A stretch of DNA of 59,273 nt, taken from a virus (Duplodnaviria > Caudoviricetes). Shown here one piece after another: positions 1-59,273 of the stretch. A program made the translations under genes and the position numbers. The DNA lies in IMG/VR virus record IMGVR_UViG_3300048610_000026, positions 1 through 59,273 of that record; one strand, given 5' to 3'. How positions within the stretch are numbered: position 1 is the stretch's first letter; the number at the start of each line of letters is the position of its first letter. The notes beneath the pieces were generated by a model. It had not been told where the DNA came from. It worked only from the letters and a program-made list of their open reading frames with translations, and made no database searches.

Positions 1-14
1 AGAGGAACCGAACC

Positions 15-260
15 ATGAGCACGACCACGATCGACGTCACCGTCGAGGGGATCACTCGACTGACCAACACCAGGAACCGCAACCCGCGCTGGCGGCTCAC
101 CGTGAGCAACGGCCCGGAGACCGCAGGCACTGCCGTCTACACCACCGAGCCCGACGCCATGTGCGCCTACAAGGTCTGTGACCCGATGGTCGGCAAGCGG
201 GTCACCCTGACACTGGACGCCAAGAACCAGATTCAGTTCATCGACTGGGAGATCGTGTGA
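15..260 (+). CDS. hypothetical phage protein
   Basis: ORF with AGAGGA RBS at 1-6 and GC3-rich codons. Confidence 0.7.
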   Translation: MSTTTIDVTVEGITRLTNTRNRNPRWRLTVSNGPETAGTAVYTTEPDAMCAYKVCDPMVGKRVTLTLDAKNQIQFIDWEIV

Positions 261-550
261 TGTGGCCCTTCAGTTGGTTCATGAAGGAGGACAGCCCGCC
301 TCCGCGCGGCAAGACCTCCTGGTGGCCGTTGATCGCGTTCGTGGCCGTGCTGGCTTTCTTCGGGGCCAAGGCCAGCCAGAGCGACGACCCTCCCCCGCCC
401 ACCCCCGTCCCGCACAGCACCATCTCGCCCGAGGACGTGGAGCCCCTGCCATGAGCGACGGAGCCATCATCGGGATCATCCTCTGGCTCTCGCTCGCCGC
501 CATCGCGATCCTCGTCGCGATGCACACCCCCGACCGAAAGGACTAAGAAC

Positions 551-829
551 ATGAAGGTGATCCGCGCCATGAGCGTCACCTACAACTCCGAGGCCGAGTG
601 TCTGACGTGGGACTGCGGCTTCGTCACACTGCCCAGCCGCGAGACCCGCAACCGGGTCAAGTCCCACATCAGAGCGACCGGCCACGAGGTCCGCGTCACC
701 ACCAAGACCGTGGACCTGTACCGACCCGACAACACCTACACCATCCCCGGATGCGACTGCGCTGGGTTCTTGCCCGGCCAGGCGGACAACTGCCCGGTCC
801 ACGGAGTCAACGCACCGAGTCACGACTGA
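551..829 (+). CDS. hypothetical protein with Cys/His motifs
   Basis: ORF with CxxxC..H..H and CDC..CPVH motifs; codon bias. Confidence 0.6.
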   Translation: MKVIRAMSVTYNSEAECLTWDCGFVTLPSRETRNRVKSHIRATGHEVRVTTKTVDLYRPDNTYTIPGCDCAGFLPGQADNCPVHGVNAPSHD

Positions 830-842
830 CCCAACCAACCCG

Positions 843-856
843 GGATAGATCTATCC
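843..856. repeat. 14-bp palindrome GGATAGATCTATCC, copy 1 of 10
   Basis: Exact motif, intergenic, upstream of the 884 RBS. Confidence 0.95.
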
Positions 857-883
857 CACCCATCTGAGAGGAACCACACCATC

Positions 884-2065
884 ATGACCACCTTCACCCG
901 CGCCGACGAGACCGTCGACACCGTGACCACCACCGCCCGCAACGCCGACCTTGCTTCGGTCGTCAGCCTGCTGCAGGACCGAGAGGCCCGCCGCCTCGAC
1001 ATCGTGGCCCCGGCCACCTCCCTGGTCGCTCACAACGGCGAGATCATCGTCAAGGGAGTCGAGCCGGTGCTCTCCGACGCAGGCGTCACCCAGGTCGACG
1101 GGCGCTTCGCCCCGACCGTGACCGGCCTGGAAGGCATCGCGGACAAGACCGGTATCCCGGTCCGCTACCTGAAGACGATGCACACCGAGCGCCCTGCCCT
1201 GTGGGCTGCGAACATCAACCACTGGCTCCAGGGAGGCTTTGACCGGGGCCACGTCACCCACACTCCCGACGAGCGCTCGTTCATGGTCCGGATGCTGAAG
1301 CCGGGCGACCCCGACCAGCCGGGCGTGCTCCGAGCCCTGCTCTCCTCCTCGTACAAGCCCGTCAACGACCTGGACATCCTCCTGGCCACCCTGGACGGCA
1401 TCCGTGAGGCCGGGCTGGCGGTCGAGATCGAGTCCGCTGACCTGAGCGAGCGACGTATGCAGGTCCGGCTGATCGCTCCGGAGATCACCACGACCGGCCG
1501 TGCCCTGCTGAAGGGTTACCGCTCGCCGTTCTCCGGGCAGTCGGCCGAGGACCTGCCCGTCATCTCGGCGGGTCTGCTCCTGAGCAACTCCGAGACCGGC
1601 AACGGGGCCATGACGATTCAGCCCCGCGTTCGGTTCGAGATCTGCAAGAACGGGGCGGTCATCGACCCGCTGAGTGCGATCCGGAACGTGCACCTCGGCC
1701 GCAAGATGGATGACGGCGTCATCCGCTGGTCGGACTCCACCCAGCAGAGGAACCTGGACCTGGTGCGCAGCCAGACCGTGGACGCCGTGCGTACGTTCCT
1801 CTCCCCGGAGTACCTGACCGAGACCGTCACCCGGCTGGAGCGCAAGGCAGGCGAGGAGGTCGAGTCCATCGACGCGGTGCGCGACATCACGAAGAAGGCA
1901 GGCTTCTCCAAGACGCAGACCGACTCGATCCTGTCCCACTTCGTGGCGGGTGGCCAGTTGTCACGGGCCGGGGTGTTCAACGCCGCGACCAGCGCCGCAC
2001 AGACCGTGGCCGACGCCGACGAGGCTACCGAGATGGAGACGCTCGCGGTCAAGGTACTCGCATAA
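884..2065 (+). CDS. DUF932-like protein
   Basis: 393 aa with LRALLSSSYK, LSNSETGNG and RFEICKNG motifs typical of the DUF932 family; strong RBS. Confidence 0.65.
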   Translation: MTTFTRADETVDTVTTTARNADLASVVSLLQDREARRLDIVAPATSLVAHNGEIIVKGVEPVLSDAGVTQVDGRFAPTVTGLEGIADKTGIPVRYLKTMHTERPALWAANINHWLQGGFDRGHVTHTPDERSFMVRMLKPGDPDQPGVLRALLSSSYKPVNDLDILLATLDGIREAGLAVEIESADLSERRMQVRLIAPEITTTGRALLKGYRSPFSGQSAEDLPVISAGLLLSNSETGNGAMTIQPRVRFEICKNGAVIDPLSAIRNVHLGRKMDDGVIRWSDSTQQRNLDLVRSQTVDAVRTFLSPEYLTETVTRLERKAGEEVESIDAVRDITKKAGFSKTQTDSILSHFVAGGQLSRAGVFNAATSAAQTVADADEATEMETLAVKVLA

Positions 2066-2077
2066 TCCATACACCCC

Positions 2078-2113
2078 GAGGACACCCCGGATAGATCTAT
2101 CCGGGGTGTCCTC
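2078..2113. repeat. 36-bp perfect palindrome centred on GGATAGATCTATCC
   Basis: GAGGACACCCCGGATAGA|TCTATCCGGGGTGTCCTC, intergenic. Confidence 0.95.
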
Positions 2114-2132
2114 ACCACCGAGAGGAACCACC

Positions 2133-2735
2133 ATGAGCAAGTTCAAGCCAGACGACGTCGTCGTCTGCGTAAACGACGCACTCGAAGGCAACGTCCAGAT
2201 GGGCGGCCTGACCAAAGGTAAGACCTACACCGTGCGGGGCACCAGCATGTCAGGCACCGTCAACCTGCAGGAGATCGCGGAGGTGTACTGGTACCGCGAA
2301 GAGCGATTCGAGGCAGCGGTCCCCGCCACCAAGGACGAGCAGACGATCGCCACGATGCGGAAGGAGATCAACGACCTAAAGCACGAGAACTCCCAGCAGA
2401 AGGCGACCATCGCCTCGGCAAGGAACCTGGAGGATGCACTGGTCGCCCGCCTGCACCGGTTCGCCGAGCAACAGGAGGACGCGGGCAGCGACGACGTCGC
2501 CGACGAGATCGACGACATCCTCGACTCCTTCGACCTGCCGACCCGCAAGAAGACCTACGAGATGGTCTTCACCGTGCCGGTCCAGGTGCGGGTCTCCGAC
2601 ATCAAGGCCACGGGACCCAACAAGGTCCGCGAGATGTGGGAGGCGGGCGAGATCAACTGGAACGTCGCCGACTACGAGGATCAGAGCGACGACGACATCA
2701 AGGTCATCGAGATCGCGGAGGTGGACCACCAGTGA
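2133..2735 (+). CDS. hypothetical protein with a central coiled coil
   Basis: ATG after GAGAGGAACCACC; codon bias. Confidence 0.7.
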   Translation: MSKFKPDDVVVCVNDALEGNVQMGGLTKGKTYTVRGTSMSGTVNLQEIAEVYWYREERFEAAVPATKDEQTIATMRKEINDLKHENSQQKATIASARNLEDALVARLHRFAEQQEDAGSDDVADEIDDILDSFDLPTRKKTYEMVFTVPVQVRVSDIKATGPNKVREMWEAGEINWNVADYEDQSDDDIKVIEIAEVDHQ

Positions 2736-2943
2736 GCGCCAACGAGACGAACACCGTGGCGATCGACGGCGGGAGCGCTGAGTACGACCTGGAGGCGGCT
2801 GCCGTCCCGATCACGGACCTGATCCAGACCCTGCTGGATGCCGAGGGGGAAGGTGCCGAGTACGTCGTCATCCTCTCGGGCAACTACCGGGGTGCGAAGT
2901 GGCTCAACCTGAGCGCCGAGGTTGACTGGCTGGGGAACCTGCT

Positions 2944-3228
2944 ATGACCTGGGCCGCAGGCTGGAAGAGCGACGGGAGCGACCTGTTCGACGTCGTCCAC
3001 GAGGGGTACGCCGACCGCTTCAAGGCGTACGACTATCTCGCCGACACCATCGAGTATCTCCGCGAGGAGGACTGGAAGGAGTTCCCCGACGAGCCAGTCG
3101 AGGAGTGGTGGAAGGACGTCGAGCAGAGCCTGGAAAGCCTCAAGGGGCTGTGCCGGGAGTGGTCAGCCACCTCCGGCGGCAAGCACCCCGTCACCCTGTG
3201 GGCCGAGGAGCGGAGGCACGGCTCATGA
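2944..3228 (+). CDS. hypothetical protein
   Basis: ORF overlapping its neighbours by ATGA junctions. Confidence 0.6.
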   Translation: MTWAAGWKSDGSDLFDVVHEGYADRFKAYDYLADTIEYLREEDWKEFPDEPVEEWWKDVEQSLESLKGLCREWSATSGGKHPVTLWAEERRHGS

Positions 3229-3710
3229 AGACCAACCTCATGCTCCTCGTCGGCGCGACCCTGGCCGCCGTGACTCTGATCGTGGTCTCCATGCTCGCCC
3301 TGCTGGAACCGAAGCCGACCTTCCCCACCCCTCCAGGCCAGACCTCCCCGGAGTGCACCGAGGAGGACCTGGCCGATGGGTCCTGCTACACCTACCAGGA
3401 CTTCCACGACTCTGAATGGAGCACCGACTGATGGCAGACCACCACCCCGCGTGTCCGGCACGGCACGACTCGACCAAGCAGTGCATCTGCGCTGGCCTGG
3501 GACGTCCGCCGAAGAAGCCGACGAGTCCCAAGAGCCCCAAGAGCCCCAAGAGCCCGGGAGGGAGACCCAAAAGGTGAAGTACCGCGACCTCGTGGTGGGG
3601 GAGTGGTACCTGCTGTCTCACCGACGGATCCCGGACCCGCTCTGACCCACCAAACCATCGAGCCCTGGCGGATAGCCGCCAGGGCTCACCCATCTGAAGG
3701 GAACCACATC

Positions 3711-4316
3711 ATGAGTAACCCCACCGATTGGCCCGCTTACCTACCAACGAAACGGACTCTCGTACGGAGAGTCCTGAGGTGGTTTGATGCCGCGTCTCCG
3801 GCAGATATCCAAGACGGAGCGCAGTGGTACCACGACGCCCACGCGCTGGCCTCCGACCTGGCCCCGGTACTGTCCCAGAACGGAGACGGCATCGTACGTG
3901 CCGCTGAAGTGATCGCCGCGCTGAGCCCGCGTACCATCTGGTCACGTAACGCGGCCGGTGCCGCGCTCCTCGTCCTTGGTGACGAGCCCCTGCCTGGCCT
4001 GCTGACCCGCAACGTATCGATGGCTCGCTCGGTCATCGCGGGCCACTCCCTGGAGGAACTGACCAAGGGCCCGAAGATCCAGGCGTTCGCGAGGAACATC
4101 GCGGGCGAGACCTGGACCGTGACCGTGGACGTGCACATGGCGTACGCGATGGGTATCGACGAGCGCACGCTGAGCCGCGCTGGTTGTTACGACGCAGCAG
4201 CCGAAGCGGTACGTGCTGCGGCGGTGGCACGAGGCGTGGAGCCTTCGACAATGCAAGCAACAACCTGGCTGGTGGCACGGCGCGCGAAGTTATCGGAGAA
4301 CCGCAAGCGCAGTTGA
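3711..4316 (+). CDS. conserved phage protein, DUF7178-like (possible DNA glycosylase-like fold)
   Basis: GAQWY, AALSPR..W..N, GPKI.AF..NI, VTVDVH and QATTW motifs. Confidence 0.55.
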   Translation: MSNPTDWPAYLPTKRTLVRRVLRWFDAASPADIQDGAQWYHDAHALASDLAPVLSQNGDGIVRAAEVIAALSPRTIWSRNAAGAALLVLGDEPLPGLLTRNVSMARSVIAGHSLEELTKGPKIQAFARNIAGETWTVTVDVHMAYAMGIDERTLSRAGCYDAAAEAVRAAAVARGVEPSTMQATTWLVARRAKLSENRKRS

Positions 4317-4349
4317 CGAAGCCGAGACTGGCTCAGTAACGTGTGACAA

Positions 4350-4832
4350 ATGTGCTGCATTGTCGAGGGTTGTACTCGCCCGCGAGACGCAAGAAGCCGA
4401 AGCCGCTATTGCGGTAGCCACAGAGGAAAGAAAGAACGCTGGGGAGACCCCCAGCACGTATCCGGGTACGGGGAAACCCAAACCTACGGTGCGGTTCACG
4501 CCCGGATCCGCCGTCAGTTGGGTCCTGCTAAAGACCAGACATGTGTCTGCGGAAAGCAGGCTCGGTACTGGTCCTATGTCGGCGGCGACCCGGACGAGAT
4601 GACCGAAGAGGGGTGGGGCGATGGCGAGTGGGCAGTGAGGTACTCCGCGAAGATGGAGTTCTACCGTCCCGCCTGCCCCTCCTGTGCCAAAAAGGACGAT
4701 CACCGTATTCGGCACTCCGGGACTTGCCCGGGATGCGGTGAAGAGTTCGAAGCAGTATCAACCAAGAAGATCTACTGCAGTCGAAAATGCAGTCGACGTC
4801 GACAGGGGATAGATCTATCCCGAAAACCCTGA
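4350..4832 (+). CDS. HNH-type/zinc-finger endonuclease-like protein
   Basis: YGAVH.RI...GPA...C.CG..A..WSY...Y.P.CPSC pattern of actinophage HNH-like proteins; atypical codon usage. Confidence 0.5.
   Translation: MCCIVEGCTRPRDARSRSRYCGSHRGKKERWGDPQHVSGYGETQTYGAVHARIRRQLGPAKDQTCVCGKQARYWSYVGGDPDEMTEEGWGDGEWAVRYSAKMEFYRPACPSCAKKDDHRIRHSGTCPGCGEEFEAVSTKKIYCSRKCSRRRQGIDLSRKP
4807..4820. repeat. GGATAGATCTATCC palindrome copy
   Basis: Exact motif upstream of the 4846 RBS. Confidence 0.95.
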
Positions 4833-4845
4833 AAGGAACCCCATC

Positions 4846-5214
4846 ATGGGAGACGCAGCAACCATCCGCTTCTGGACCAACAACGAGGATCCCCACCCGG
4901 TCGGCCTCTACCTGCACTGGGAAGGTGGCCAATACGCCGAGGCGCTGGCCTCCGCTCTGACGGCGGCCAAGGACCGCTGGGGCGACGAGGACTACGCCAA
5001 CCGCATGACGATCCAGTCGATCCTGGGGTTCGTCGGCATCGGGGCCAGTGGCCTCGGCGGCGGCCTGTTCGCGGGCACCGCCTCCCGGGGTGAGGACCAC
5101 CCGATCCTGAACGTCTCGTGGGAAGAGCAGGTCGTCTGGACCGACGAGTGGCGGCTGTCCTTCAACCAGTTCATCCGCAACGAGGGCCACGTCTGGGAGG
5201 TGCTGCAGGCGTGA
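4846..5214 (+). CDS. hypothetical protein
   Basis: GAAAGGAACC RBS; LYLHWEGG motif seen in many phage early proteins. Confidence 0.7.
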   Translation: MGDAATIRFWTNNEDPHPVGLYLHWEGGQYAEALASALTAAKDRWGDEDYANRMTIQSILGFVGIGASGLGGGLFAGTASRGEDHPILNVSWEEQVVWTDEWRLSFNQFIRNEGHVWEVLQA

Positions 5215-5260
5215 TCGAGATCGAAGACCCGCCCAAGCACATCGACTGTGACTGCGGGGA

Positions 5261-5698
5261 GTGCCTGCCGTGGACGTACTGAGCGAGCCTCCGAAGAAGC
5301 GGAGCCGGGGCACCAGCAACGGCAACTCCTCCGGCTCGGCCGAGGACCGGCGGCGTCGGAAGATGTGGCTGCTGGAGACGTACGCCGCCGATCAGGTGAT
5401 GGTCAAGATCGCGAGGCCTAACCGACGAGACCAGTGGGTTGCGCGCTTTCCAGCATATCTGGAGGAGTCAATCCAGGTGTGGGCTGAGATCTCACCTCTC
5501 GCTGTCCTCACCGTCCACCCCGCCTGCCGCTGCTACCGCTGCGGGAAGTTGCTCATCTTCGAGACCCTGACCGTGGACCGGATCATCCCGGGCTGCAGGG
5601 GCGGGACCTACCGCCGCAACAACATCCGCCCGGCCTGCGCGCCGTGCAACGAGAAGACTGGCGGGGCCACCCGCCGGAAGGGAAAGAAGCGTGACTGA
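5261..5698 (+). CDS. HNH endonuclease
   Basis: CYRCG...TVDRIIPG..GGTY.R.NIRPAC..CN. Confidence 0.75.
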   Translation: MPAVDVLSEPPKKRSRGTSNGNSSGSAEDRRRRKMWLLETYAADQVMVKIARPNRRDQWVARFPAYLEESIQVWAEISPLAVLTVHPACRCYRCGKLLIFETLTVDRIIPGCRGGTYRRNNIRPACAPCNEKTGGATRRKGKKRD

Positions 5699-5865
5699 CA
5701 AGGAAACCATCCGCGCGTGTGCCCAGCGCCGAGCACAGGAGTGCATCGACGACTGGGCGATCACGGGCTGGAACGAGTCCAACGAGATCTGGGGCACGGA
5801 CTTCACCGAAGAGGAGTTGCGCGAGATCCACGACCTCGCGGCCAAGGCGAAGGCGGTGCTCCCCG

Positions 5866-6561
5866 ATGAGTGACTGCAAGAAGTGCGACCACTCTGAGCA
5901 CGGGCGCGACGAGTGCGAAGGGGTCGTCGGTTACGACCACCTGAACGGCGACCACGCGTGCGCCTGCTCCGGCCCGGTCACCGCGATCAGCCTGATCCGG
6001 GAACTGGTTGACAGCATCGAGGAGTACCCCGAGTACGTCGACTCCGAACTGCTGGTCACCGACCAGTACGGCAAGGAGTACGTGCTGCAGGGCACCCAGA
6101 TCCAGGGCGATGTCTGGCTGATCGTCGACAACGACGCCACCGACGACATGGCCGCGCACGCCGATGCCGACCGCTTCGAGAAGCAGTTGGCCGACATCCG
6201 CAAGTTGTGCGAGGTGGAACTCGGCTTTGCTCCACCTCGCGCGTACACCTATGCGTGGGAGGGTGATGAAGAAGTGCAGCGCGGGGATTACCTCGTGGTT
6301 CCGCCGAACACCTACAACCCTGCCCCGGCCATCGGCCGCGTGCTGCGCACGATGCCGAACCCGGACTTCGCCGGGGACATCACCGTGCTCAAGCAGAAGG
6401 CCAGCACCGAGGTGATCAAGCGCCCAGTGCGGCAGTCGGACCGGTACATCGAGACCGCCGAACTGAACCGTAAGATCGACGAGATGCACGGGCCCGGAGC
6501 GGCAGCCGCGATCGACGCAGCCATCGCCGACGGGTCGATCTTCGGGGACGATGTCCTGTGA
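5866..6561 (+). CDS. hypothetical protein
   Basis: ORF with codon bias; start inferred. Confidence 0.6.
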   Translation: MSDCKKCDHSEHGRDECEGVVGYDHLNGDHACACSGPVTAISLIRELVDSIEEYPEYVDSELLVTDQYGKEYVLQGTQIQGDVWLIVDNDATDDMAAHADADRFEKQLADIRKLCEVELGFAPPRAYTYAWEGDEEVQRGDYLVVPPNTYNPAPAIGRVLRTMPNPDFAGDITVLKQKASTEVIKRPVRQSDRYIETAELNRKIDEMHGPGAAAAIDAAIADGSIFGDDVL

Positions 6562-6822
6562 GCCTCGCCGCCGCCGTGATCTTCGTCTTCGTCCTGGTCG
6601 TCTGGCTGTGGGACTGATGCCCCTCGACCCGCCGTTCTGGTCGTTCGATGTGCAGACGGCGGACCACGACGACCTCAAGGAGATCGGCTACGCCAAGGCG
6701 CGCTGGTCGCGGGTCACCATCGACCGCGAGCAGGTGCCGGACTGGCGCCACGCGTACGCCGACGCAGCCTGCATGGCAGTCGCCATCCACGGCGGGATGC
6801 CCACCCGGGTCCTGCCGAGGTA

Positions 6823-7125
6823 CTAGCGGTGCTTCACCCTGAGGATGAGTGAGCGATCGTCCTCGCGCCCTGCGGAAGTGGTGACGTGGCAGACGACCAT
6901 GTAGTTCTGGTCGTCTACGCCACCCTCCAGCCACACCACGCACTTCCCGTCAACGATCGACTCGGGGTGGACCAGGGACTTGGTCACGCCGCCCACGCCA
7001 CCGGTCGGCAGCGTCCACACCGCAGCGGTGATGGTCTCTCCGGCCTGGAGCCAGGGCGTGAAGTCGAAGCCGTAGTCGAGGACTGCCTCGGGGTCATGGA
7101 TGAAGGTAGGGATCGAGTGCGACAT
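6823..7125 (-). CDS. phage fibre-tail adaptor-like protein
   Basis: HDPEAVLDY.FDF..WL..GETI...VVWLEGG...Y...C.VTTS.GR.DDRS pattern. Confidence 0.7.
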   Translation of the reverse strand: MSHSIPTFIHDPEAVLDYGFDFTPWLQAGETITAAVWTLPTGGVGGVTKSLVHPESIVDGKCVVWLEGGVDDQNYMVVCHVTTSAGREDDRSLILRVKHR

Positions 7126-8570
7126 CAGAGGTCCTCTGCTGAGACGGGAACGATGCGGCGCTCTGCCTGCACCACGGGTACGCGGGACTCCCGGGCCACG
7201 GTCACCGTCCGGGCCGGGTCCAGCGGCGGGATGACCGGCCCGACCGGTGACGTAGTCCCGGTGGCGGCGAAGGTCGGCGGCCCAACCACAACCGTCGGCA
7301 GGTCGGCCACGAGGGTCCCGCTGAAGGCGGCCCCCGTCACCACGCCAGCAGCAGCGACAGACGGTGGCCCGACCGTGACCGTCGGCAGATCAGCCAGGAC
7401 CGACCCGGCGTACGTCGGTGCGGCCACCACGCCCGCAACGTTGACGGTCGGCGGACCGACCGTGACCTCGGGCAGGCTCGCGACCAGCACGCCCTCGCCC
7501 GGAAGCGTGAACGCCCCGCTCGCCGCCATAGTCGGCGGCCCCACCGTGAGGCTCGGAACGCTGGCGTTCAGGTCACCGCTGTAGGTGGGCGGTGCGATCA
7601 CCCCGGCTGCGGCCATGGTCGGAGGACCGACCGTGACCGGCGGGAGGTCAGCGACCAGCGTGCCGGTGAACAGCGGCGAGCCGGTAGTGCCGCTCGCGGC
7701 CATCGTCGGCGGCCCCACGGTCACGGTCGGTGTCGATGCGTCGAGGTCGCCCGTCCAGGTCGGAGCCGTTACCGTGCCGGAGATGGCTGCGGTCGGCGGC
7801 CCCACGGTCACGGTCGGAGTGCTCGCTGCGACGGATCCGCTGTAGCTGGGTACGCCGACTGTGCCGGAGATGGCTGCGGTCGGAGGACCCACGGTCAGCC
7901 CAGGGGTGGATGCCACCAGCGTGCCGGTGGTGACGACGCCCCCAGCCGGGCGCAGGGCCACGAGGATGGCACCCCACGGCGAGTTGCCGCCGTTGCCTGA
8001 GGCGATGGTGACGTCTCCGGTCGCACCCGTGGCGGCCTGAGCCCTGTCGCCCACCCAGTCGATGGGTCGGTCAGCGCGTTCGGTCCAGCCCGAGGGCGGC
8101 GTGATCGCGTTGCCGTCCCACGAGCCACGGATGGCCTGCAGGAAGGTGTCAGCGGTCACGGTCGAGATCGACAGCGCCAGGGCCGACCCAGTGGTGCCCT
8201 TGTTGGTCGAGGGGGTCACGTCGATCGGGGTCGTCGTGTCGACCTCGGTGTACCCGAAGGTCTGGCCATCGCTCGACGCGGAGGCGTGGGTGAATGCGAA
8301 CGACGTGGCGGGCGAGGACGCCGGGACCACGTAGCGATAGATGGAGAGTCGCACGGACCATCCGTCGATGCCGTCCCCGTAGGTCGTCGTCGCGACCAGG
8401 GTCACGGTCCCGGGCGCCGTGATCACCGGCGCCGTCGAGCCCGCATGACCGGCATTGACGTACATCAGGATGACGTCGTCGGTCGCGGTCCCCGCAGGAA
8501 CGTTGATGGTCGTGGTGGACCGCGTGCCGGTGGTGACAGCGGTCCCGGCCGCCCGGAACGCGATGACCAC
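7125..8570 (-). CDS. virion fibre protein with eight ~29-aa tandem repeats
   Basis: Thr/Ala/Gly-rich; N-terminal beta-rich domain; repeats of G.L.A..P.vTVGPPT.A.SG. Confidence 0.7.
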   Translation of the reverse strand: MVIAFRAAGTAVTTGTRSTTTINVPAGTATDDVILMYVNAGHAGSTAPVITAPGTVTLVATTTYGDGIDGWSVRLSIYRYVVPASSPATSFAFTHASASSDGQTFGYTEVDTTTPIDVTPSTNKGTTGSALALSISTVTADTFLQAIRGSWDGNAITPPSGWTERADRPIDWVGDRAQAATGATGDVTIASGNGGNSPWGAILVALRPAGGVVTTGTLVASTPGLTVGPPTAAISGTVGVPSYSGSVAASTPTVTVGPPTAAISGTVTAPTWTGDLDASTPTVTVGPPTMAASGTTGSPLFTGTLVADLPPVTVGPPTMAAAGVIAPPTYSGDLNASVPSLTVGPPTMAASGAFTLPGEGVLVASLPEVTVGPPTVNVAGVVAAPTYAGSVLADLPTVTVGPPSVAAAGVVTGAAFSGTLVADLPTVVVGPPTFAATGTTSPVGPVIPPLDPARTVTVARESRVPVVQAERRIVPVSAEDL

Positions 8571-8580
8571 GGGTCAGGCC

Positions 8581-9009
8581 CTAGGAGGTAGGTGCAGTGA
8601 CGGGGATGGTGATGACCGGAGCGCCGAGGTCGACCGAGCCGCCGGAGATGATGTCCACGTCGTTGAGCGACAGGTCGCCTGAGCCCGCGCCGACCGAGCC
8701 CTCCATGATGGCGGTGCCACCTGAGGTCTGGATCCGGAAGTACTCAGCGGTGCCGGTGTCAGACGCTGTGACGGCAGCGGGGTTGGACCCGGTGATCTGA
8801 CCAGCAGCCGGGGTGGCCGCCGTCCAGGAAGCGATGGTCACCGAGGCGAGCAGCGTGCCCGTCGCGGCGTTGCCGGGGCCGGGAGCGGCACCGGTGCGGA
8901 TCTGCAGCACGCTGTTGGCGCCGAGCGAGGTGACGAGAGCGTCATCCACGGCGGCGGTTGCGGCATCATCGAGTGCGGTTGCAACGGCAGTTGTGATGAC
9001 GATTGCCAT
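8581..9009 (-). CDS. virion structural (fibre-associated) protein
   Basis: LQIRTGAAP...ATGTLLA...GTAEYFRI...GSVG..SGDL.LN pattern of phage structural proteins. Confidence 0.65.
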   Translation of the reverse strand: MAIVITTAVATALDDAATAAVDDALVTSLGANSVLQIRTGAAPGPGNAATGTLLASVTIASWTAATPAAGQITGSNPAAVTASDTGTAEYFRIQTSGGTAIMEGSVGAGSGDLSLNDVDIISGGSVDLGAPVITIPVTAPTS

Positions 9010-9038
9010 GGTAGGTAACTCCTGAGTCTAGATGCCTC

Positions 9039-9071
9039 AGGGTAGATCAACTATCGAAGGAGAGCCCAACA
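9039..9071 (-). promoter_or_regulatory. putative late promoter TGTTGGGC-N19-TACCCT
   Basis: Same motif and spacing as upstream of the capsid, protease and major tail genes. Confidence 0.6.
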
Positions 9072-9224
9072 GTGGCCAAGAAGATCCCCCAGCCCAAGAA
9101 GCCCAAGAGTTACGGCAAGGAGTCCGGCACGTTCAGCAAGCCGCACCCTGTCCAGCCCGGTGCGTGCAAGCACTGCGGTGCGTACCCGCCCTGCACCCCC
9201 AAGTCCACCAAGTCCACCAAGTAG
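9072..9224 (+). CDS. small basic protein
   Basis: GAAGGAG RBS, GTG start, Lys-rich 50 aa. Confidence 0.55.
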   Translation: MAKKIPQPKKPKSYGKESGTFSKPHPVQPGACKHCGAYPPCTPKSTKSTK

Positions 9225-9235
9225 AGGAGAAGTAG

Positions 9236-9481
9236 ATGTTTGGCAAGAGCAAGCGCCCCGGGAAGTCCGACCCCGTGGTCGTCCAGGCGTACGGCAAGTC
9301 CGGCAAGAAGGAGATCGTCTCGCTGGACTCCCCGAGGGCAGCCCGCAAGTGGCTGAACTCGGTGGGCAAGAAGCACGGGAAGACCCCCGGCGTCACCGTC
9401 GAGGGCACCCCCAACGGCCTGACCGTGAAGGGTCCCGACGGCAAGCCGGTCACCCACTACAACATCGAGAAGGAGAAGTGA
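9236..9481 (+). CDS. small basic hypothetical protein
   Basis: GAGGAG RBS; codon bias. Confidence 0.65.
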   Translation: MFGKSKRPGKSDPVVVQAYGKSGKKEIVSLDSPRAARKWLNSVGKKHGKTPGVTVEGTPNGLTVKGPDGKPVTHYNIEKEK

Positions 9482-9819
9482 TGAAGGAAGAGAAGATGGC
9501 CGCCGCCGCGATCAAGCGCGCGAAACGGCAGAAGTCCAAGCGGAAGAAGCGTCTCCTCGCGAAGAAGGCATTCAACTTCGCGAAGCGGGCCGACCGCAAG
9601 CGTCAGACGGGAGGCTGAGCACGATGCTGGAGTTGCTCAAGTCGATCGGCGACTCGATCGCCGAGAACCTCAAGGCCAGCGCCTACGGCCTGCTGGAGGA
9701 GGCCTTCAAGGCGGGTCAGGAGTACCAGTCCTGGCGACAGGCCGGAGCCCCCGAGGGGTTGGAGGTTCCCGACTTCAAGCAGTGGGCCGCCGAGCGATTC
9801 AAGTAAGAGGAGGAGAAGC

Positions 9820-10110
9820 ATGAGTGTCAAGAACCTGTGGAACCACGCTGCCGCCAGCGAGGAGAGGCAGTTCGCCAGCATTTGGATGATCCCGCAGGAA
9901 GGGATCTGGTCGTTCACCGTGGCCGAGGTGGTCGAGCGGCTCAACGAGTGGCTCGGCTGCCTCGGCGCGGACTTCCGGTTCGAGCCGGACCCGCGCGTCA
10001 GCGAGGACCACTACGCGCTGATGAAGATGCGCGACCACACCCAGGCTCTCGCGGTCGCCGCACTGGGCCGGATGGTCGCGCAGACCCTGCTCGACGAGAG
10101 GAGCAAGTGA
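9820..10110 (+). CDS. hypothetical protein
   Basis: GGAGG RBS. Confidence 0.6.
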   Translation: MSVKNLWNHAAASEERQFASIWMIPQEGIWSFTVAEVVERLNEWLGCLGADFRFEPDPRVSEDHYALMKMRDHTQALAVAALGRMVAQTLLDERSK

Positions 10111-10382
10111 TGCAGGCGTACAGCACCAGCACCGACACCACGTACGAGTCGTGGGAGGCGCTGGTCGAGGCAGAGTCCAACGGCTACCTGGCCGTGGCTC
10201 TCCTCACCAACCAGAAGCAGACCTGGCCGTTCGTCGAGGGGCCGTTCCCGACCAAGCGCGAGGCCACCAACGCTCGGACCCGCATGCGGAACCGGTTCAA
10301 GAAGGAGTCTGAGTGGCAGGCCCAGGTGACAGGAAAGTTCTTCGTCACCCCCGCCTGGAAGACGGAGAGGAAGCGGGCCTGA
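10110..10382 (+). CDS. hypothetical protein
   Basis: Translationally coupled ORF. Confidence 0.6.
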   Translation: MQAYSTSTDTTYESWEALVEAESNGYLAVALLTNQKQTWPFVEGPFPTKREATNARTRMRNRFKKESEWQAQVTGKFFVTPAWKTERKRA

Positions 10383-10810
10383 TGTGCGGCTGCGAGCGGC
10401 ACTATGACGGGACGTCCGCATGCACCTGCGTCTGCCCCGAGCATGCTAACTTCCGAGCAGCGTGGACGTTGGCGATGGCCCGGTTCGATCAGATCCAGGT
10501 ACTCCAGCAGGAGGTCGCCAGGCTCAGCGGTGAACTCGAAGCCGCCAAGCAGGCGGCCCGGGAGATCATGGCCGAGCGCAACACCTGGGCTCGCGAACTC
10601 GCGGACATGCGCGACGAGCGGGACACCGCCCGAGATGAGTTCGACAAGGTCCGCACCCTGTGGGCTGAGAGCGATAACAACTCCATCGCTCGGCAGGTCG
10701 CTCTGGAGGGGGCGATTCAACAGGTACTGGAAATCGGGTACAAGAACCTGTTCCAAGAAGACCTGAACAAGGCCTTGCGCAATCTAAGGAGAGTGCTCGA
10801 TGACGACTGA
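10382..10810 (+). CDS. coiled-coil hypothetical protein
   Basis: Coupled ORF with a heptad pattern. Confidence 0.6.
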   Translation: MCGCERHYDGTSACTCVCPEHANFRAAWTLAMARFDQIQVLQQEVARLSGELEAAKQAAREIMAERNTWARELADMRDERDTARDEFDKVRTLWAESDNNSIARQVALEGAIQQVLEIGYKNLFQEDLNKALRNLRRVLDDD

Positions 10811-10999
10811 GGAAAAGGACCCGACCACCGAGGAGATCATGCGGGTTGGCCGCTACTGGGCACGCGTCAAGGCGCGAGCCTGCTCACACAGCAGCGGGAT
10901 CACCTTCGACGTCGACAACGAGATGCGCTGCCCTGATTGCGATCAGCGGCTGTTCGTCATGTCGGAGATGCAGATCGAGGAACTACGGAAGGAGAAGCA

Positions 11000-12253
11000 G
11001 TGACAGCACAGACAGACGAGAGGGTCTACGCGGCCGAGAATGACTGGCTGCAGATGATGACGCTGGCCGACAACCGAGGTGGTGTCATCCGGTACCAGGG
11101 CGAAGAGTACCTGCCCGAGGGGTTCGTCCGGTTCTCGGGGATCGACGACATCGCGGCGTACGTCGCCAAGGTGCTGGCTCACATCGGCCGGGACGCAGAC
11201 GCGATCCACGTGGTCGATGGACGCGGCGGTAGCGCGGCGCATTTCGACTACTTCCGGCAGGAGATCCAGATCCCCAAGCGGGAGAAGGGCGGGGCATGGG
11301 CGCTGAACTCGGCGGTCGTGTTGCACGAGGTGGCGCACTATCTCAGCCCCGCCAACGGGCACACTCGGCCCTTCCGGCTGGCGTTCGTGCGGCTCCTGGA
11401 GGACCTCGGGCAGGTCGAGAATGCCCGACTCCTGCAGGCCTGCTTCAGCGTGCACAGCCTGAGCGTGCTCAAGGCCGACACCACTGAGGCGACCATCGCT
11501 CGGATCGGCAAGGTGCTGCGGCAGGCTGAGGCTGCGAGCACCGAGGAGGAGCGCGCCACGTTCCTCGCCAAGGCGCAGGAGATGGCGACCCGGCACTCGG
11601 TGACCTTGGCCACCGCACGGGCCCACCAGGCCCGCAAGGAGGAGCGCGCAGCACCTGTCGCGCGCTCGTACAAGGTCGGCGCTGCCCGCCAGCGTGGCCT
11701 GGTGCAGTTGATCCACCTGATCATGGGGATCAGCTCAACGAACGATGTGAAGTTCACGATCTACGGGGATAACTCCGGGGTCACGATGTACGGCTTCGTC
11801 GAGGACATCGACCTGACGATCGCGCTGTACGAGTCGATCCGCACACAGATGGTCACCGACTGCGAGGCCTACCTCGCGACCGACGAGTGGAGGGGTGAGC
11901 GGGTCTGGTCCGAGAAGCAGTTCGCGAGGGTTCCGATCACCAAGATCACCGCGCGACTGGCGTTCAACGACGCCTACCAGCGCAGGATCGGCCATCGGAT
12001 GGCCGAGGCCCAGCGCGCTGCTCGCAAGGCGGTCGAGACCGAGAAGCCGGAGGTCGGCACCGCGCTGATCCTGCGGGACAAGGCGGTCGAGGTGCGCGAG
12101 GCGTACGCAGTCGCGACCCGGACGATCAAGCGCTCGTGGAGTGGCGGCAAGGTCACCGGGTCGGAGCGTGCGTTCGCCGCCGGAGACCGGGCTGCCCGGT
12201 CGGCATCGATTGGTGCCGAGAAGCAGTTGACACCTACCGCTGATCAGGGGTAG
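11000..12253 (+). CDS. HEXXH metallopeptidase-like domain fused to a DUF2786-like domain
   Basis: VYAAE...VVLHEVAH...GH...F; then RIGKVLRQAE...EE...F.AKAQE (DUF2786 signature). Confidence 0.7.
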   Translation: MTAQTDERVYAAENDWLQMMTLADNRGGVIRYQGEEYLPEGFVRFSGIDDIAAYVAKVLAHIGRDADAIHVVDGRGGSAAHFDYFRQEIQIPKREKGGAWALNSAVVLHEVAHYLSPANGHTRPFRLAFVRLLEDLGQVENARLLQACFSVHSLSVLKADTTEATIARIGKVLRQAEAASTEEERATFLAKAQEMATRHSVTLATARAHQARKEERAAPVARSYKVGAARQRGLVQLIHLIMGISSTNDVKFTIYGDNSGVTMYGFVEDIDLTIALYESIRTQMVTDCEAYLATDEWRGERVWSEKQFARVPITKITARLAFNDAYQRRIGHRMAEAQRAARKAVETEKPEVGTALILRDKAVEVREAYAVATRTIKRSWSGGKVTGSERAFAAGDRAARSASIGAEKQLTPTADQG

Positions 12254-12256
12254 GTT
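12227..12256 (+). promoter_or_regulatory. SigA-type promoter for the Y RNA/Ro60 locus
   Basis: TTGACA-N18-TAGGTT immediately upstream of the structured non-coding region. Confidence 0.7.
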
Positions 12257-12260
12257 CATC

Positions 12261-12318
12261 TCTCGTTGGGCCGGGAGGCTGGGGGCGCTCCTCGGACGTG
12301 ACTTCCGGCCCAACGAGA
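12261..12318 (+). other. long 5' leader hairpin
   Basis: TCTCGTTGGGCCGG pairs with CCGGCCCAACGAGA at the predicted transcript start. Confidence 0.7.
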
Positions 12319-12354
12319 CAATTGAATAGCGCTTACTCTGAGAATTCAGGGAGA

Positions 12355-12421
12355 CGGTGAGCCGAACTCGCTGTCGGTTATCTTTTGGTGATTATCCCGG
12401 TGCGAACTAACTTGTTCACCG
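12355..12421 (+). ncRNA. Y RNA-like 1 (minimal)
   Basis: CGGUGAGCCGAA...CUUGUUCACCG terminal stem with bulged C; UCGGUUAUC motif. Confidence 0.7.
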
Positions 12422-12439
12422 CCACCCTGAGTGCTCAGA

Positions 12440-12572
12440 CTGTCGAGCCGAATGTGTTCGGTTATCCTTTCGCAAAGGGGAAGTTGCGGGTTCGAGTCCC
12501 GTCGTCGCTCCCGAGCGACGTAACTCAATTGGTAGAGTGCCTAAACGTCGGACGCAACTCCTTGTTCGACAG
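12440..12572 (+). ncRNA. Y RNA-like 2, YrlA-type with a permuted tRNA-like domain
   Basis: Ro stem CUGUCGAGCCGAA/CUUGUUCGACAG; T arm GCGGG-UUCGAGU-CCCGU precedes D arm CUC-AAUUGGUA-GAG. Confidence 0.85.
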
Positions 12573-12585
12573 GCTATAAGCGCAC

Positions 12586-12695
12586 GGTGCGAGCCGAAGA
12601 GACTTCGGTTATCTAACATTCAAGCAGCGGCTCCCGCTGCCACCACTGGGATCACCCGAGAGGGCCCGGCCCGGAACTCACTCCTTGTTCGCGCC
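12586..12695 (+). ncRNA. Y RNA-like 3 (non-tRNA internal domain)
   Basis: GGUGCGAGCCGAA/CUUGUUCGCGCC stem; UUCGGUUAUC; two internal hairpins. Confidence 0.75.
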
Positions 12696-12710
12696 ACTCA
12701 AACTTCATAC

Positions 12711-12841
12711 GCTGAGCCGAAGTGTTTCGGTTATCGACTGTTAATCGGGCGGTTGCGGGTTCGAGTCCCGTCGACCAACTAATCCTTGGTCGTAACTCAA
12801 TTGGTAGAGTGCCAAACGCCGGAGCGCACAACTTGTTCAGC
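12711..12841 (+). ncRNA. Y RNA-like 4, YrlA-type with an Asn(GUU)-like anticodon loop
   Basis: GCUGAGCCGAA/CUUGUUCAGC stem; loop CUGUUAA; T arm then D arm identical to Y RNA 2. Confidence 0.85.
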
Positions 12842-12852
12842 AGACTAACCTC

Positions 12853-12967
12853 GATACGAGCCGAAGAGTATTCGGTTATCACTGGTTCGATTCCTGTCTA
12901 GCAACTTCAAACCTTGCTAGGGCCCCGCGTTGGCAGGGGAACCCGGATCTCACCCTTTGCTCGCGTC
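12853..12967 (+). ncRNA. Y RNA-like 5 (degenerate tRNA-like domain)
   Basis: GAUACGAGCCGAA/UUUGCUCGCGUC stem; GGUUCGAUUCC T-loop. Confidence 0.75.
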
Positions 12968-12974
12968 ACTCTTC

Positions 12975-13006
12975 GGCCAGCACGGACTCCCCGTGCTGGC
13001 CTTTTT
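12975..13006 (+). terminator. intrinsic terminator between the Y RNA array and ro60
   Basis: GGCCAGCACGG-ACTCC-CCGTGCTGGCC 11-bp stem followed by TTTTT. Confidence 0.85.
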
Positions 13007-13026
13007 CTATCTGAAAGGAAACCACC

Positions 13027-14703
13027 ATGAGCATCTACAGGGACTTCCTGAACGGCCGGAACTCCACGCCGCAGAGCGAGCAGGCGAAGCCGGAGCAGGT
13101 CAAGAACTCGGCCGGAGGCTACGTCTTCAAGGTCAGCACGACCACGGCCATCGACCGCTTCCTGATCCTCGGCTCGGACACGCCGACCTACTACGCCTCG
13201 GCGCAGACCCTGACCCAGGAGAACGCCAAGGCGATCACGGCGTACGCGCAGAAGCAGGGCAACGACCTCGTCGAGCGAATCCTCGACGTCAGCGTCAATG
13301 GCCGCGCGCCGAAGAACAGCCCGGCGCTGCTTGCGCTGGCCATCGCGGCCTCCGTCGGCGACGAGGGCACCCGGCGTGCTGCCTTCGACGTGCTGCCGAA
13401 GGTGGCCCGCACCAGCACCCACCTCTTCGAGTTCGTGGAGTACCTCGACTCGATGCGCGGCTGGGGCCGTGCTCCGCGCCGCGCCGTCGGTGAGTGGTAC
13501 GTCTCGAAGACGCCCGAGCAGGTCGCCTACCAGGCGGTGAAGTACCGCCAGCGCAACGGCTGGACGCACCGCGACGTGCTCCGCCTCGCGCACCCGGAGA
13601 CGGCTGACGGCGCGATGAACGACGTGCTGAAGTGGATCACTCAGCCGGATGCGTTCACCGAGGCGACCTCGGCTCTGCCGACGTACGCCGGTCTGCCCCA
13701 GGTCATCCGGGGCTTCGAGCACGCCAAGAACGCGATGACCTCGGCTGAGGCTGCCGAACTGATCACCTACTACGGCCTGCCGTGGGAGGCGATCCCGGAC
13801 GCGTACATCAACACGCCGGAGGTGTGGAAGGCGCTCGTGCCGACGATGGGCATGACCGCGCTGATGCGCAACGCCTCGCGCGTGGCTCGCCTGCCGGAGA
13901 GCCGCGAGAAGTCGCAGATTGAGGAGGCCGTGGCTGAGCGTCTCGCGGACCCGGAGATGGTCCGCAAGGGTCGACTGCACCCGGTGAACATCCTCACCGC
14001 GATGCGGACGTACGCGGCTGGCCGCAGCCAGGTCGGGTATGGCAACGGCGGCTCTACCTGGACGCCGAACCGGCTGGTCACCGACGCGCTCGACGAGGCG
14101 TTCTACGCCTCGTTCAAGTACCAGGAGCCGACCGGCAAGCGGTACCTCGTGGCGCTGGACGTGTCTGGCTCGATGGGCGCCGAGGTGAAGCCGGGCCTGA
14201 CCGCTCGCGACGTCTCGGCCGCGATGGCGATGAGCCTGCTCGCGACCGAGCCGAACGTGGACGTGGTCGGCTTCACGGCCGCGAACACCCAGGCTCGGTA
14301 CGGGCAGCGTCGATACAGCCAGGGCTACGACCCGTACGCTGCCGCGTTGACTCCGCTCGACCTGAGCCCGCGCCGTCGGCTCGACGACAACGTGGCGGCG
14401 GTCCGGGGGCTCCCGTTTGGCCGGACCGACTGCGCACTCCCGGCGCGGTGGGCCCGCGAGCAGGGCAAGGACTACGACGCGATCGTGATCTTCACCGACT
14501 CGGAGACGTGGGCTGGTCGCCAGGAGCACCCGTTCCAGGCGCTGACGAAGTACCGCAAGCAGGTCGGCCACAAGGTGGCGCAGATCGTGGTCGGCCTGAC
14601 CGCCACGGACTTCACCATCGCGGATCCGTCCGACCCGGACTCGCTCGACGTGGTCGGCTTCGACTCGGCCCTGCCGGGCCTGATCTCGGAGTTCACCAAG
14701 TAG
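13027..14703 (+). CDS. rsr: Ro60/Rsr RNA-binding protein (TROVE + vWA)
   Basis: QVKNSAGGYVF, RFLILGS and KYRQRNGWTHRDVLRLAHP (TROVE); DVSGSM MIDAS, TDC, FTDSETW, DVVGFD (vWA). Confidence 0.95.
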   Translation: MSIYRDFLNGRNSTPQSEQAKPEQVKNSAGGYVFKVSTTTAIDRFLILGSDTPTYYASAQTLTQENAKAITAYAQKQGNDLVERILDVSVNGRAPKNSPALLALAIAASVGDEGTRRAAFDVLPKVARTSTHLFEFVEYLDSMRGWGRAPRRAVGEWYVSKTPEQVAYQAVKYRQRNGWTHRDVLRLAHPETADGAMNDVLKWITQPDAFTEATSALPTYAGLPQVIRGFEHAKNAMTSAEAAELITYYGLPWEAIPDAYINTPEVWKALVPTMGMTALMRNASRVARLPESREKSQIEEAVAERLADPEMVRKGRLHPVNILTAMRTYAAGRSQVGYGNGGSTWTPNRLVTDALDEAFYASFKYQEPTGKRYLVALDVSGSMGAEVKPGLTARDVSAAMAMSLLATEPNVDVVGFTAANTQARYGQRRYSQGYDPYAAALTPLDLSPRRRLDDNVAAVRGLPFGRTDCALPARWAREQGKDYDAIVIFTDSETWAGRQEHPFQALTKYRKQVGHKVAQIVVGLTATDFTIADPSDPDSLDVVGFDSALPGLISEFTK

Positions 14704-14716
14704 CGGCACCCCACCC

Positions 14717-14750
14717 AGTAGGCCCCGGATAGATCTATCCGGGGCCTACT
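14717..14750. repeat. 34-bp perfect palindrome centred on GGATAGATCTATCC
   Basis: AGTAGGCCCCGGATAGA|TCTATCCGGGGCCTACT directly after ro60. Confidence 0.95.
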
Positions 14751-15651
14751 CTGTACCTGGAGGCATGATGTGGATCGTCCTCTTCGCTGTCGACCTCGTT
14801 CTCGGGGCGGTCCTGGCCTGGATGTTCGGCAGCGGCTGGTGGAAAAACGGAAACCAGCGCTGCTGGGACAAGATGAAGGAGGAGCAAGATGAGTAAGCAG
14901 AGGGCCCGGTACCGGGTGGCGAGCAAGGTGGCCCGAGACGGATCGCTCTGCCTGATGGGGCAGATCCTCCTGCTCCTCGGCGGGCCGCGCCTGGTTGCCG
15001 CCCTGTGGAGGTTCCGCTGATGGGAGACGAACAGCGGGGGCAGGTCAAGCCGAGCAAGCCCGTCTACCCGCCGAAGCGCCCGGCCGGGTCAAAGCCCCCG
15101 ACTCCGCAAGAGCAGGTTCGCGCAGAGGCTCAGAGGCGAGGGCGTCGATGATGGACCACGGCGAGTGCTGGGTGTGCGGCCGTTCGGTGGCACTGCGTGG
15201 AGCGGCGTACCCCTACCGCATGGACCCACACCCGTCCCGAGAGACCAATGCCCTGTGCGCAGGGAGCGACCTGGAGTGGAAGGATCCGATCCTGTGAGCA
15301 CCAAACCAAGGCGTAGAAGGCTCCTCCCAGAGGTGAGCAGGCGTCTGCCGCTCGGGCAGCCGGGCACCCCTGACCGCAAGAGCCGTAAGCGCCAGGAGGA
15401 AGAGGAGTGGGCAGCCAAGTCCGGGCCCGTGATCTACGGGCGGACGGTCACCATCAGCCCACAGCAGTACGAGCACGAAGTGATCCGCGCGGCGGCTGAA
15501 GAGGGCTGCATGAGATGGTTCATCGACAGGATGGACATCCAACCCGAGCCCGGAACCTGGCGGTTCCAGAAGGGCTACGACTACACGATGGAAGACGGTC
15601 AGGTGGGTCACATTCCAGACATGTGGATTTACACCTGCGAGGTGGTGCTGA

Positions 15652-16212
15652 GTGAGTAGCCCAGCACTGGCCCGCATCCTGGAGATGTCCGCCGACGGTG
15701 TCACCCAGACGGAGATCGCCCGGGACACCGGCCTGAGCCAGCCCACCATCTCGCGGATGCTGCGCGAGGGGCAGGAGCAGATGGCGGCCAACGCTGAGTT
15801 GGTCACCGCCCGGCGGCTGAGCCGGGGGTCCGGGCTGCCCTCGATCCCGGCCCCCGAGCGTGACGTGCTCGGCCGGATCCTGTGCACCGAGGAGGACTGC
15901 GAGCAGCCCGCCAGCGCGGGGTCTGCTGTCTGCGAGGAGCACGGCGGTCCGGCCGCGCGGGTCGCGCTGGCCGACCTGATCAACCCGGCCATCCGCCGCC
16001 TCGGTGAACTGATCCACAGCCAGGACGAGCGCGTCGCGCTGGCCGCCAGCGAGGCGGTGCTCAACCGCACCGGTTATGCTAAAGCCGTGGAAGTCACTGT
16101 CACCGATGCGAGAGAGGTACTGATGAGCCGTCTTCTGCAGGCACGGCAGGAGTACTTGGAGGGTCACCCTGAGGTAGTCGAGGGCGAAGTCATCAGCGAT
16201 GACATCCTCTGA
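15652..16212 (+). CDS. HTH protein, putative terminase small subunit
   Basis: N-terminal HTH (TQTEIARDTGLSQPTISRML); C..HGG and ERVALAASEAVLNRTG resemble actinophage TerS-like proteins. Confidence 0.5.
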   Translation: MSSPALARILEMSADGVTQTEIARDTGLSQPTISRMLREGQEQMAANAELVTARRLSRGSGLPSIPAPERDVLGRILCTEEDCEQPASAGSAVCEEHGGPAARVALADLINPAIRRLGELIHSQDERVALAASEAVLNRTGYAKAVEVTVTDAREVLMSRLLQARQEYLEGHPEVVEGEVISDDIL

Positions 16213-16705
16213 GGAGCGATGGGTCGCAGCCTTTGGGTACGAAGGCGTCTACGAGGTATCTGACCTTGGTCGGGTGCGGTCGGTGACTCGTCAAGTACGA
16301 ACCAAAGACGGTCGGACCTGGACAGCGAAGGGGCGTGTGCTGTCCCCCGCTATCGACAAGGCCGGATACCCCTTCGTCTCGCTCAAGGTCGCGGGAAAGC
16401 AGCGCACCCATCGTGTTCATCGACTAGTCCTGATGTCCTTCGTCGGACCTCCCCCCGAGGGGATGGAGTGTCTGCACCGTGATCACAACCGAGCGAACCC
16501 TGGACTGGTCAACCTCCGCTGGGGAACACACGCCGAGAACATGCAGGCTGCGAAGGACCGTGGGAGTTTCCACAAGACACACTGCAAGCGGGGACACCCT
16601 CTAGAAGGTGAGAATCTTGAGCGCTTTGCCCGCACGTGTCGCACATGTCGCCGAGCGAGGCAACGAGATCCTGTGACCATGGACCTGTCCGAGTTATCCG
16701 CCTAG
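16199..16705 (+). CDS. NUMOD4-HNH homing endonuclease
   Basis: ERW...GYEG.YEVSDLGRVRS; VHRLV...F.GP; HRDHNRAN...NLRWGT..EN; THCKRGH. Confidence 0.9.
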   Translation: MTSSEERWVAAFGYEGVYEVSDLGRVRSVTRQVRTKDGRTWTAKGRVLSPAIDKAGYPFVSLKVAGKQRTHRVHRLVLMSFVGPPPEGMECLHRDHNRANPGLVNLRWGTHAENMQAAKDRGSFHKTHCKRGHPLEGENLERFARTCRTCRRARQRDPVTMDLSELSA

Positions 16706-16852
16706 GATGCGGAGTGCCCCGGCTCCCGTGTCGAGTTCGGGAGCCGGGGCGGAGAAGCAAGGTGTTGAGAAGATGGACCCATCCAGCCACAACCCCAGCC
16801 GGGTCCCACTATAGGCCCCGGTCTAGCAATAGTCGAGGAAGGACCCAACCAC

Positions 16853-19096
16853 GTGACTGAGAACCGGTCAGAACTCCAGCCGAAGGCAGGAGCACCGTAC
16901 GCGATCGGCGCACGGGAGTACCTCAAGCGAGGCTGGGATTCACCGTTGCCGGTGCCGTACGGCTCCAAGCAACTGGCCGTCTCAGGCTGGACAGGGTACC
17001 GAGGCAAGCGCCCCGACCATGGCCAGGTCAAGCACTGGCTCAACCAGCACGGCGCCGACAACATCGCGATCCGGATGCCCGAGGATGTCATCGGTATCGA
17101 CGTCGATGCGTACGGCGACAAGTACGGCGAACTCACCCTTGACGTGTGGGAGATGTCGATCGGCCCGCTACCCGCGACGTGGCGCTCCACGAGCCGGAAC
17201 CGCGACATCTCCGGCATCTACTGGTTCCGCCTGCCGGAGGAGGCTGTCGGCCTGCACTGGCACGACCTCGGCGGCGACGTCGAGACGATCTCCTGGCACC
17301 ACCGCTACGCCATGGTCTGGCCGAGCATCCACCCGGAGACCGGACAGACGTACGTCTGGTACGACGACTGGGGCAAGCGGGTCGTCGACCCCCCGGCCAA
17401 GGAGGATCTCGCGCTCCTGCCGATGGCGTGGGTGCAGCGGCTGCTGAAGCCCAGCCACGAGGACCGCAGCGCGGTCACGCGCGACACCTCCGGCCACCGC
17501 GACCCGGCGTACGGCGTACGCTCCGACGCGCAGGTCTGGATCGAGCGCTCACTGCAGACCCTCGACGATCTGCCGAACCCCTGGTACCCAGGAGCGTTCT
17601 GGGACCAGACCACCTTCAACGTCGCCTGTGATCTGGTCCGGCTGGCCAACTCCGGCTGGACCGGCTACACCCTGGAGCAGGCGCAGGACGACCTCTTCGC
17701 TCACGCCCCCACCGACGAGGAGTGGACGAACCACGAGGTCGACGCGAAGTGGCGCTCGGCACTGACCGCCGTCGGCGAGGAGGCCCGGCCCGACCCGGTC
17801 GCCGAGGACTTCGAGCCTCTCACCGACGAGGAGCAGGGCGGCTCGCTCTTCGACGCCACACCAGTCTTCCGCCACATCCGCCAGGCCGCGCACTCCCGGG
17901 GGCTCCGCGCGCCGATGGTGCTGCAGAACGTGATGGCGCGGATCCTGCTGGAGGTACCGCCCGGCTGGGTGTTGCCGCCCGTGGTCGGGGCCAAGGCGAG
18001 CCTGAACCTGTTCTTCGCCTCCGTCGGTGTCAGCAGCGCGGGCAAGTCCACCAGCACCGAACTCGCTGGCGAACTGCTTGGGCTCGTGGGCATGGAGCAG
18101 GACCGGCAGATCCTCCCGGTCGGTACGGGCGAGGGGATGGCGGATGCCTTCCTCGACTACGACAACAAGATCGACGGCATGCCGCAGTTGCTCCCGAACC
18201 CGGCGCGGATGTTCACCGCCGACGAGGTGGAGACGCTGAACCAGTTGGTCGACCGGAACGGGTCCACGCTGTCCAGCCTGCTGAAGACGGCAGGCACGGG
18301 CGGCACGCTCGGGCAGGCCAACGCCAAGGCCGGTGGCCGCAACCGGATCGTGCCCCGGGGGCAGTACCGGATGACGATGGTGGTCAACGTGCAGCCGTCG
18401 ATGGCGGCCCCCCTGCTCGACGGCGAGAAGTCCGGTCTGCCGCAGCGCTTCTTGTGGATGAGCGCTGAAGACCCCGAGGCACCGCGCTCGGCGACCGAGG
18501 ACTTCCCGGAGTACCCCGGACCGCTGGACTGGGAGATGCCGGGCGACGGCAGCCCAGAGCGGGTCATCTCCTACTCGAACGAGATCAGGCTGCAGGTCAT
18601 CCAGGCACACCTCGACGAGCAGCACCGTACCGACGGCGGGAAGATGGAGGGTCACCTCAACCTCACCCGCCTGAAGGTTGCCGAGATCTTCGCGATCCTG
18701 CACGGCGAGACCGACATCACCGAGCAGTGGTGGGAGTTGGCTGGCCGGTTCGTCAAGGAGTCGGTGAAGGCCATCGAGATGTGCAAGGAGGCTGTGCTCA
18801 CCGAGGCGGTCGAGGAGAACGTACGCCGTGCGCAGGCCGCAGGTCACGCGCAGGTCATCACCACAGAGATCGTCCAGCAAGACGCCTTGCTGGTGGAGCG
18901 GTGTCGGGGCCGGATCGTCAGCCTCCTGGAGGACTACGAAGGAGAGGTCGTCACCTGGGCGTACTTGCTCAAGCAACTGTCCAAGAGGCAGAAGCAGGTT
19001 GCCGACCGAGCCCGCGAGGCGTTGGAGATCAACGGCGTCATCGAGGTGACGCCAGGTAAGAGGGGCGGGGAGCAGATCACGCTGGCCGCCGAGTAA
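16853..19096 (+). CDS. bifunctional Prim-Pol primase with helicase-like and C-terminal winged-helix domains
   Basis: NIAIR...IGIDVD, WPSIHPETG..Y.W; P-loop GVSSAGKS; DE; SGLPQRFLW. Confidence 0.85.
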   Translation: MTENRSELQPKAGAPYAIGAREYLKRGWDSPLPVPYGSKQLAVSGWTGYRGKRPDHGQVKHWLNQHGADNIAIRMPEDVIGIDVDAYGDKYGELTLDVWEMSIGPLPATWRSTSRNRDISGIYWFRLPEEAVGLHWHDLGGDVETISWHHRYAMVWPSIHPETGQTYVWYDDWGKRVVDPPAKEDLALLPMAWVQRLLKPSHEDRSAVTRDTSGHRDPAYGVRSDAQVWIERSLQTLDDLPNPWYPGAFWDQTTFNVACDLVRLANSGWTGYTLEQAQDDLFAHAPTDEEWTNHEVDAKWRSALTAVGEEARPDPVAEDFEPLTDEEQGGSLFDATPVFRHIRQAAHSRGLRAPMVLQNVMARILLEVPPGWVLPPVVGAKASLNLFFASVGVSSAGKSTSTELAGELLGLVGMEQDRQILPVGTGEGMADAFLDYDNKIDGMPQLLPNPARMFTADEVETLNQLVDRNGSTLSSLLKTAGTGGTLGQANAKAGGRNRIVPRGQYRMTMVVNVQPSMAAPLLDGEKSGLPQRFLWMSAEDPEAPRSATEDFPEYPGPLDWEMPGDGSPERVISYSNEIRLQVIQAHLDEQHRTDGGKMEGHLNLTRLKVAEIFAILHGETDITEQWWELAGRFVKESVKAIEMCKEAVLTEAVEENVRRAQAAGHAQVITTEIVQQDALLVERCRGRIVSLLEDYEGEVVTWAYLLKQLSKRQKQVADRAREALEINGVIEVTPGKRGGEQITLAAE

Positions 19097-19272
19097 ACAA
19101 GGAGAAGCAGGATGCATGACATGTCGACAACACCGGATTACGCTCGCATGGTCGTCAAGTACGACTACGACCCGCTCGATGCTGGAGGTGTCGCAGAGGC
19201 ACGGAAGATCGTCCCTCGTCCGCGTGACGCCAAAGGGAGGTACGTATCCACCATCTTCGGAAAGGTGCAGGG

Positions 19273-19509
19273 GTGAACGTGACCCGTAAAGAACTACGGA
19301 ACTTCGACAGAGAGGCGCAAGATCTGATTCTAGAAGCCCAGCGACTAGGCCTGACGGTGCGGCTTTCGCGTAAGAACCACGCCATCATCTGGTCTAAGAA
19401 CGGCATGACCACTGCGGTAGCGAGGAGACTTCACAGTGCAGGCCGAGCAGCACAGAACGCTCGCATCGGCGTAAGAAAAGTAATCGCAGACCACGTGGGC
19501 GCCCGATGA
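19273..19509 (+). CDS. HicA-like protein
   Basis: 78 aa basic; G.TV..S.KNH....G...R..QN pattern; atypical codons. Confidence 0.45.
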   Translation: MNVTRKELRNFDREAQDLILEAQRLGLTVRLSRKNHAIIWSKNGMTTAVARRLHSAGRAAQNARIGVRKVIADHVGAR

Positions 19510-19792
19510 TCCGGTGGAGGCGGATCGTACAGGCTTACCCCTGTCCGGTCTGCACCGCTGGACCTGGCGCTGACTGCCTGACGGCTAACGGGAACCGGAA
19601 GGCGGAGCCGCATACTGACCGTACGCGACTCGCCTCGGCGAACAACTGGGAGGATCCTGATGAAGTGCAAGCAGGAACTCTGTGAGTTCTGGAACGGCCA
19701 TCTCTGCGTCTGCGCCGCGATCGACGGTGACCCTGAGGCCATCGAAGCCCTGGAGAACTGGATGTCCGACGAGGACTAGGGCAACATAGACC

Positions 19793-19846
19793 GGGAGTGG
19801 CGGGCTTGGGTTTCCTAAGATCGCGGGCCCGCCACTCCCTCTTCCT
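19793..19846 (+). terminator. hairpin, possible terminator
   Basis: GGGAGTGGCGGGC...GCCCGCCACTCCC followed by TCTTCC. Confidence 0.5.
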
Positions 19847-20104
19847 TAAGGAGAGACATGAGTCACTTTGACGGAGGCGCTGAAGCCCTCCATGACGAGT
19901 ACCAGGCAGCCACGCTGAAGAAAGCAGGCCTGCCGGACCACCTCGAAGTCTCGGAGATGCGCCTGGAGTACGGAATCCAGGACGTCCGGGGGATCAAGTG
20001 GTTTGGTTACGCCAGCCGCGAGTCTGCCGAGGAGTTCTCTGGCGACGGGGACACTATCCTCGTCCGCGAGGTGATCAGCACCGAGTGGCGCGAGGCAACC
20101 CCCC

Positions 20105-20407
20105 GTGAGGACTAGCCAGCGCGAGCGCAGCGCTGAAGCCAAACTGCGTGACGGCGTGAAGAAGCGGCTGGGCGGTCTCGCACTGAAGTTGACCCCTACG
20201 GTTTCTGGTATCCCCGACCGTCTAGCAATCCTGCCCGGCGGCAAGGTCGTCTTCATCGAACTGAAGCGTGAGTCTGGCGGAGTCGTCAGCGAGATTCAGA
20301 AGGTCCAACACGACCGTCTGCGCGCGAAAGGGCATGACGTCGTCGTGCTCCGAGGAACGAAAGAGGTCGAGGCATGGCTGGCCGAGATGGAAGAGGAGAT
20401 GTCTTGA
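20105..20407 (+). CDS. VRR-NUC nuclease
   Basis: GIPDRL..LPGG...FIELK......SEIQ....L...G. Confidence 0.9.
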   Translation: MRTSQRERSAEAKLRDGVKKRLGGLALKLTPTVSGIPDRLAILPGGKVVFIELKRESGGVVSEIQKVQHDRLRAKGHDVVVLRGTKEVEAWLAEMEEEMS

Positions 20408-20916
20408 CCGGCCGACCGAGGATCTACCCCCGCGAGCGAGTGTGCGCTTGGTGTGGTGTCACCTATGAGGGATACCCCGGGAAGCCGAAAGGCGAGAAGA
20501 CCTACTGCAGCCGCGCACACTCAACCGCTGCGAACCGGGCCAAGCCAGGACACCAGCAGACAGCCGGGCAGCAAGGAGGTAAGGTTCGAGGCGAGCAGAT
20601 GTCTACTGCTCGTGAAGCCCGGGGAAACTCGAAGCGACCCCCACCCACGGGGTCTAGAAGTCCTCACGGCATCTCCAACTCCTACCTGAAGAAGGGTGAG
20701 AGGCACATCCATCGTCTCGTAGCCGAAGAGTGTCTAGGTCGGGAACTGCAACCAGGCGAGATCGTCCATCACGAGGACGAAGATAAGTGGAACAACGACC
20801 CGCCCAACCTGATCGTGTTCCCTTCGCAGGCAGTTCACGCCAGGCACCACAAACTGAAGCACTGCGGCAACCCTTGCGATTGCCCCGGAATCCGATTGGA
20901 GGTCCCAAGCCGATGA
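20404..20916 (+). CDS. HNH homing endonuclease
   Basis: HRLVAE..LGR.L...EIVHH.DEDK.NNDP.NL....Q..HARHH. Confidence 0.85.
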   Translation: MTGRPRIYPRERVCAWCGVTYEGYPGKPKGEKTYCSRAHSTAANRAKPGHQQTAGQQGGKVRGEQMSTAREARGNSKRPPPTGSRSPHGISNSYLKKGERHIHRLVAEECLGRELQPGEIVHHEDEDKWNNDPPNLIVFPSQAVHARHHKLKHCGNPCDCPGIRLEVPSR

Positions 20917-22292
20917 CCCGTCCTGAATTGCACGCATACCAGCAGCGCGGAGTAGAGCATCTTCACGCCTACCCCCGCGCCGCGCTTTTTATGGAGCCGG
21001 GTCTCGGTTGACTGTGCAAGACAGCCACCTCGCTCTCGGCGCTGACGACCGAGCACTTTCCTGTGCTGGTGATCGGGCCGAAGCGTGTTGCGATGCGCGT
21101 CTGGCCCGAAGAGGTCGAGAAGTGGCGGCCAGACCTGTCCATCGCGGTCGCGGTCGGCTCCCCGGCCAAGCGGGCGCGGATGCTGGCCAGCAGGGCCGAC
21201 ATCGTGACGATCAGCCAGGACTCGATCAAGGACGTGCCGGAGAAGCACAAGTTCCGCACAGTGATCATCGACGAGAGCCACAACTTCAAGAGCCGGGACA
21301 CCAACCGGTGGCGGCTGGCGAAGAAGATCACCAAGCGTGCCGAGAACGTCTGGCTGCTGACCGGCACGCCGACCGGAAACACCTCGATCGACCTGTGGTC
21401 TCAGGTCTATCTGCTCGACCAAGGTGAGCGGCTCGGCGTGGAGATCGCCGGTCGGAAGAACACCGGAATCACCGCCTTCCGCAACCGCTACTTCAGCCCC
21501 GCGCTGATCCTCGACTCGGGCGTGGTGGCGAAGTGGGAGCCGAAGCCTGGCGCCGATCAGCGCATCTTGGCGTTGATCGGCGACATCTGCCTGTCCATGA
21601 AGGCCGAGGACTACCTCGACATGCCGGACCTGATCACCAACCAGGTCAAGGTCGAGATGCCCCCGGCCGCACAGCGGGCGTACGAGGGCCTGCGCGACAA
21701 TCTGGTGGCTGACCTGGAGATCCTGGGCAGCACCATCCACACGGCGGCCAACGCGGCCGTGCTCACCAACCGGCTGGCTCAGGTCACGGCCGGATTCCTC
21801 TACGGCGACGAGACCAAGGCCGTCACCCGCCTGCACAGCGTCAAGATCGACGCGCTGAAGGAGATCGCCGAGGAGGCCGGGAGTCCACTCCTGGTCTTCT
21901 ACCGCTTCATCGAGGAAGCGAACATGATCCGCGAGACCTTCCTGGAGGCCAAGGGCGTGGACGACCCCGGAGCGCTCGATGACTGGAACCGTGGCCGGGT
22001 TCCGCTGCTCCTGGCCCACCCCAAGTCCGCCGGAGCAGGGCTGAATCTGCAGGCGGGCGGCCACCACATCGTCTGGACGAGCCCGAACTGGTCTCTGATC
22101 GACTACAAGCAGGCGAATGACCGCCTGCACCGCCAGGGCCAGGGGCACCCGGTGGTTGTGCACCACCTCGTGGCCGAGAAGGTCGACCGAGAAGCCATCA
22201 AGGTCGTCCAGGGCAAGAAGACCCTGCTCGAAGCGGTGCTCGACACCCTGGGCGTGGACCCAGACACCTACAACGAAGGAGACGCAGCATGA
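20913..22292 (+). CDS. SNF2-family helicase interrupted by an in-frame TGA within Walker A
   Basis: LHAYQ...LFMEPGLG*LCKT...; DESH, LTGTP and GAGLNLQ...QANDRLHRQGQ motifs, all in one frame. Confidence 0.85.
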
Positions 22293-23065
22293 TCATCAAC
22301 CTGAACATCGATACCCGGGAAGACCTGTCGGAGAACGACAAGGTCGTCCTGCTCGCGCTCGCGGGTGAGATCAGCCTGGCTGAAGGAAAGGCCACCGAGC
22401 CGGTCCAGGAGACCCCGAAGCACACCCCGTCACCCGAGGGCCTCGCGGCCATCGAGCGGGACACGGCTCTGACTGAGACCGAGAGCATCCTCGCCGACTC
22501 AGACACGATGGAGGCCCTCGCCGAGGCCAAGGCTGAGCCCACCCCGGAGCCGGAGAAGGCCCCGAAGAAGGTCAACGTCTCCGAGGCCTCGCTGAAGAAG
22601 TACGGCTTCCACATCGCCGAGAACGGCGACGTCACCTGCGACCACTGCGAGTACGTCTCCGAGACCGGCCGGGCGCTGCACCTGCACGCTGGGACGCACA
22701 AGGACGAGGCCACGAAGCCGACCCTCAAGTCGGTCAAGGACGAGCCGGAGGCAGGCGTAGACGCCTTCCTGGGCTCCGAGGAGCCTTCGGTCGGAGAGGT
22801 CGAGGAGGTCGCCAAGGAGATCCAGGGCGCTCCGGACCCCGAGCCTGAGGTCGTAGAGGCCAAGGTCGTCGAGACGGACCCGAAGGCCCTGCGCGACAAG
22901 GTCGCCAAGGTCGCGACCGCGATGGTCGCGGCGCAGCGTCAGGGCGAGATCCGCAAGGTGCTCGACGAACTCGGCGTGGCCCGGGTCTCGATGGTCGCTG
23001 AGGCGGACCTGCAGAAGTTCCTGGACGCCGAGCCGATCGCCGCGTTCGCCGCCAAGGACGCCTGA
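22289..23065 (+). CDS. acidic replication-module protein with a C2H2-like zinc finger
   Basis: CDHC...HLH motif; typical position before DUF2800. Confidence 0.6.
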   Translation: MIINLNIDTREDLSENDKVVLLALAGEISLAEGKATEPVQETPKHTPSPEGLAAIERDTALTETESILADSDTMEALAEAKAEPTPEPEKAPKKVNVSEASLKKYGFHIAENGDVTCDHCEYVSETGRALHLHAGTHKDEATKPTLKSVKDEPEAGVDAFLGSEEPSVGEVEEVAKEIQGAPDPEPEVVEAKVVETDPKALRDKVAKVATAMVAAQRQGEIRKVLDELGVARVSMVAEADLQKFLDAEPIAAFAAKDA

Positions 23066-23184
23066 GGTGCCGGGAGCCTCTTACAAAGCGGTGCACAAGA
23101 GGCTCTACCGGATCTTCGGCTCGGCCAGGGAGCACCTGTGCGCGCACCACCAAACCATCACAGGACACGGAAGGAGGGATCGCG

Positions 23185-24348
23185 TTGCCGTCTGAACACG
23201 CTCGGCTGTCTCCCTCGTCGGCTCACCGTTGGATCCACTGCCCGGCCAGCGTTCTCCTCGCGGAGGACGCTGGCCAGGTGCCCGACGAGGACTCGCCGTA
23301 CGCAGCAGAGGGAACCAGGGCGCACACCCTGGCCGAGATCGAGGCTTCGAGGTACTTCGGATGGATCGATGACCTTGAATACAAGCGTCGTCGTGACACC
23401 TGGAAGGCCACGCTCGTCGGCGAGCACGAAGAGCAGGACATGGCCGAGGCCGCCGAAGGCTACATCACGCTGATCCAGGCAGTGGTCGACGCCAACCCGG
23501 GCGCGGTCGTCCTGCTGGAGCAGCGGATGGACACCGGGGTCCCCTCCTGCTGGGGGACCGGCGACACCGTGGTCATCGCTCCAGGCCTGATCCACGTGAT
23601 CGACCTGAAGTACGGCACCGGTGTCGAGGTCTACGCCGAGGACAACGAGCAGTTGATGCTCTACGGGGTCGGCGCGTTGGACACCTTCGACATCATCGGC
23701 GAGGTCGACGACGTCTGCGTACAGATCTACCAGCCGCGCCGCAACCACGTGGACACCTACTGTCTCTCGGCTGCCGAACTCCGGGCCTGGCGCGACAGCG
23801 TCATCCCGATCGCCGAGGCAGCGCTGCAGGGGGGCGCTGAGTTCGGCCCGAGCGAGGAGGCCTGCCGCTGGTGCCCGGTCGCCGGGGAGTGCTCGGCGCG
23901 GGCCCGCTTCGTCGCGACTCGTGACTTCGGCGAGCCGACCCTGCTCGATCCCGAGCAGTTGGCGGAGGCTGTGGCGCAGATCCCGAACATCCGCCGCTGG
24001 TGCCAGCAGGTGGAAGAGCGAGCGCTGACCAAGGCCTACCAGGACGGCGTCACCATCCCAGGCTTCAAGGTGGTGCGGTCCAACGGCCGCCGTCAGATCA
24101 AGGACGACGCGCTGGCGATCCAGACGCTGATCGACAACGGGTTCAAAGCTGAGCAGGTCGCGAACTTCTCGGTGAAGGCGTTCGGCGACCTGGAGCGGCT
24201 GCTGCCGAAGGACGAACTGAACCTCCTGCTCGGCGACATCATCACCAAGACCGAGGGGAAGCCCTCACTCGTCCCGCTCGACGACAAGCGGGAGCCCATC
24301 AACGCACTGGAGGAAGAGAGCAAGGTGTTCGGAGTGATCGAGCAGTGA
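23185..24348 (+). CDS. DUF2800 Cas4/RecB-like exonuclease
   Basis: HARLSPSSAHRW..CP.S; WGTGD; IDLKYG.G; QLMLY; CRWCP..C.AR. Confidence 0.9.
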   Translation: MPSEHARLSPSSAHRWIHCPASVLLAEDAGQVPDEDSPYAAEGTRAHTLAEIEASRYFGWIDDLEYKRRRDTWKATLVGEHEEQDMAEAAEGYITLIQAVVDANPGAVVLLEQRMDTGVPSCWGTGDTVVIAPGLIHVIDLKYGTGVEVYAEDNEQLMLYGVGALDTFDIIGEVDDVCVQIYQPRRNHVDTYCLSAAELRAWRDSVIPIAEAALQGGAEFGPSEEACRWCPVAGECSARARFVATRDFGEPTLLDPEQLAEAVAQIPNIRRWCQQVEERALTKAYQDGVTIPGFKVVRSNGRRQIKDDALAIQTLIDNGFKAEQVANFSVKAFGDLERLLPKDELNLLLGDIITKTEGKPSLVPLDDKREPINALEEESKVFGVIEQ

Positions 24349-24665
24349 TCGCGGTCGCGGTCGTCTTCGTCGTCCTGACGACGGTGGCAGCGGGGTTCGT
24401 CTTCGCGCCGCAGATCGGCGACTGGATCGACGAGTTCACATGGGCGAGGGTCAATCGGCGGGAGTACCGCCGAATGATCAAGTTCAACCCGCACCTGCGT
24501 CCGGAGACGCTGGAGCAGATGACCCGCCGCGCCTGGGAAGAACACCAGCGCAGGGCTCTTGACCAACGGCCTACGTAGGCCGTAGATTGAAGCCAGCCGT
24601 CCCCGAGAGCATTCCCCGCTCGACGGGGGCGGCATCCAACAACCGATTGAAACCAGAGGAAACAG

Positions 24666-25214
24666 ATGGCAACCAAGGTCACCACCGGAGTCGTCCGCGC
24701 GTCGTTCGTTCGCATCTTCGAGCCGCAGCCCGGCAAGAACCCGAGCGACAAGCCGAAGTACGGCATCACCCTGCTCATCCCGAAGTCGGACAAGGCCACG
24801 CTCGACGCGCTCTACGCCGCTGAGTCCGAGGCCAAGGAGGCGGGCAAGAGCACCAAGTTCGGCGGCAGCATTCCGCCGAACCTGAAGACCGTCATCCGCG
24901 ACGGCGACACCGACCAGGACACCGACCGCTACCCCGAGTTCGCCGGGAACATGTTCATGAACGTCCGCTCCGACCGCAAGCCGGTCGTCGTGGACCAGAA
25001 CGTCCAGGAGATCCTGGACCCGACCGAGGTCTACTCGGGCTGCTGGGTCAAGGCCAGCGTCAACGCCTTCCCGTTCAACGCTGACGGCAGCAAGGGCATC
25101 TCGTTCGGTCTGAACGCGATCCAGAAGGTCCGCGACGACGAGGCGTTCACCAGCACCAAGATCGACGCCAACGAGGAGTTCCAGCCGATCTCCGACGACG
25201 GCGGCGTTCTCTGA
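24666..25214 (+). CDS. DUF2815 ssDNA-binding protein
   Basis: KY...LLIPKSD, RDGD, EVYSGC, GISFGLN.IQK..D; acidic tail. Confidence 0.9.
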   Translation: MATKVTTGVVRASFVRIFEPQPGKNPSDKPKYGITLLIPKSDKATLDALYAAESEAKEAGKSTKFGGSIPPNLKTVIRDGDTDQDTDRYPEFAGNMFMNVRSDRKPVVVDQNVQEILDPTEVYSGCWVKASVNAFPFNADGSKGISFGLNAIQKVRDDEAFTSTKIDANEEFQPISDDGGVL

Positions 25215-25304
25215 GCGTCACCCCCTGAACGGCGGCCCGTGGCGGGCTTTGGAGTGGTTCCTTTCACCCGCCACGGGCCGCTTCATATCTACGAGAGGAA
25301 GCAC

Positions 25305-25905
25305 ATGACTGACTTCGACGAGGTCGTCACCGCCTGGGACCAGGCCGACCCCGAGCGCATCCACCCGCTGCGCCGTACGAGCGAGGAAGCGTACTGGGAC
25401 TCCGGTGTCGCGCAGGCCGCCCAGGTGGCTGCCCTCCTGCCGGAGGGCGGTGCTCGTGTGATCGACTTCGGCTGCGGTGATGGCCGCCTCTCGATCCCGA
25501 TGCACCGAGCTCGCGGTCGACTCCTCCCAAGAGATGCTGAACCGGCTCACCGAGCGCGAGCCAGAGATCGCGACCCTGCAGTCGGACGGCACGGACATCG
25601 AGAGCGTCTTCCCCGACGCCTGGAAGGCTGACGCGCTCGTCTGCCGCGCGGTGTTGATCCACCACGGCTACAACGACGTGGCCCGGCTCGTGAAGAACTT
25701 CGCCACGCTCGTGAAGCCTGGCGGCCTGCTGATCGCCGACTGGCCGGTCGGGACGCCCCGGGAGCGCAGCCACTGGATCGACGTGACGACCTGGGATAGA
25801 CCTACCCGGGACAAGACGGCTGACCTGGCTGGCTGGGAGCCCGTCGAGGTCGACAACGACCCGTCGATTTGGCGGCGCAAGGACGACAGCGATGACGTCC
25901 TCTGA
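25305..25905 (+). pseudogene. class I SAM methyltransferase, frameshifted near 25500
   Basis: IDFGCGDGRL in one frame; AVDSS.EML...C.AVLIH...VKPGG.L in the +1 frame. Confidence 0.7.
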
Positions 25906-26121
25906 CCCGTTCGGTCCTTTCGAGGTCGAGATCACGTTCTGCCAGCCGAGCCCTGAGGTGCTGAACCTCCTGACCGGCGGGGCCTTCGACACCAACACGC
26001 CCAGCCTCCCGGTCTCGATCGAGATCGTGGCTCCGATCAAGCGGACGTTCTGGCAGTGGCTGCTGCGCAAGCCCCAGCAGTACCGCACCTATTACATCCC
26101 CCGAGCCAGGATCGAGAAGCC

Positions 26122-28008
26122 GTGACTCTCGCCTTCATCGACTTCGAGACGTACTCGTGCACGGACCTGAAGAAGTCCGGTGCGTACCGCTACGTCGAGG
26201 ATCCCACCTTCGAGGTGCTGATGCTCGCTATCTCCCTCGATGGCGGGCCGGTGGAGTCCTACGTCGGCGAGCAGCGGATCCTGGAGGTTCTCCGGCCGCT
26301 GCTCGCTCGCGACGACGTCCGCTTCGTGGCGCACAACGCCAACTTCGAGCGGATCGTCATGAGCGCGCTGCTGGGGATGCCGGTCGGCACCTACCTGCAC
26401 CCGCGCAAGTTCATATGCACCGCCGTGCTTGCAGCGGAGTACAGCCTGCCGAGGTCGCTGGACAAGTTGGGTGAGACGCTCGGCGGAGCGCGGAAGGACT
26501 CGGCCGGTACCCGGCTGATCAACCTGTTCTCGAAACCGTACCGCCGCAAGCGGGTCCTGCCCGAGGACCGGCCGGAGGAGTGGCTGGAGTTCATCGCCTA
26601 CTGCGTCCAGGACGTCTACACCCTGATCGACGTCTTCCGTCGGCTACCGAAGAAATGGCCCACGGACGTCGAGAGGCCGCTGTGGGAAGCGAACGAACTC
26701 CTCAACGACCGAGGCGTCAAGATCGACGTCGCGATGGTCGCTGCTGCCGTCTTCGCTGGGGACGAACTGAAGGCCCGGCTGATGGCCGAGTCCAAGGAGA
26801 TCACCGGGCTGGCCAACCCCAACAGCACCCAGCAGTTGCATGGCTGGCTCGCCGAGCGTGGCGCTCCGCTGGAGAACCTCCAGAAGGAGACCGTTGAGAC
26901 GGCGCTGGAGTTGAACGATGAGATGCCGGACGACGTACGTCGCGTGCTGGAGATCCGGCTGGAGACCAGCCTGGCCTCGCTGAAGAAGTTCGAGGCCGCG
27001 CTGCGAGGCGTCAACGATGACGACCGGCTGCGGGGCCACATCCGCTTCTTCGCCGCGCACACCGGCCGCTTCGGTGGCACCGGGGTGCAGACCCAGAACC
27101 TCACCCGCGAGATCCTGGCGGCGGTCAAGGCGTACTTCCTCGACTGCAAGGAGCGCGAGGTCGAGCCGCTGCAGAGCGACATCGACAAGGTGGTCCAGGG
27201 CGAAGTCGACCGGCTGATCGCAGGTGAGGGGGAGATCACCTCCGAGTTCCTCAAGGGCCTGATCCGGCCGATGTTCGTCGGCCCGTTCACAGGCGTGGAC
27301 TTCTCGGCCATCGAGGCACGCGTCATCGCCTGGCTGGCCCACGAGAAGTGGGTCCTGGACGCCTTCGCTGAGGGCCGCGACATCTACGTCGAAACCGCCA
27401 ACCGTCTCGGTGAGGGCTACACCCGTCAGCAGGGCAAGGTCGCCGTGCTGGCGCTCGGCTTCGGTGGCGGTGAAGGTGCGCTGCTGCGGATGGGTGCAGA
27501 AGGTACCAGCGAGGAACTGCAAATCATCAAGCGCCTGTGGCGTACAACGAACCCCGCGATCGTGCGGTTCTGGCGAGCCTGCGAGTTGGGCTTCAAGCAG
27601 GGCGGCAAGGCGGGCCGGATCACCTTCCGCAAGTTCGGCAAGGACATGCACGCGATCCTGCCGTCCGGCCGCGCGCTGATCTACCGCGACGTCCGGGTCT
27701 TCCACGACCCGATCGAAGGCGAGCGGCTGACATACATGGACCCGAAGGGCTACCGGGCCGACACCTGGGGTGGCTCGATCGCTGAGAACGTCACCCAGGC
27801 GGTCGCTCGCGACGTCCTCGCGGAGTCGATGGTGCGGATGACCGAGCGCGGCTACCCGATCGTGCTGCACGTGCACGACGAGATCGTGCTCGACGGCCTC
27901 TACGACGTCAACGACGTGGCCGACCAGATGTGCGAGATGGAACCGTGGATGGCCGGGCTGCCGCTGGCAGCCGAGGGCAGCCAGATGAACCGATACCAGA
28001 AGGGTTAG
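26122..28008 (+). CDS. family A DNA polymerase with 3'-5' exonuclease
   Basis: IDFETYS, AHNANFER, YCVQDV; HTGRF; DFSAIEARV; RQQGK; ENVTQA.ARD; HVHDEI. Confidence 0.95.
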   Translation: MTLAFIDFETYSCTDLKKSGAYRYVEDPTFEVLMLAISLDGGPVESYVGEQRILEVLRPLLARDDVRFVAHNANFERIVMSALLGMPVGTYLHPRKFICTAVLAAEYSLPRSLDKLGETLGGARKDSAGTRLINLFSKPYRRKRVLPEDRPEEWLEFIAYCVQDVYTLIDVFRRLPKKWPTDVERPLWEANELLNDRGVKIDVAMVAAAVFAGDELKARLMAESKEITGLANPNSTQQLHGWLAERGAPLENLQKETVETALELNDEMPDDVRRVLEIRLETSLASLKKFEAALRGVNDDDRLRGHIRFFAAHTGRFGGTGVQTQNLTREILAAVKAYFLDCKEREVEPLQSDIDKVVQGEVDRLIAGEGEITSEFLKGLIRPMFVGPFTGVDFSAIEARVIAWLAHEKWVLDAFAEGRDIYVETANRLGEGYTRQQGKVAVLALGFGGGEGALLRMGAEGTSEELQIIKRLWRTTNPAIVRFWRACELGFKQGGKAGRITFRKFGKDMHAILPSGRALIYRDVRVFHDPIEGERLTYMDPKGYRADTWGGSIAENVTQAVARDVLAESMVRMTERGYPIVLHVHDEIVLDGLYDVNDVADQMCEMEPWMAGLPLAAEGSQMNRYQKG

Positions 28009-28655
28009 GAGGACGTGATGTCCGACAGGGAGAAGACCGAGCGGCTGTTCCTGGCCGCCGAGCAGCAGGAGCGACGTACGAGGTATGAAGCGCTGCTGGA
28101 CAACGTGCTCAAGGAGACGCACTCGCTGGTCGAGATGCTCACGGAGATCGACATCCCCGTGGATGACTCCGCGATCCACGAGACGCTGCAGCGCCTGCGT
28201 GACGAGTTCGGACCGGGGGAGTTGACGTGATTCTCGACGACCTGCTGGACAACTACCCGAAGCCGACGCTTCCGTACCGCCAGGCCATCGGCCTGGCCAC
28301 GATGAACGGCAAGGCTGAGGAGGTGGACGCGGCCCGTCGCGACTACTACGCGGTGGTGATGGAGAACATGCTGGCGAAGAACCTCTCCAAGTTGCCGCTG
28401 CCGCTGACCAAGGAGCAGGCGGACCGGATCCGTGCGCTGCTCAACTACGACCCGACGAAAGCAGGCTGACATGGCAATCGCACTCGCCGTTCTCGCGACG
28501 GTCTTCGCGTTCTGGGTGGTCACCTCGATCCTGATCTCGATCAGCGAAGAAGACATCTTCGCCGGGATGCTTGGAGGCTTCTACGTCACCGTCATCGCAT
28601 CCGTCGTCGGCGGCATCATCACCGGCACCGTGCTGATGTGGTTGGAGGTGGTCTG

Positions 28656-28904
28656 ATGGACGGACTGTGGTCCTGGGCCCTCACACTCATCGGCGTGAGC
28701 GGCTTCTGGCTGGCCGGACGCAAGGTCTGGTGGTCCTGGTACATCAACATCGCCAACCAGGCGCTGTGGACCACCTACGCGATCGTCACGCAGCAGTGGG
28801 GCTTCCTGCTCGGCGTGCCGATCTACCTCGCGGTGTTCATCCCCAACGCAGTCCGCTGGACCCGCGAGCACAAGGCCGCAACCAACATCGAGGAGACCGT
28901 CTGA
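28656..28904 (+). CDS. PnuC-like small membrane protein
   Basis: Three Trp-rich hydrophobic segments. Confidence 0.5.
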   Translation: MDGLWSWALTLIGVSGFWLAGRKVWWSWYINIANQALWTTYAIVTQQWGFLLGVPIYLAVFIPNAVRWTREHKAATNIEETV

Positions 28905-29329
28905 TGGCGCGCATCGGGGCGCTGGACGACCTCCGCGTGAAGATTGAGTCTCGACTGCTTCCTGACGAGAACGACTGCTGGATCTGGCAGGGGGCTATCG
29001 GTTCGGGGGGTCGGTACGGAAACGTCTGGTGGGACGGGAAGAGCCGACCGACACACCGCGCCTACCTCCAGACCCTCGGCGTCGACGTTGAGGGGCTGGT
29101 GGTCGACCACCTGTGCCGAGTGACGCTTTGCTGCAACCCCGAGCATCTGGAGCCGGTGACCCAGAAGGTGAACGTCGAGCGCGGTGACCTGGTCAAGTGG
29201 CGCGAAGGTCGTACCCACTGCGACCGAGGGCACGTTCTCGCAGCCGACAACATCTACACGCGACCCAGCGATGGGTACAAGTTCTGCCGAGGCTGCATGC
29301 GGCTTCACTACGAGAAGAGGGTGGCCTGA
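28904..29329 (+). CDS. HNH homing endonuclease
   Basis: CWIWQG...YG...HR...DHLC....CCNPEHLEPVT...N; THC..GH. Confidence 0.9.
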   Translation: MARIGALDDLRVKIESRLLPDENDCWIWQGAIGSGGRYGNVWWDGKSRPTHRAYLQTLGVDVEGLVVDHLCRVTLCCNPEHLEPVTQKVNVERGDLVKWREGRTHCDRGHVLAADNIYTRPSDGYKFCRGCMRLHYEKRVA

Positions 29330-30336
29330 TGGCTCGGGTAGGCGCTTTGATTCACTTCTACATCAACTGGAGGTCGGCAGGCAGCGAGAGCGTGCTGCAC
29401 AACATCCTCAGCCACCTCGCCGAGCAGGGGCACGAGGTGACGGCGTACGTCACCGCTGCTCCTCGCGGAGCCGTGGAGACCGAGTATGAGGGCGTTCGGC
29501 TGGTGCCGGTGCGCTCGGCGATGCACGGGGTCTCGAAGTTGCGAGCCTTCCAGCCGCAGGTGACCTTCACCCACCACGACAACGCGGTGGTCGCGCTGCA
29601 GATGCGCCGCCAGATCCGCTCGCGGATCATCTTCCTGACGCACAACGACATGAAGATCACCGAGACCCCGCTGCGGATGTCGCCAGACTTCGTGGTCTGG
29701 AACACCGACTGGGTCCGGGAGTCGCTGGTGAAGCGTCTCCCGGCCGCCGGGAAGTTGCAGTCGATGGTGATGCACCCGCCGCTGATCTGCCGCAACCACT
29801 ACACTCCGAGCGGTCTCGGCGACGCCATCACGCTGGTCAACCACAACGCGCACAAGGGCGCTCACGTGCTCTTCGGACTCGCCGAGATGATGCCGGAGCG
29901 GCGCTTCATCGCGGTCGAGGGTGGCCACGGCGTCCAGGTCTCGGTCCCCAAGCACCTGGAGAACATCGAGCACTGGCCGCAGAACCCCCACATGCGGCCG
30001 GTCTGGGCGGCTAGCAGGATTGTGCTGATGCCCTCGGTCTACGAGTCGTACGGGCTCGTCAGTGTCGAAGCGGGGTGCTCGGGTATCCCGGTGATCGCTC
30101 ACCCCACGCCCGGCCTGCAGGAGGCGCTCGGTGGCGGCGGGTTCTTTGCCGACCGCGACAACATCCAGGCGTACGCCGACACGATCGAGTTCCTCGACGA
30201 CCCGATGATGTACGACCACGCGTCGTCGATGGCTAAGGCCAACAGCGAGATGAAGAACGAGGAGTCCATCCGGGCTCTGGAGGAACTGACCCGGCACGTC
30301 GAGCACTTCGCTCTGCCGGGCATGCGAGTGAACTAG
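29329..30336 (+). CDS. GT-B (GT4-like) glycosyltransferase
   Basis: AGSE...H...L...GHEV; KG; LMPS.YESYG....EA..SGIPV. Confidence 0.9.
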   Translation: MARVGALIHFYINWRSAGSESVLHNILSHLAEQGHEVTAYVTAAPRGAVETEYEGVRLVPVRSAMHGVSKLRAFQPQVTFTHHDNAVVALQMRRQIRSRIIFLTHNDMKITETPLRMSPDFVVWNTDWVRESLVKRLPAAGKLQSMVMHPPLICRNHYTPSGLGDAITLVNHNAHKGAHVLFGLAEMMPERRFIAVEGGHGVQVSVPKHLENIEHWPQNPHMRPVWAASRIVLMPSVYESYGLVSVEAGCSGIPVIAHPTPGLQEALGGGGFFADRDNIQAYADTIEFLDDPMMYDHASSMAKANSEMKNEESIRALEELTRHVEHFALPGMRVN

Positions 30337-30345
30337 GAGAAGCAG

Positions 30346-30681
30346 ATGTCAGATATCAACCTTCGACCCGCCCGTTTCCGTAAGGTAGCGGTCGTCGAGG
30401 CCATGCAGATCCTGCCTGACCACGAGCGCAACGAGAACCTCGTTAGCGACAACAGCCTGAGCATCGCTGCGATCTCGGGGTGGATGACCTATCACGACTT
30501 CCGGGACTTCAAGGTGACCGGTGGGACGGACGGCAGCGCGTACGGTCTCTCCATCAAGTCCCTGGAGGGCTGGGTGGAGGCGGGCCCCGGCGACTGGGTG
30601 GTCATGGGCTCCGTCGGTGAGTTCTGGCGCGTGCGCGGGGACATCTTCGCCACGACGTACGCAGCGGCGGAGGACGACTGA
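30346..30681 (+). CDS. Acb4-like cyclic-nucleotide sponge candidate
   Basis: FRK..VVEAMQ...IKSLEG...A.PGDWV..G..GEF.....IF..TY. Confidence 0.55.
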   Translation: MSDINLRPARFRKVAVVEAMQILPDHERNENLVSDNSLSIAAISGWMTYHDFRDFKVTGGTDGSAYGLSIKSLEGWVEAGPGDWVVMGSVGEFWRVRGDIFATTYAAAEDD

Positions 30682-30930
30682 TGGGCGCACGTGGAGTAGG
30701 CGAGATCAGCACGCGGACGCATCGACCGCCCGCGACCAAGACGTGGAGCGTCGAGCACCGCTGGGGTCAGATGATCGGCGACACCCGGACCCTCTCAGTG
30801 ACTCGGTCAGCCGACGGACGCATGCTCATGTCCTACGGCAAGGAGGGTCTGGAGATCCGCGCCGATCTTCTTGACGCCTTCGTCGAGATGGTCAACGAGG
30901 CCCACTGCTGGGAGGACGAGGAGAAGAACG

Positions 30931-31377
30931 ATGACTGAGATCATTGAGTGCAAGGAGTGCGGTCGCTACCGGGGTGCTGAGCACCCCCGCTGCGAGGTCT
31001 GTGGGTCGGACTGGTCTCGCGAAGTCGAGCAGGAGATCACCGGTTCGACGTCCGACGGCTACCACACCTTCGATGAGTTGTACGCCTTTCGGATGCTCTA
31101 CCACGCCGCGTTCGTCAAGGCTCTCCCGACGTACCAGGGCCGCTCACTCACGCCGACCACGGTGAAGTCCTGGAAGCACAGCGACGGCGAGCCCTGCTTC
31201 GGTGGCGGGTGGTTCATCGTCGTGACGACGCTGCCCACCGGCCAGATCTCGAACCACTACGAGGCTCAGCACTGGAGCCTCTTCGAGGTGTCGGAGGTCG
31301 ACCTGCCGCCTGCGTACGACGGTCACGACGCCTCCGACGTGCTGAACCGGCTTCGGGCCTATCTGGAGTCGCGATGA
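30931..31377 (+). CDS. WDGH-domain phage protein
   Basis: SDGYHTFDELY..R; KS..H.DG..CF...WFIV...LP.GQIS.HY; YDGH. Confidence 0.7.
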   Translation: MTEIIECKECGRYRGAEHPRCEVCGSDWSREVEQEITGSTSDGYHTFDELYAFRMLYHAAFVKALPTYQGRSLTPTTVKSWKHSDGEPCFGGGWFIVVTTLPTGQISNHYEAQHWSLFEVSEVDLPPAYDGHDASDVLNRLRAYLESR

Positions 31378-31784
31378 GTGAGCCAGTAGCGCAGGAGATC
31401 CCGCTCGCCCGACTCTGGATCATGGACTGGGTCACTCGAACGGTCCGGGAGTACGAGGACGGACGAAGCCTGCTGATGCTTCCTGTGGTCCGAGAGGTCC
31501 GGAGCATCAGTCCGTTCAAGGAGTACGAGGAGCAGTTCGCCTACGCGGTGCTCTACCGAGTGCCCGCACTACCCGCCGACTGGCTCTCGATCTCCCTCTT
31601 CGGGCTCTATCCGGAGACGGAGAAGGACCGCCCGTGGGTCTCCTTCCCGAAGGTGGACCTGAACATCCACCCGAGGGAGTGGCGCACCGTGGGGTCCAAG
31701 GCCGACGGGTCGCACGTGTTCTACGGGATTGTGGCTCCTCCTGACGATCGGATCCCGCTGGCTGACCGGTGGGAGGCGAAGTGA
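31374..31784 (+). CDS. hypothetical protein
   Basis: Coupled ORF. Confidence 0.6.
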   Translation: MSEPVAQEIPLARLWIMDWVTRTVREYEDGRSLLMLPVVREVRSISPFKEYEEQFAYAVLYRVPALPADWLSISLFGLYPETEKDRPWVSFPKVDLNIHPREWRTVGSKADGSHVFYGIVAPPDDRIPLADRWEAK

Positions 31785-32123
31785 ACGCCGAAGACGAGAT
31801 CGAGGCCGCAATGGCTTGGGCTACGTACCGGAACGACTACGGCGTGGCTGCCAAGGATCTGGTCGCCGCGCACAAGGCATTCCTGGCCGGATGGAAGGCC
31901 GCTCGTGAAGGTGACCAGTCAGGAGTTCAGCGATGACCAGCATCAAGATGCTGCGCGAGAAGTTGTGCAGCGCCGCCACCGGCAACGACTGGCCGCCGGA
32001 CGTCCGGGTGGCGGTGAACGACCTGATCAACCTGATCGACGTGCACCGCCCGCTCGGGCCGGACGGGAAGCACGACTACCGCCACACTCCGACCTGCGGA
32101 TGTCTCGACAAGGGAATCGTCTC

Positions 32124-32744
32124 GTGATCGACTTCATCATCACCGGCTGCGGCCGATCCAGCACGCAGTACACCGCCGAGGTGCTGACGGCCGCTGGATT
32201 GCCGTGCGGCCACGAGACCGTGTGCTCATCCTGGACGGACGAGTACGGCGACGACGGGCTCTGGCGTACGGAGACCGGTGGCGAGTCCTCCTGGCAGGCT
32301 GCGCCGTTCGCGGGAGCGATGCAGGCCGAGGGTGTCAAGGTGATCCACCTCATCCGGCACCCAGCCGAGGTGGCCTCTAGCCTAATCGCGAATGAGATGC
32401 TGTGCCTCGACTCACCAGAGGCAAGCCCGAAACCGTGGCACAACTTCGCCACAACGTACATCGGTGACCGGTTCTGGCGTCTGCACCCGCACGACCGCGC
32501 ACTGTGGTTCTGGACGGAGTGGAACCTGCTGATCTCGGCGGCAGATCTTCACTGGACCGCGCCGATCAACGAGAGCGACATCCACAACCTTGCGCTCCTG
32601 CTCGGGCGGCGTGCCGATCTCTCAGCGCTCGCCTCGATCTCGAAGCAGGTCAACCACAGACGGGAAGTCGAGAGGCTACAGCAGAAGGACTTCACCCCGG
32701 TCATCTGGGACGAGGCCATGGACCTGTGGCGGTCCTACTTCTGA
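32124..32744 (+). CDS. sulfotransferase-like P-loop protein
   Basis: IITGCGRSST...L...G..CGHE; IHLIRHP..V..S. Confidence 0.6.
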   Translation: MIDFIITGCGRSSTQYTAEVLTAAGLPCGHETVCSSWTDEYGDDGLWRTETGGESSWQAAPFAGAMQAEGVKVIHLIRHPAEVASSLIANEMLCLDSPEASPKPWHNFATTYIGDRFWRLHPHDRALWFWTEWNLLISAADLHWTAPINESDIHNLALLLGRRADLSALASISKQVNHRREVERLQQKDFTPVIWDEAMDLWRSYF

Positions 32745-32891
32745 GGCCTCTTGACCTCGAAGCGGCGTACGCCCCGTTGATCCACCACCCACTCACCGTC
32801 GGGCAGCGCAAGCGACGGGTCGTCAGGGTCATCCCCCATGACCCGTCGCTTGCGTTTTTCCCACATGGTGGGTTTCTTCGGCTTGGCCAAC

Positions 32892-33251
32892 TCAGGCCTC
32901 CGGCTCCACCAGCCCGTGGAACGGCTGGAACCTTCGAGTGAAGTTCTCCTCTGACTCGAACCAGGGCAGGTTGATGCTGTAGAGGCTGTTGGCGATCCCC
33001 CAACGGCCAAACTCCACGTCCTCGCGATGCCGCGACGTCCCGTCCACATCGCTTGTGATGGTGTATTCGAACCGAAACCTCGCTTCGTCACCCTCGATCG
33101 GGGCGGCTGAGAAGTCGCTGAACAGCCACCCATCCTTCGGGCCGAACAGGCCAGCAGCCTCCATCTCCCCCAACCACAGATCCACGTCATCGAGCGTGTT
33201 GATCTGACGGGCGACGAACGTAGGGACCGGGTCCCAGGTGAAGAGCGGCAT
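32892..33251 (-). CDS. hypothetical protein at the end of the late operon
   Basis: ORF coupled to tail genes. Confidence 0.55.
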   Translation of the reverse strand: MPLFTWDPVPTFVARQINTLDDVDLWLGEMEAAGLFGPKDGWLFSDFSAAPIEGDEARFRFEYTITSDVDGTSRHREDVEFGRWGIANSLYSINLPWFESEENFTRRFQPFHGLVEPEA

Positions 33252-33259
33252 TGGTTCCC

Positions 33260-33697
33260 CTAGTTGTTGAGGTAGGTGCACGCCACGGACATGTTGCTGG
33301 TGGCGTTCTGAGGCTGCATGTTGAGTTGGCCGCTGGTGTCCACCCAGAAGCGGCCACCGGACGCTGAGCCTGTAGCGCCCGCCACAGCGAACATCACCAG
33401 CGGGTTCGGGCGAAAGTTGGCGGGGATGTCACCGACGACGACCTGGACGTTGGCCGCGAAGTTGCCTCCACCCGAGATCCCGACACGCCCACGCAGATAC
33501 ACCGCCCGCCCAATCCGGCGGTAGCGCGGGGTCTCCCCCATCGCGGCGTACCCCGCCCGGAGAGGGATATCAGTCCAGCCGGAATCGTAGTGCTCTCCTA
33601 GCGTGTCTGCTGTGTCCGCGTGCTCGCCGATCTCGCTGGTGATCGCATTGTTGATCCCGGTCCGCGACGGTATGTCTGAAGGCTGCAACAGAGTCAT
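33260..33697 (-). CDS. minor tail/receptor-binding protein
   Basis: DSGW...PRYRRIG..VYLRG...IP..FRP tail-fibre C-terminal pattern. Confidence 0.7.
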   Translation of the reverse strand: MTLLQPSDIPSRTGINNAITSEIGEHADTADTLGEHYDSGWTDIPLRAGYAAMGETPRYRRIGRAVYLRGRVGISGGGNFAANVQVVVGDIPANFRPNPLVMFAVAGATGSASGGRFWVDTSGQLNMQPQNATSNMSVACTYLNN

Positions 33698-36073
33698 CTA
33701 CATGCCCTCCTCAATCTCGGCCACCGTGGTGGCAGTAGGTGTGCGGTCGAAGTCATCCCACGTGTAGTCATCCCACAGCGCGTCGAAAGTGTCCCAGGTA
33801 CCGCTTGGCAGGGCGTTGGCCCAGTTCTCATCGAAGTCCTCCCAGGTGGGTGGCATCAGCGTGAAGTCCAACTTCTGGGAGACGCTGCCCTGTTCTCCGG
33901 AAAGACCCACCTTAGTCACGAGTGCGTTGGAGTGGATGCCTGTACGACTGTGGACAAGTTCGACCACGTCCCCCAAGTCCAACCTATAGTCCGGGATTGA
34001 AACTACCGTAGACGCCCGCCAAGCACGGCGGTTCACACGACCCCAGAGGAAGTCCGCGAGCGTGTTGGCGTCGGCCTCATTTTGAACGTAGTGCCCCAAG
34101 TCAATCTCCAACGCAGACTTGGAATCCGTTGCCGCGACACCGCGCTCAACGGTGGCCTCCTGGGTCTGGTCGTAGTACCACGAAGACCGCAACTTCAGCC
34201 ACGGCGTACCAGCGCTATCAACCATATGAAACGGTTGGCCGGTGAAATTCTCGATGACGACCTTCCAGGTAGCAGAGGTCACTCGTTCGACCCGCAGGCT
34301 GATGTCGTCGGGAGAGATGTGCGCCCCTGAGCCGTTGTTGTACCGGTGTGCATCCCACACGTGGTAAAACCCGTTATCGGCGTCCTTTCGGATGAACGGG
34401 GGCAGTTTCAGGTCGACCGGGTAGAGGTACTCCAGCGTGAAGAACACCTCGTTCCGACCGGGCCAGACGATGATGATGTCCTGCGCCTCGTAGACCGACG
34501 GCAGGCCGGACTGACTGGGGTCCGCCACCACTTGATCTACCGGGCGATACTTGACTACTAGTCGGTCGGCCTGGTCAGACCAGTTCATCCTCCAAGGCAC
34601 GTCCTCGAATCGAAGCCCGACGTCTACAACCCGCTCCTGCTGCAAGTTGTTCAGCCCTGCCAACGTGTTGCGGTTAAGCACCTTCAGATCACCGTAGACG
34701 TCAGTGATCAGGGCTCCGAGCCAAGCCTCCACGATAGCCTGCATCGTCGACCAAACCGACAGATCGGGGCTCAACCAGGGCGACACAATCGTACCGACCA
34801 GTGGCTCCAGGTAGATCCGCCCCTGCTCACCTCCGACCGTGTTGAGCAGGCGATCACGAGCAGCAGAGGTTGTGGTCTCATGATCCACGACGGAGAAGTT
34901 CGACAGGATCGCAGGACCACTACCTACCTCGAACACCAGCATCTCGATGTCGTGGTTGGTCGTGCGGGCCAACCTGTTTGTCATGTTGTGGACGTAAGGA
35001 CCGAACCAGAAACCGTCTCGGCGACGCACGCGCACCGAGGCGGAAGCCCAGCCGAAGGGGCTAGACGCTGTCAGAGTGACCTCGACCTGGATGCGGTTCG
35101 GGATATCAGGGTTCCTGGTGATATCCAGCGGCCCGACGTTGGTGGTGGTGTTCGCGACGCCGTTGGATCCTCCCGAATAGATGACTAGATTGACGGTGCT
35201 ATCGCCGATGCTGGTCTCCACCTGGACACCAAAATGACCGGGAGACTCGACGTCATCCCACTCGAAGCCCGCCCACCCGTCGCTAAGATCGAACGTGACG
35301 GAGAACGCGGCGGGGACAATGAACTCGACCCCGTAGTGAACGTCGGTACTGATATCCCCGGCAGTAGACAGCCCGACGTTTCCCTCTGACGAACCCCAAC
35401 TGTCCGTCGTGAGCGTCGAGATGGTTTCAAACGGGACGTTCAACGGCTCCCGAGGGATCAGCGAGCCCTGGAGCGGCACGTCCAGAATCGGGTTATAGCC
35501 GTCCACCCCAGGCGTGACGTTCGCCCCGGCTCGAAAACCCATCTGCTCGGCAAGTTCAGACACCAGCCAAACCGGGTCCTTCATCAAGGAGTCGACGTTG
35601 TCCTGTGTGATGTCGGAGTCCCATTCCTGGTCCAACACACCGGGGGTCTTGTCTTTGCCTTCGATGGTCCTCTCATCCAGTTCCACCTGCACGCCGAGTG
35701 ACGTGAGGTTTCCGCCGACATCTGCGACCTGAAACTGCCCCGTGGGAATCTTGGTGCGGTTCTCGGGGGCCAGAAGGATCTGCGCCCTTTGGCCGGTCAG
35801 TTCGTAGACCAACGAGTGCTTCCAGGGGAAGTCGTTAGGCTGCCGCTTCACGATTGCGTTGCCGGTTCCGATGGAGAGACCGTTTTGGTGCCGGACTTGA
35901 CCTGGAAGTGAAGACGACCGAATCTCACGCGTGGACGACCAAGAAGACACGTACCAGCGCACGGTATCCGTCAGTGGGTCCTCGCCTGCCGTGAGCGTGT
36001 CCAGGTGCGCCAGCGGAGTGTTCTCAACCCATGTCTGGGTGTTCCAGTCGTCCGGGATCTCGACAGCCATCAA
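33698..36073 (-). CDS. large minor tail (hub) protein
   Basis: 791 aa downstream of Dit; RLDLGDVV hub-like C-terminus. Confidence 0.7.
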   Translation of the reverse strand: MMAVEIPDDWNTQTWVENTPLAHLDTLTAGEDPLTDTVRWYVSSWSSTREIRSSSLPGQVRHQNGLSIGTGNAIVKRQPNDFPWKHSLVYELTGQRAQILLAPENRTKIPTGQFQVADVGGNLTSLGVQVELDERTIEGKDKTPGVLDQEWDSDITQDNVDSLMKDPVWLVSELAEQMGFRAGANVTPGVDGYNPILDVPLQGSLIPREPLNVPFETISTLTTDSWGSSEGNVGLSTAGDISTDVHYGVEFIVPAAFSVTFDLSDGWAGFEWDDVESPGHFGVQVETSIGDSTVNLVIYSGGSNGVANTTTNVGPLDITRNPDIPNRIQVEVTLTASSPFGWASASVRVRRRDGFWFGPYVHNMTNRLARTTNHDIEMLVFEVGSGPAILSNFSVVDHETTTSAARDRLLNTVGGEQGRIYLEPLVGTIVSPWLSPDLSVWSTMQAIVEAWLGALITDVYGDLKVLNRNTLAGLNNLQQERVVDVGLRFEDVPWRMNWSDQADRLVVKYRPVDQVVADPSQSGLPSVYEAQDIIIVWPGRNEVFFTLEYLYPVDLKLPPFIRKDADNGFYHVWDAHRYNNGSGAHISPDDISLRVERVTSATWKVVIENFTGQPFHMVDSAGTPWLKLRSSWYYDQTQEATVERGVAATDSKSALEIDLGHYVQNEADANTLADFLWGRVNRRAWRASTVVSIPDYRLDLGDVVELVHSRTGIHSNALVTKVGLSGEQGSVSQKLDFTLMPPTWEDFDENWANALPSGTWDTFDALWDDYTWDDFDRTPTATTVAEIEEGM

Positions 36074-36960
36074 GACACCCCTACGTCCAATGGGGTGATG
36101 GCATCCATAGCGACCTCCTGGAGAACGAAGGTTGAGGTCTCACGAGGCAGGGCGCAAGGATCGCAGTTCTGTCGCGGGAAAATTGGGTTGATCGACAGCG
36201 CGGGGTCCAGCACAGCGATCGAGCAGGGCGTACGACGCCCAGCACGATAGGCGTTCGGCTCGCAGTCGCCCTCGTAGACCATCAGCCCGGCGGTGAACCC
36301 GACAGCGGTCTCAACCGTGACAACCCCGTCGGCGACGGGGGTAAATACGATCGTCGCTTGATGTGGGTTGGCCTCCGTAGCCCCAGCAGCACCGTTCGCA
36401 GAGTCAACCGCCGCCCCGCTGATCTGGAGCGCCACGTTCCCACTCGGAAGGGTGGTCCACGCCGTGGCTGTGTACGTAACTCCCCCACGCACCGGGATAT
36501 CCAGCGCTCGGTAGGACGACACGCCGTCTCCGTCGTAGGTCGGCAGCCAGATCGGCTGACCCTCCGACTCACCCACGTTGAAGACAAGGGGTCCTGAGGT
36601 GAAGTTGGGGTTGCTCCATGACGTGATCAGGTCCGGGGGGACCATGTTGACCTCGGCATCGTTGGTGTCGAGGAACAGCGTCCTCATGTTGGGGTCGTCG
36701 AAGTTGTAGTCGTACGCTGCCGCTTCCAGGGCGGCGGTCGCTGCCGCCGTCGCCCGGTCGTACGCCAGATTCCAAGTCCTCGGGCCGCGAGGGGCGCGCT
36801 GAACGTAGCGGTAGCCATCCACGGTGGTGAGTTCACTGAAGGCGCGGTTGGGTACGACGTCGTTCTCGGGCTGGACCCCCTCAAGGTGGACCCAGTGACC
36901 GTGCAGGCGCAGCCAGTACGGTGAGAACGTCTCCTGGATCTCAGGTGCGAGCGTGCTCAT
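36070..36960 (-). CDS. distal tail-like minor tail protein
   Basis: Follows the tape measure; TTVDG.RY.Q.....RTW. Confidence 0.7.
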   Translation of the reverse strand: MSTLAPEIQETFSPYWLRLHGHWVHLEGVQPENDVVPNRAFSELTTVDGYRYVQRAPRGPRTWNLAYDRATAAATAALEAAAYDYNFDDPNMRTLFLDTNDAEVNMVPPDLITSWSNPNFTSGPLVFNVGESEGQPIWLPTYDGDGVSSYRALDIPVRGGVTYTATAWTTLPSGNVALQISGAAVDSANGAAGATEANPHQATIVFTPVADGVVTVETAVGFTAGLMVYEGDCEPNAYRAGRRTPCSIAVLDPALSINPIFPRQNCDPCALPRETSTFVLQEVAMDAITPLDVGVS

Positions 36961-39425
36961 GCAAGTGCCTCCGCGTATCGCTGGCCGTCGAGGTACCACT
37001 CCGCCTTGGTCCGGCGATCAGCCCCGAGCGTGACCCTCAACTGCAAGGATGCGATGGCTCGGATGATCGCGGTGATGTCGATCTCAGGGGCATTGACAGT
37101 AACCGGGGATGCTGAAGCCCCGGCACTGCCACGGATGGGTGTGATCTGCGTAGCCTCCTGGATCGACCCCAAAGCCCGAGACACGCCGGGTGTCACGCTA
37201 GCAGCGGCCTGCTCAACGGACTTCGCGAAGTCCTCCATCAGCGCCTTACCCGAGAACGTCGTGTAACCCCTGCCGGAGAACGGGCCTTCCTTCGCGGGAG
37301 AGAACGGGAACAGGTTCCGGAGTCGGCCCACAGCGCTGCTGACAGTGCCGATGGCCGCGCCGATCCTGCTGGAGACACCTCGGGTCAACCCATCGATCAG
37401 AGAGGCTCCTGCGGCGAAGAGCAGGCTTCCGAGGTTGCCGACCGCGCTCCGGAGACGGCCCGGGAGACGGGACACGAACCGAACCAAGGTGCTGACACCC
37501 CGCGACACCGCCCGCCCCATGGCGGAGAAGCCCCGAGATACCGCGTTCAGCGCGACAGACATACCTCGGCCAATGGTCCGGCCGAGGTTGAGGAAGAACG
37601 CCCCTCCCCGGGTGACCATGGAGCGGATATTCCGGACTGCCGTGTTCAGCAGGTTGAAAAACGGCAGGAAGAAACGGCCGAGGCTGAACCCCTGCTTCCA
37701 CGCCTTGAGCCAGTCCCCCCGGAGCAGGGATGTCACAAAGCGGACCGTCTTGGTGACAATCTTGAGGGCTTGACCCATCAGCCGGAAGAAGAACTTGATC
37801 TGGGAGGCGACCGCAGGACCCATGGCGCGCAGGATCGCCTTCGCGATCGGACCCAGCGCAACACCGAGTTCGCCAAGCGCCTTGCTGAGATCCTTGACCA
37901 AGGGCTGCATCTGCTTGAGCCCCTGGTCGATGACCGGCTTGATCGCGTTGAAGAAGGAGGTGAAGCCTTCCCGCAGCGGCTCGCTCTTGGCCGCGAGCGA
38001 CCCGAAGGCCACCGCCAGCGCAGCGATCACCCCGACCGGCCCTCCGGCCGCGAAAGCAGCGATCCCAGCCAGAACAGGCAGGAGAACCGGTGCCAGAGGC
38101 TTCAGCGTGGTGAGCAGGTCAGCAAAAGAGGTCACGATGCTGGCGATGACCGGGCCGAGCGTGGTGAGCGTCGCGCCAAGATCCTCTCCGAGCGTTTCCA
38201 GAATCGGGAACAGCGCCGAGCGAAGCGTGTCGAGCGCCGGGCCGATGTCGTCGAAGGCATCGCTGAGCCCCTCCAGCACCGGACCGAAGACCTTACCGAG
38301 ATCCCGGAACCCGGCAGCCATGATGCTGATCGCCTGAGAGATCTTGTTGACCTTGCCGTCGTCCAGGCTGGCGGTCCAGTCTCGGAAGGACTCACCGATC
38401 TCGGAGAACGAGTCGGCCATGTCACCGGCAGCGGGCAGGGCAGCGTTGAACAGCTGGAGCAGCCCGACGCCGAAGGCCTGCAGGCCAGGACGAAGCCGCT
38501 CGAAGACGTCAGCGACCCGGTTCATGACCGTACTGATCAGTTCGATGCCGGGAGCACTACCGGCCCAGTCAGCGAAGGCATCAACGATCCTGCCGATGCT
38601 CGCGCCGATCTTGACCATCCCAGGCTGCAGCCCCTGTGTGATGGTCTGGCTGAGCCGGTCGAAGGAACTCCCGACCTGGCTGAAGATGCTCTCCTGCACG
38701 GCGCGACGCAAGCCGCCCCACTCGTCGCTCAGCCCCCGGATCGACTCGGCTGTCTGACGAGCAGAAGGTGTCAGGTCATCGAGCGCCGAGCCGCCCTCCT
38801 TGACCGCGCTGAAGAACCCGTTCATGCCGATGGCCGCGACACCCGCAGCGATGCCTACGGTGCCCAGGATGCCACCTAGGGCAGCCAGGGAGGCGGCCAA
38901 CCCGGCAAGGATCGGGCCGATCGGAGTAACCGCAGCAGTCAGTCCTCCGAAGAGCGCGATCAACTTCAGAATCGCTGCCTGCGGGTCCGAGAAGACCTGA
39001 GCCCGGAATGACTGGCCGAAGCCGAGATTGAAGGAGTTCCCGGCGTCACCACCCGCCTTGCGGAAGACACCCGCGAGACGGTTGAAGACCGTCTTCTTCG
39101 GAGCCTTGATGTCGGTGTCAATATCGGCAACCAGATGGAGACGCCGCACCAAGGCCCGGATCCGGGCGGTCTCGCGCTGGAACTCAGCGTTGTTGAGTTC
39201 TGGGTCAAGGTCGACCGCCAACTCACGCCGGGCCAGAAGGCCTTGGGCCTTCTTGAGTTCGCTGGCGACCGCCTTCTGTTTGATCTCGGGGGTGATCTGG
39301 ACAGAAGGCAGAGACTTCTCGACACGCTTGACCTCGGCGGTCGCCCGAGCACGCATGCGCGAGGCGAAACCGTCGAAGTCAGCGTTGACGTCGAACTCGA
39401 TGTCACCGATGTTCACCGTGGCCAT
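36957..39425 (-). CDS. tape measure protein
   Basis: 822 aa Ala/Gly/Leu helical; C-terminal FPFSPAKEGPFSG motif. Confidence 0.9.
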   Translation of the reverse strand: MATVNIGDIEFDVNADFDGFASRMRARATAEVKRVEKSLPSVQITPEIKQKAVASELKKAQGLLARRELAVDLDPELNNAEFQRETARIRALVRRLHLVADIDTDIKAPKKTVFNRLAGVFRKAGGDAGNSFNLGFGQSFRAQVFSDPQAAILKLIALFGGLTAAVTPIGPILAGLAASLAALGGILGTVGIAAGVAAIGMNGFFSAVKEGGSALDDLTPSARQTAESIRGLSDEWGGLRRAVQESIFSQVGSSFDRLSQTITQGLQPGMVKIGASIGRIVDAFADWAGSAPGIELISTVMNRVADVFERLRPGLQAFGVGLLQLFNAALPAAGDMADSFSEIGESFRDWTASLDDGKVNKISQAISIMAAGFRDLGKVFGPVLEGLSDAFDDIGPALDTLRSALFPILETLGEDLGATLTTLGPVIASIVTSFADLLTTLKPLAPVLLPVLAGIAAFAAGGPVGVIAALAVAFGSLAAKSEPLREGFTSFFNAIKPVIDQGLKQMQPLVKDLSKALGELGVALGPIAKAILRAMGPAVASQIKFFFRLMGQALKIVTKTVRFVTSLLRGDWLKAWKQGFSLGRFFLPFFNLLNTAVRNIRSMVTRGGAFFLNLGRTIGRGMSVALNAVSRGFSAMGRAVSRGVSTLVRFVSRLPGRLRSAVGNLGSLLFAAGASLIDGLTRGVSSRIGAAIGTVSSAVGRLRNLFPFSPAKEGPFSGRGYTTFSGKALMEDFAKSVEQAAASVTPGVSRALGSIQEATQITPIRGSAGASASPVTVNAPEIDITAIIRAIASLQLRVTLGADRRTKAEWYLDGQRYAEALA

Positions 39426-40014
39426 CAGCCGCCGACCCCCTCAGCGAAGGCCGCGAGAGACGCACGCGTGGCCTCGTCCGACCACGGAGAATCCTTCAGA
39501 GCCTCGGGCTTCACGTTCTTCGGGGGCAGCCAGAGCCGGGAGTCGAACTTCTCCACGTCTTCCTCCTCGGCATCCTTGGTGAGCCAGTAGTACGTCAGGT
39601 CCAGCAATCCGTCGAAGTGAAGATCATGCAGATCGACTCCCTGAGAGAGAGCCCATCCGTTGATCTTCGTCCAGTAGCGGTCGAGAGCCCCGACCAACCG
39701 CTGGACTACAAAATAGGGCGGTCGTTCGCCGCCTGCTCGACGAGGTACTCGATGATGTCTTCCAGATCAGGGAGGTCGAAGTCGTCCTTCGGGTCCTTGA
39801 GGCGGTTGACGAGAGCGGCGTACTGCTCGTCTTCGAGCCCCTCCCTGAGCCAGTCGAGCCCAGCACGGACAACGGACGTGTCGTTGAGCCCCTCACCTTC
39901 GAGGAGGGGCATGACCATAGCCGCCGACTTGGGCGGCCTGAAGGTGTACTTGACCTCATCCAGTTCGAACGGGATGGCGGTGCGCGCTTTCGCGGAGGTC
40001 TTGAACTTGGACAT
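39425..40014 (-). CDS. tail assembly chaperones G/GT (predicted -1 frameshift)
   Basis: G ORF 40014-39706 ends RPIL*; the -1 frame is open to 39425, just before the TMP. Confidence 0.75.
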
Positions 40015-40024
40015 GGCAACCAAT

Positions 40025-40537
40025 CTACCTGAGGACCGCGCCGCTGACCCCAACATCCCTGAAGGCCTTCTGCATGTAGCGGATCGGCTTCGTGCCGGGG
40101 TGGTCCACGTAGCCCTTGTACGAGACGATCGTGTTGCCGAAGTTGATGGTCCGGTAGCCGCCGCTCGCGCTAGCCGTGGCCGTGCCCCGCTTGCGGACGA
40201 TGACCTTCTTGCGCAGCGCTCGGCTGTTGAAGACCAGCGCCGGGCTGGCCTGGATCTTGTGCGGCTTCGAGCCGAACTCGTAGATGTTCGCCATCCGCCC
40301 AGACGCGATCACTCGGTACTGGACCCCCTGGCCTCGAAGAGAACCGGCGCGGCGGACCTTGATGTCGATCTTGGCGGATCCGGTGGTGCGGTAGTGCCGG
40401 TGGAGCCCCTGGTGCTGGAGGTGGTAGCGCGCTCGGTCAGCCCCTTGCTGGGCGACCTTCTCGACAAAACGGTCAAGATCTCCGCCCGGAGCAGTCAGTT
40501 GCCGAACGGCTCGGGCGGAAATCGTGACTCGTGCCAT
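40025..40537 (-). CDS. neck/tail completion protein (HK97 gp10-like)
   Basis: EFGSKPHKI, V.HPGTKP..YM..A. Confidence 0.75.
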   Translation of the reverse strand: MARVTISARAVRQLTAPGGDLDRFVEKVAQQGADRARYHLQHQGLHRHYRTTGSAKIDIKVRRAGSLRGQGVQYRVIASGRMANIYEFGSKPHKIQASPALVFNSRALRKKVIVRKRGTATASASGGYRTINFGNTIVSYKGYVDHPGTKPIRYMQKAFRDVGVSGAVLR

Positions 40538-40538
40538 G

Positions 40539-41255
40539 TCAGGACGCGATCGGGCCAGGCATTTCCTGGCAGCCACAGGCCGACGGAGGCGGAGCCACCC
40601 CGGTGAGGGTGGTGAGGAAGTGCCGGTCGGTCGCGATGCCCGGAGCCGGGAGCGGGGCGGAGTCACCCTCGGCATCGAGCATGACCGGGTACGGACCCTG
40701 GCCCCAGCCGATGGCCTTGTTGGTGAAGGCTCCCGTGATGGTGAAGTTGGACTCACCGTCACCGACGACCTCGAAGTCACCAAGCACGCCGCCCTGCAGG
40801 CAGGGCAGCAGGAAGTAGCCCGAACCTTCCTCGGCACCCGGCGTGAGGCAGGCGTCCTCGTTGCTCGCGAGGCCGGTCCACATCTCGAAGGCGAACCGCT
40901 TCTCCAGAGCACCCTCACCGATGGTGAAGCCGGTGGTGTCGCCGTTGTAGTCGACGAACGGCTCGGCGTTGGACATCATCTCGTAGAGATCGGGATCCAC
41001 CCGGCAGAACTCGACCTCAACCGTCATCCGGCTGAACGAGTCGGGGGTACGGACCGAGTAGCACGTGGTGCCGTCGGCCTTGACAGGGGCAATCTCGTTG
41101 CCCTCGGTGGTCTCCGTGGACAGCGAGACCCGGATGAATCCGTCACTGACAACGAAGCCGCACTCGGTAGCCGGAGGGCTCGGGTTGCAACAGTTGTCGA
41201 GCCGGGTTACCCGGATCTTCTTCCCCAGGACCGGGGCGAAACAGGTCGTAGGCAT
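40539..41255 (-). CDS. major tail protein
   Basis: GKKIRVTRLDNC, FCRVDP, FAFEMWT, YFLLP; position before the chaperones. Confidence 0.85.
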   Translation of the reverse strand: MPTTCFAPVLGKKIRVTRLDNCCNPSPPATECGFVVSDGFIRVSLSTETTEGNEIAPVKADGTTCYSVRTPDSFSRMTVEVEFCRVDPDLYEMMSNAEPFVDYNGDTTGFTIGEGALEKRFAFEMWTGLASNEDACLTPGAEEGSGYFLLPCLQGGVLGDFEVVGDGESNFTITGAFTNKAIGWGQGPYPVMLDAEGDSAPLPAPGIATDRHFLTTLTGVAPPPSACGCQEMPGPIAS

Positions 41256-41296
41256 TGGGAGGAATTCCTCTCTTTCAGGTGTAGCGCGCTGGTCTC

Positions 41297-41329
41297 ATGG
41301 TCGCTGACGGAGGGGCCAACGCGCCAACA
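41297..41329 (-). promoter_or_regulatory. putative late promoter TGTTGGCG-N19-GACCAT
   Basis: Shared motif and spacing. Confidence 0.45.
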
Positions 41330-41341
41330 CCGTCAGGGGGG

Positions 41342-41581
41342 TCACTCAGCGACAGCCGGAGCGTCCATCGCAATCGCGCAGTGCGTCCACATCGACGCCT
41401 CCTGGAGTGCGGTGAACGCCAGGCTCTTCTCGCGCGAGCCCGGCAGGTTCTCGTCCAGCCACTCGGCGAACTCGCGGTACTTCAGCCGGGTGTCCCGGTG
41501 ACGCGGCAGGGTGGCGTTGTCGCCTTCCACCGTCGCCTTGTGGAAGCCGAACCGATGCTCGATCTCTTCGGGTCCAATCAC
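41342..41581 (-). CDS. Tad1/Acb2-like helical hairpin protein
   Basis: EIEHRFGFH...R....A......P.SREKSLA.T.LQEA.MW...AIA. Confidence 0.65.
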   Translation of the reverse strand: MIGPEEIEHRFGFHKATVEGDNATLPRHRDTRLKYREFAEWLDENLPGSREKSLAFTALQEASMWTHCAIAMDAPAVAE

Positions 41582-42297
41582 TTGATCTCTCCTCCAGTGA
41601 AGCGGTACATGATCTGCAGGCCCCCGGGACCGAGGGACTTGGGGTCAGGCGTGGTGAGACGGCCGGTGCCGCCCTGCTTGGCCTCGTACGCCTTCCAGGC
41701 CGCCAGCGTGGCACGGTCCACCCAGCCGTTGACGTCCAGAGTGGCGCCCGCCTTGACGTTGAGCGCGTTCTGGATGGCAGCGATACCGTGGTAGCGCTTG
41801 CGCGCGCCCTCGCGTACGCCTGCCGCGATCTGGAACTGCTCCTGGACCAGGGCGAGGTTGGAGACCACGTCCGGGTTCCAGCGCCAGCCCTCGGGCTTCA
41901 GCCAGCGGCTGGTGTCGGTCCAGAGGCGGGGGTCCTCGGTCACCGAGACGTGCACATGACCGAAGTGCGGGTTCTCACCGAGGTACCTCCGGGCCACCCA
42001 GCCGTACGTCCTGGACCAGATGATCTCGTTGCTGATGATGTACCAGACGCGGTGGTCGCCCTTGGCCGCCTCGATCACCTGCAATCGCAGGTCGCGGGTG
42101 GGGTCGTTGTCATCCACATCGAAGTCGATGGCGCGTACCGCCCCACCGTGGTTGTAGTCCGGGTTGTGGCTGGACTTGCGAGCAGCGTGGCTGGTGTCGC
42201 CGACCCAGCCATCGCTGTCCTTGTCGCGGTTCGGGAACCGCTCATTGACCTCGTTGCGCAGCGCTACGAGGCTGGGGACGAGGTAGAAGAAACTCAC
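41578..42297 (-). CDS. endolysin (M15-like peptidase + peptidoglycan-binding domain)
   Basis: LR.EVN.RFP.RDK.SDG..GD..H....S.HNPD...V.AID.D; H..HVHVS. Confidence 0.85.
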   Translation of the reverse strand: MSFFYLVPSLVALRNEVNERFPNRDKDSDGWVGDTSHAARKSSHNPDYNHGGAVRAIDFDVDDNDPTRDLRLQVIEAAKGDHRVWYIISNEIIWSRTYGWVARRYLGENPHFGHVHVSVTEDPRLWTDTSRWLKPEGWRWNPDVVSNLALVQEQFQIAAGVREGARKRYHGIAAIQNALNVKAGATLDVNGWVDRATLAAWKAYEAKQGGTGRLTTPDPKSLGPGGLQIMYRFTGGEIK

Positions 42298-42662
42298 TTG
42301 TCCTCCTCGGCCACGGTCGGGTCGTCGACTTCCTCGCCCGCCAATGCGTCAGCGTCGATGTCCTCGGGCTGTGCTCCCACCTCGGGGGTGGTCTCCTCTG
42401 CGGGGTTACTCATCAGGGTCTCCTTCGGTGCAGCGGTGGGCAAGCCCTTGATGTCGGTACCGGTGACGTTGCTCTGGGCCGTGAACCCAAGGTACACACC
42501 TGCGAATGACACGATCAGCACGCTGATGTTGTACTCGGCCGGGATCTGGCCGGGTGTGGCAGCGTAGTAGGCACCGAAGGCTCCGATGACGCCGGAGACT
42601 GCCCACCAGACCCCGTAGAGGTACTCGCGGATCTTCGGGTGGTTGTTGAGCGGGTTGTACAT
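42294..42662 (-). CDS. holin
   Basis: Two TM helices and an acidic tail, adjacent to the endolysin. Confidence 0.7.
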   Translation of the reverse strand: MYNPLNNHPKIREYLYGVWWAVSGVIGAFGAYYAATPGQIPAEYNISVLIVSFAGVYLGFTAQSNVTGTDIKGLPTAAPKETLMSNPAEETTPEVGAQPEDIDADALAGEEVDDPTVAEEDK

Positions 42663-42675
42663 CGCGGTGCTCCTG

Positions 42676-43419
42676 TCAGTAGGTGACGACCGCACCGCGC
42701 AGGCGGTGGTCGCCGTGGAGGTCTCGGCTGAACTTCCGGATCACCTTGAAGCCTGACCGAGCCACAGCCACATGGTCAAGCGAGCGCGGGCCGTCGGTGA
42801 TCCAGTGCCAGCGAACCATCGGGCGGATCTCGCTCTCCCGACGGTTCCAGTCACCGCCAACCACCACAGCCCCCGCAGGGAGGGACTTCTTGGTATTGAC
42901 GTACGCCTGACGCCACCGCCGGTCGGTGATCGCCGGGTAGCAGGTGTGGCGACCGCGCTGCGGGAAGTGCAGGCTGACGGGACTGAAGCGTTTCGAGGAG
43001 CCGCGCACCTTCAACGTGATCACGGTGATGTAACGGGCCGGGTTGTAGGAGGGTCGACCGCTCGCGCAGCGCGGCGTCGGGTCCGAGACCCGGATCAGCC
43101 GCGAATGCGTGACGTGCGTCAGCCGCGAGGTCCGCCAGGCAATCGGGACACCGCCCACCTTCCGGTACCCGGTCGTCTTCCACCCCTCTGCTTGCAGGGC
43201 TCGATGATCGGCGCGCTCTCGAATCTCCTGGTACAGCACCACGTCACAGTGCGCTCGGCTCTCTCGGGCATCGGCTCGCACCTTCCAGTCCGGCAGGTCA
43301 GGAGTGTGCTGGATGTTCGCCGTGCAGATCCGCAGCGGTCGAGCGGCCTCGGCCGGGACTGGCTGGAACAACGTCACGGCGAACGCCAACGCGGCGAGCG
43401 CTGCTGCGAGTACCTTCAT
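42676..43419 (-). CDS. secreted endonuclease/exonuclease/phosphatase (EEP) family protein
   Basis: Signal peptide; TAN, QE, H, GGDWN, LDH and GDH catalytic motifs. Confidence 0.75.
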   Translation of the reverse strand: MKVLAAALAALAFAVTLFQPVPAEAARPLRICTANIQHTPDLPDWKVRADARESRAHCDVVLYQEIRERADHRALQAEGWKTTGYRKVGGVPIAWRTSRLTHVTHSRLIRVSDPTPRCASGRPSYNPARYITVITLKVRGSSKRFSPVSLHFPQRGRHTCYPAITDRRWRQAYVNTKKSLPAGAVVVGGDWNRRESEIRPMVRWHWITDGPRSLDHVAVARSGFKVIRKFSRDLHGDHRLRGAVVTY

Positions 43420-43769
43420 GATGCGCTCCTCGTACCCTTTGAGTCTCCCTCAGACTGCATGTCCAGCAAGCGCAAGACAACGTTCTGGGAGAAGTCTTCG
43501 TGCTGAACCTTCCAGGCCTCCAACTCCGTCAGCCTCTTGTTTGCGTCGGCTTGCCCAACCAGCAGTTCCTCGATCTTGCCGACCCGAGCCTGTAGCGAGG
43601 GAACGGCCTTCTCGACGACGGCACCGGAACGGTCTTCAACCGCAGGCCTCCCCATAACTCCTTCGGAGAGGACTGAGATACGACGGAGCACCACCCAGAC
43701 GAGAGCGAGCAGGGCTAGAGTAGCCATTGCCCCTGTGGCTACTGAGCCCAGGTACACAACCGTGCTCAT
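43416..43769 (-). CDS. membrane protein of the lysis cassette
   Basis: N-terminal TM plus coiled coil. Confidence 0.6.
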   Translation of the reverse strand: MSTVVYLGSVATGAMATLALLALVWVVLRRISVLSEGVMGRPAVEDRSGAVVEKAVPSLQARVGKIEELLVGQADANKRLTELEAWKVQHEDFSQNVVLRLLDMQSEGDSKGTRSAS

Positions 43770-43782
43770 CTTCGGAGTCTCC

Positions 43783-44334
43783 TCACAGCGTCAGCAGAAT
43801 GTCGGACTTCAGGATGCTGTTGTCCGCCGTCATCACGGCCCTGGTCAGCGTCCCACCACAGCCGCCCTCGGGGTTCAGAGGCGACTGCTCAACGAGCGCG
43901 ATCTGGAAGGACGAGTCCTCGTAGGCCTGCTCCTTCATGCAGCACAGGAGCGCTCGGCGCACCGTGGCCATGTCCTGGATGTTGCGGTACATCTCGGTCG
44001 TCGTGTCATCGCAAGAGGGGTGCCCCTCCGGGTCGATCGTCTCGACGCAGCGGTAGATCGTCACGGAGATCTCCACGGCCATCCGAGCCCGGTTTCCGCA
44101 CGACGTCGCGCCCTGCGCCTGGGCAGGGAACGGAGACCCTGTCGGGAAGACCCGCTCGATCTGAACATAAGCCCGGCCGGACTTGCCCGGCTCGCACTCG
44201 CAGCAGTCGCTAGCCGGGGGCAGTGACGTGCCCGAGTGGCCGCAACACTCGCACAGGTCGGTGAACGTCGAGCAGACGCAGTGCTCGGCAAGAGCGACGA
44301 GTGCTGAGACTGAGTCCTCGATCACTCGGGCCAT
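43783..44334 (-). CDS. tail terminator-like protein
   Basis: Cys-rich; P.GGC.G C-terminus; position. Confidence 0.65.
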   Translation of the reverse strand: MARVIEDSVSALVALAEHCVCSTFTDLCECCGHSGTSLPPASDCCECEPGKSGRAYVQIERVFPTGSPFPAQAQGATSCGNRARMAVEISVTIYRCVETIDPEGHPSCDDTTTEMYRNIQDMATVRRALLCCMKEQAYEDSSFQIALVEQSPLNPEGGCGGTLTRAVMTADNSILKSDILLTL

Positions 44335-45137
44335 GTCGTCGCCCTCCCCCGCTCGCGGGTCTCAGGCGACCAGACCACGTGCTTGCGCATGTGCGGTCGG
44401 TTGGTCATGATCCAGGCGTCCACGAGCCATATCCCGGTCATGCCCTCCGCCAGCCCGGTGAAGTCGTCGAGCATCGCGATGGTGACACCTTCACGGTCGA
44501 TCTGACGGACTCGGGTCGGCAGCGCACACTTCTTGTCGTTGCAGATCGCCTTCGCGATCTCGCAGGCCAGCAGACCTGCGACCTCGGGCCCTCCTGCCGG
44601 GATCGGCAGACCATGACGGTAGGTGACGGCCCAGGTGCCGAGCACCGCCTCTGCATCTGGGCCGCCGTCCACGACCCTATACGGCTTCGAGAGGTCATTG
44701 CACTCAGGCCAGCACTCGCCGTCGAGCCGGACGAGGTACCTGCCGTTCTGGACCTCGTACGCCGTCGGAGGCAGCACCTCGCCGTCGATGATCACCTCAT
44801 CGACGGCCAGCACCGGACCGGTGAGTTCGATCTGGCAGACGTTGTTGCACGAGCAGCCATCCTGGCCGCCACACCCGCAGCCGAAGCCCGGCCAGATGAC
44901 CGGGTGTCCCTGCACGCCGCCGAAGTTGAGCAGTTGCCCCAGCGAGCGGCAGTCCGACCGGCAGGGGCGAATCGTGACGGGGCACGGCGCGAAGCGGCTG
45001 CCCGTCCACCGGTAAAGGTGGCGGGCAGCCATGGCCTCAACGGCTGCAGCAAGGTCTGGCTTTTCCGCGTGCAGGGTGTCGAGGGCCGAGCACTCGCAAG
45101 GCTCGACATCCCAGCCACACTGATCGGTGACCAGCAT
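44322..45137 (-). CDS. head-to-tail adaptor
   Basis: L..WTG.RF..C..TIRPC; C.LP.RV..I.R.GV; TG...VD.W. Confidence 0.75.
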   Translation of the reverse strand: MLVTDQCGWDVEPCECSALDTLHAEKPDLAAAVEAMAARHLYRWTGSRFAPCPVTIRPCRSDCRSLGQLLNFGGVQGHPVIWPGFGCGCGGQDGCSCNNVCQIELTGPVLAVDEVIIDGEVLPPTAYEVQNGRYLVRLDGECWPECNDLSKPYRVVDGGPDAEAVLGTWAVTYRHGLPIPAGGPEVAGLLACEIAKAICNDKKCALPTRVRQIDREGVTIAMLDDFTGLAEGMTGIWLVDAWIMTNRPHMRKHVVWSPETRERGRATTWPE

Positions 45138-45151
45138 GCCGTCCTCCTAAC

Positions 45152-45871
45152 TCAGGTGCAGTCGTTCGGGAAAGTCCCAGAAACCAGTACGCAGGGGTCG
45201 AAGGCCGCGAGGACCAGACGCTCTGCGATCTCCTGCTGGGTGTTCTGGACCTGCAGAGTGCCTGAGAGCACGATCTCCTCGTCCACGCCCACGTACGTCG
45301 GGCCGGTCACCCAGATCTGCGTGCCGGTGCCGTACCCCGGCGAGATGATGAACGTGGCCCAGTCGATGGCTGCGATGCGCTCCGCGAGGTGCGCTCCGGC
45401 CTCAACGGTCAGGTGCACCGTCAAGGCCCCACCGAAGGACGCCTGAGCGGCGAGCCCCATGGTCTTCGACAGGGCCTCTTCCGCGCAGAGGTACTCCGTG
45501 GCTACGGCATCGCTCAGCGCCGGGTTGTCAGGCTCGGTGGCCGTGCCCAGAAGCAGGGACTGGCCCAGCGCCCACTCGGTCGTGGACTCAAGCCGTTCCC
45601 GAGCCAGGCGCTCCAGGTCGATGTTGCTGATCGTGGCGCACTCGACCGGCTGGATGACGTTGGTCGGCAGAAACTCGTGCTCGTCGCCGACGCCGGTCGG
45701 TGTCTTGTCGGTCGGGTTGCAGGCATCCTGCAGCAGGGGCTCGATGCACCCCGTGGAGTTGAAGCGGATCCCGGTGCGCCACTCCAGCCCGGCCGGGAAG
45801 GAGAGGCCTCGGTCAGCGAGGCCTCCCTTCCACGGCTGCTGCGGGATCCACGTGGGGTTCGACATGGTCAT
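45152..45871 (-). CDS. major capsid pentamer-type protein
   Basis: Follows the large capsid gene; W..G..F...C and AER...A.FDPC pattern as in cluster B-like phages. Confidence 0.6.
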   Translation of the reverse strand: MTMSNPTWIPQQPWKGGLADRGLSFPAGLEWRTGIRFNSTGCIEPLLQDACNPTDKTPTGVGDEHEFLPTNVIQPVECATISNIDLERLARERLESTTEWALGQSLLLGTATEPDNPALSDAVATEYLCAEEALSKTMGLAAQASFGGALTVHLTVEAGAHLAERIAAIDWATFIISPGYGTGTQIWVTGPTYVGVDEEIVLSGTLQVQNTQQEIAERLVLAAFDPCVLVSGTFPNDCT

Positions 45872-45911
45872 CGAATGACCCCTTTCTGTTCAGTGGATCC
45901 GGTCAGGGTGA

Positions 45912-47540
45912 TCAGGAGCCGATCGGGCCCTCGGGGCAGGCGGCGACCGCGTCGCAGATCTCGACGGGGATCTCGACCCGCTTGGCCTCGCAGCCACGGC
46001 CGAGGACACCCTCGAAGGTCTCCGCGAACGCGGCCAACTTGTTCTGCCGGTTGAGGTCGTGGTCGCGGATCTCGGTGCCGAGGTTCAGTTCGCCGCCGTC
46101 CATGAAGGTGTAGAAGCCCTCGGGAGCGACGACCGTGGTGATCGGGTCGGCGTAGGGAGCCCAGGGGCCGTCGACCTGCGGAGACGGGAACAGGTGCAGG
46201 TCCTTGGAGTAGGTGACCCGGACACCGTACGGCGCCAGAGCACGCTCCAACTTGTTGGCCGCCTCGATCTCAGTGGTCTCGATCAGACGGCGGACCGCGA
46301 GGTCAGCCGAGATCGCGGTGGGGACCCACGAGGGGAGCCACACGCGGAAGTTGACCGAGTCGAGCAGACGCTGCTGCTGGCGCTGCTCCTCAACGGCCCG
46401 GAGGACGTTGTTGACGATGTTGAGGTAGAGGTCACCGTGCGCCTGGCCCTGGTGGGTCGTGGTCGCGAAGGTGAGCATCTTGGCCCACAGGTGGATCTCG
46501 GAGAGACGCGCCTTGGACGCGGTCAGCGCACGCAGGATCTCGGCCCAGCGAGACGGGTTGAACCGCTGCTGGAAGTTGCCGATCGTGATGCACTGGTAGA
46601 TCGCGTCGAGTTCGACCTCCTCGGGCTCCGGGCAGACGACCTCGGCGCACTGCTTCCAGGTCTCCGGGTCCTCGGTGACGGCAGCGTCGTCCTCACAGGT
46701 CCAGACCGCCGCACCCTCCTGCGGGAGGCAGATCGGCGGGAACCAGCGAACCGCGCCGTTGACCGTCATCGACGGCACCGAGTTGCGGATCGGACGCGAG
46801 GCGTCAAACGGCGTGGTCGACTCCGGGAGGTTCTCGGAGAGGACGCAACAGCCACCGGCAGCCGCGACGGCCTCCGGCGAGCCGACGGCGTCGAGCATCT
46901 CCATGACCTTGTCCGGCGAGGTCGACGCGGTCAGCGTGCGGTCCTCACCGAGGTCGGTACGGATGGTGACCACGTTGGTGCGGGCACCGGCACGCTGGGC
47001 GCGGCCGAACTTGTTGAACTGCTCGGCCATCTTGTCGAGCGAGATGCTCGAACCGTGCTCAGCCATGCTCGGGCCGAGGAGCACGGAGTAGTTCGTGGAC
47101 GTGGCGGACTCCTCGGAAGCGGGCGCGGGCTCGGTGACCTTCGCGCGGCTCTGGAAGCGCTTGGACACCTCGTCGAGCGGAAGAACACGGGGCTTGCCGG
47201 AGGCGGCAACCTCTTCGAGAGTGGGCTCCTCGACAGGGGTCTCGTCCTCGACAGGAGCCTCCTCGACCGGGGTCTCCTCGTCCTCGACGTCGTCGAGACC
47301 CTCCAGGAGGGCGTCGGCCTCGGCAGCGGTCTTGGCCTCGGCGGCCTCAGCGGCCTCCAGAGCCTGGGTGACCTCGTCGTAGTGGGCCCGGAGAGAGGTC
47401 AGCACCTCCAGGTCGGGCTGTGCCTCGCTGCGGGCCGCCTTCATCGCCTGGGCGAGGGTCTTGCGAGCAGCGGTCAGTTCGGCGGCGGTCGGCGGGTTCT
47501 CGGTGCCGATCCGGGCGATGATCTCCTGTGCCTCATCCAT
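45912..47540 (-). CDS. major capsid (hexamer-type) protein with an N-terminal scaffold-like region
   Basis: AAGGCC, K.C..V.CP, GN...RF.P, GG.L.LG..IRD..LN..N...F.E.FEG. Confidence 0.85.
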   Translation of the reverse strand: MDEAQEIIARIGTENPPTAAELTAARKTLAQAMKAARSEAQPDLEVLTSLRAHYDEVTQALEAAEAAEAKTAAEADALLEGLDDVEDEETPVEEAPVEDETPVEEPTLEEVAASGKPRVLPLDEVSKRFQSRAKVTEPAPASEESATSTNYSVLLGPSMAEHGSSISLDKMAEQFNKFGRAQRAGARTNVVTIRTDLGEDRTLTASTSPDKVMEMLDAVGSPEAVAAAGGCCVLSENLPESTTPFDASRPIRNSVPSMTVNGAVRWFPPICLPQEGAAVWTCEDDAAVTEDPETWKQCAEVVCPEPEEVELDAIYQCITIGNFQQRFNPSRWAEILRALTASKARLSEIHLWAKMLTFATTTHQGQAHGDLYLNIVNNVLRAVEEQRQQQRLLDSVNFRVWLPSWVPTAISADLAVRRLIETTEIEAANKLERALAPYGVRVTYSKDLHLFPSPQVDGPWAPYADPITTVVAPEGFYTFMDGGELNLGTEIRDHDLNRQNKLAAFAETFEGVLGRGCEAKRVEIPVEICDAVAACPEGPIGS

Positions 47541-47606
47541 CAGAGAGGCTCCTTCCATGTGGTTCGTGAACACTGACCCGGATCATGAGAAAGGGCCATG
47601 TGGTGA

Positions 47607-47639
47607 AGAGTAGAGACCGGTGCGGGCGTAACGCCAACA
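47607..47639 (-). promoter_or_regulatory. putative late promoter TGTTGGCG-N19-TACTCT
   Basis: Shared motif upstream of the capsid gene. Confidence 0.6.
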
Positions 47640-47651
47640 CCGGCCTCTGTC

Positions 47652-50036
47652 TCATTCACCCTCATCGGCAGGAAGCATATCCGCCAGGTGCGCTGCGTAC
47701 AGAGGTGCCACAGCCTTAGAGATGCGCTCCAGGGTCGCCTCCATCTTCGCCATGCGCTCTTCGTGGGCAAGCGCCAGGTCGGTCTCGATCGGCTCTTCAG
47801 CGACCTCCGGCTCCTCGGCAGGGTCGTCGCAGCCGCAGTCTTCGTCGGCCAGCGCAGCCGAGGCAGCCAGAGCCACCTCATCGGCGGTCAGGTAGCCCTT
47901 CGGGAAGCCACCCACGTTCACCGCCGGGAGACCACACAGGGTCATCTCGCCGTTCTTGCCGACCTCCCAGTGGCCGGAGACGTCAGAGGACTTGAAGGCG
48001 TAGATGTCCTCGGCACTGGCACCCGGCCGCAGGCGGCCAGCGAACCAGACGCCGTACGCGTCGTTGCCGACAGAGACGTCGGCCACGGCCCGGCCGGTCT
48101 TGTCGTAGTGTCGGGTGGCCTCCGCCGCACCGATCCCGGTGGCGCTGTGCGAGCCCGCCACCACGATGGTGCCGGTCCGCTTGCCGCCCGCGAGCGGAGC
48201 CTGGCCCCGCATGAAGCCGTCCAGGTCTGCGTTCGGGGGAGTAACGCAGCGGTCGGGACGGCCGCGCAGGCAGATGCCCCACGGATTGATGTGGCCGAAG
48301 ACACGGCCGTCGTCGGTGACGGTGACCGGCACCGACCAACGGCTGGTGTGCGGGTCGAACCGCAGCCGGTCGTCGTTGCCCGGCGCGCCGAACTGCGGGT
48401 CGTTGAAGGCCTCGATGTCGGTTTCGAACTCGATGATGCGCAGCGAGCCAGAGGCGGCCACTTCGATGACCTCGTCCTCCAGGGGGTCAATCAGGCGCAA
48501 CTTCACCTTACTGGCCACGTCGCCAGTCAGGGCGGCCGTGTCAACGACGGCGACATGGCGCAGACGGCCACGGGTCGTGACCTCCAGAGCGTCGTCGGAG
48601 TTCATCCGGCCGAGCGTGGCGTAGCCGTTCTCGTCGGTTTCGAGGTCGTTGGGGTCCTCGGGCAGCATCGAGTCCTCGTCTCCGAGGATCGCCGACTTCT
48701 TCACCCGCAGTTCCACGTCCACGTGGTCGAGCGCGATCGAGTTGCCGACCGCACCCTCCGTGAAGAGTTCTGCCACCCGCTGCGCAGCCGCGCGAGTGTC
48801 CGGGTCCTGGCTGGCCGAGAGCCAGCCCCGACCCCAGATCTCGTCGCCCTTGCGCCACACCTCGGCGATGGCCCCGACAGTCATGCCGGAGTGGTCACCT
48901 TCTTCGCGGTCCCAGATCAGCGGGACCGGGAGCACGGCGTCGTCCCACTCGACCGAGCCCTTCTCCAGCATCCGACCGTCACCAGAGGGTGCTCCCTCGA
49001 TAGCGATGATGCCTTCGATCGGCAGGCCGGGGTTCTCCATGATCTCTGCGGCTGCGGCCACTGCGGCCTCGTAGTCCGTCTTCATACTGCGGTCACTCCG
49101 ATCGCGTCGGTCCTTGGGGGGCTTGGCCGGACCGTCGCCATTGGCCCGCTCGGGGCCGTGCGGGCAGTCGGGCCAGTCGTCGTACTTCTCCTGCACGCGG
49201 GCGTACATCTTGCAGATCTTCTGCTTGACCTGATCGACCTCGTCGGTGCTCAGGCCCTCGATCTGGCCGATGCCGTGGCCGCCAGCCACGGCCGCCAGAC
49301 CACGCGGGACCAGAGTCAGATTGCCGCCGATGATGTCTGCGAAGCCCAGACCCCAGGCCCCCTTCTCCTCAGCAGGCAGGTCGTTGTTGCGCCAGAGGAA
49401 CGCCTTGGCCACACCGTCTGCATCGACCTTGTCCTCTTCCCTGTCCTTGCTGAAGTGCTCGAAGACCCGGTCGGCCGCCGCGCCGCCATCCCAGTCGTGA
49501 TCGCGGTCGGCGATGGGCAGACTGATATCACCATGCACCGAGAAAGTCTGGGTGCTGCCGTCGAGGTTCTTGGTCATCAGGCCAACGATGGTGTTGTCCA
49601 GTTCCTCTTGGGTCATCCCCTCCAGACCCCAGGAGTCAGGGAGCGGCACGTCCTCGCAGCCGAGCGCGCTCTTGCGCTTCTTGATGTGGGCCTTGGTCTT
49701 CTCAGGGTCCTTGGCCCGGCCGATGGCCTGGATCGCGTTGGAGAGATCCTCGCAGTCGGCGATCGGGTAGGAGCCGTCAGGCATCGCCGTCCCGGCCTTC
49801 GCCATCTTCTCCCGCTGCTCGGGCGTGTAGTCCTTGAAGGTGTCGTCCATCACGAACTCGGAGAGCAGCAGGTACGTCTGCAGGCTGACCGAGTCGCCCG
49901 CGATGAAGCGAGTCATGGTCGCCGGGGACGAGCCGATCTCGTGGGCCAGCGCATGCCAGGTGAGTCCCCTGGCGGTGCGGACCGCATCCACCTGCTTGAA
50001 GAGGTCGCTTACGACCTTCTGCGCTGTCTTGGCCAT
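47652..50036 (-). CDS. capsid maturation protease, multidomain with an N-terminal HTH
   Basis: EG.PSGDGR, H....VG.I, GRVFGH...W..C, SGHW, AVNVGGFP; lies between portal and capsid. Confidence 0.75.
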   Translation of the reverse strand: MAKTAQKVVSDLFKQVDAVRTARGLTWHALAHEIGSSPATMTRFIAGDSVSLQTYLLLSEFVMDDTFKDYTPEQREKMAKAGTAMPDGSYPIADCEDLSNAIQAIGRAKDPEKTKAHIKKRKSALGCEDVPLPDSWGLEGMTQEELDNTIVGLMTKNLDGSTQTFSVHGDISLPIADRDHDWDGGAAADRVFEHFSKDREEDKVDADGVAKAFLWRNNDLPAEEKGAWGLGFADIIGGNLTLVPRGLAAVAGGHGIGQIEGLSTDEVDQVKQKICKMYARVQEKYDDWPDCPHGPERANGDGPAKPPKDRRDRSDRSMKTDYEAAVAAAAEIMENPGLPIEGIIAIEGAPSGDGRMLEKGSVEWDDAVLPVPLIWDREEGDHSGMTVGAIAEVWRKGDEIWGRGWLSASQDPDTRAAAQRVAELFTEGAVGNSIALDHVDVELRVKKSAILGDEDSMLPEDPNDLETDENGYATLGRMNSDDALEVTTRGRLRHVAVVDTAALTGDVASKVKLRLIDPLEDEVIEVAASGSLRIIEFETDIEAFNDPQFGAPGNDDRLRFDPHTSRWSVPVTVTDDGRVFGHINPWGICLRGRPDRCVTPPNADLDGFMRGQAPLAGGKRTGTIVVAGSHSATGIGAAEATRHYDKTGRAVADVSVGNDAYGVWFAGRLRPGASAEDIYAFKSSDVSGHWEVGKNGEMTLCGLPAVNVGGFPKGYLTADEVALAASAALADEDCGCDDPAEEPEVAEEPIETDLALAHEERMAKMEATLERISKAVAPLYAAHLADMLPADEGE

Positions 50037-50042
50037 GAGCAG

Positions 50043-50075
50043 AGGGTACGACTTCTGAAAGATGCCTGGCCAACA
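50043..50075 (-). promoter_or_regulatory. putative late promoter TGTTGGCC-N19-TACCCT (leaderless)
   Basis: -10 element ends 6 nt before the ATG at 50036. Confidence 0.6.
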
Positions 50076-50162
50076 CGCACAACACCCCCGACCACGGGCA
50101 GTCGGGGGTGAAGGCGGGACGCACGGCGCGGAATGGATTGGACGCGGTGCGTACCGATGATG

Positions 50163-52004
50163 CTAGGTCAGACTGAGCACTTCGTCCAGGATCTTCTGCG
50201 GCACGGCGTGCACCGAGCCCGGCAGGAACAGCCGCTCGACGACCATCTCGCAGACCAGCGAGTGCAGCATCTCGGCCGACTCCGACTGGGACAGTTCCTG
50301 GTACTCGTCCCACCACTGCGCCAGCCCGGCCAAAGCCTCGGCCACGGTCTGCTCGACGTCAATGGCCGCGTTCACCCCCTGCTCGCCGACCGCGACCGCG
50401 ACCTCGGAGTTCGTCACCCCGGCGATGCTGTTGGTCACGAACTCGTCCGAGCGTACGGCAGTGCGCACCTTGGCCCCGACCTTCTCCCGGGCGCGGTAGA
50501 CGCCCATCTGGATCGCGGCATGCAGTGCGGCGGCCACGGGCTCCGTCGATGGAGCCGCCCCCTCTGTCGGCTCCCCGTCGATCGGGGTCTGGCCCGAGCC
50601 ATCCTTGGTGTGCGGCTCGCCGGGCCGCTGACCTCCCGTGGCCGCCGTCGGCTGGTCGCCCGAGCCGCCGTTGATCGCGAGCAGCAGGCGCAAATCCTCC
50701 TCGGTCGGAGCGAACTCCTCCGGGATGCCGAGCACCGAGCGCACCCACTTGGACGAGACCAAGCCCATGTTCCAGGCCGTGATGGCGTCCTCGACCGAGT
50801 GCTGCCGGGCCAGGAGCGCGGTCGGGTCCGGGATGAACTTCACCACGCTGGTCTCCGGCAGGTCCAGCACCCGGCTCAGCGCCGAGGCGTAGACCTGACC
50901 GACGGAGAGCGCGAAGGGCTCGACGTGCTCCTTGTAGCCCGCCTCCTCGATCTGGAAGGCGACCGCACGGTTGGACGCCGACATGCCAGTGAGCACCTCG
51001 GCGGGCATCGGCAGGCCCCAGGCCAGCCGCTGGATCGCCTTGTCCAGCCGGTTCGCGAGCAACTCGTCGTACGCATGGCTCATCTGCAGCCAGGAGGCCC
51101 AACCGCCGTCGGCCAGCATCTCGGCAGGCGCACGGATCAGGATCGGCGTGGCGTACGCCTCCTCCATCGGCTTGCTGATGGCCTCCTTCAGCATCTCCGC
51201 GAAGTCGTCGGTGTCCTGGGCCACCGCGCTGTCAGGCGCGCTGTGCGGTGTGTCCCCGGACGAGATGCTCAGTTCGCTGGCCACGCCGAGCAGGCCGACG
51301 GTCTGCAGCCGCGAGCGGGTCTGCGCCTTGCTCAGCGCGGACAACTGCTCGATCTCGGACAGCGCATCCAGTACACCGGCCACCGGAGCGTCCGGCAGCA
51401 GCGGGTCGATGGGTGAGGGCTTGATCCCGATGACGTAGACAGCCGCCTGCGCCAGCAGTTCAGCGCGGTCATCGTCGACCACCGAGACGAGCCGCCAGCG
51501 CATGTCGCCGTTGCCCGCGTAGACCGGCCCCGAGGGCCCGGTCAGCGCCGGGTCGACCGGCACCGCGCCGTCGATGATCGGCAGCCGGGAGGCGGGGTAG
51601 GCGGCATACGCCAACTCACCGAACAGCGCGAGGTTCGCCGCTACCTGCTCAGTGGACTGCCGGTCGCTGACGAGGTTGACGTACTCCTCGCTGATCTCGC
51701 TGGGGAGCACCTCCCCGTCGATCTCGACGTTCCAGCCGAGCCGGGCCACCTGCTGCGCCATCCAGGTCACGCCGAAGCGCAGTTCCCCGACACCGTGCGC
51801 GATGGTCGTGCGTACGTCGTAGACGTCGCCGTAGTAGTGCGCCACCTGACGCTGCCAGCCCCGGCTCACGGCCCCGGCGGTGGCATAGGTGTAGGCCGAG
51901 TTGTACGCGGCAGCCACACCGTCCTTCTTGGCTTCGTCCTTGGGCGGCTTGGTCTCCGGCGGCTTGCGTACGATCAGCCGCGCGAACGAGTTCCCCTCAG
52001 TCAC
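50163..52004 (-). CDS. portal protein
   Basis: WQ......Y....GELRF...W; AI.RLA.GL.MP.EVLTG....N. Confidence 0.85.
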   Translation of the reverse strand: MTEGNSFARLIVRKPPETKPPKDEAKKDGVAAAYNSAYTYATAGAVSRGWQRQVAHYYGDVYDVRTTIAHGVGELRFGVTWMAQQVARLGWNVEIDGEVLPSEISEEYVNLVSDRQSTEQVAANLALFGELAYAAYPASRLPIIDGAVPVDPALTGPSGPVYAGNGDMRWRLVSVVDDDRAELLAQAAVYVIGIKPSPIDPLLPDAPVAGVLDALSEIEQLSALSKAQTRSRLQTVGLLGVASELSISSGDTPHSAPDSAVAQDTDDFAEMLKEAISKPMEEAYATPILIRAPAEMLADGGWASWLQMSHAYDELLANRLDKAIQRLAWGLPMPAEVLTGMSASNRAVAFQIEEAGYKEHVEPFALSVGQVYASALSRVLDLPETSVVKFIPDPTALLARQHSVEDAITAWNMGLVSSKWVRSVLGIPEEFAPTEEDLRLLLAINGGSGDQPTAATGGQRPGEPHTKDGSGQTPIDGEPTEGAAPSTEPVAAALHAAIQMGVYRAREKVGAKVRTAVRSDEFVTNSIAGVTNSEVAVAVGEQGVNAAIDVEQTVAEALAGLAQWWDEYQELSQSESAEMLHSLVCEMVVERLFLPGSVHAVPQKILDEVLSLT

Positions 52005-52311
52005 CACGGCCAAGCACCCCTGTGATCGTTGAGCCAACGAACGCCACGATCACGGCGCTCGGGAAAGACAGGTCGACGGCGAAGTACATCAGCGCCGCGT
52101 AGCCGACGTTCAGCCACCAGCCCAGGCACCAGGGGCAGTCGATCAGGTCGAAGCGCCAGGTCCCCTCCGGGAAGAGCGCCTCACGTGGCCGCTCGAAGAT
52201 GCTGTCGCGAGCGACCATCCGCCACAGACGATGGCTGACGAAGCCCGAGAAGAAGCAGGTCCCGACCAGCGAGGCGAGGTTCGTGACGGAGTACCACTCC
52301 TCGACGCTCAT
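51997..52311 (-). CDS. DUF1360-like membrane protein
   Basis: R..R.V..D.I...R...L..CPWC.G.W. Confidence 0.7.
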   Translation of the reverse strand: MSVEEWYSVTNLASLVGTCFFSGFVSHRLWRMVARDSIFERPREALFPEGTWRFDLIDCPWCLGWWLNVGYAALMYFAVDLSFPSAVIVAFVGSTITGVLGRGD

Positions 52312-52721
52312 GCCTGCTCCGCCACGGTGGCCCCGAACAGCGCGGCGACGTCGTGCTCGATCAGCACGGGCTCCAGGCTGAGCAGTTCCCTCTTCAGCCG
52401 CGCGGCGTTGCACGAGCAGACCTGCGACCAGGACATCACGCCCGGGTCGATCTCGTCGGGGTCCGTGGCGGCTGCCGCGTACCCGAGCAGGCGCAGGCTG
52501 CCCTGACGGCCGAAGACCCGACGCCCAGCGTCAGCCGGAGCGACCGCGAGCACCAGGGGCTCGGGGGCTCCCGTATACGCGTTGGGCCGGACGGTCACGT
52601 AGGTGCCGGAGGGGGACGAGTAGTAGTCCAGCCGCCCGGTGGCGACCTGGATCTTCTGGCCCGAAATCGACAGAGTCAGGTTCTTGATCGGCTCGATCAC
52701 GTGGATGGGGTCTGTGCCCAT
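52308..52721 (-). CDS. hypothetical protein, first gene of the late operon
   Basis: GAAGGAG RBS; codon bias. Confidence 0.65.
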   Translation of the reverse strand: MGTDPIHVIEPIKNLTLSISGQKIQVATGRLDYYSSPSGTYVTVRPNAYTGAPEPLVLAVAPADAGRRVFGRQGSLRLLGYAAAATDPDEIDPGVMSWSQVCSCNAARLKRELLSLEPVLIEHDVAALFGATVAEQA

Positions 52722-52782
52722 GGTGGTGCTCCTTCGCGCTATGCGTCTTACTGATGGTCTCAGCGTAGGTCACACTGAACCT

Positions 52783-54252
52783 ATGACGGAAGGCTACGAC
52801 GCGCTGCTGCCGGACCCGGCCACGCTGGCGCAGATGACCCCGGACCAGATCCGCGCGATGCTCGACGGCCTGCCGGACGCTCACGCCGCCGCGCTGGCCG
52901 AGGCCACCGAGCCCGCCGAACAGGGTGACCCAGTCGACCTCCTCGAACACCAGCAGCCGCCCCCCGAGGGCTGGGATGGCTGGGTGCTGATGGGCGGGCG
53001 TGGCTGCGGCAAGACGTTCACCACCGCCTACTTCCTCGGCAAACTCGCCTCTGAGGTCCCGGGTCTGCGTGGCCGGATCATCGCCCCGACCCTGGCCGAC
53101 GCCGTGAACTCCGTGGTCAACGACCCGCAGTCCGGGATCCTCGCCCACTTCCCCAAGGCTGTGCTCAAGACCAGCGGTGTCGAGGGTGTACGCCTGGCCT
53201 TCCCGAACAAGTCCACGCTGTGGTGTGTCGGCACGCCGTCCAAGAAGGACGTCGACCGGCTCCGCGCGCTGACGAACATCGACATCGACCACTTCGAGGA
53301 GGCCGCCGCCAACCCGATGCTCGCCGAGGCCGTCTCCCAGGCAGCGCTGTCTCGACGAGGCAACCGCCTGCCCAAACCGATCTGGATGGCCAGTACGACC
53401 CCGCGCCCCACTGAGCAGATCAAGGAGTGGAAGGCGAGCAGCGAGGACGTGCTCGGCGAGGGCGAGATCATCGTGCTGCGCAAGGCCCGGCTGCAGGACA
53501 ACCCACACACGCCGGACGCCTACCACCACCACGCCGAGCGGCTCAAGGGCACGCGCATCTACCGCCAGGAGATCCTCGGCGAGATCCTCGAAGACGTCGA
53601 GGGTGCTCTGTGGACCCAGACCGATTTCGACCGCTCCGTCGGCCCGGTCCGCTGGCAGGACCTCGTCAAGGTCGTGGTCGGTGTCGACCCGCCGTCCGGA
53701 GCAGGCACCTGTGGCATCGTCGTGGTCGGCAAGGACGCCAACGGCCACGTCTGGGTGCTCGCGGACTACTCCGTCGAGGACGCTCAACCCGGCGAGTGGG
53801 CCCGCCGCGTCGTGCAGGCCAGCGAGGACTTCGGCGGCTGCTTGGTCGTAGCCGAGACGAACCAGGGCGGCCGGATGGTCACCTCCGTGCTGAAGGCGGC
53901 CAAGGCCACGCTCCCGGTCCAGACCGTGGTCGCGACCGAGGGCAAGAAGACCCGGGCAGAGCCGATCGCGGTCCTGTGGGAGGCTGAGGAGCAGATCGCC
54001 CACATCAGCAAGGACGTGCCGGTCGGGGTCTCCCTGGACCTGCTCATCGACCAGTGCCTGCAGTGGGTCCCGGGTGTCGGGGACTCCCCGGACCGCGTGG
54101 ACGCGATGGTCTGGGCCTGCACCTACCTCCTGCCCGAGGTCATCAAGCAGTGGAAGGTCGTCGGTTCGATCATCGGTGGTCGGGGCCGTACTGCCGGTGG
54201 CACGGTCGTCGGAGCAGGCAAGGTTTCTTGGACAGGACGTAAGGCTCAGTAA
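52783..54252 (+). CDS. terL: terminase large subunit
   Basis: GGRGCGKT Walker A, FEEA Walker B, TTP, RQEI.GE, GVDP, ETNQGG, K..RAEP, SPDRVDA. Confidence 0.93.
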   Translation: MTEGYDALLPDPATLAQMTPDQIRAMLDGLPDAHAAALAEATEPAEQGDPVDLLEHQQPPPEGWDGWVLMGGRGCGKTFTTAYFLGKLASEVPGLRGRIIAPTLADAVNSVVNDPQSGILAHFPKAVLKTSGVEGVRLAFPNKSTLWCVGTPSKKDVDRLRALTNIDIDHFEEAAANPMLAEAVSQAALSRRGNRLPKPIWMASTTPRPTEQIKEWKASSEDVLGEGEIIVLRKARLQDNPHTPDAYHHHAERLKGTRIYRQEILGEILEDVEGALWTQTDFDRSVGPVRWQDLVKVVVGVDPPSGAGTCGIVVVGKDANGHVWVLADYSVEDAQPGEWARRVVQASEDFGGCLVVAETNQGGRMVTSVLKAAKATLPVQTVVATEGKKTRAEPIAVLWEAEEQIAHISKDVPVGVSLDLLIDQCLQWVPGVGDSPDRVDAMVWACTYLLPEVIKQWKVVGSIIGGRGRTAGGTVVGAGKVSWTGRKAQ

Positions 54253-54990
54253 AGAGACGTATACCTAGAGAGGCGTAGGCTATGAACTGGCTCTATCCAC
54301 GTACAGCGCTCGACATGATCTTCCCTGGACCGTTCTGGTACCTCTGTGTATGGACTGTGATGGTCTTTGTGTTTGTAGGGGCTGCTTCTTGGGACCTGGG
54401 GGTTCTTCTGGCTAGAGGCATTCGGTGGGTGTTGGACCGTCTGTAGTTGACAGGTCAACTAGTTCTCAAATCTCGCCAAAACCTCGTGAGCGCCTGCCGC
54501 CCCGAAGGGAACGCATCAGATTGACCGGCCTCCGGGTTGCCGTCCCCGAACCCCACCCTCGCGCTACGAGGCTCTCAGATCCAATCCTCACCAACCACCG
54601 TTACCATCCCTACATTGAGTGTTACTCAAACGCTTACGTACACGGACCATAAACAACACGGTTACGTTCGTTGTTACTAATCCTATGAACAGTAACAGTC
54701 TGTATACAGACCATATAAGGGACGCACACAGAACGTACAAACGGGGGCATAGTTCTACCTATGCCGCACATGTGAGTGAGAGTCACAGTGGAGCGCACAG
54801 GGCAGGGCTTGAGAACTCAACATTGGATGCACACGGGCGGCGCGGACAGGTACGACCATGGCCAAGCCATGGCGACCCGCTGAACAAGCGGAGGTAGGCG
54901 CGCGACGTAAGACCCGTGGACGACAGACACACCCGTGTCTGGCGTAGGTGGCTGGACCCCAGCCGCCTACGTCACCCACGAAAGGAACGT
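54253..54990. other. long AT-richer non-coding region (candidate genome terminus and early promoters)
   Basis: No codon-biased ORF; palindrome GTCTGTATACAGAC at 54698-54711. Confidence 0.5.
54808..54822 (+). promoter_or_regulatory. boxA-like antitermination element
   Basis: CTTGAGAACTCAACA resembles the actinobacterial rrn leader boxA. Confidence 0.6.
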
Positions 54991-54993
54991 CGT

Positions 54994-55320
54994 ATGAGGA
55001 TCGTCATTGCTGGGATTGTGCTTGCGCTCGTCGGAATCGCCACTCCCACCATGTCGGCGGGGGCGCACCACGCCACGGGGTCACTCCGAACCGAACGGCT
55101 CGTCAAGCCGGGGCGTCTCGTGAAGCACGTCCGCGTGATCAACGTTCAGCACCACAAGCCCGATGACCGTGCAGCGGTCGTGTTCAACACCGGATCCGTC
55201 TGGCTGTTGGAGCCGTGCGGGTACGAAGACTCCAACAACTGCTACTGGACAGCACGGTCCAGGGGCAACGGCAAGGGCCGCTCGTTCGTCACACTCAAGG
55301 GAAAGACCTACTACCGATGA
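54994..55320 (+). CDS. secreted hypothetical protein
   Basis: Signal peptide; PC..EDS.NCYW...GNG.G.SF motif. Confidence 0.65.
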   Translation: MRIVIAGIVLALVGIATPTMSAGAHHATGSLRTERLVKPGRLVKHVRVINVQHHKPDDRAAVVFNTGSVWLLEPCGYEDSNNCYWTARSRGNGKGRSFVTLKGKTYYR

Positions 55321-55538
55321 TCTGGAAGATCGCTCAACACCTAGTACCCAACCCCCTCACGGGGCTGATCTTGATCGCAGTACCCACCTATGCGTGGCTC
55401 GTTCTCGGCGGGTCGCTGTTCTACCGCTGAACCGGGTGTATCGCTCGCGTCATGGCTTAAACGTGCCGTGGCGGGAGTGAGTCACCCTGGCTCACCCAAC
55501 TTGCTCGCCGGACAGGCGAGCCGAAGAAAGGAACCATC

Positions 55539-56075
55539 ATGGAATTCACCGACGTCAAGACCGCTCGCGCCCTCGTCAAGTTCGAGCGTGACCGTTCCAA
55601 GGTCGTCTACGCCGACTACATCGCCGCGAACGGGGTCACGCTCGACAACGTGGCCGACCACGTCACCGCGCTGGCTGAACTGGCCTACCCCCGGCACGCG
55701 AAGCGAATCACCGACATGCGCGCGGAGGTGAAGCGAGTCGGAGAGGGAACCCCGGATGGGGAGTCGCTCATCGCGACGCTGGACCGAACCCGCGCGGAGG
55801 TGAAGGGCTTCAAGACCCGCGTTCGGAACGGCCTGAACTACCGTCTCGGCAAGCCCTCTGCAGCCAAGCGGGAGACCGAAGAGCTCACCAACGGCTCAGG
55901 AGACGCTGAGGAGGCCGTTGAGGCGCACGACACGCGCCCGGAGGTCCAGAGCCTCACGGATGCCGTCTCGGGTCTGGAGCAGGCCCTCATCGCCGCCCGG
56001 GACGCTGGCCTCGACCGTGACGCCGCTGAGTTCTGGGTTCAGTCGGTCTACGCCCCCGCCGAGGTCGCCGCGTGA
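55539..56075 (+). CDS. hypothetical early protein
   Basis: GAAAGGAACC RBS; codon bias. Confidence 0.7.
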   Translation: MEFTDVKTARALVKFERDRSKVVYADYIAANGVTLDNVADHVTALAELAYPRHAKRITDMRAEVKRVGEGTPDGESLIATLDRTRAEVKGFKTRVRNGLNYRLGKPSAAKRETEELTNGSGDAEEAVEAHDTRPEVQSLTDAVSGLEQALIAARDAGLDRDAAEFWVQSVYAPAEVAA

Positions 56076-56326
56076 ACGCACGGCAGCGGCGTGACGCCCG
56101 GCGGGCTCCGGTCCGCCGGGTGTACGCCCGATCACAGGCCATCTCGACCGCTGAGGCGATGAAGCCCGCTGTGGGTCGGCGTGGCAGGACGTCCTACCAG
56201 GGTTCCGGGCAGGGCGGTTACCGGTCCGAGTGGGCTGACTCAGCCACCCGACGCGACGCGGTCACGATCGATCGTCGGTGGGATGACACGGTCCAGAACC
56301 AGCAGGACCCGGGCGCGTACCTGTGA
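56072..56326 (+). CDS. hypothetical basic protein
   Basis: Coupled ORF. Confidence 0.55.
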   Translation: MNARQRRDARRAPVRRVYARSQAISTAEAMKPAVGRRGRTSYQGSGQGGYRSEWADSATRRDAVTIDRRWDDTVQNQQDPGAYL

Positions 56327-56327
56327 T

Positions 56328-56342
56328 CCCAGACAAGCGACA
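56328..56342 (+). repeat. 15-bp direct repeat CCCAGACAAGCGACA (also 57307-57321 and 58128-58142; variant at 56605-56619)
   Basis: Exact matches, same orientation. Confidence 0.85.
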
Positions 56343-56349
56343 ATGGCCC

Positions 56350-56371
56350 GACGGGATAGATCTATCCCGTC
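56350..56371. repeat. 22-bp palindrome centred on GGATAGATCTATCC
   Basis: GACGGGATAGATCTATCCCGTC. Confidence 0.95.
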
Positions 56372-56379
56372 AGGCAGGG

Positions 56380-56620
56380 TCGTTTCTTAGAAGAAAACAG
56401 CGCGGTCATCGCGCGACACGACCGCGATACTCTTTCGAGGGGTTTCTAAGAAACTCTGTGTTTATTCACCCGTGAGCGTGAATCTATTCATAGAAATAAT
56501 GGACTCACGTAACGCGCGAGACAGATCTCTTTCGAGTGCGGTCGCGACAGCGTCACCCCGTATCGCGGTCGACCGCGACCGCGATAGTTGCTCCTAAGAG
56601 ACAACCCAGAGAAGCGACAA
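56380..56620. other. putative replication origin
   Basis: AT-rich core flanked by direct and inverted GACCGCGATA/CGCGGTC repeats, TCTTTCGAG x2, TTCTAAGAA inverted pair. Confidence 0.5.
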
Positions 56621-56647
56621 CCCGCCAACCTTGATACGGTAGGTCGC

Positions 56648-56923
56648 ATGACAACCAACCTTTACGACACCGCAAGCGCCGTTCTCCGCGTGGCCAACAC
56701 CTACGGCGGAGAGGCCCGCGTGAGCGATGTTCAGCGCCGACTGTCCAGGGGGCAGTTGCAGCACTTTGAAAGCGCGCTCACCCTTCTCACTGCGCAAGGC
56801 GAGGTGGAGACATACCCCTTCAGCCCCGGGACCCGTGGGCGTGTCGGACGCGGGATTCGAGTCCTGCACCCCGTCACCCCAGACCCGCACTGCCCTACGT
56901 GCACGTGTCACGACGTGCTCTAG
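56648..56923 (+). CDS. winged-helix protein similar to the primase C-terminal domain
   Basis: Y.GE...LS..Q.Q...A...L...G..E...PG.RG shared with the C-terminus of 16853..19096. Confidence 0.6.
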   Translation: MTTNLYDTASAVLRVANTYGGEARVSDVQRRLSRGQLQHFESALTLLTAQGEVETYPFSPGTRGRVGRGIRVLHPVTPDPHCPTCTCHDVL

Positions 56924-56926
56924 CCC

Positions 56927-56940
56927 GGATAGATCTATCC
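56927..56940. repeat. GGATAGATCTATCC palindrome copy
   Basis: Exact motif, between a stop codon and an RBS. Confidence 0.95.
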
Positions 56941-56957
56941 CGAAAGGAACTACCATC

Positions 56958-57332
56958 ATGACCACCACCACCACCCCCGTCGACATCCCGATCGCCAACC
57001 GTGTCCGGCGCGGCATCGCATGGCTTGACGAGAACGCGCCCCTCTGGCGCGACGAACTGGACCTCTCCACCCTGGACATCGCCGACTCCAACGACTGCGT
57101 GCTCGGGCAGGTCTTCCAGGTCGACGCTATCAATGCCGCCCACGACCGGGGTCACTACTGGAGCGGGTTCGAGTACGTCTTGGACTCCGACCGCTTCACC
57201 GATGACGACGGGGCCCCTCTCAGCGAGGCATGGGCCGCCCGCCACGGGTTCGAGGCAACCCTGGAGTCCTACGCCGAACTGGAGCGTGCTTGGCGACACA
57301 TGCTCTCCCAGACAAGCGACAGCGAGGGGTGA
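56958..57332 (+). CDS. hypothetical protein
   Basis: RV.RG.AWLD...P.W...LD....CVLGQ pattern; strong RBS. Confidence 0.7.
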   Translation: MTTTTTPVDIPIANRVRRGIAWLDENAPLWRDELDLSTLDIADSNDCVLGQVFQVDAINAAHDRGHYWSGFEYVLDSDRFTDDDGAPLSEAWAARHGFEATLESYAELERAWRHMLSQTSDSEG

Positions 57333-57513
57333 CCTGCCATGTGCCGCTTCACCATCCGCACCCTGGTCGACGGCCTGCCCACCGACCACGAGGAGGACCG
57401 CGAGCACGTCGCCGAGGCCTACTTCTCCAGCACGCGGGACTACGTGAACCGCGCCGACCAGTTCCACCACATCGAGGTGACCGTGCAACTCTTGAGCAGA
57501 GGAGACTTGATCT

Positions 57514-58026
57514 ATGAGTGGACAAAGCCCAGCATCTGAGCGCTGGCGTCCAGTGCCAGACTTCCCTGACTACGAAGTGTCAGACCAGGGGCGACTCCGC
57601 TCGCTTGACCGGATAGATCTATCCGGTCGACGTCGAAAGGGAACGTCGCTGCGGTTGTTCCCTCTCCCGCAATACCTGGGTGCGTGGCTGTTCCGTGACG
57701 GCCGTCGTACACGCTGCCAGATCCACCTTCTCGTGCTAGAGGTGTTCGTCGGTCCGCGCCCCTCGCCCAAGCACGTAGCCCGACACCTGGACGACGATAA
57801 GACCAACAACGCGCTGTCGAATCTGACATGGGGTACTCGCTCAGAGAACGCCCATGACAGCGTCCGCAACGACAAGCACCACCACTCACGCCGAACCCAC
57901 TGCCCAGAGGGGCACGCGTTCACCGACGAGAACACCCACCTTCTCCCTGGCGGTGGACGACGATGCCGCCTCTGCTGGCGCAAGTATCAGCGCGAGTGGA
58001 AGCAGCGGTCCCGCAACAAGAAATAG
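57514..58026 (+). CDS. NUMOD4-HNH homing endonuclease
   Basis: ERWRP....YEVSDQGRLRS; H.LVLE.FVGPRP; RHLDD...NN...NL.WGT.SEN; THCP.GH. Confidence 0.9.
   Translation: MSGQSPASERWRPVPDFPDYEVSDQGRLRSLDRIDLSGRRRKGTSLRLFPLPQYLGAWLFRDGRRTRCQIHLLVLEVFVGPRPSPKHVARHLDDDKTNNALSNLTWGTRSENAHDSVRNDKHHHSRRTHCPEGHAFTDENTHLLPGGGRRCRLCWRKYQREWKQRSRNKK
57607..57628. repeat. 22-bp palindrome centred on GGATAGATCTATCC, inside an HNH gene
   Basis: GACCGGATAGATCTATCCGGTC. Confidence 0.95.
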
Positions 58027-58043
58027 ATCTATCCCGGGCTACC

Positions 58044-58127
58044 AGCCCGGCGAGGCTCCCGAGGTACGGCGATGAGGCTACGACCGCTCACAGCGGCGTA
58101 TACGCGGTTCAAATCCGCCCTGGGCCA
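58044..58127 (+). ncRNA. degenerate tRNA-like element
   Basis: GCGG-TTCAAAT-CCGC T arm; GCCCGG/CTGGGC acceptor-like stem; irregular D and anticodon arms. Confidence 0.35.
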
Positions 58128-58164
58128 CCCAGACAAGCGACACCTACGAGAGGACACTCAGACC

Positions 58165-58503
58165 ATGTACATGAACGAGTACGACCTGGACTTCGCCGTC
58201 GAGCGGTTCAGCAACTGCGCACTGCGCCGCTACCGCGTGGCTTGCGTCGTCCGCGCGCTGGCCGACTGGACCGACCGCAACAGCGATGGCTGGGCGTACT
58301 GGCCCAAGCCCGCTCGCGCCGCACGCCGAGCCATGGAGCAGATCCAGTCCACGACCCACGCCGAGAACGTCCGGCAGGAGGAAGGCGACCTCACCGAGGA
58401 AGGCATGACCGCCGTGCTCCGCCCGATCAAGGCCTTCTGCACTAGGATGCAGAAAGAGGGCACTATGACCCCCGCCGAGCGTGACACCATCCTGCGTGGA
58501 TAG
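58165..58503 (+). CDS. hypothetical protein
   Basis: MN.YD...L..WT..NSDGW.YW.KP..AA motif; GAGAGGA RBS. Confidence 0.7.
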   Translation: MYMNEYDLDFAVERFSNCALRRYRVACVVRALADWTDRNSDGWAYWPKPARAARRAMEQIQSTTHAENVRQEEGDLTEEGMTAVLRPIKAFCTRMQKEGTMTPAERDTILRG

Positions 58504-58511
58504 ATCTATCC
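58498..58511. repeat. GGATAGATCTATCC copy supplying a stop codon
   Basis: Exact motif. Confidence 0.95.
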
Positions 58512-58576
58512 GCTAGTCTGACCGTACGAAGAAACCCCCGCGACCTTGCCGGGTCCGGGGGTGTGGTCACACTGGA

Positions 58577-59014
58577 ATGGAGTGCAACGTGGACGAGTCT
58601 AGTCTGTCCCGGTTCTGGGCAAAGGTCGACCCCGGGATCACCGGCTGTTGGCATTGGGCTGCAGCGAAAGACGACAAGGGGTACGGGAAGTTTTGGTACG
58701 CCGGAGCGCTCCGCATGGCACATCGCGTCTCGTACGAACACTTCGTCGGACCGATCCCCGAAGACCTCGAACTCGACCACGTACGTGATCGCTGCGGCCA
58801 CCGAGACTGCGTGAACCCAGAACACCTGGAACCTGTCACTCCTCTGGAGAACAAGCAGCGCATCCACAATGGTGATTCGACCCGATGCAAACACGGACAT
58901 GAGTTCACAGACGAAAACACAGCACCTCGCAAGACTGGCGGGGTGCGTCGTTGTCGAGCATGCGCCCGTAAGTACGCCGCTCAGCAGCGAGAGAACAAGC
59001 GACCGGGCGGATAG
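58577..59014 (+). CDS. HNH homing endonuclease
   Basis: RFW.KV....CW.W.....GYG.F.....AHR.SY....G.IP....DH....CVNPEHLEPVT..EN. Confidence 0.9.
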   Translation: MECNVDESSLSRFWAKVDPGITGCWHWAAAKDDKGYGKFWYAGALRMAHRVSYEHFVGPIPEDLELDHVRDRCGHRDCVNPEHLEPVTPLENKQRIHNGDSTRCKHGHEFTDENTAPRKTGGVRRCRACARKYAAQQRENKRPGG

Positions 59015-59022
59015 ATCTATCC
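59009..59022. repeat. GGATAGATCTATCC copy supplying the HNH stop codon
   Basis: Exact motif. Confidence 0.95.
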
Positions 59023-59273
59023 ACGAGAGGGACCAAGCATGAACCGCCAGATCAACGAGGGCCGCATGACCCCTGCCGAGCGCACCCACATCCTAGGAGA
59101 CATGGGAGTCCTGCGATGACCGAGACCAACTGCTACCAGTCCACCGCCAACCTGCGCTGGTATGCCCGCAAGCCGGGCCAGGAGTGGCGCGACTTCGGCC
59201 AGGGCGAGTGGGCCGAGCGCTGTGCCCGCTACTGGGCCGAGCCCCCTGCCCGAGTCCCGGGCCAGTGACCACC

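Follow-up and report, generated by a model that had tools for sequence, protein, structure and literature searches.

In Mycobacterium smegmatis, YrlA and YrlB arise from one precursor that is encoded upstream of rsr and cut apart, and both RNAs are bound by Rsr, according to PMC4201824. Phage Ro60 genes accompanied by YrlA have been in print since 2014 (PMC4201824, PMC12135203), and the Ro60 protein of phage phiLo is described in PMC12135203 as binding two upstream Y-like RNAs and forming complexes with host PNPase in vitro. Salmonella YrlA has been stated to be without an anticodon loop (bioRxiv 10.1101/312249). Here we analysed a soil phage genome in which five tandem Y RNA-like units with one common scaffold lie 5' of a ro60 gene, at 12355-12967 on the + strand of the window, by which we mean the whole stretch of 59,273 bases. 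We consider it likely that the locus is a phage Y RNA operon beside its Ro60 gene, with five Y RNAs that share one docking module and differ in their distal domains.

Five units with a common scaffold precede the phage ro60 gene

A scaffold model, R1, gave exactly five matches in the window, all on the + strand (12354-12422, 12440-12572, 12586-12695, 12709-12843 and 12853-12967; E-values from 1e-8 to 7e-25). The five units of the original prediction were thus recovered at their places, and nothing more was detected in the window. Their proposed common blocks were also present, with GAGCCGAA at the start of all five units and TCGGTTATC within each of them, while the closing motif, for which two forms had been given, was CTTGTTC in units 1-4 and TTTGCTC in unit 5. 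The ro60 ATG follows the units on the same strand at a distance of 60-672 nt, within the distance used to recognise YrlA (at most 4 kb, same strand). No open reading frame with the third-position GC bias of the genome was found in 12254-13026.

The interiors of the units differ, as had been claimed. Unit 1 (12355-12421, + strand; R1 41.9 bits, E 1.2e-8) is a minimal Y RNA that folds into a long, YrlB-like hairpin with a U-rich loop, and this short class recurs in other arrays. Units 2 (12440-12572, + strand; 100.9 bits) and 4 (12711-12841, + strand; 98.1 bits) are Y RNAs of the YrlA type, with the anticipated permuted domain of T arm, closed acceptor and D arm. In unit 2 an anticodon-like hairpin (12466-12478, loop UUCGCAA) is followed by the T arm (12486-12502), a closed 7-bp acceptor-like stem (12503-12520) and the D arm (12523-12538), and the corresponding elements of unit 4 are found at 12735-12747 (loop CUGUUAA), 12755-12771, 12772-12792 (again a closed 7-bp stem) and 12795-12810, all on the + strand. 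Unit 3 (12586-12695, + strand; 78.8 bits) combines the Y RNA scaffold with hairpins of a non-tRNA kind, and its outer stem shows two compensatory pairs relative to L002, a related locus with a Ro60 that is 79% identical. Unit 5 (12853-12967, + strand; 83.4 bits) has a reduced tRNA-like domain, in which a T arm directly 3' of GGUUAUC is followed by a closed 7-bp stem and then by a D-like hairpin, and its class is present in five arrays.

The gene 3' of the array encodes, as expected, a full-length Ro60. The 558-aa product of ro60 (13027-14703, + strand) contains a TROVE domain (Pfam, 9.9e-43) followed by vWA_Ro60 (3.3e-50), matched the PDB entries 2NVO (2.8e-109), 1YVP (1.2e-95) and 9NEN over its full length, and matched PHROG 850, annotated as 'RNA-binding protein' (4e-87). 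ARAGORN found no tRNA genes in the window. The phage carries another counter-defence gene, encoding an Acb2/Tad1 hairpin-domain protein. The locus had no Megablast match among 50,697 phage records. There is no close cultured relative, and capsid identity to Gordonia, Arthrobacter and Microbacterium phages does not exceed 30%. In two soil DNA runs the sequence was identical to the stretch, with no variants and no joints; extra read depth over 12727-12788 stems from unrelated tRNA-like contigs. None of the sequencing runs listed as containing the stretch was an RNA run, which is neutral as to expression.

Covariation supports both helices of the scaffold

Three elements make up the scaffold: a terminal helix whose bulged C is invariant (GAGC-C-GA against UU-GYUC), the second helix UUCGG/CCGGA and the GGUUAUC motif. 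The ends of the units pair in the manner originally described, in the order G-C, A-U, G-U (G-C in unit 5), C-G, bulged C, G-U and A-U, and the outer stems vary by unit as they were said to do: CGGT/ACCG, CTGTC/GACAG, GGTGC/GCGCC and GCT/AGC, to which GATAC/GCGTC, containing one A-C mismatch, is added here. The features that define a Y RNA, a helix of the 5' and 3' ends, a bulged C and conserved nucleotides of the 5' strand, were found in all five units.

Across 47 distinct homologous units 92.9% of cells were paired, compared with 72.8% in shuffles (none of 500 shuffles reached the observed value), and both-sided changes occurred at 12 of the 16 pairs; alignment A2, from which these values were obtained, was fitted to the scaffold model, which favours pairing, and the pattern that retrieved its IMG/VR members was itself derived from this window. 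Slid controls showed pairing of only 29-47%. An independent RNAalifold run on five sequences of the unit 5 type also yielded these helices, and 14 of the 30 pairs were compensatory. Changes in the second helix are matched in its distant 3' partner (UUCGG/CCGGA, AUCGG/CCGAU, AUUGG/CCAAU, UGCGG/CCGCU and UUGGG/CCCAA). Both scaffold helices are supported by covariation across the 47 distinct homologues. Since the G-U pairs beside the bulged C, present in 25 and 36 of the 47 rows, would be A-C on the opposite strand, the scaffold is an RNA of the + strand.

A local CCGAA/UUCGG hairpin was rejected as a conserved structure, as the changes in the second helix do not track it. This local hairpin is a D arm to tRNA finders, and it wins the single-sequence fold of unit 3.

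Most phage Ro60 loci examined carry several units

Units recognised by model R1 adjoin Ro60 in all 21 distinct phage Ro60 loci examined, mostly just upstream and on the same strand. Ro60 is encoded in 365 phage records. The arrays ranged from one to six units, with at least two units in 20 loci and at least five in four. The rarity of the arrangement had therefore been overstated in the original prediction: rows of several units are usual at the surveyed phage Ro60 loci, and phage Ro60 with YrlA had already been published. A pattern scan of IMG/VR gave at least 110 loci; 17 of 110 had an R1 match, and the remaining ones are, by a rough estimate, probably chance matches of the 15-base pattern. 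Homologous units bear the labels tRNA-Thr and tRNA-Arg in GenBank. From the survey it seems that actinophage Ro60 genes are mostly accompanied by several Y RNAs that lack annotation, some of them at present mislabelled as tRNAs or small hypothetical proteins, which is useful for phage annotation. R1-positive units occur in the culturable Mycobacterium phages Bonray and Farewell (host M. smegmatis mc2 155) and in Gordonia phage BearBQ (host G. terrae 3612). With culturable model phages on M. smegmatis and Gordonia terrae, the role of bacterial Y RNAs and of their tRNA-like domains could be addressed by deletion.

Units 2 and 4 belong to the YrlA type

The proposed assignment of units 2 and 4 to YrlA was borne out in part by Rfam: both matched RF02553 (39 and 37.4 bits; E 7.2e-7 and 2e-6, respectively), but these scores are below the gathering score of 69, and at gathering thresholds Rfam gave no match in the window. 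The matches span model positions 23-87 (unit 2) and 24-84 (unit 4) of 114, which is the tRNA-like part only. Because the outer Ro-binding part misfits the Rfam model, YrlA membership rests on other features. The motif GNCGAAN0-1G is present in units 2-5 as GCCGAA followed by G or UG, and in unit 1 the GCCGAA is not followed by that last G. T and D stem-loops flanking a closed acceptor-like stem are found in units 2 and 4 and, in a reduced form, in unit 5. Units 1 and 3 do not have this arrangement and are therefore Y RNAs but not YrlA. The hallmarks of a tRNA, an open acceptor stem and a cloverleaf detected by tRNA finders, were absent from the units, and the scores with the Rfam tRNA model (23.3 and 21.3 bits) were below the threshold of 29.

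Candidate promoter, leader hairpin and terminator

A candidate promoter (12227-12256, + strand) falls within the final codons of the DUF2786 gene that precedes the array and is composed of TTGACA (12227-12232), an 18-nt spacer and TAGGTT (12251-12256). The sequence is present exactly as had been proposed, but a generic sigma-70 scan did not call it, because its -10 element agrees with TATAAT at only three of six positions. We take TAGGTT to fit the actinobacterial -10 element TANNNT. A similar site is found in L002 (TTGACA, 19 nt, TAAGGT). A leader hairpin (12261-12318, + strand; inverted repeat I1) with a 17-bp stem, 94% complementary, lies where the array transcript would be expected to start, and an intrinsic terminator-like hairpin (12975-13006, + strand) of 11 bp, nine of them G-C, is followed by TTTTT and lies 20 nt 5' of the ro60 start codon. 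Both hairpins are kept in L002, as are all five units, with compensatory changes.

The five Y RNA genes would most likely be transcribed as one precursor, running from the candidate promoter through the leader hairpin to the terminator, and host RNases would then cut it to single RNAs. Each RNA would offer the Ro60 ring the same docking module, a bulged-C terminal helix with flanking G-U pairs and then the second helix. The distal domains would comprise two full tRNA mimics (YrlA type), one reduced tRNA elbow, one plain hairpin (YrlB type) and one set of other hairpins. If Deinococcus, Salmonella and Thermus phage phiLo, from which Ro60 binding and a host partner are deduced for this phage, are a guide, the Ro60-Y RNA particles may engage host RNA-handling proteins (PNPase, tRNA-binding enzymes) during infection. 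A terminator between the array and ro60 might keep Y RNA in excess of Ro60 mRNA. The placement of the terminator directly 5' of ro60 was counted against the operon reading. The locus represents a compact case of a phage Ro60 and a diverse Y RNA set within one putative promoter-to-terminator unit.

A predicted composite anticodon-like arm in YrlA-type units

A 3-bp stem with a 7-nt loop, starting from the C of UUAUC, was found in 17 of 33 tRNA-like units. Among the 16 units that were tabulated, loop position 2 was U and position 7 was A in every case, and position 6 was a purine in 15, these counts following the by-eye register correction of one row (L115:2235). In all 16 units the dinucleotide that follows the D arm is complementary to the one that follows the hairpin, the pairing being CU:AG in 11 units (one of them, L032, with a corrected D-arm end) and CC:GG in five. 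Together with the 3-bp hairpin stem, these pairs would make a canonical anticodon stem of 5 bp, which the so-called V hairpin of YrlA-type units completes and which carries an anticodon-like loop of 7 nt.

The arm could be taken further. The YrlA-type actinophage units may be complete tRNA look-alikes, with the docking stem branching off between nucleotides 28 and 29, on the 5' side of the anticodon stem, a loop with U33, purine 37 and A38, and their own triplets (CGC and GUU here). They would then act as Ro60-loaded, isoacceptor-like baits that divert or report readers of the anticodon loop, such as defence nucleases and modification enzymes, and the hairpin-type units would be meant for other partners. 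Judged from sequence, this extension seems to us rather improbable.

Alternative explanations

The tRNA-like units might instead be decoys that present a whole tRNA shape, anticodon-like stem-loop included, to tRNA enzymes of the host or to its tRNA-targeting defence nucleases, with Ro60 mainly a stabiliser. This would be in keeping with the complete cloverleaf of units 2 and 4, with the composite 5-bp anticodon stem and U/purine/A loop pattern of the 16 tabulated units, with triplets that vary among units (CGC and GUU), and with a phage that has no tRNA genes of its own and carries the Acb2/Tad1 hairpin-domain protein. However, an anticodon-like hairpin occurs in only two of the five units, unit 4 of L002 is without one, the triplet is not conserved among close relatives (CGC in unit 2 here, UCA in L002), the acceptor end is closed, and no nuclease target is known. 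On these features of the RNAs as read from their letters, we regard a decoy function as unlikely.

The payload classes (minimal, T-arm-first and full tRNA-like) recur in distant arrays, and the tRNA-like domains retain tertiary-contact nucleotides and compensatory stems, which indicates selection on the distal domains. This argues against five largely redundant Ro60 lids or stabilisers that block or open the cavity and protect, in an array kept for dosage and with distal differences due to drift of duplicates. Such redundancy could account for the clear paralogy of units 2 and 4 (D arm 96% identical, T arm identical) and for a unit number that varies from 1 to 6 per locus, and in D. radiodurans the maturation of rRNA that depends on Rsr is stated to be inhibited when Y RNA is bound (introduction of PMC4201824); all in all we find it quite unlikely.

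A reading of the stretch as the remains of a cluster of tRNA genes, or as a repeat at the DNA level (for example, a protein-binding one), with no link to Ro60 is already disfavoured and very improbable, for although T-arm and D-arm sequences are tRNA-like and GenBank labels name tRNA-Thr and tRNA-Arg, ARAGORN finds no tRNA, the five units have in common a non-tRNA module with covariation and strand-specific G-U pairs, and units adjoin Ro60 in 21 of 21 loci.

Comparison with known Ro60-Y RNA systems

Regarded as a phage Y RNA operon, the locus resembles actinobacterial YrlA/YrlB (Chen et al. 2014, PMC4201824; RF02553) in its position upstream of Ro60/rsr on the same strand and in a hairpin-type second RNA. 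The 5' module GNCGAA...TCGGTTAYC matched GCCGAA...TCGGTTAYC of the published alignment, and a further feature in common with actinobacterial YrlA is the permuted domain, in which a closed 7-bp acceptor-like stem separates the T arm from the D arm (PMC4201824). A single precursor is the likely origin, by analogy with M. smegmatis YrlA/YrlB. Cleavage of M. smegmatis YrlA by RNase P RNA has been studied in vitro, and the closed 7-bp stem of units 2 and 4 is a candidate site for it. Unlike that pair, as described in the same source, the units here number five rather than two, are phage-borne and score below the Rfam gathering score. Both strands of the bulged Ro-binding helix are clear in the phage array, whereas for M. 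smegmatis and Salmonella just the 5' strand is stated to be recognisable (PMC4201824).

Thermus phage phiLo, with Yrl1 and Yrl2, likewise has a phage Ro60, Y-like RNAs directly upstream and a CGAA motif in a stem-bulge-stem, and the role proposed for it is the use of host PNPase; the accessible part of PMC12135203 describes two short RNAs and no tRNA-like domain, whereas here three of five units have tRNA elbow features. PhiLo was absent from the PDB sequence matches of Ro60 at E 0.001.

Deinococcus radiodurans Yrn1/Yrn2 and metazoan Y RNAs also have a bulged-C terminal helix formed by both ends and several Y RNAs per Ro60, but their distal domains differ, and the Deinococcus_Y_RNA model gave unit 3 a weak full-length match (21.8 bits, E 0.33).

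The Salmonella rsr-yrlBA-rtcBA RNA repair operon shares with the phage locus a Ro60, a tRNA-like YrlA and a second Y RNA. Unlike in that operon, no RtcB was found in the phage genome, in agreement with the original prediction (RtcA and RtcR were outside the search), and sigma-54 control is not suggested. Units 2 and 4 also differ from Salmonella YrlA in bearing an anticodon-like hairpin, and the composite anticodon arm, if it holds, would alter the printed view of YrlA as an RNA without an anticodon loop.

The ro60 locus carries five units with a common scaffold

Five tandem Y RNA-like units, all on the + strand, were found between a DUF2786 gene (10937–12253) and ro60 (13027–14703, + strand), in a 773-base gap containing no ORF with the third-position GC bias of the genome. 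The full-length Ro60 protein has both expected domains by Pfam (TROVE, 9.9e-43; vWA_Ro60, 3.3e-50), was assigned to PHROG 850 and matched end to end the structures of D. radiodurans Rsr (2NVO, 2.8e-109), Xenopus Ro60 (1YVP, 1.2e-95) and human RO60 (9NEN). Each unit opens with GAGCCGAA (5/5), contains TCGGTTATC (5/5) and closes with CTTGTTC (units 1–4) or TTTGCTC (unit 5). As the original prediction had it, the ends pair around a bulged C (G-C, A-U, G-U or, in unit 5, G-C, then C-G, the bulged C, G-U and A-U), and the outer stems beyond this core vary in sequence among units with complementarity kept. In a second helix, UUCGG immediately 5' of UUAUC pairs with CCGGA located 15–20 nt before the 3' closing motif. 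We built a covariance model of this scaffold (R1; 16 pairs) on the five units plus the corresponding five at L002, the locus of a related phage of 58.5 kb that encodes a Ro60 79% identical to that of the window. R1 matched exactly the five predicted units and nothing else in the 59,273-base window.

Comparison with relatives supported the RNA structure. L002 keeps all five units in unchanged order; in the outer stem of unit 3, GGTGC/GCGCC is replaced by GATGT/ACATC, two of the pairs being compensatory, and an A-C mismatch in the outer stem of unit 5 becomes G-C. R1 had 53 matches in 100 sources and a further 30 in 23 more. For the first set, reduced to its 47 distinct sequences, in an alignment fitted to R1 itself and with IMG/VR members retrieved by a pattern from the window, 92.9% of cells were paired as against 72.8% after shuffling (0/500 shuffles as high). 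Changes on both sides were seen in 12 of the 16 pairs, and sliding the partners by 1–3 columns, as a control, reduced pairing to 29–47%. An independent check by RNAalifold on five unit-5-type sequences gave identical helices, with 14/30 pairs compensatory. Immediately before the bulged C, 38 rows have a C-G pair and 9 a U-A pair, and the pairs around the bulge were G-U in 25/47 and 36/47 rows; since these would be A-C on the opposite strand, the structure is that of a + strand RNA. In the second helix, the two distant strands changed in step (UUCGG/CCGGA, AUCGG/CCGAU, AUUGG/CCAAU, UGCGG/CCGCU and UUGGG/CCCAA). This co-change disfavours a local CCGAA/UUCGG hairpin as the conserved structure; that hairpin is favoured in some single-sequence folds and is taken as a D arm by the Rfam tRNA model. 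The full-length Ro60 and the covariation-backed scaffold uphold the identification of a Ro60/Y RNA locus.

The units differ in their interiors

The units share their 5' module with published actinobacterial YrlA RNAs: GCCGAA..TCGGTTAYC appears in a supplementary alignment (Chen et al. 2014, PMC4201824) for Gordonia, Streptosporangium, M. smegmatis and mycobacteriophage ET08, and the same paper proposed GNCGAAN0-1G as the Ro60 contact. The predicted differences in the interiors were all recovered. Unit 1 (12355–12421) is minimal, 67 nt in one long hairpin with a U-rich loop, and fits the YrlB/Yrn2 class of Chen et al.; many of the other arrays also have short units like it. Units 2 (12440–12572) and 4 (12711–12841) carry a permuted tRNA-like domain, in which a T arm (GCGGG UUCGAGU CCCGU) precedes a closed 7-bp acceptor-like stem, followed by UA and then by a D arm (ACUC AAUUGGUA GAGU). 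Their tRNA-like parts matched the Rfam YrlA model with 39 bits (E 7e-7) and 37.4 bits (E 2e-6), but, since the fit is limited to model positions 23–87 of 114, they stay under the gathering score of 69. Unit 5 (12853–12967) has a reduced tRNA-like domain: the T arm comes directly after GGUUAUC, and a closed stem of 7 bp and then a D-like hairpin follow. Four other arrays contain units of this class. Unit 3 (12586–12695) contains a conserved 6–7-bp hairpin and other stems that are not tRNA-like; it matches the Deinococcus Y RNA model full length but weakly (21.8 bits, E 0.33).

YrlA-type units contain a predicted anticodon-like arm

A 3-bp stem with a 7-nt loop beginning at the C of UUAYC was present in 17/33 tRNA-like units, one of which (at locus L076) departs from the pattern in the spacing between its hairpin and the T arm. 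In the 16 units tabulated, with the register of L115:2235 and the D-arm end of L032 set by eye, loop letter 2 was always U, letter 7 always A and letter 6 a purine in 15. The tRNA anticodon loop signature is U33, R37 and A38, and on sequence grounds we read the loop letters of this 'V' hairpin as that signature. In 16/16 units the dinucleotide 3' of the hairpin pairs with the dinucleotide that comes after the D arm and position 26, with covariation as AG/CU or GG/CC. Together, the hairpin and these flanking pairs make up a predicted anticodon stem of 5 bp. Its 5' strand has an interruption between positions 28 and 29, the predicted branch point of the Ro60-docking stem.

The corresponding loops in the window are UUCGCAA in unit 2 (12469–12475, + strand) and CUGUUAA in unit 4 (12738–12744, + strand). 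Unit 2 is the weaker case, because its hairpin also allows an alternative drawing with a 5-bp stem and a loop of 3 nt. Chen et al. (PMC4201824) named the same hairpin the variable arm, and Salmonella YrlA is stated to be without an anticodon loop (bioRxiv 10.1101/312249), unlike units 2 and 4; the composite anticodon-arm reading was not found in the sections of these two papers available to us. A strong functional reading of the arm is disfavoured, since close relatives do not share the triplet (unit 2: CGC in the window, UCA in L002) and the hairpin is absent from unit 4 of L002.

Predicted transcription of the array

A candidate promoter, TTGACA-N18-TAGGTT, was read at 12227–12256 (+ strand), and L002 keeps it as TTGACA-N19-TAAGGT; it was not called by a generic sigma-70 scan. 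Its -10 presumably fits the actinobacterial TANNNT. An ungapped inverted repeat, ACCTACCGCTGA / TCAGGGGTAGGT (12232–12255; 92% complementary), fills the spacer, overlaps the -10 and looks like a putative operator for a dimeric regulator. Between the candidate promoter and unit 1 lies a leader hairpin (12261–12318, + strand; 17-bp stem, 24-nt loop), kept in L002 (about 1341–1394), with neither a CGAA motif nor an Rfam match of note; at the predicted 5' end of the transcript, it may guard or mark that end. After unit 5, and 20 nt 5' of the ro60 ATG, there is a strong terminator-like hairpin followed by TTTTT (12975–13006, + strand), conserved in L002. L002 has an additional ORF of ~127 codons (2100–2483) between the array terminator and ro60, absent from the window. 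A single precursor starting at the candidate promoter would be cut into the five RNAs, by the precedent of M. smegmatis YrlA and YrlB, which are cut from one precursor (PMC4201824), and Y RNA output would exceed that of the ro60 message.

The phage and the proposed role of the array

The 59,273-base window (G+C 65%) was rated 100% complete. Besides proteins for tail, head and packaging, it has genes for a replication set resembling that of T7 (primase/polymerase, helicase, exonuclease, Gp2.5-like single-strand-binding protein and DNA polymerase). The DNA polymerase gene is followed by a glycosyltransferase gene (29197–30336, + strand; Pfam 'GT4-conflict', 6.1e-10, and group 1 glycosyltransferase models), and amid the tail genes lies that of a 79-aa protein (41342–41581, - strand) with an Acb2/Tad1 hairpin domain (PF24729, 3.6e-12), a family of phage sponges countering cyclic-nucleotide defence signals. 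The capsid protein shares at most 30% identity with its counterparts in Gordonia, Arthrobacter and Microbacterium phages, which points to an uncultured phage of an actinobacterial host. Near-identical DNA occurred only in soil metagenome runs, and contigs in two of them from other studies (X2, X3) were identical to 12200–13100 with 0 differing letters; one phage is therefore present in several soil samples. As predicted, there is no RtcB; ARAGORN called 0 tRNA genes in the window, and no RNA ligase, PNPase or nucleotidyltransferase was found among 72 phage proteins scanned (29 against PHROGs, 43 against Pfam). Any partner must therefore be host-derived.

We put forward the functional claims for the array as hypotheses. 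The five Y RNAs, whose distal domains differ, probably use the bulged-C helix to dock on the phage Ro60. During infection the particles would engage host RNA-handling proteins, by analogy with the tethering of Rsr to PNPase by Y RNA in D. radiodurans and Salmonella (PMC4201824, introduction) and with the complexes that phiLo Ro60, Yrl RNA and host PNPase form in vitro (PMC12135203). The structures of units 2 and 4 would allow the other role originally suggested, that of nuclease decoys, which we consider unlikely; that the Y RNAs are redundant lids for Ro60 seems equally improbable. Processing is a further possibility: M. smegmatis YrlA is reported to be an RNase P substrate owing to its closed 7-bp acceptor-like stem, a feature common to units 2 and 4, which might therefore be cleaved into two base-paired halves.

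Y RNA arrays at phage Ro60 loci

Ro60 genes are common in actinophages, with relatives encoded in 365/50,697 phage records, mostly annotated 'Ro-like RNA binding protein'. We surveyed R1 matches (E up to 0.1) at 21 distinct loci holding a Ro60 gene: 10 GenBank phages chosen as a spread of the 365 and 11 IMG/VR loci including the window, a biased sample in that 9 of the 11 were retrieved through a window-derived pattern. There were six units in prophiGD43A-5 (two weak, E 0.002 and 0.013), five in the window, L002 and L078, four in L003, L045 and L064, three in L004, L066, L082, BlueNGold and Magritte, two in L032 (164,602 bases), L080, BearBQ, GMA2, Bonray, Farewell, Birchlyn and Stigma, and one in FuzzBuster. 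Y RNA annotation is missing from all units at these loci; the records label some as tRNA-Thr or tRNA-Arg, or place small hypothetical CDSs across them. Just upstream of Ro60, strong matches are overlapped by tRNA-Thr(tgt)/tRNA-Arg(tct) features in prophiGD43A-5 (L115 2229–2307) and Magritte (L123 2437–2513) and, in Bonray (L119 2595–2934), by two small 'hypothetical protein' CDSs (genes 233 and 234), all probably mis-annotated Y RNAs. In the large phages BlueNGold (a Gordonia phage; L118 5501–5838) and GMA2 (L116 5155–5288), the matches lie downstream of Ro60, within or bordering a long tRNA/tmRNA gene row, one overlapping an annotated tRNA-Leu(gag).

Our literature search found no paper describing rows of several Y RNAs in phages. 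YrlA beside Ro60 was reported in 22 phages by Chen et al. 2014 (PMC4201824; Table S2 has 'phage' 22 times), and phiLo is described with two Y-like RNAs upstream of Ro60 (PMC12135203). The idea of a rare expansion did not survive the survey: in this biased sample 20/21 loci had at least two units, 7/21 at least four and 4/21 at least five. The window locus is a sound new case of the known Ro60/Y RNA kind.

What the first reader, a model, noticed from the sequence alone, without database searches (positions are those of the whole stretch)
20913..21030. SNF2 helicase Walker A split by a 9-nt in-frame insert starting with a stop codon
Seen: ...GGT CTC GGT [TGA CTG TGC] AAG ACA..., i.e. GLG*LC-KT (TGA at 21009-21011). 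Removing exactly 9 nt restores GLGKT, and the rest of the gene is intact. The segment before the break has atypical AT-richer codons, like the adjacent HNH gene (20404-20916), while normal codon bias resumes after it. Established: translational bypassing (T4 gene 60) has a take-off codon followed immediately by a stop, and short bypass candidates have been proposed in actinophages. Inference: a programmed ribosomal hop (GGU to near-cognate UGC) or RNA-level excision, possibly also destroying the HNH target site. Plain UGA read-through would leave a distorted P-loop. An assembly error or a recent pseudogene remains possible.
Basis: partly seen in the sequence, partly recalled or inferred. Interest (0 to 1): 0.75.

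Follow-up and report, generated by a model that had tools for sequence, protein, structure and literature searches.

The report
Ribosome-hop gap in phage helicase
The only SNF2 helicase gene of this soil phage has a stop codon plus six more bases inside its ATP-binding loop, and because well over a hundred other phages and prophages carry similar tiny stop-containing gaps at the same spot, the ribosome most likely hops over it, a rare natural kind of decoding.

Summary
Observation confirmed. The SNF2 gene (ATG 20913) reads MEPGLG-TGA-CTG-TGC-KT. All 16 relatives that cover the site read GLGKT with no gap, so exactly 9 nt are extra. Contigs from two further soil runs carry the identical allele.

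It is not unique. The one close DNA relative (L002, 94% aa identity, no HNH) has a different 7-nt gap. Of 135 distinct phage SNF2 genes I fetched, 20 are broken at this spot. A motif scan found 117 hits in IMG/VR and 83 in bacterial genomes; 78 of 80 and 67 of 80 listed resume at Lys-Thr after 4-13 nt, in all three frames.

Both gene halves stay under purifying selection, with dN/dS 0.05-0.19 in 14 of 15 computable pairs.

Best reading (0.6): a short translational bypass over the stop, from take-off GGT to landing TGC, that restores GLGKT. An HNH_3 endonuclease gene abuts the gene start, as MobA does at T4 gene 60. The HNH link is modest: 3/16 broken vs 1/94 intact loci.

There is no protein evidence, and this window's landing codon is only near-cognate.

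This scan noted the same phenomenon on two other genomes (e1-5988090, e1-5888540). My six paper searches found no published account.

The parts
20105..20407 (+). VRR-NUC-like ORF, the usual upstream neighbour of the SNF2 gene in this phage family
   Evidence: ORF. Pfam VRR_NUC gives E 0.0019, 18.7 bits, below the 23.8 cut-off. The L002 orthologue reaches 23.9 bits, and 4 further upstream neighbours match VRR_NUC below its cut-off.
20374..20916 (+). HNH_3 endonuclease ORF inserted between VRR-NUC and SNF2. Its TGA overlaps the SNF2 ATG (ATGA).
   Evidence: Pfam PF13392, E 5.9e-9, 35.9 bits against cut-off 24.8. It is absent from L002 as a clean gap in the alignment. GC3 is 0.652.
20913..21008 (+). 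SNF2 segment 1: Met1-Gly32, holding the Q-motif region and the first half of the P-loop (MEPGLG)
   Evidence: Against L002 pN is 0.176 and pS 0.568, so it is under purifying selection. GC3 is 0.625.
21006..21008 (+). Proposed take-off codon GGT (Gly32)
   Evidence: It is the last sense codon before the stop. GGN is the take-off codon in all GLG|stop cases scanned.
21009..21017 (+). 9-nt coding gap TGA CTG TGC: stop TGA 21009-21011 in the weak-looking context TGA-C, and proposed near-cognate landing codon TGC 21015-21017
   Evidence: The allele is identical in contigs of runs X2 and X3.
21018..22292 (+). SNF2 segment 2: resumes at Lys-Thr of the P-loop, then DESH, Helicase_C and the stop TGA at 22290-22292
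   Evidence: Pfam SNF2-rel_dom 57.5 bits and Helicase_C 24.4 bits. dN/dS against L002 is 0.114 at dS 0.33. It is the only PF00176 match in the genome.
19987..21126 (.). Tract of lowered identity to L002 on both sides of the HNH insert (about 68-80% per 60 nt, against 88-98% further out)
   Evidence: Sliding identity. It is compatible with a recombination or co-conversion tract around a homing cassette; that reading is an inference.

Best explanation
The 9 nt are a short programmed translational bypass, a 'stop-hop'.

Proposed sequence of events:
1. The ribosome translates 32 codons.
2. It pauses with peptidyl-tRNA-Gly on GGU and the poorly terminating UGA-C in the A site.
3. The mRNA slides 9 nt.
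4. The anticodon re-pairs with the near-cognate UGC, using codon positions 2 and 3.
5. Decoding resumes at AAG ACA, so a normal GLGKT P-loop and a full-length SNF2 helicase are made.

Shown here:
- the gap and its exact length;
- the recurrence of such gaps at this spot in many unrelated phages, in all three frames;
- purifying selection on both gene halves.

Inferred:
- the hop itself and its efficiency;
- the origin of the gap. I read it as the right-hand part of an HNH_3 homing-endonuclease cassette, which breaks the endonuclease's likely target (the conserved P-loop DNA) without changing the protein. This is what is described for MobA and the 50-nt gap of T4 gene 60.
For: 1. Same-site recurrence. 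Of 135 distinct SNF2 ORFs in the fetched loci, 112 have G.GK[TS] in frame, 3 are cut by a locus end and 20 are broken at the P-loop. Of those 20, 19 have a stop directly after the GL or GLG codon; the other, L085, has only one extra T. No insertion made of sense codons alone was seen.

2. Frame-blindness. The motif FLDMGLG-TGA gives 117 stretches in IMG/VR. Of the 80 listed, 78 resume at K[TS] with an ORF of at least 150 aa or one that runs off the locus end. Gap lengths are 4:22, 5:14, 6:28, 7:5, 8:2, 9:5, 10:2, so length mod 3 = 0/1/2 occurs 33/29/16 times. The same motif gives 83 stretches in bacterial genomes. Of the 80 listed, 67 resume, with mod 3 counts of 27/27/13. Only a hop yields GLGKT in all of them.

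3. Landing codons match. For gaps of 6 nt or more, the landing codon is GGN in 40/42 (IMG/VR) and 39/43 (genomes), and xGY, as in this window, in 2 and 3.

4. Selection. dN/dS of the downstream part between pairs that are both broken is 0.05-0.14 in 10 of 11 pairs (L003-L094: 0.295). This includes all-broken clades with dS of about 1-2 whose gap length changes frame (+6, +7, +8). For window against L002 it is 0.114. The short upstream segment gives 0.08-0.19 in the 4 pairs where it could be computed.

5. TGA is an ordinary stop in this genome (it ends both the HNH and the SNF2 ORFs), and no tRNA gene is present.

6. HNH_3 abuts the SNF2 start in the window, L027 and L128. That is 3/16 broken against 1/94 intact loci, Fisher p=0.0094.

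7. Literature passages read. The gene 60 gap is part of the MobA HNH element, protects it from nicking, and often outlives the endonuclease (10.1101/2022.08.31.505936). Stop-hops with 9 nt specifying one amino acid have been shown with synthetic constructs (PMC5009743).
Against: - No protein, ribosome-profiling or RNA evidence exists for any member.
- This window's landing codon TGC is only near-cognate and belongs to a rare class (5 of 85 gaps of 6 nt or more), so its hop may be inefficient.
- The trait changes state at least 12-13 times on a 132-row FastTree, and broken genes have close intact sisters.
- L128 and L145 are perfect 5-nt tandem duplications. This also fits an indel hot spot that switches the gene off.
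- Un-stimulated short hops are described as low-level (passage in 10.1101/2024.12.09.627546).
- The local RNA fold is not better than shuffles (z = -1.37).
- The HNH association rests on 4 loci that are not phylogenetically independent, and my detection saw only relatives of three HNH_3 proteins.
Confidence: 0.6

Rival explanations
1. The gap is an OFF allele or repair scar. The P-loop DNA is an indel hot spot, from nuclease cutting with imprecise repair or from slipped-strand duplication. The gap simply inactivates a conditionally dispensable helicase, and precise loss of the insert turns it back on, so the ORF never decays.
For: The state is gained and lost often, with at least 12-13 changes on the tree, and an intact subclade (L116, L119, L038, L131) is nested among broken genes. 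L128 and L145 are perfect TTAGG tandem duplications. The HNH enrichment could reflect cutting.
Against: Most gaps are not duplications of flanking sequence. Every in-frame gap still begins with a stop, and the landing codon matches the take-off codon in 79 of 85 gaps of 6 nt or more, which an OFF allele does not need. All-broken clades keep dN/dS at 0.05-0.14 up to dS of about 1-2. No other kind of lesion was seen anywhere else in the 20 broken genes.
Confidence: 0.2
2. The gap is handled by conventional recoding, with different mechanisms per allele. In this window the leaky UGA-C is read through (product GLG-x-LC-KT). Out-of-frame relatives use +1 or +2 frameshifting; L002's CTT TGA C equals the RF2 frameshift heptamer as I recall it. 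These would give P-loops with 1-3 extra residues.
For: The window's gap is in frame and TGA-C is a weak stop context (recalled). L002 carries CTT TGA C. Protein P0005 starts MSLGFDLGKTA, which is the downstream frame of a 7-nt-type gap. Three IMG/VR loci have a plain 1-nt form, GGG T AAA, where +1 slippage re-pairs on GGT.
Against: It needs three or more different mechanisms at one site, and each would produce a different, non-canonical P-loop. In this window the product would read CKT instead of GKT. All 112 intact relatives keep G.GK[TS]. There is no suppressor tRNA, and TGA ends neighbouring genes.
Confidence: 0.1
3. The gene makes two products. Translation terminates at the TGA and starts again just downstream, or starts independently at GTG 21063. 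That would give a 32-residue peptide plus a helicase body that lacks the P-loop or holds half of it.
For: Gene callers call a 409-aa ORF from GTG 21063. A CTG lies in frame right after the stop.
Against: KTATSLSALTTEHFP lies between the stop and the first ATG/GTG/TTG and is conserved. Most relatives have no start codon after the gap. The 32-codon upstream segment is itself under purifying selection. A split P-loop is not known to work (my knowledge).
Confidence: 0.04
4. Assembly or sequencing error, or removal of the 9 nt at the RNA level.
For: None found. The record is a metagenome assembly.
Against: An independent assembler's contigs from two other runs have the identical 9 nt. Cultured isolates' genomes carry the same kind of gap. 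No mechanism is known that would remove 4-13 nt from bacterial mRNA (my knowledge).
Confidence: 0.03

Closest known systems
Phage T4 gene 60 bypass with the MobA HNH cassette (Manning & Atkins preprint 10.1101/2022.08.31.505936: outline and passages read; Atkins et al. 2016, PMC5009743: passages)
   Same: Both have a Gly take-off codon with a stop directly after it. Both have an HNH endonuclease gene just upstream and a short N-terminal coding segment (32 codons here, 44-46 there) before the gap. In both, the gap sits in highly conserved enzyme-coding DNA. In both families the endonuclease is often missing while the gap stays.
   Different: The gap is 9 nt here (4-13 nt in relatives) against 50 nt. 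There is no significant stem-loop. The landing codon is not matched in this window. The host gene is an SNF2 helicase, not a topoisomerase, and the HNH gene lies before the gene rather than splitting it. The endonuclease matches Pfam HNH_3; any relationship to MobA was not tested.
Synthetic 'stop-hops' in E. coli, where 9 nt specify one amino acid (cited as ref. 54 in PMC5009743, and as refs 29-30 in 10.1101/2024.12.09.627546)
   Same: Peptidyl-tRNA leaves a codon that is followed by a stop and re-pairs a few nucleotides downstream without special stimulators. The commonest relatives (GGY TGA GGN, GGT TAA GGA) have exactly this layout.
   Different: Those were engineered and low-level. The 2016 review states that no natural in-frame stop-hop was known. 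Here the layout is natural, widespread and under selection. This window's gap spans two extra codons and lands on a near-cognate codon.
RF2 (prfB) +1 programmed frameshift, CUU UGA C (motif recalled, not from a call)
   Same: A UGA-C stop in the A site follows a U-ending P-site codon. L002 has the same heptamer.
   Different: The window's gap is in frame and GGU does not slip to +1. The family uses all three frames.
Bypassed inserts ('byps') in Magnusiomyces capitatus mitochondria, and the likely bypass in the Streptomyces phage Hau3 terminase gene (as described in PMC5009743)
   Same: Short inserts in essential genes are 'corrected' during translation. Take-off and landing codons are sometimes imperfectly matched. 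The Hau3 case is a high-GC actinophage setting.
   Different: The genes and sites differ. The byps number 81 across 12 of 15 mitochondrial genes in one genome; here one site in one gene family recurs across many phages.

Membership tests
SNF2-family (SF2) helicase/ATPase | SNF2-related N-terminal domain | tested here: met
   PF00176, 57.5 bits against cut-off 24.9, on the read-through translation with X at the stop. The six-frame genome search gives 58.8 bits with 1 TGA inside.
SNF2-family (SF2) helicase/ATPase | Helicase C-terminal domain and DExH motif II | tested here: met
   PF00271, 24.4 bits against cut-off 23.5. IIDESHNF is visible.
SNF2-family (SF2) helicase/ATPase | Continuous motif I (G-x-G-K-T) in one reading frame | tested here: not met
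   The DNA encodes GLG-TGA-LC-KT. The motif exists only if 9 nt are skipped.
Programmed translational bypassing (T4 gene 60 type) | Take-off codon immediately followed by a stop codon | tested here: met
   GGT 21006-21008 followed by TGA 21009-21011.
Programmed translational bypassing (T4 gene 60 type) | Landing codon matched to the take-off codon | tested here: not met
   TGC against GGT matches only at positions 2-3. In relatives with gaps of 6 nt or more the landing codon is GGN in 79 of 85.
Programmed translational bypassing (T4 gene 60 type) | Stimulatory mRNA structure at the take-off site and an SD-like element in the gap | tested here: inconclusive
   The fold of 20975-21065 is -33.4 kcal/mol, z = -1.37, and 22 of 200 shuffles fold as well. 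A 9-nt gap has no room for an internal SD.
Programmed translational bypassing (T4 gene 60 type) | Nascent-peptide signal, and a protein product that spans the gap | not testable with these tools
   This needs mass spectrometry or reporter assays. No RNA run was listed as a holder.
Programmed translational bypassing (T4 gene 60 type) | Linked homing-endonuclease gene forming one cassette with the gap | tested here: inconclusive
   HNH_3 abuts the gene. It is enriched at 3/16 against 1/94. L002 and 12 other broken loci with enough flank lack it. Cassette ends could not be mapped because no empty-site relative was available.
prfB-type +1 frameshift | A slippery P-site codon that re-pairs at +1, with the downstream ORF in the +1 frame | tested here: not met
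   The downstream ORF is in frame 0 and GGT T cannot re-pair. L002 does have CTT TGA C with the downstream ORF in the +1 frame.
Stop-codon reassignment or suppressor read-through | TGA read as sense genome-wide, or a suppressor tRNA is present | tested here: not met
   TGA ends the HNH and SNF2 ORFs. ARAGORN finds 0 tRNA genes in the window.

The most novel reading that the evidence does not exclude
Phage SNF2 helicases carry the first family-wide natural 'stop-hop': a frame-blind ribosome hop of 1-13 nt over a stop codon in the middle of the P-loop. It has been gained and lost many times. It serves as an immunity scar that hides the most conserved DNA of the gene from HNH homing endonucleases while leaving the protein unchanged. 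On this reading short-range bypassing is a general, evolvable escape route and not a T4 curiosity. Gene callers also systematically mis-annotate these helicases as N-terminally truncated and lacking a P-loop.
Probability: 0.5. Interest if true: 0.9.

Novelty: new variant of a known kind. Interest (0 to 1): 0.8.

Why it matters
Efficient natural bypassing has rested almost entirely on T4 gene 60 and its homologues. The 2016 review by Atkins et al. says no natural in-frame stop-hop was known (passage read).

A site that recurs in hundreds of phages and prophages, with gap lengths from 1 to 13 nt and a range of landing codons, amounts to a ready-made natural mutagenesis series for working out the rules of short hops. 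Several copies sit in culturable hosts, so the question can be tested directly:
- Streptococcus porci DSM 23759 (prophage Javan422)
- Succiniclasticum ruminis DSM 9236
- Clostridium algidicarnis DSM 15099 (for all three; searches identify the S. porci copy as Javan422)

The finding also bears on how homing endonucleases and their targets co-evolve. It matters for annotation too: the window's gene is called as a 409-aa ORF without a P-loop, and the Javan422 record carries no recoding note.

Tried and rejected
- **Close DNA relatives.** A megablast of 20300-22300 against phage records found nothing. Scans of viral and metagenome contigs gave only one contig above 50% identity (L002 = L082 = L161). 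The 78-92% relatives seen as proteins (P0003-P0016) could not be read as DNA. I therefore could not see the intact 'empty site' or the gap type of P0004.
- **Read laying.** X4 and X5 do not cover the site. Only contigs were laid, so minority variants cannot be excluded.
- **RNA.** No RNA holder was listed.
- **RNA structure.** Not significant.
- **Idea that TAA is avoided.** There are 0 TAA among 19 stops in the homology sample. The idea was rejected because the TAA motif gives 50 IMG/VR stretches, 49 of which resume. The TAG motif was not scanned.
- **Denominator for the motif scans.** The homology-based sample gives 20 of 132 genes not cut by a locus end.
- **Mapping HNH cassette ends.** L128 against its intact sister L026 is only 70-80% identical everywhere, so no boundary is visible.
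- **Notes on this genome.** The scan's notes index holds none, and a second word search found nothing.
- **Literature.** Six searches found no paper on a gap in a helicase P-loop. Subscription journals and supplementary files were not visible, so 'not in print' holds for this library only.
Full report
**1. Observation**

The window is a complete 59,273-bp IMG/VR virus record with 65% G+C.
- The SNF2 gene starts at ATG 20913, overlapping the TGA of an upstream HNH ORF.
- Codons 27-36 read M E P G L G * L C K, with the TGA at 21009-21011.
- The same frame then runs open to a TGA at 22290-22292.

In a 20-row alignment of the nearest proteins, 16 of the 19 other rows reach the site and all 16 read G-K-T directly; 3 rows start further downstream. 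So exactly 9 nt are extra.

This is the only PF00176 match in the genome. The read-through translation, with X at the stop, matches SNF2-rel_dom and Helicase_C above their cut-offs.

| Region | GC3 |
|---|---|
| 96 nt before the break | 0.625 |
| HNH gene | 0.652 |
| Rest of SNF2 | 0.894 |
| Lowest in-frame 96-nt window downstream | 0.781 |

**2. Is it real DNA?**

Ten public runs hold part of 20000-23000. I laid 4 of them (X2, X3, X4, X5).
- A 2263-nt contig of X2 and an 856-nt contig of X3 cover the break with 0 differences and 0 gaps.
- X4 and X5 do not cover it.
- These runs may belong to the campaign the record came from. They do show that a second assembler reproduces the allele.

**3. 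The nearest relative is broken differently**

Three collection scans gave one close contig, L002 (58.5 kb, 94% aa identity downstream).
- It has no HNH gene; VRR-NUC is followed directly by SNF2.
- It reads ATG GAG CCA GGT CTT [TGACCTC] GGC AAA ACT. That is a 7-nt gap after Gly-Leu, with Leu codons CTT and CTC on either side and the downstream ORF in another frame.
- Protein P0004 (92% identity) starts at the same internal Met as the window's 409-aa ORF call.
- P0005 (84% identity) starts MSLGFDLGKTA, which is the downstream frame of a 7-nt-type gap.
- Other relatives at 78-85% identity are intact.

**4. The break recurs across the family**

I classified every SNF2 ORF in the 238 loci held at that point.

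| Class | Count (of 135 distinct ORFs) |
|---|---|
| G.GK[TS] in frame | 112 |
| Cut by a locus end | 3 |
| Broken at the P-loop | 20 |

- Of the 20 broken genes, 19 have a stop directly after the Gly-Leu or Gly-Leu-Gly codon, then 1-9 further nt, then (G)KT and an open frame of more than 410 codons. L085 has only one extra T and no stop.
- Examples: GGT TGA GGC, GGT TA GGT, CTT TGACCG CTT, GGA TAGCGCCCT GGT.
- No insertion made only of sense codons was seen.

Motif scans widen the picture.

| Motif and collection | Stretches | Listed loci that resume at K[TS] |
|---|---|---|
| FLDMGLG-TGA, IMG/VR | 117 | 78 of 80 |
| FLDMGLG-TGA, one genome per species | 83 | 67 of 80 |
| FLDMGLG-TAA, IMG/VR | 50 | 49 of 50 |

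- "Resume" means K[TS] followed by a long ORF, or one that runs off the locus end. In the TGA scans the resumption comes after 4-10 nt in IMG/VR and 4-13 nt in the genomes.
- Of the 13 genome loci that do not resume, at least 8 look like chance matches.
- The genome hits include prophages of cultured isolates such as Streptococcus porci, S. pluranimalium, Dorea acetigenes, Succiniclasticum ruminis, Clostridium algidicarnis, Faecalicatena contorta and Acidaminococcus fermentans.
- The S. porci copy is GenBank phage Javan422. Its helicase CDS is annotated with no recoding note.

**5. What the pattern says about mechanism**

- Gap lengths fall in all three frames: mod 3 = 0/1/2 occurs 33/29/16 times in IMG/VR and 27/27/13 times in the genomes.
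- A read-through or a single frameshift direction cannot serve them all, and each would give a different non-canonical P-loop.
- Skipping from the take-off codon to the triplet before Lys gives GLGKT every time.
- For gaps of 6 nt or more, that triplet is GGN in 40 of 42 and 39 of 43 cases, and xGY in 2 and 3.
- In the 4- and 5-nt gaps, the free positions before Lys are always Y or GY.
- The window's TGC belongs to the rare xGY class.
- TGA is a normal stop here and the phage has no tRNA genes.

**6. Not pseudogenes**

I computed dN/dS by Nei-Gojobori with my own script.
- Downstream part, pairs that are both broken: 0.05-0.14 in 10 of 11 pairs, and 0.295 for L003-L094. For window against L002 it is 0.114 at dS 0.33.
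- The clade L027/L102/L104 reaches dS of about 1.
- The clade L044/L143/L156/L040/L146 reaches dS of about 1.4-2.1 while its gap changes between +6, +7 and +8.
- The 29-31 codons upstream of the stop are also constrained: 0.08-0.19 in 4 pairs, with a fifth pair saturated.
- So both halves are read as protein, each in its own frame.

**7. Evolutionary dynamics and the HNH gene**

- On a FastTree of 132 rows the broken state needs 13 changes, with 12 forced by well-supported branches. Several broken genes have close intact sisters.
- This fits repeated gain and loss, and is the main support for the OFF-allele rival.
- An HNH_3 gene abuts the SNF2 start in the window, L027 and L128, three distant lineages.
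- Among loci with at least 700 nt of upstream flank, that is 3 of 16 broken against 1 of 94 intact, Fisher p = 0.0094.
- Identity between the window and L002 drops to about 68-80% from roughly 19987 to 21126, on both sides of the HNH insert, and is 88-98% beyond.
- The upstream SNF2 segment has HNH-like GC3 in the window. It is also low in the HNH-less L002, at 0.55 against 0.86 downstream.
- This resembles what the Manning & Atkins preprint describes for MobA and gene 60: one cassette, a gap that protects against nicking, and frequent loss of the endonuclease with retention of the gap.
- The target of this HNH is untested.

**8. Comparison with what is known**

- Bypassing is known from T4 gene 60 (50 nt).
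- Short stop-hops are known only from synthetic constructs. The 2016 review states that no natural in-frame case was known.
- My six literature searches found nothing on helicase P-loops.
- The scan's own notes hold two earlier agent reports of the same phenomenon on other genomes (e1-5988090, e1-5888540). I took these as leads and re-derived the pattern independently.

**9. Verdict**

- Best explanation: a short translational bypass that restores the P-loop, probably tied to an HNH cassette (0.6).
- Main rival: a reversible OFF allele or repair scar (0.2).
- Caveats for this window: its near-cognate landing codon may make its hop weak, and nothing here shows the protein.

Noticed in passing
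L085:100-160 (metagenome contig, about 44% identity to the window's protein): The same P-loop is broken by a single extra T (CTT T GGC) with no stop right after it. Three IMG/VR loci (L554, L562, L575) have GGG T AAA, where the extra T creates a TAA. These are plain +1 versions of the same site.
   Followed up: partly
Proteins P0007-P0011 and P0016 (82% and 78% identity to the window's protein; DNA not available): Six protein clusters with an intact GLGKT are called from the Met of MEPGLGKT and lack the 24 N-terminal residues that P0003, P0012, P0013 and P0015 have. This may be a gene-caller choice or another break further upstream.
   Followed up: no
L545 (Streptococcus phage Javan422, MK448934.1 record positions 8240-9535): The GenBank 'DNA helicase' CDS carries no recoding note, although the record holds the FLDMGLG-TGA motif and a 7-nt gap. 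This suggests that public protein sets hold such helicases in truncated or mis-started form.
   Followed up: partly
L116, L119, L038, L131 against L040, L146, L044, L143, L156: An intact subclade is nested among broken genes on the tree. This would need a precise loss of the gap, or recombination with an intact allele.
   Followed up: no
window 22289-22292 and 20913-20916: The HNH-SNF2 junction and the junction of SNF2 with the next gene are both ATGA overlaps. This suggests translational coupling along this replication module. The module holds Prim-Pol/DUF3987 (16853-19096), VRR-NUC, HNH, SNF2, and DUF2800/PD-(D/E)XK (23185-24348), as annotated.
   Followed up: partly
window 20937-20980 in run X4: One 151-nt Logan contig folds back on the opposite strand at 20944/20980 (tables 5 and 8). 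This is probably a low-depth assembly artefact.
   Followed up: no
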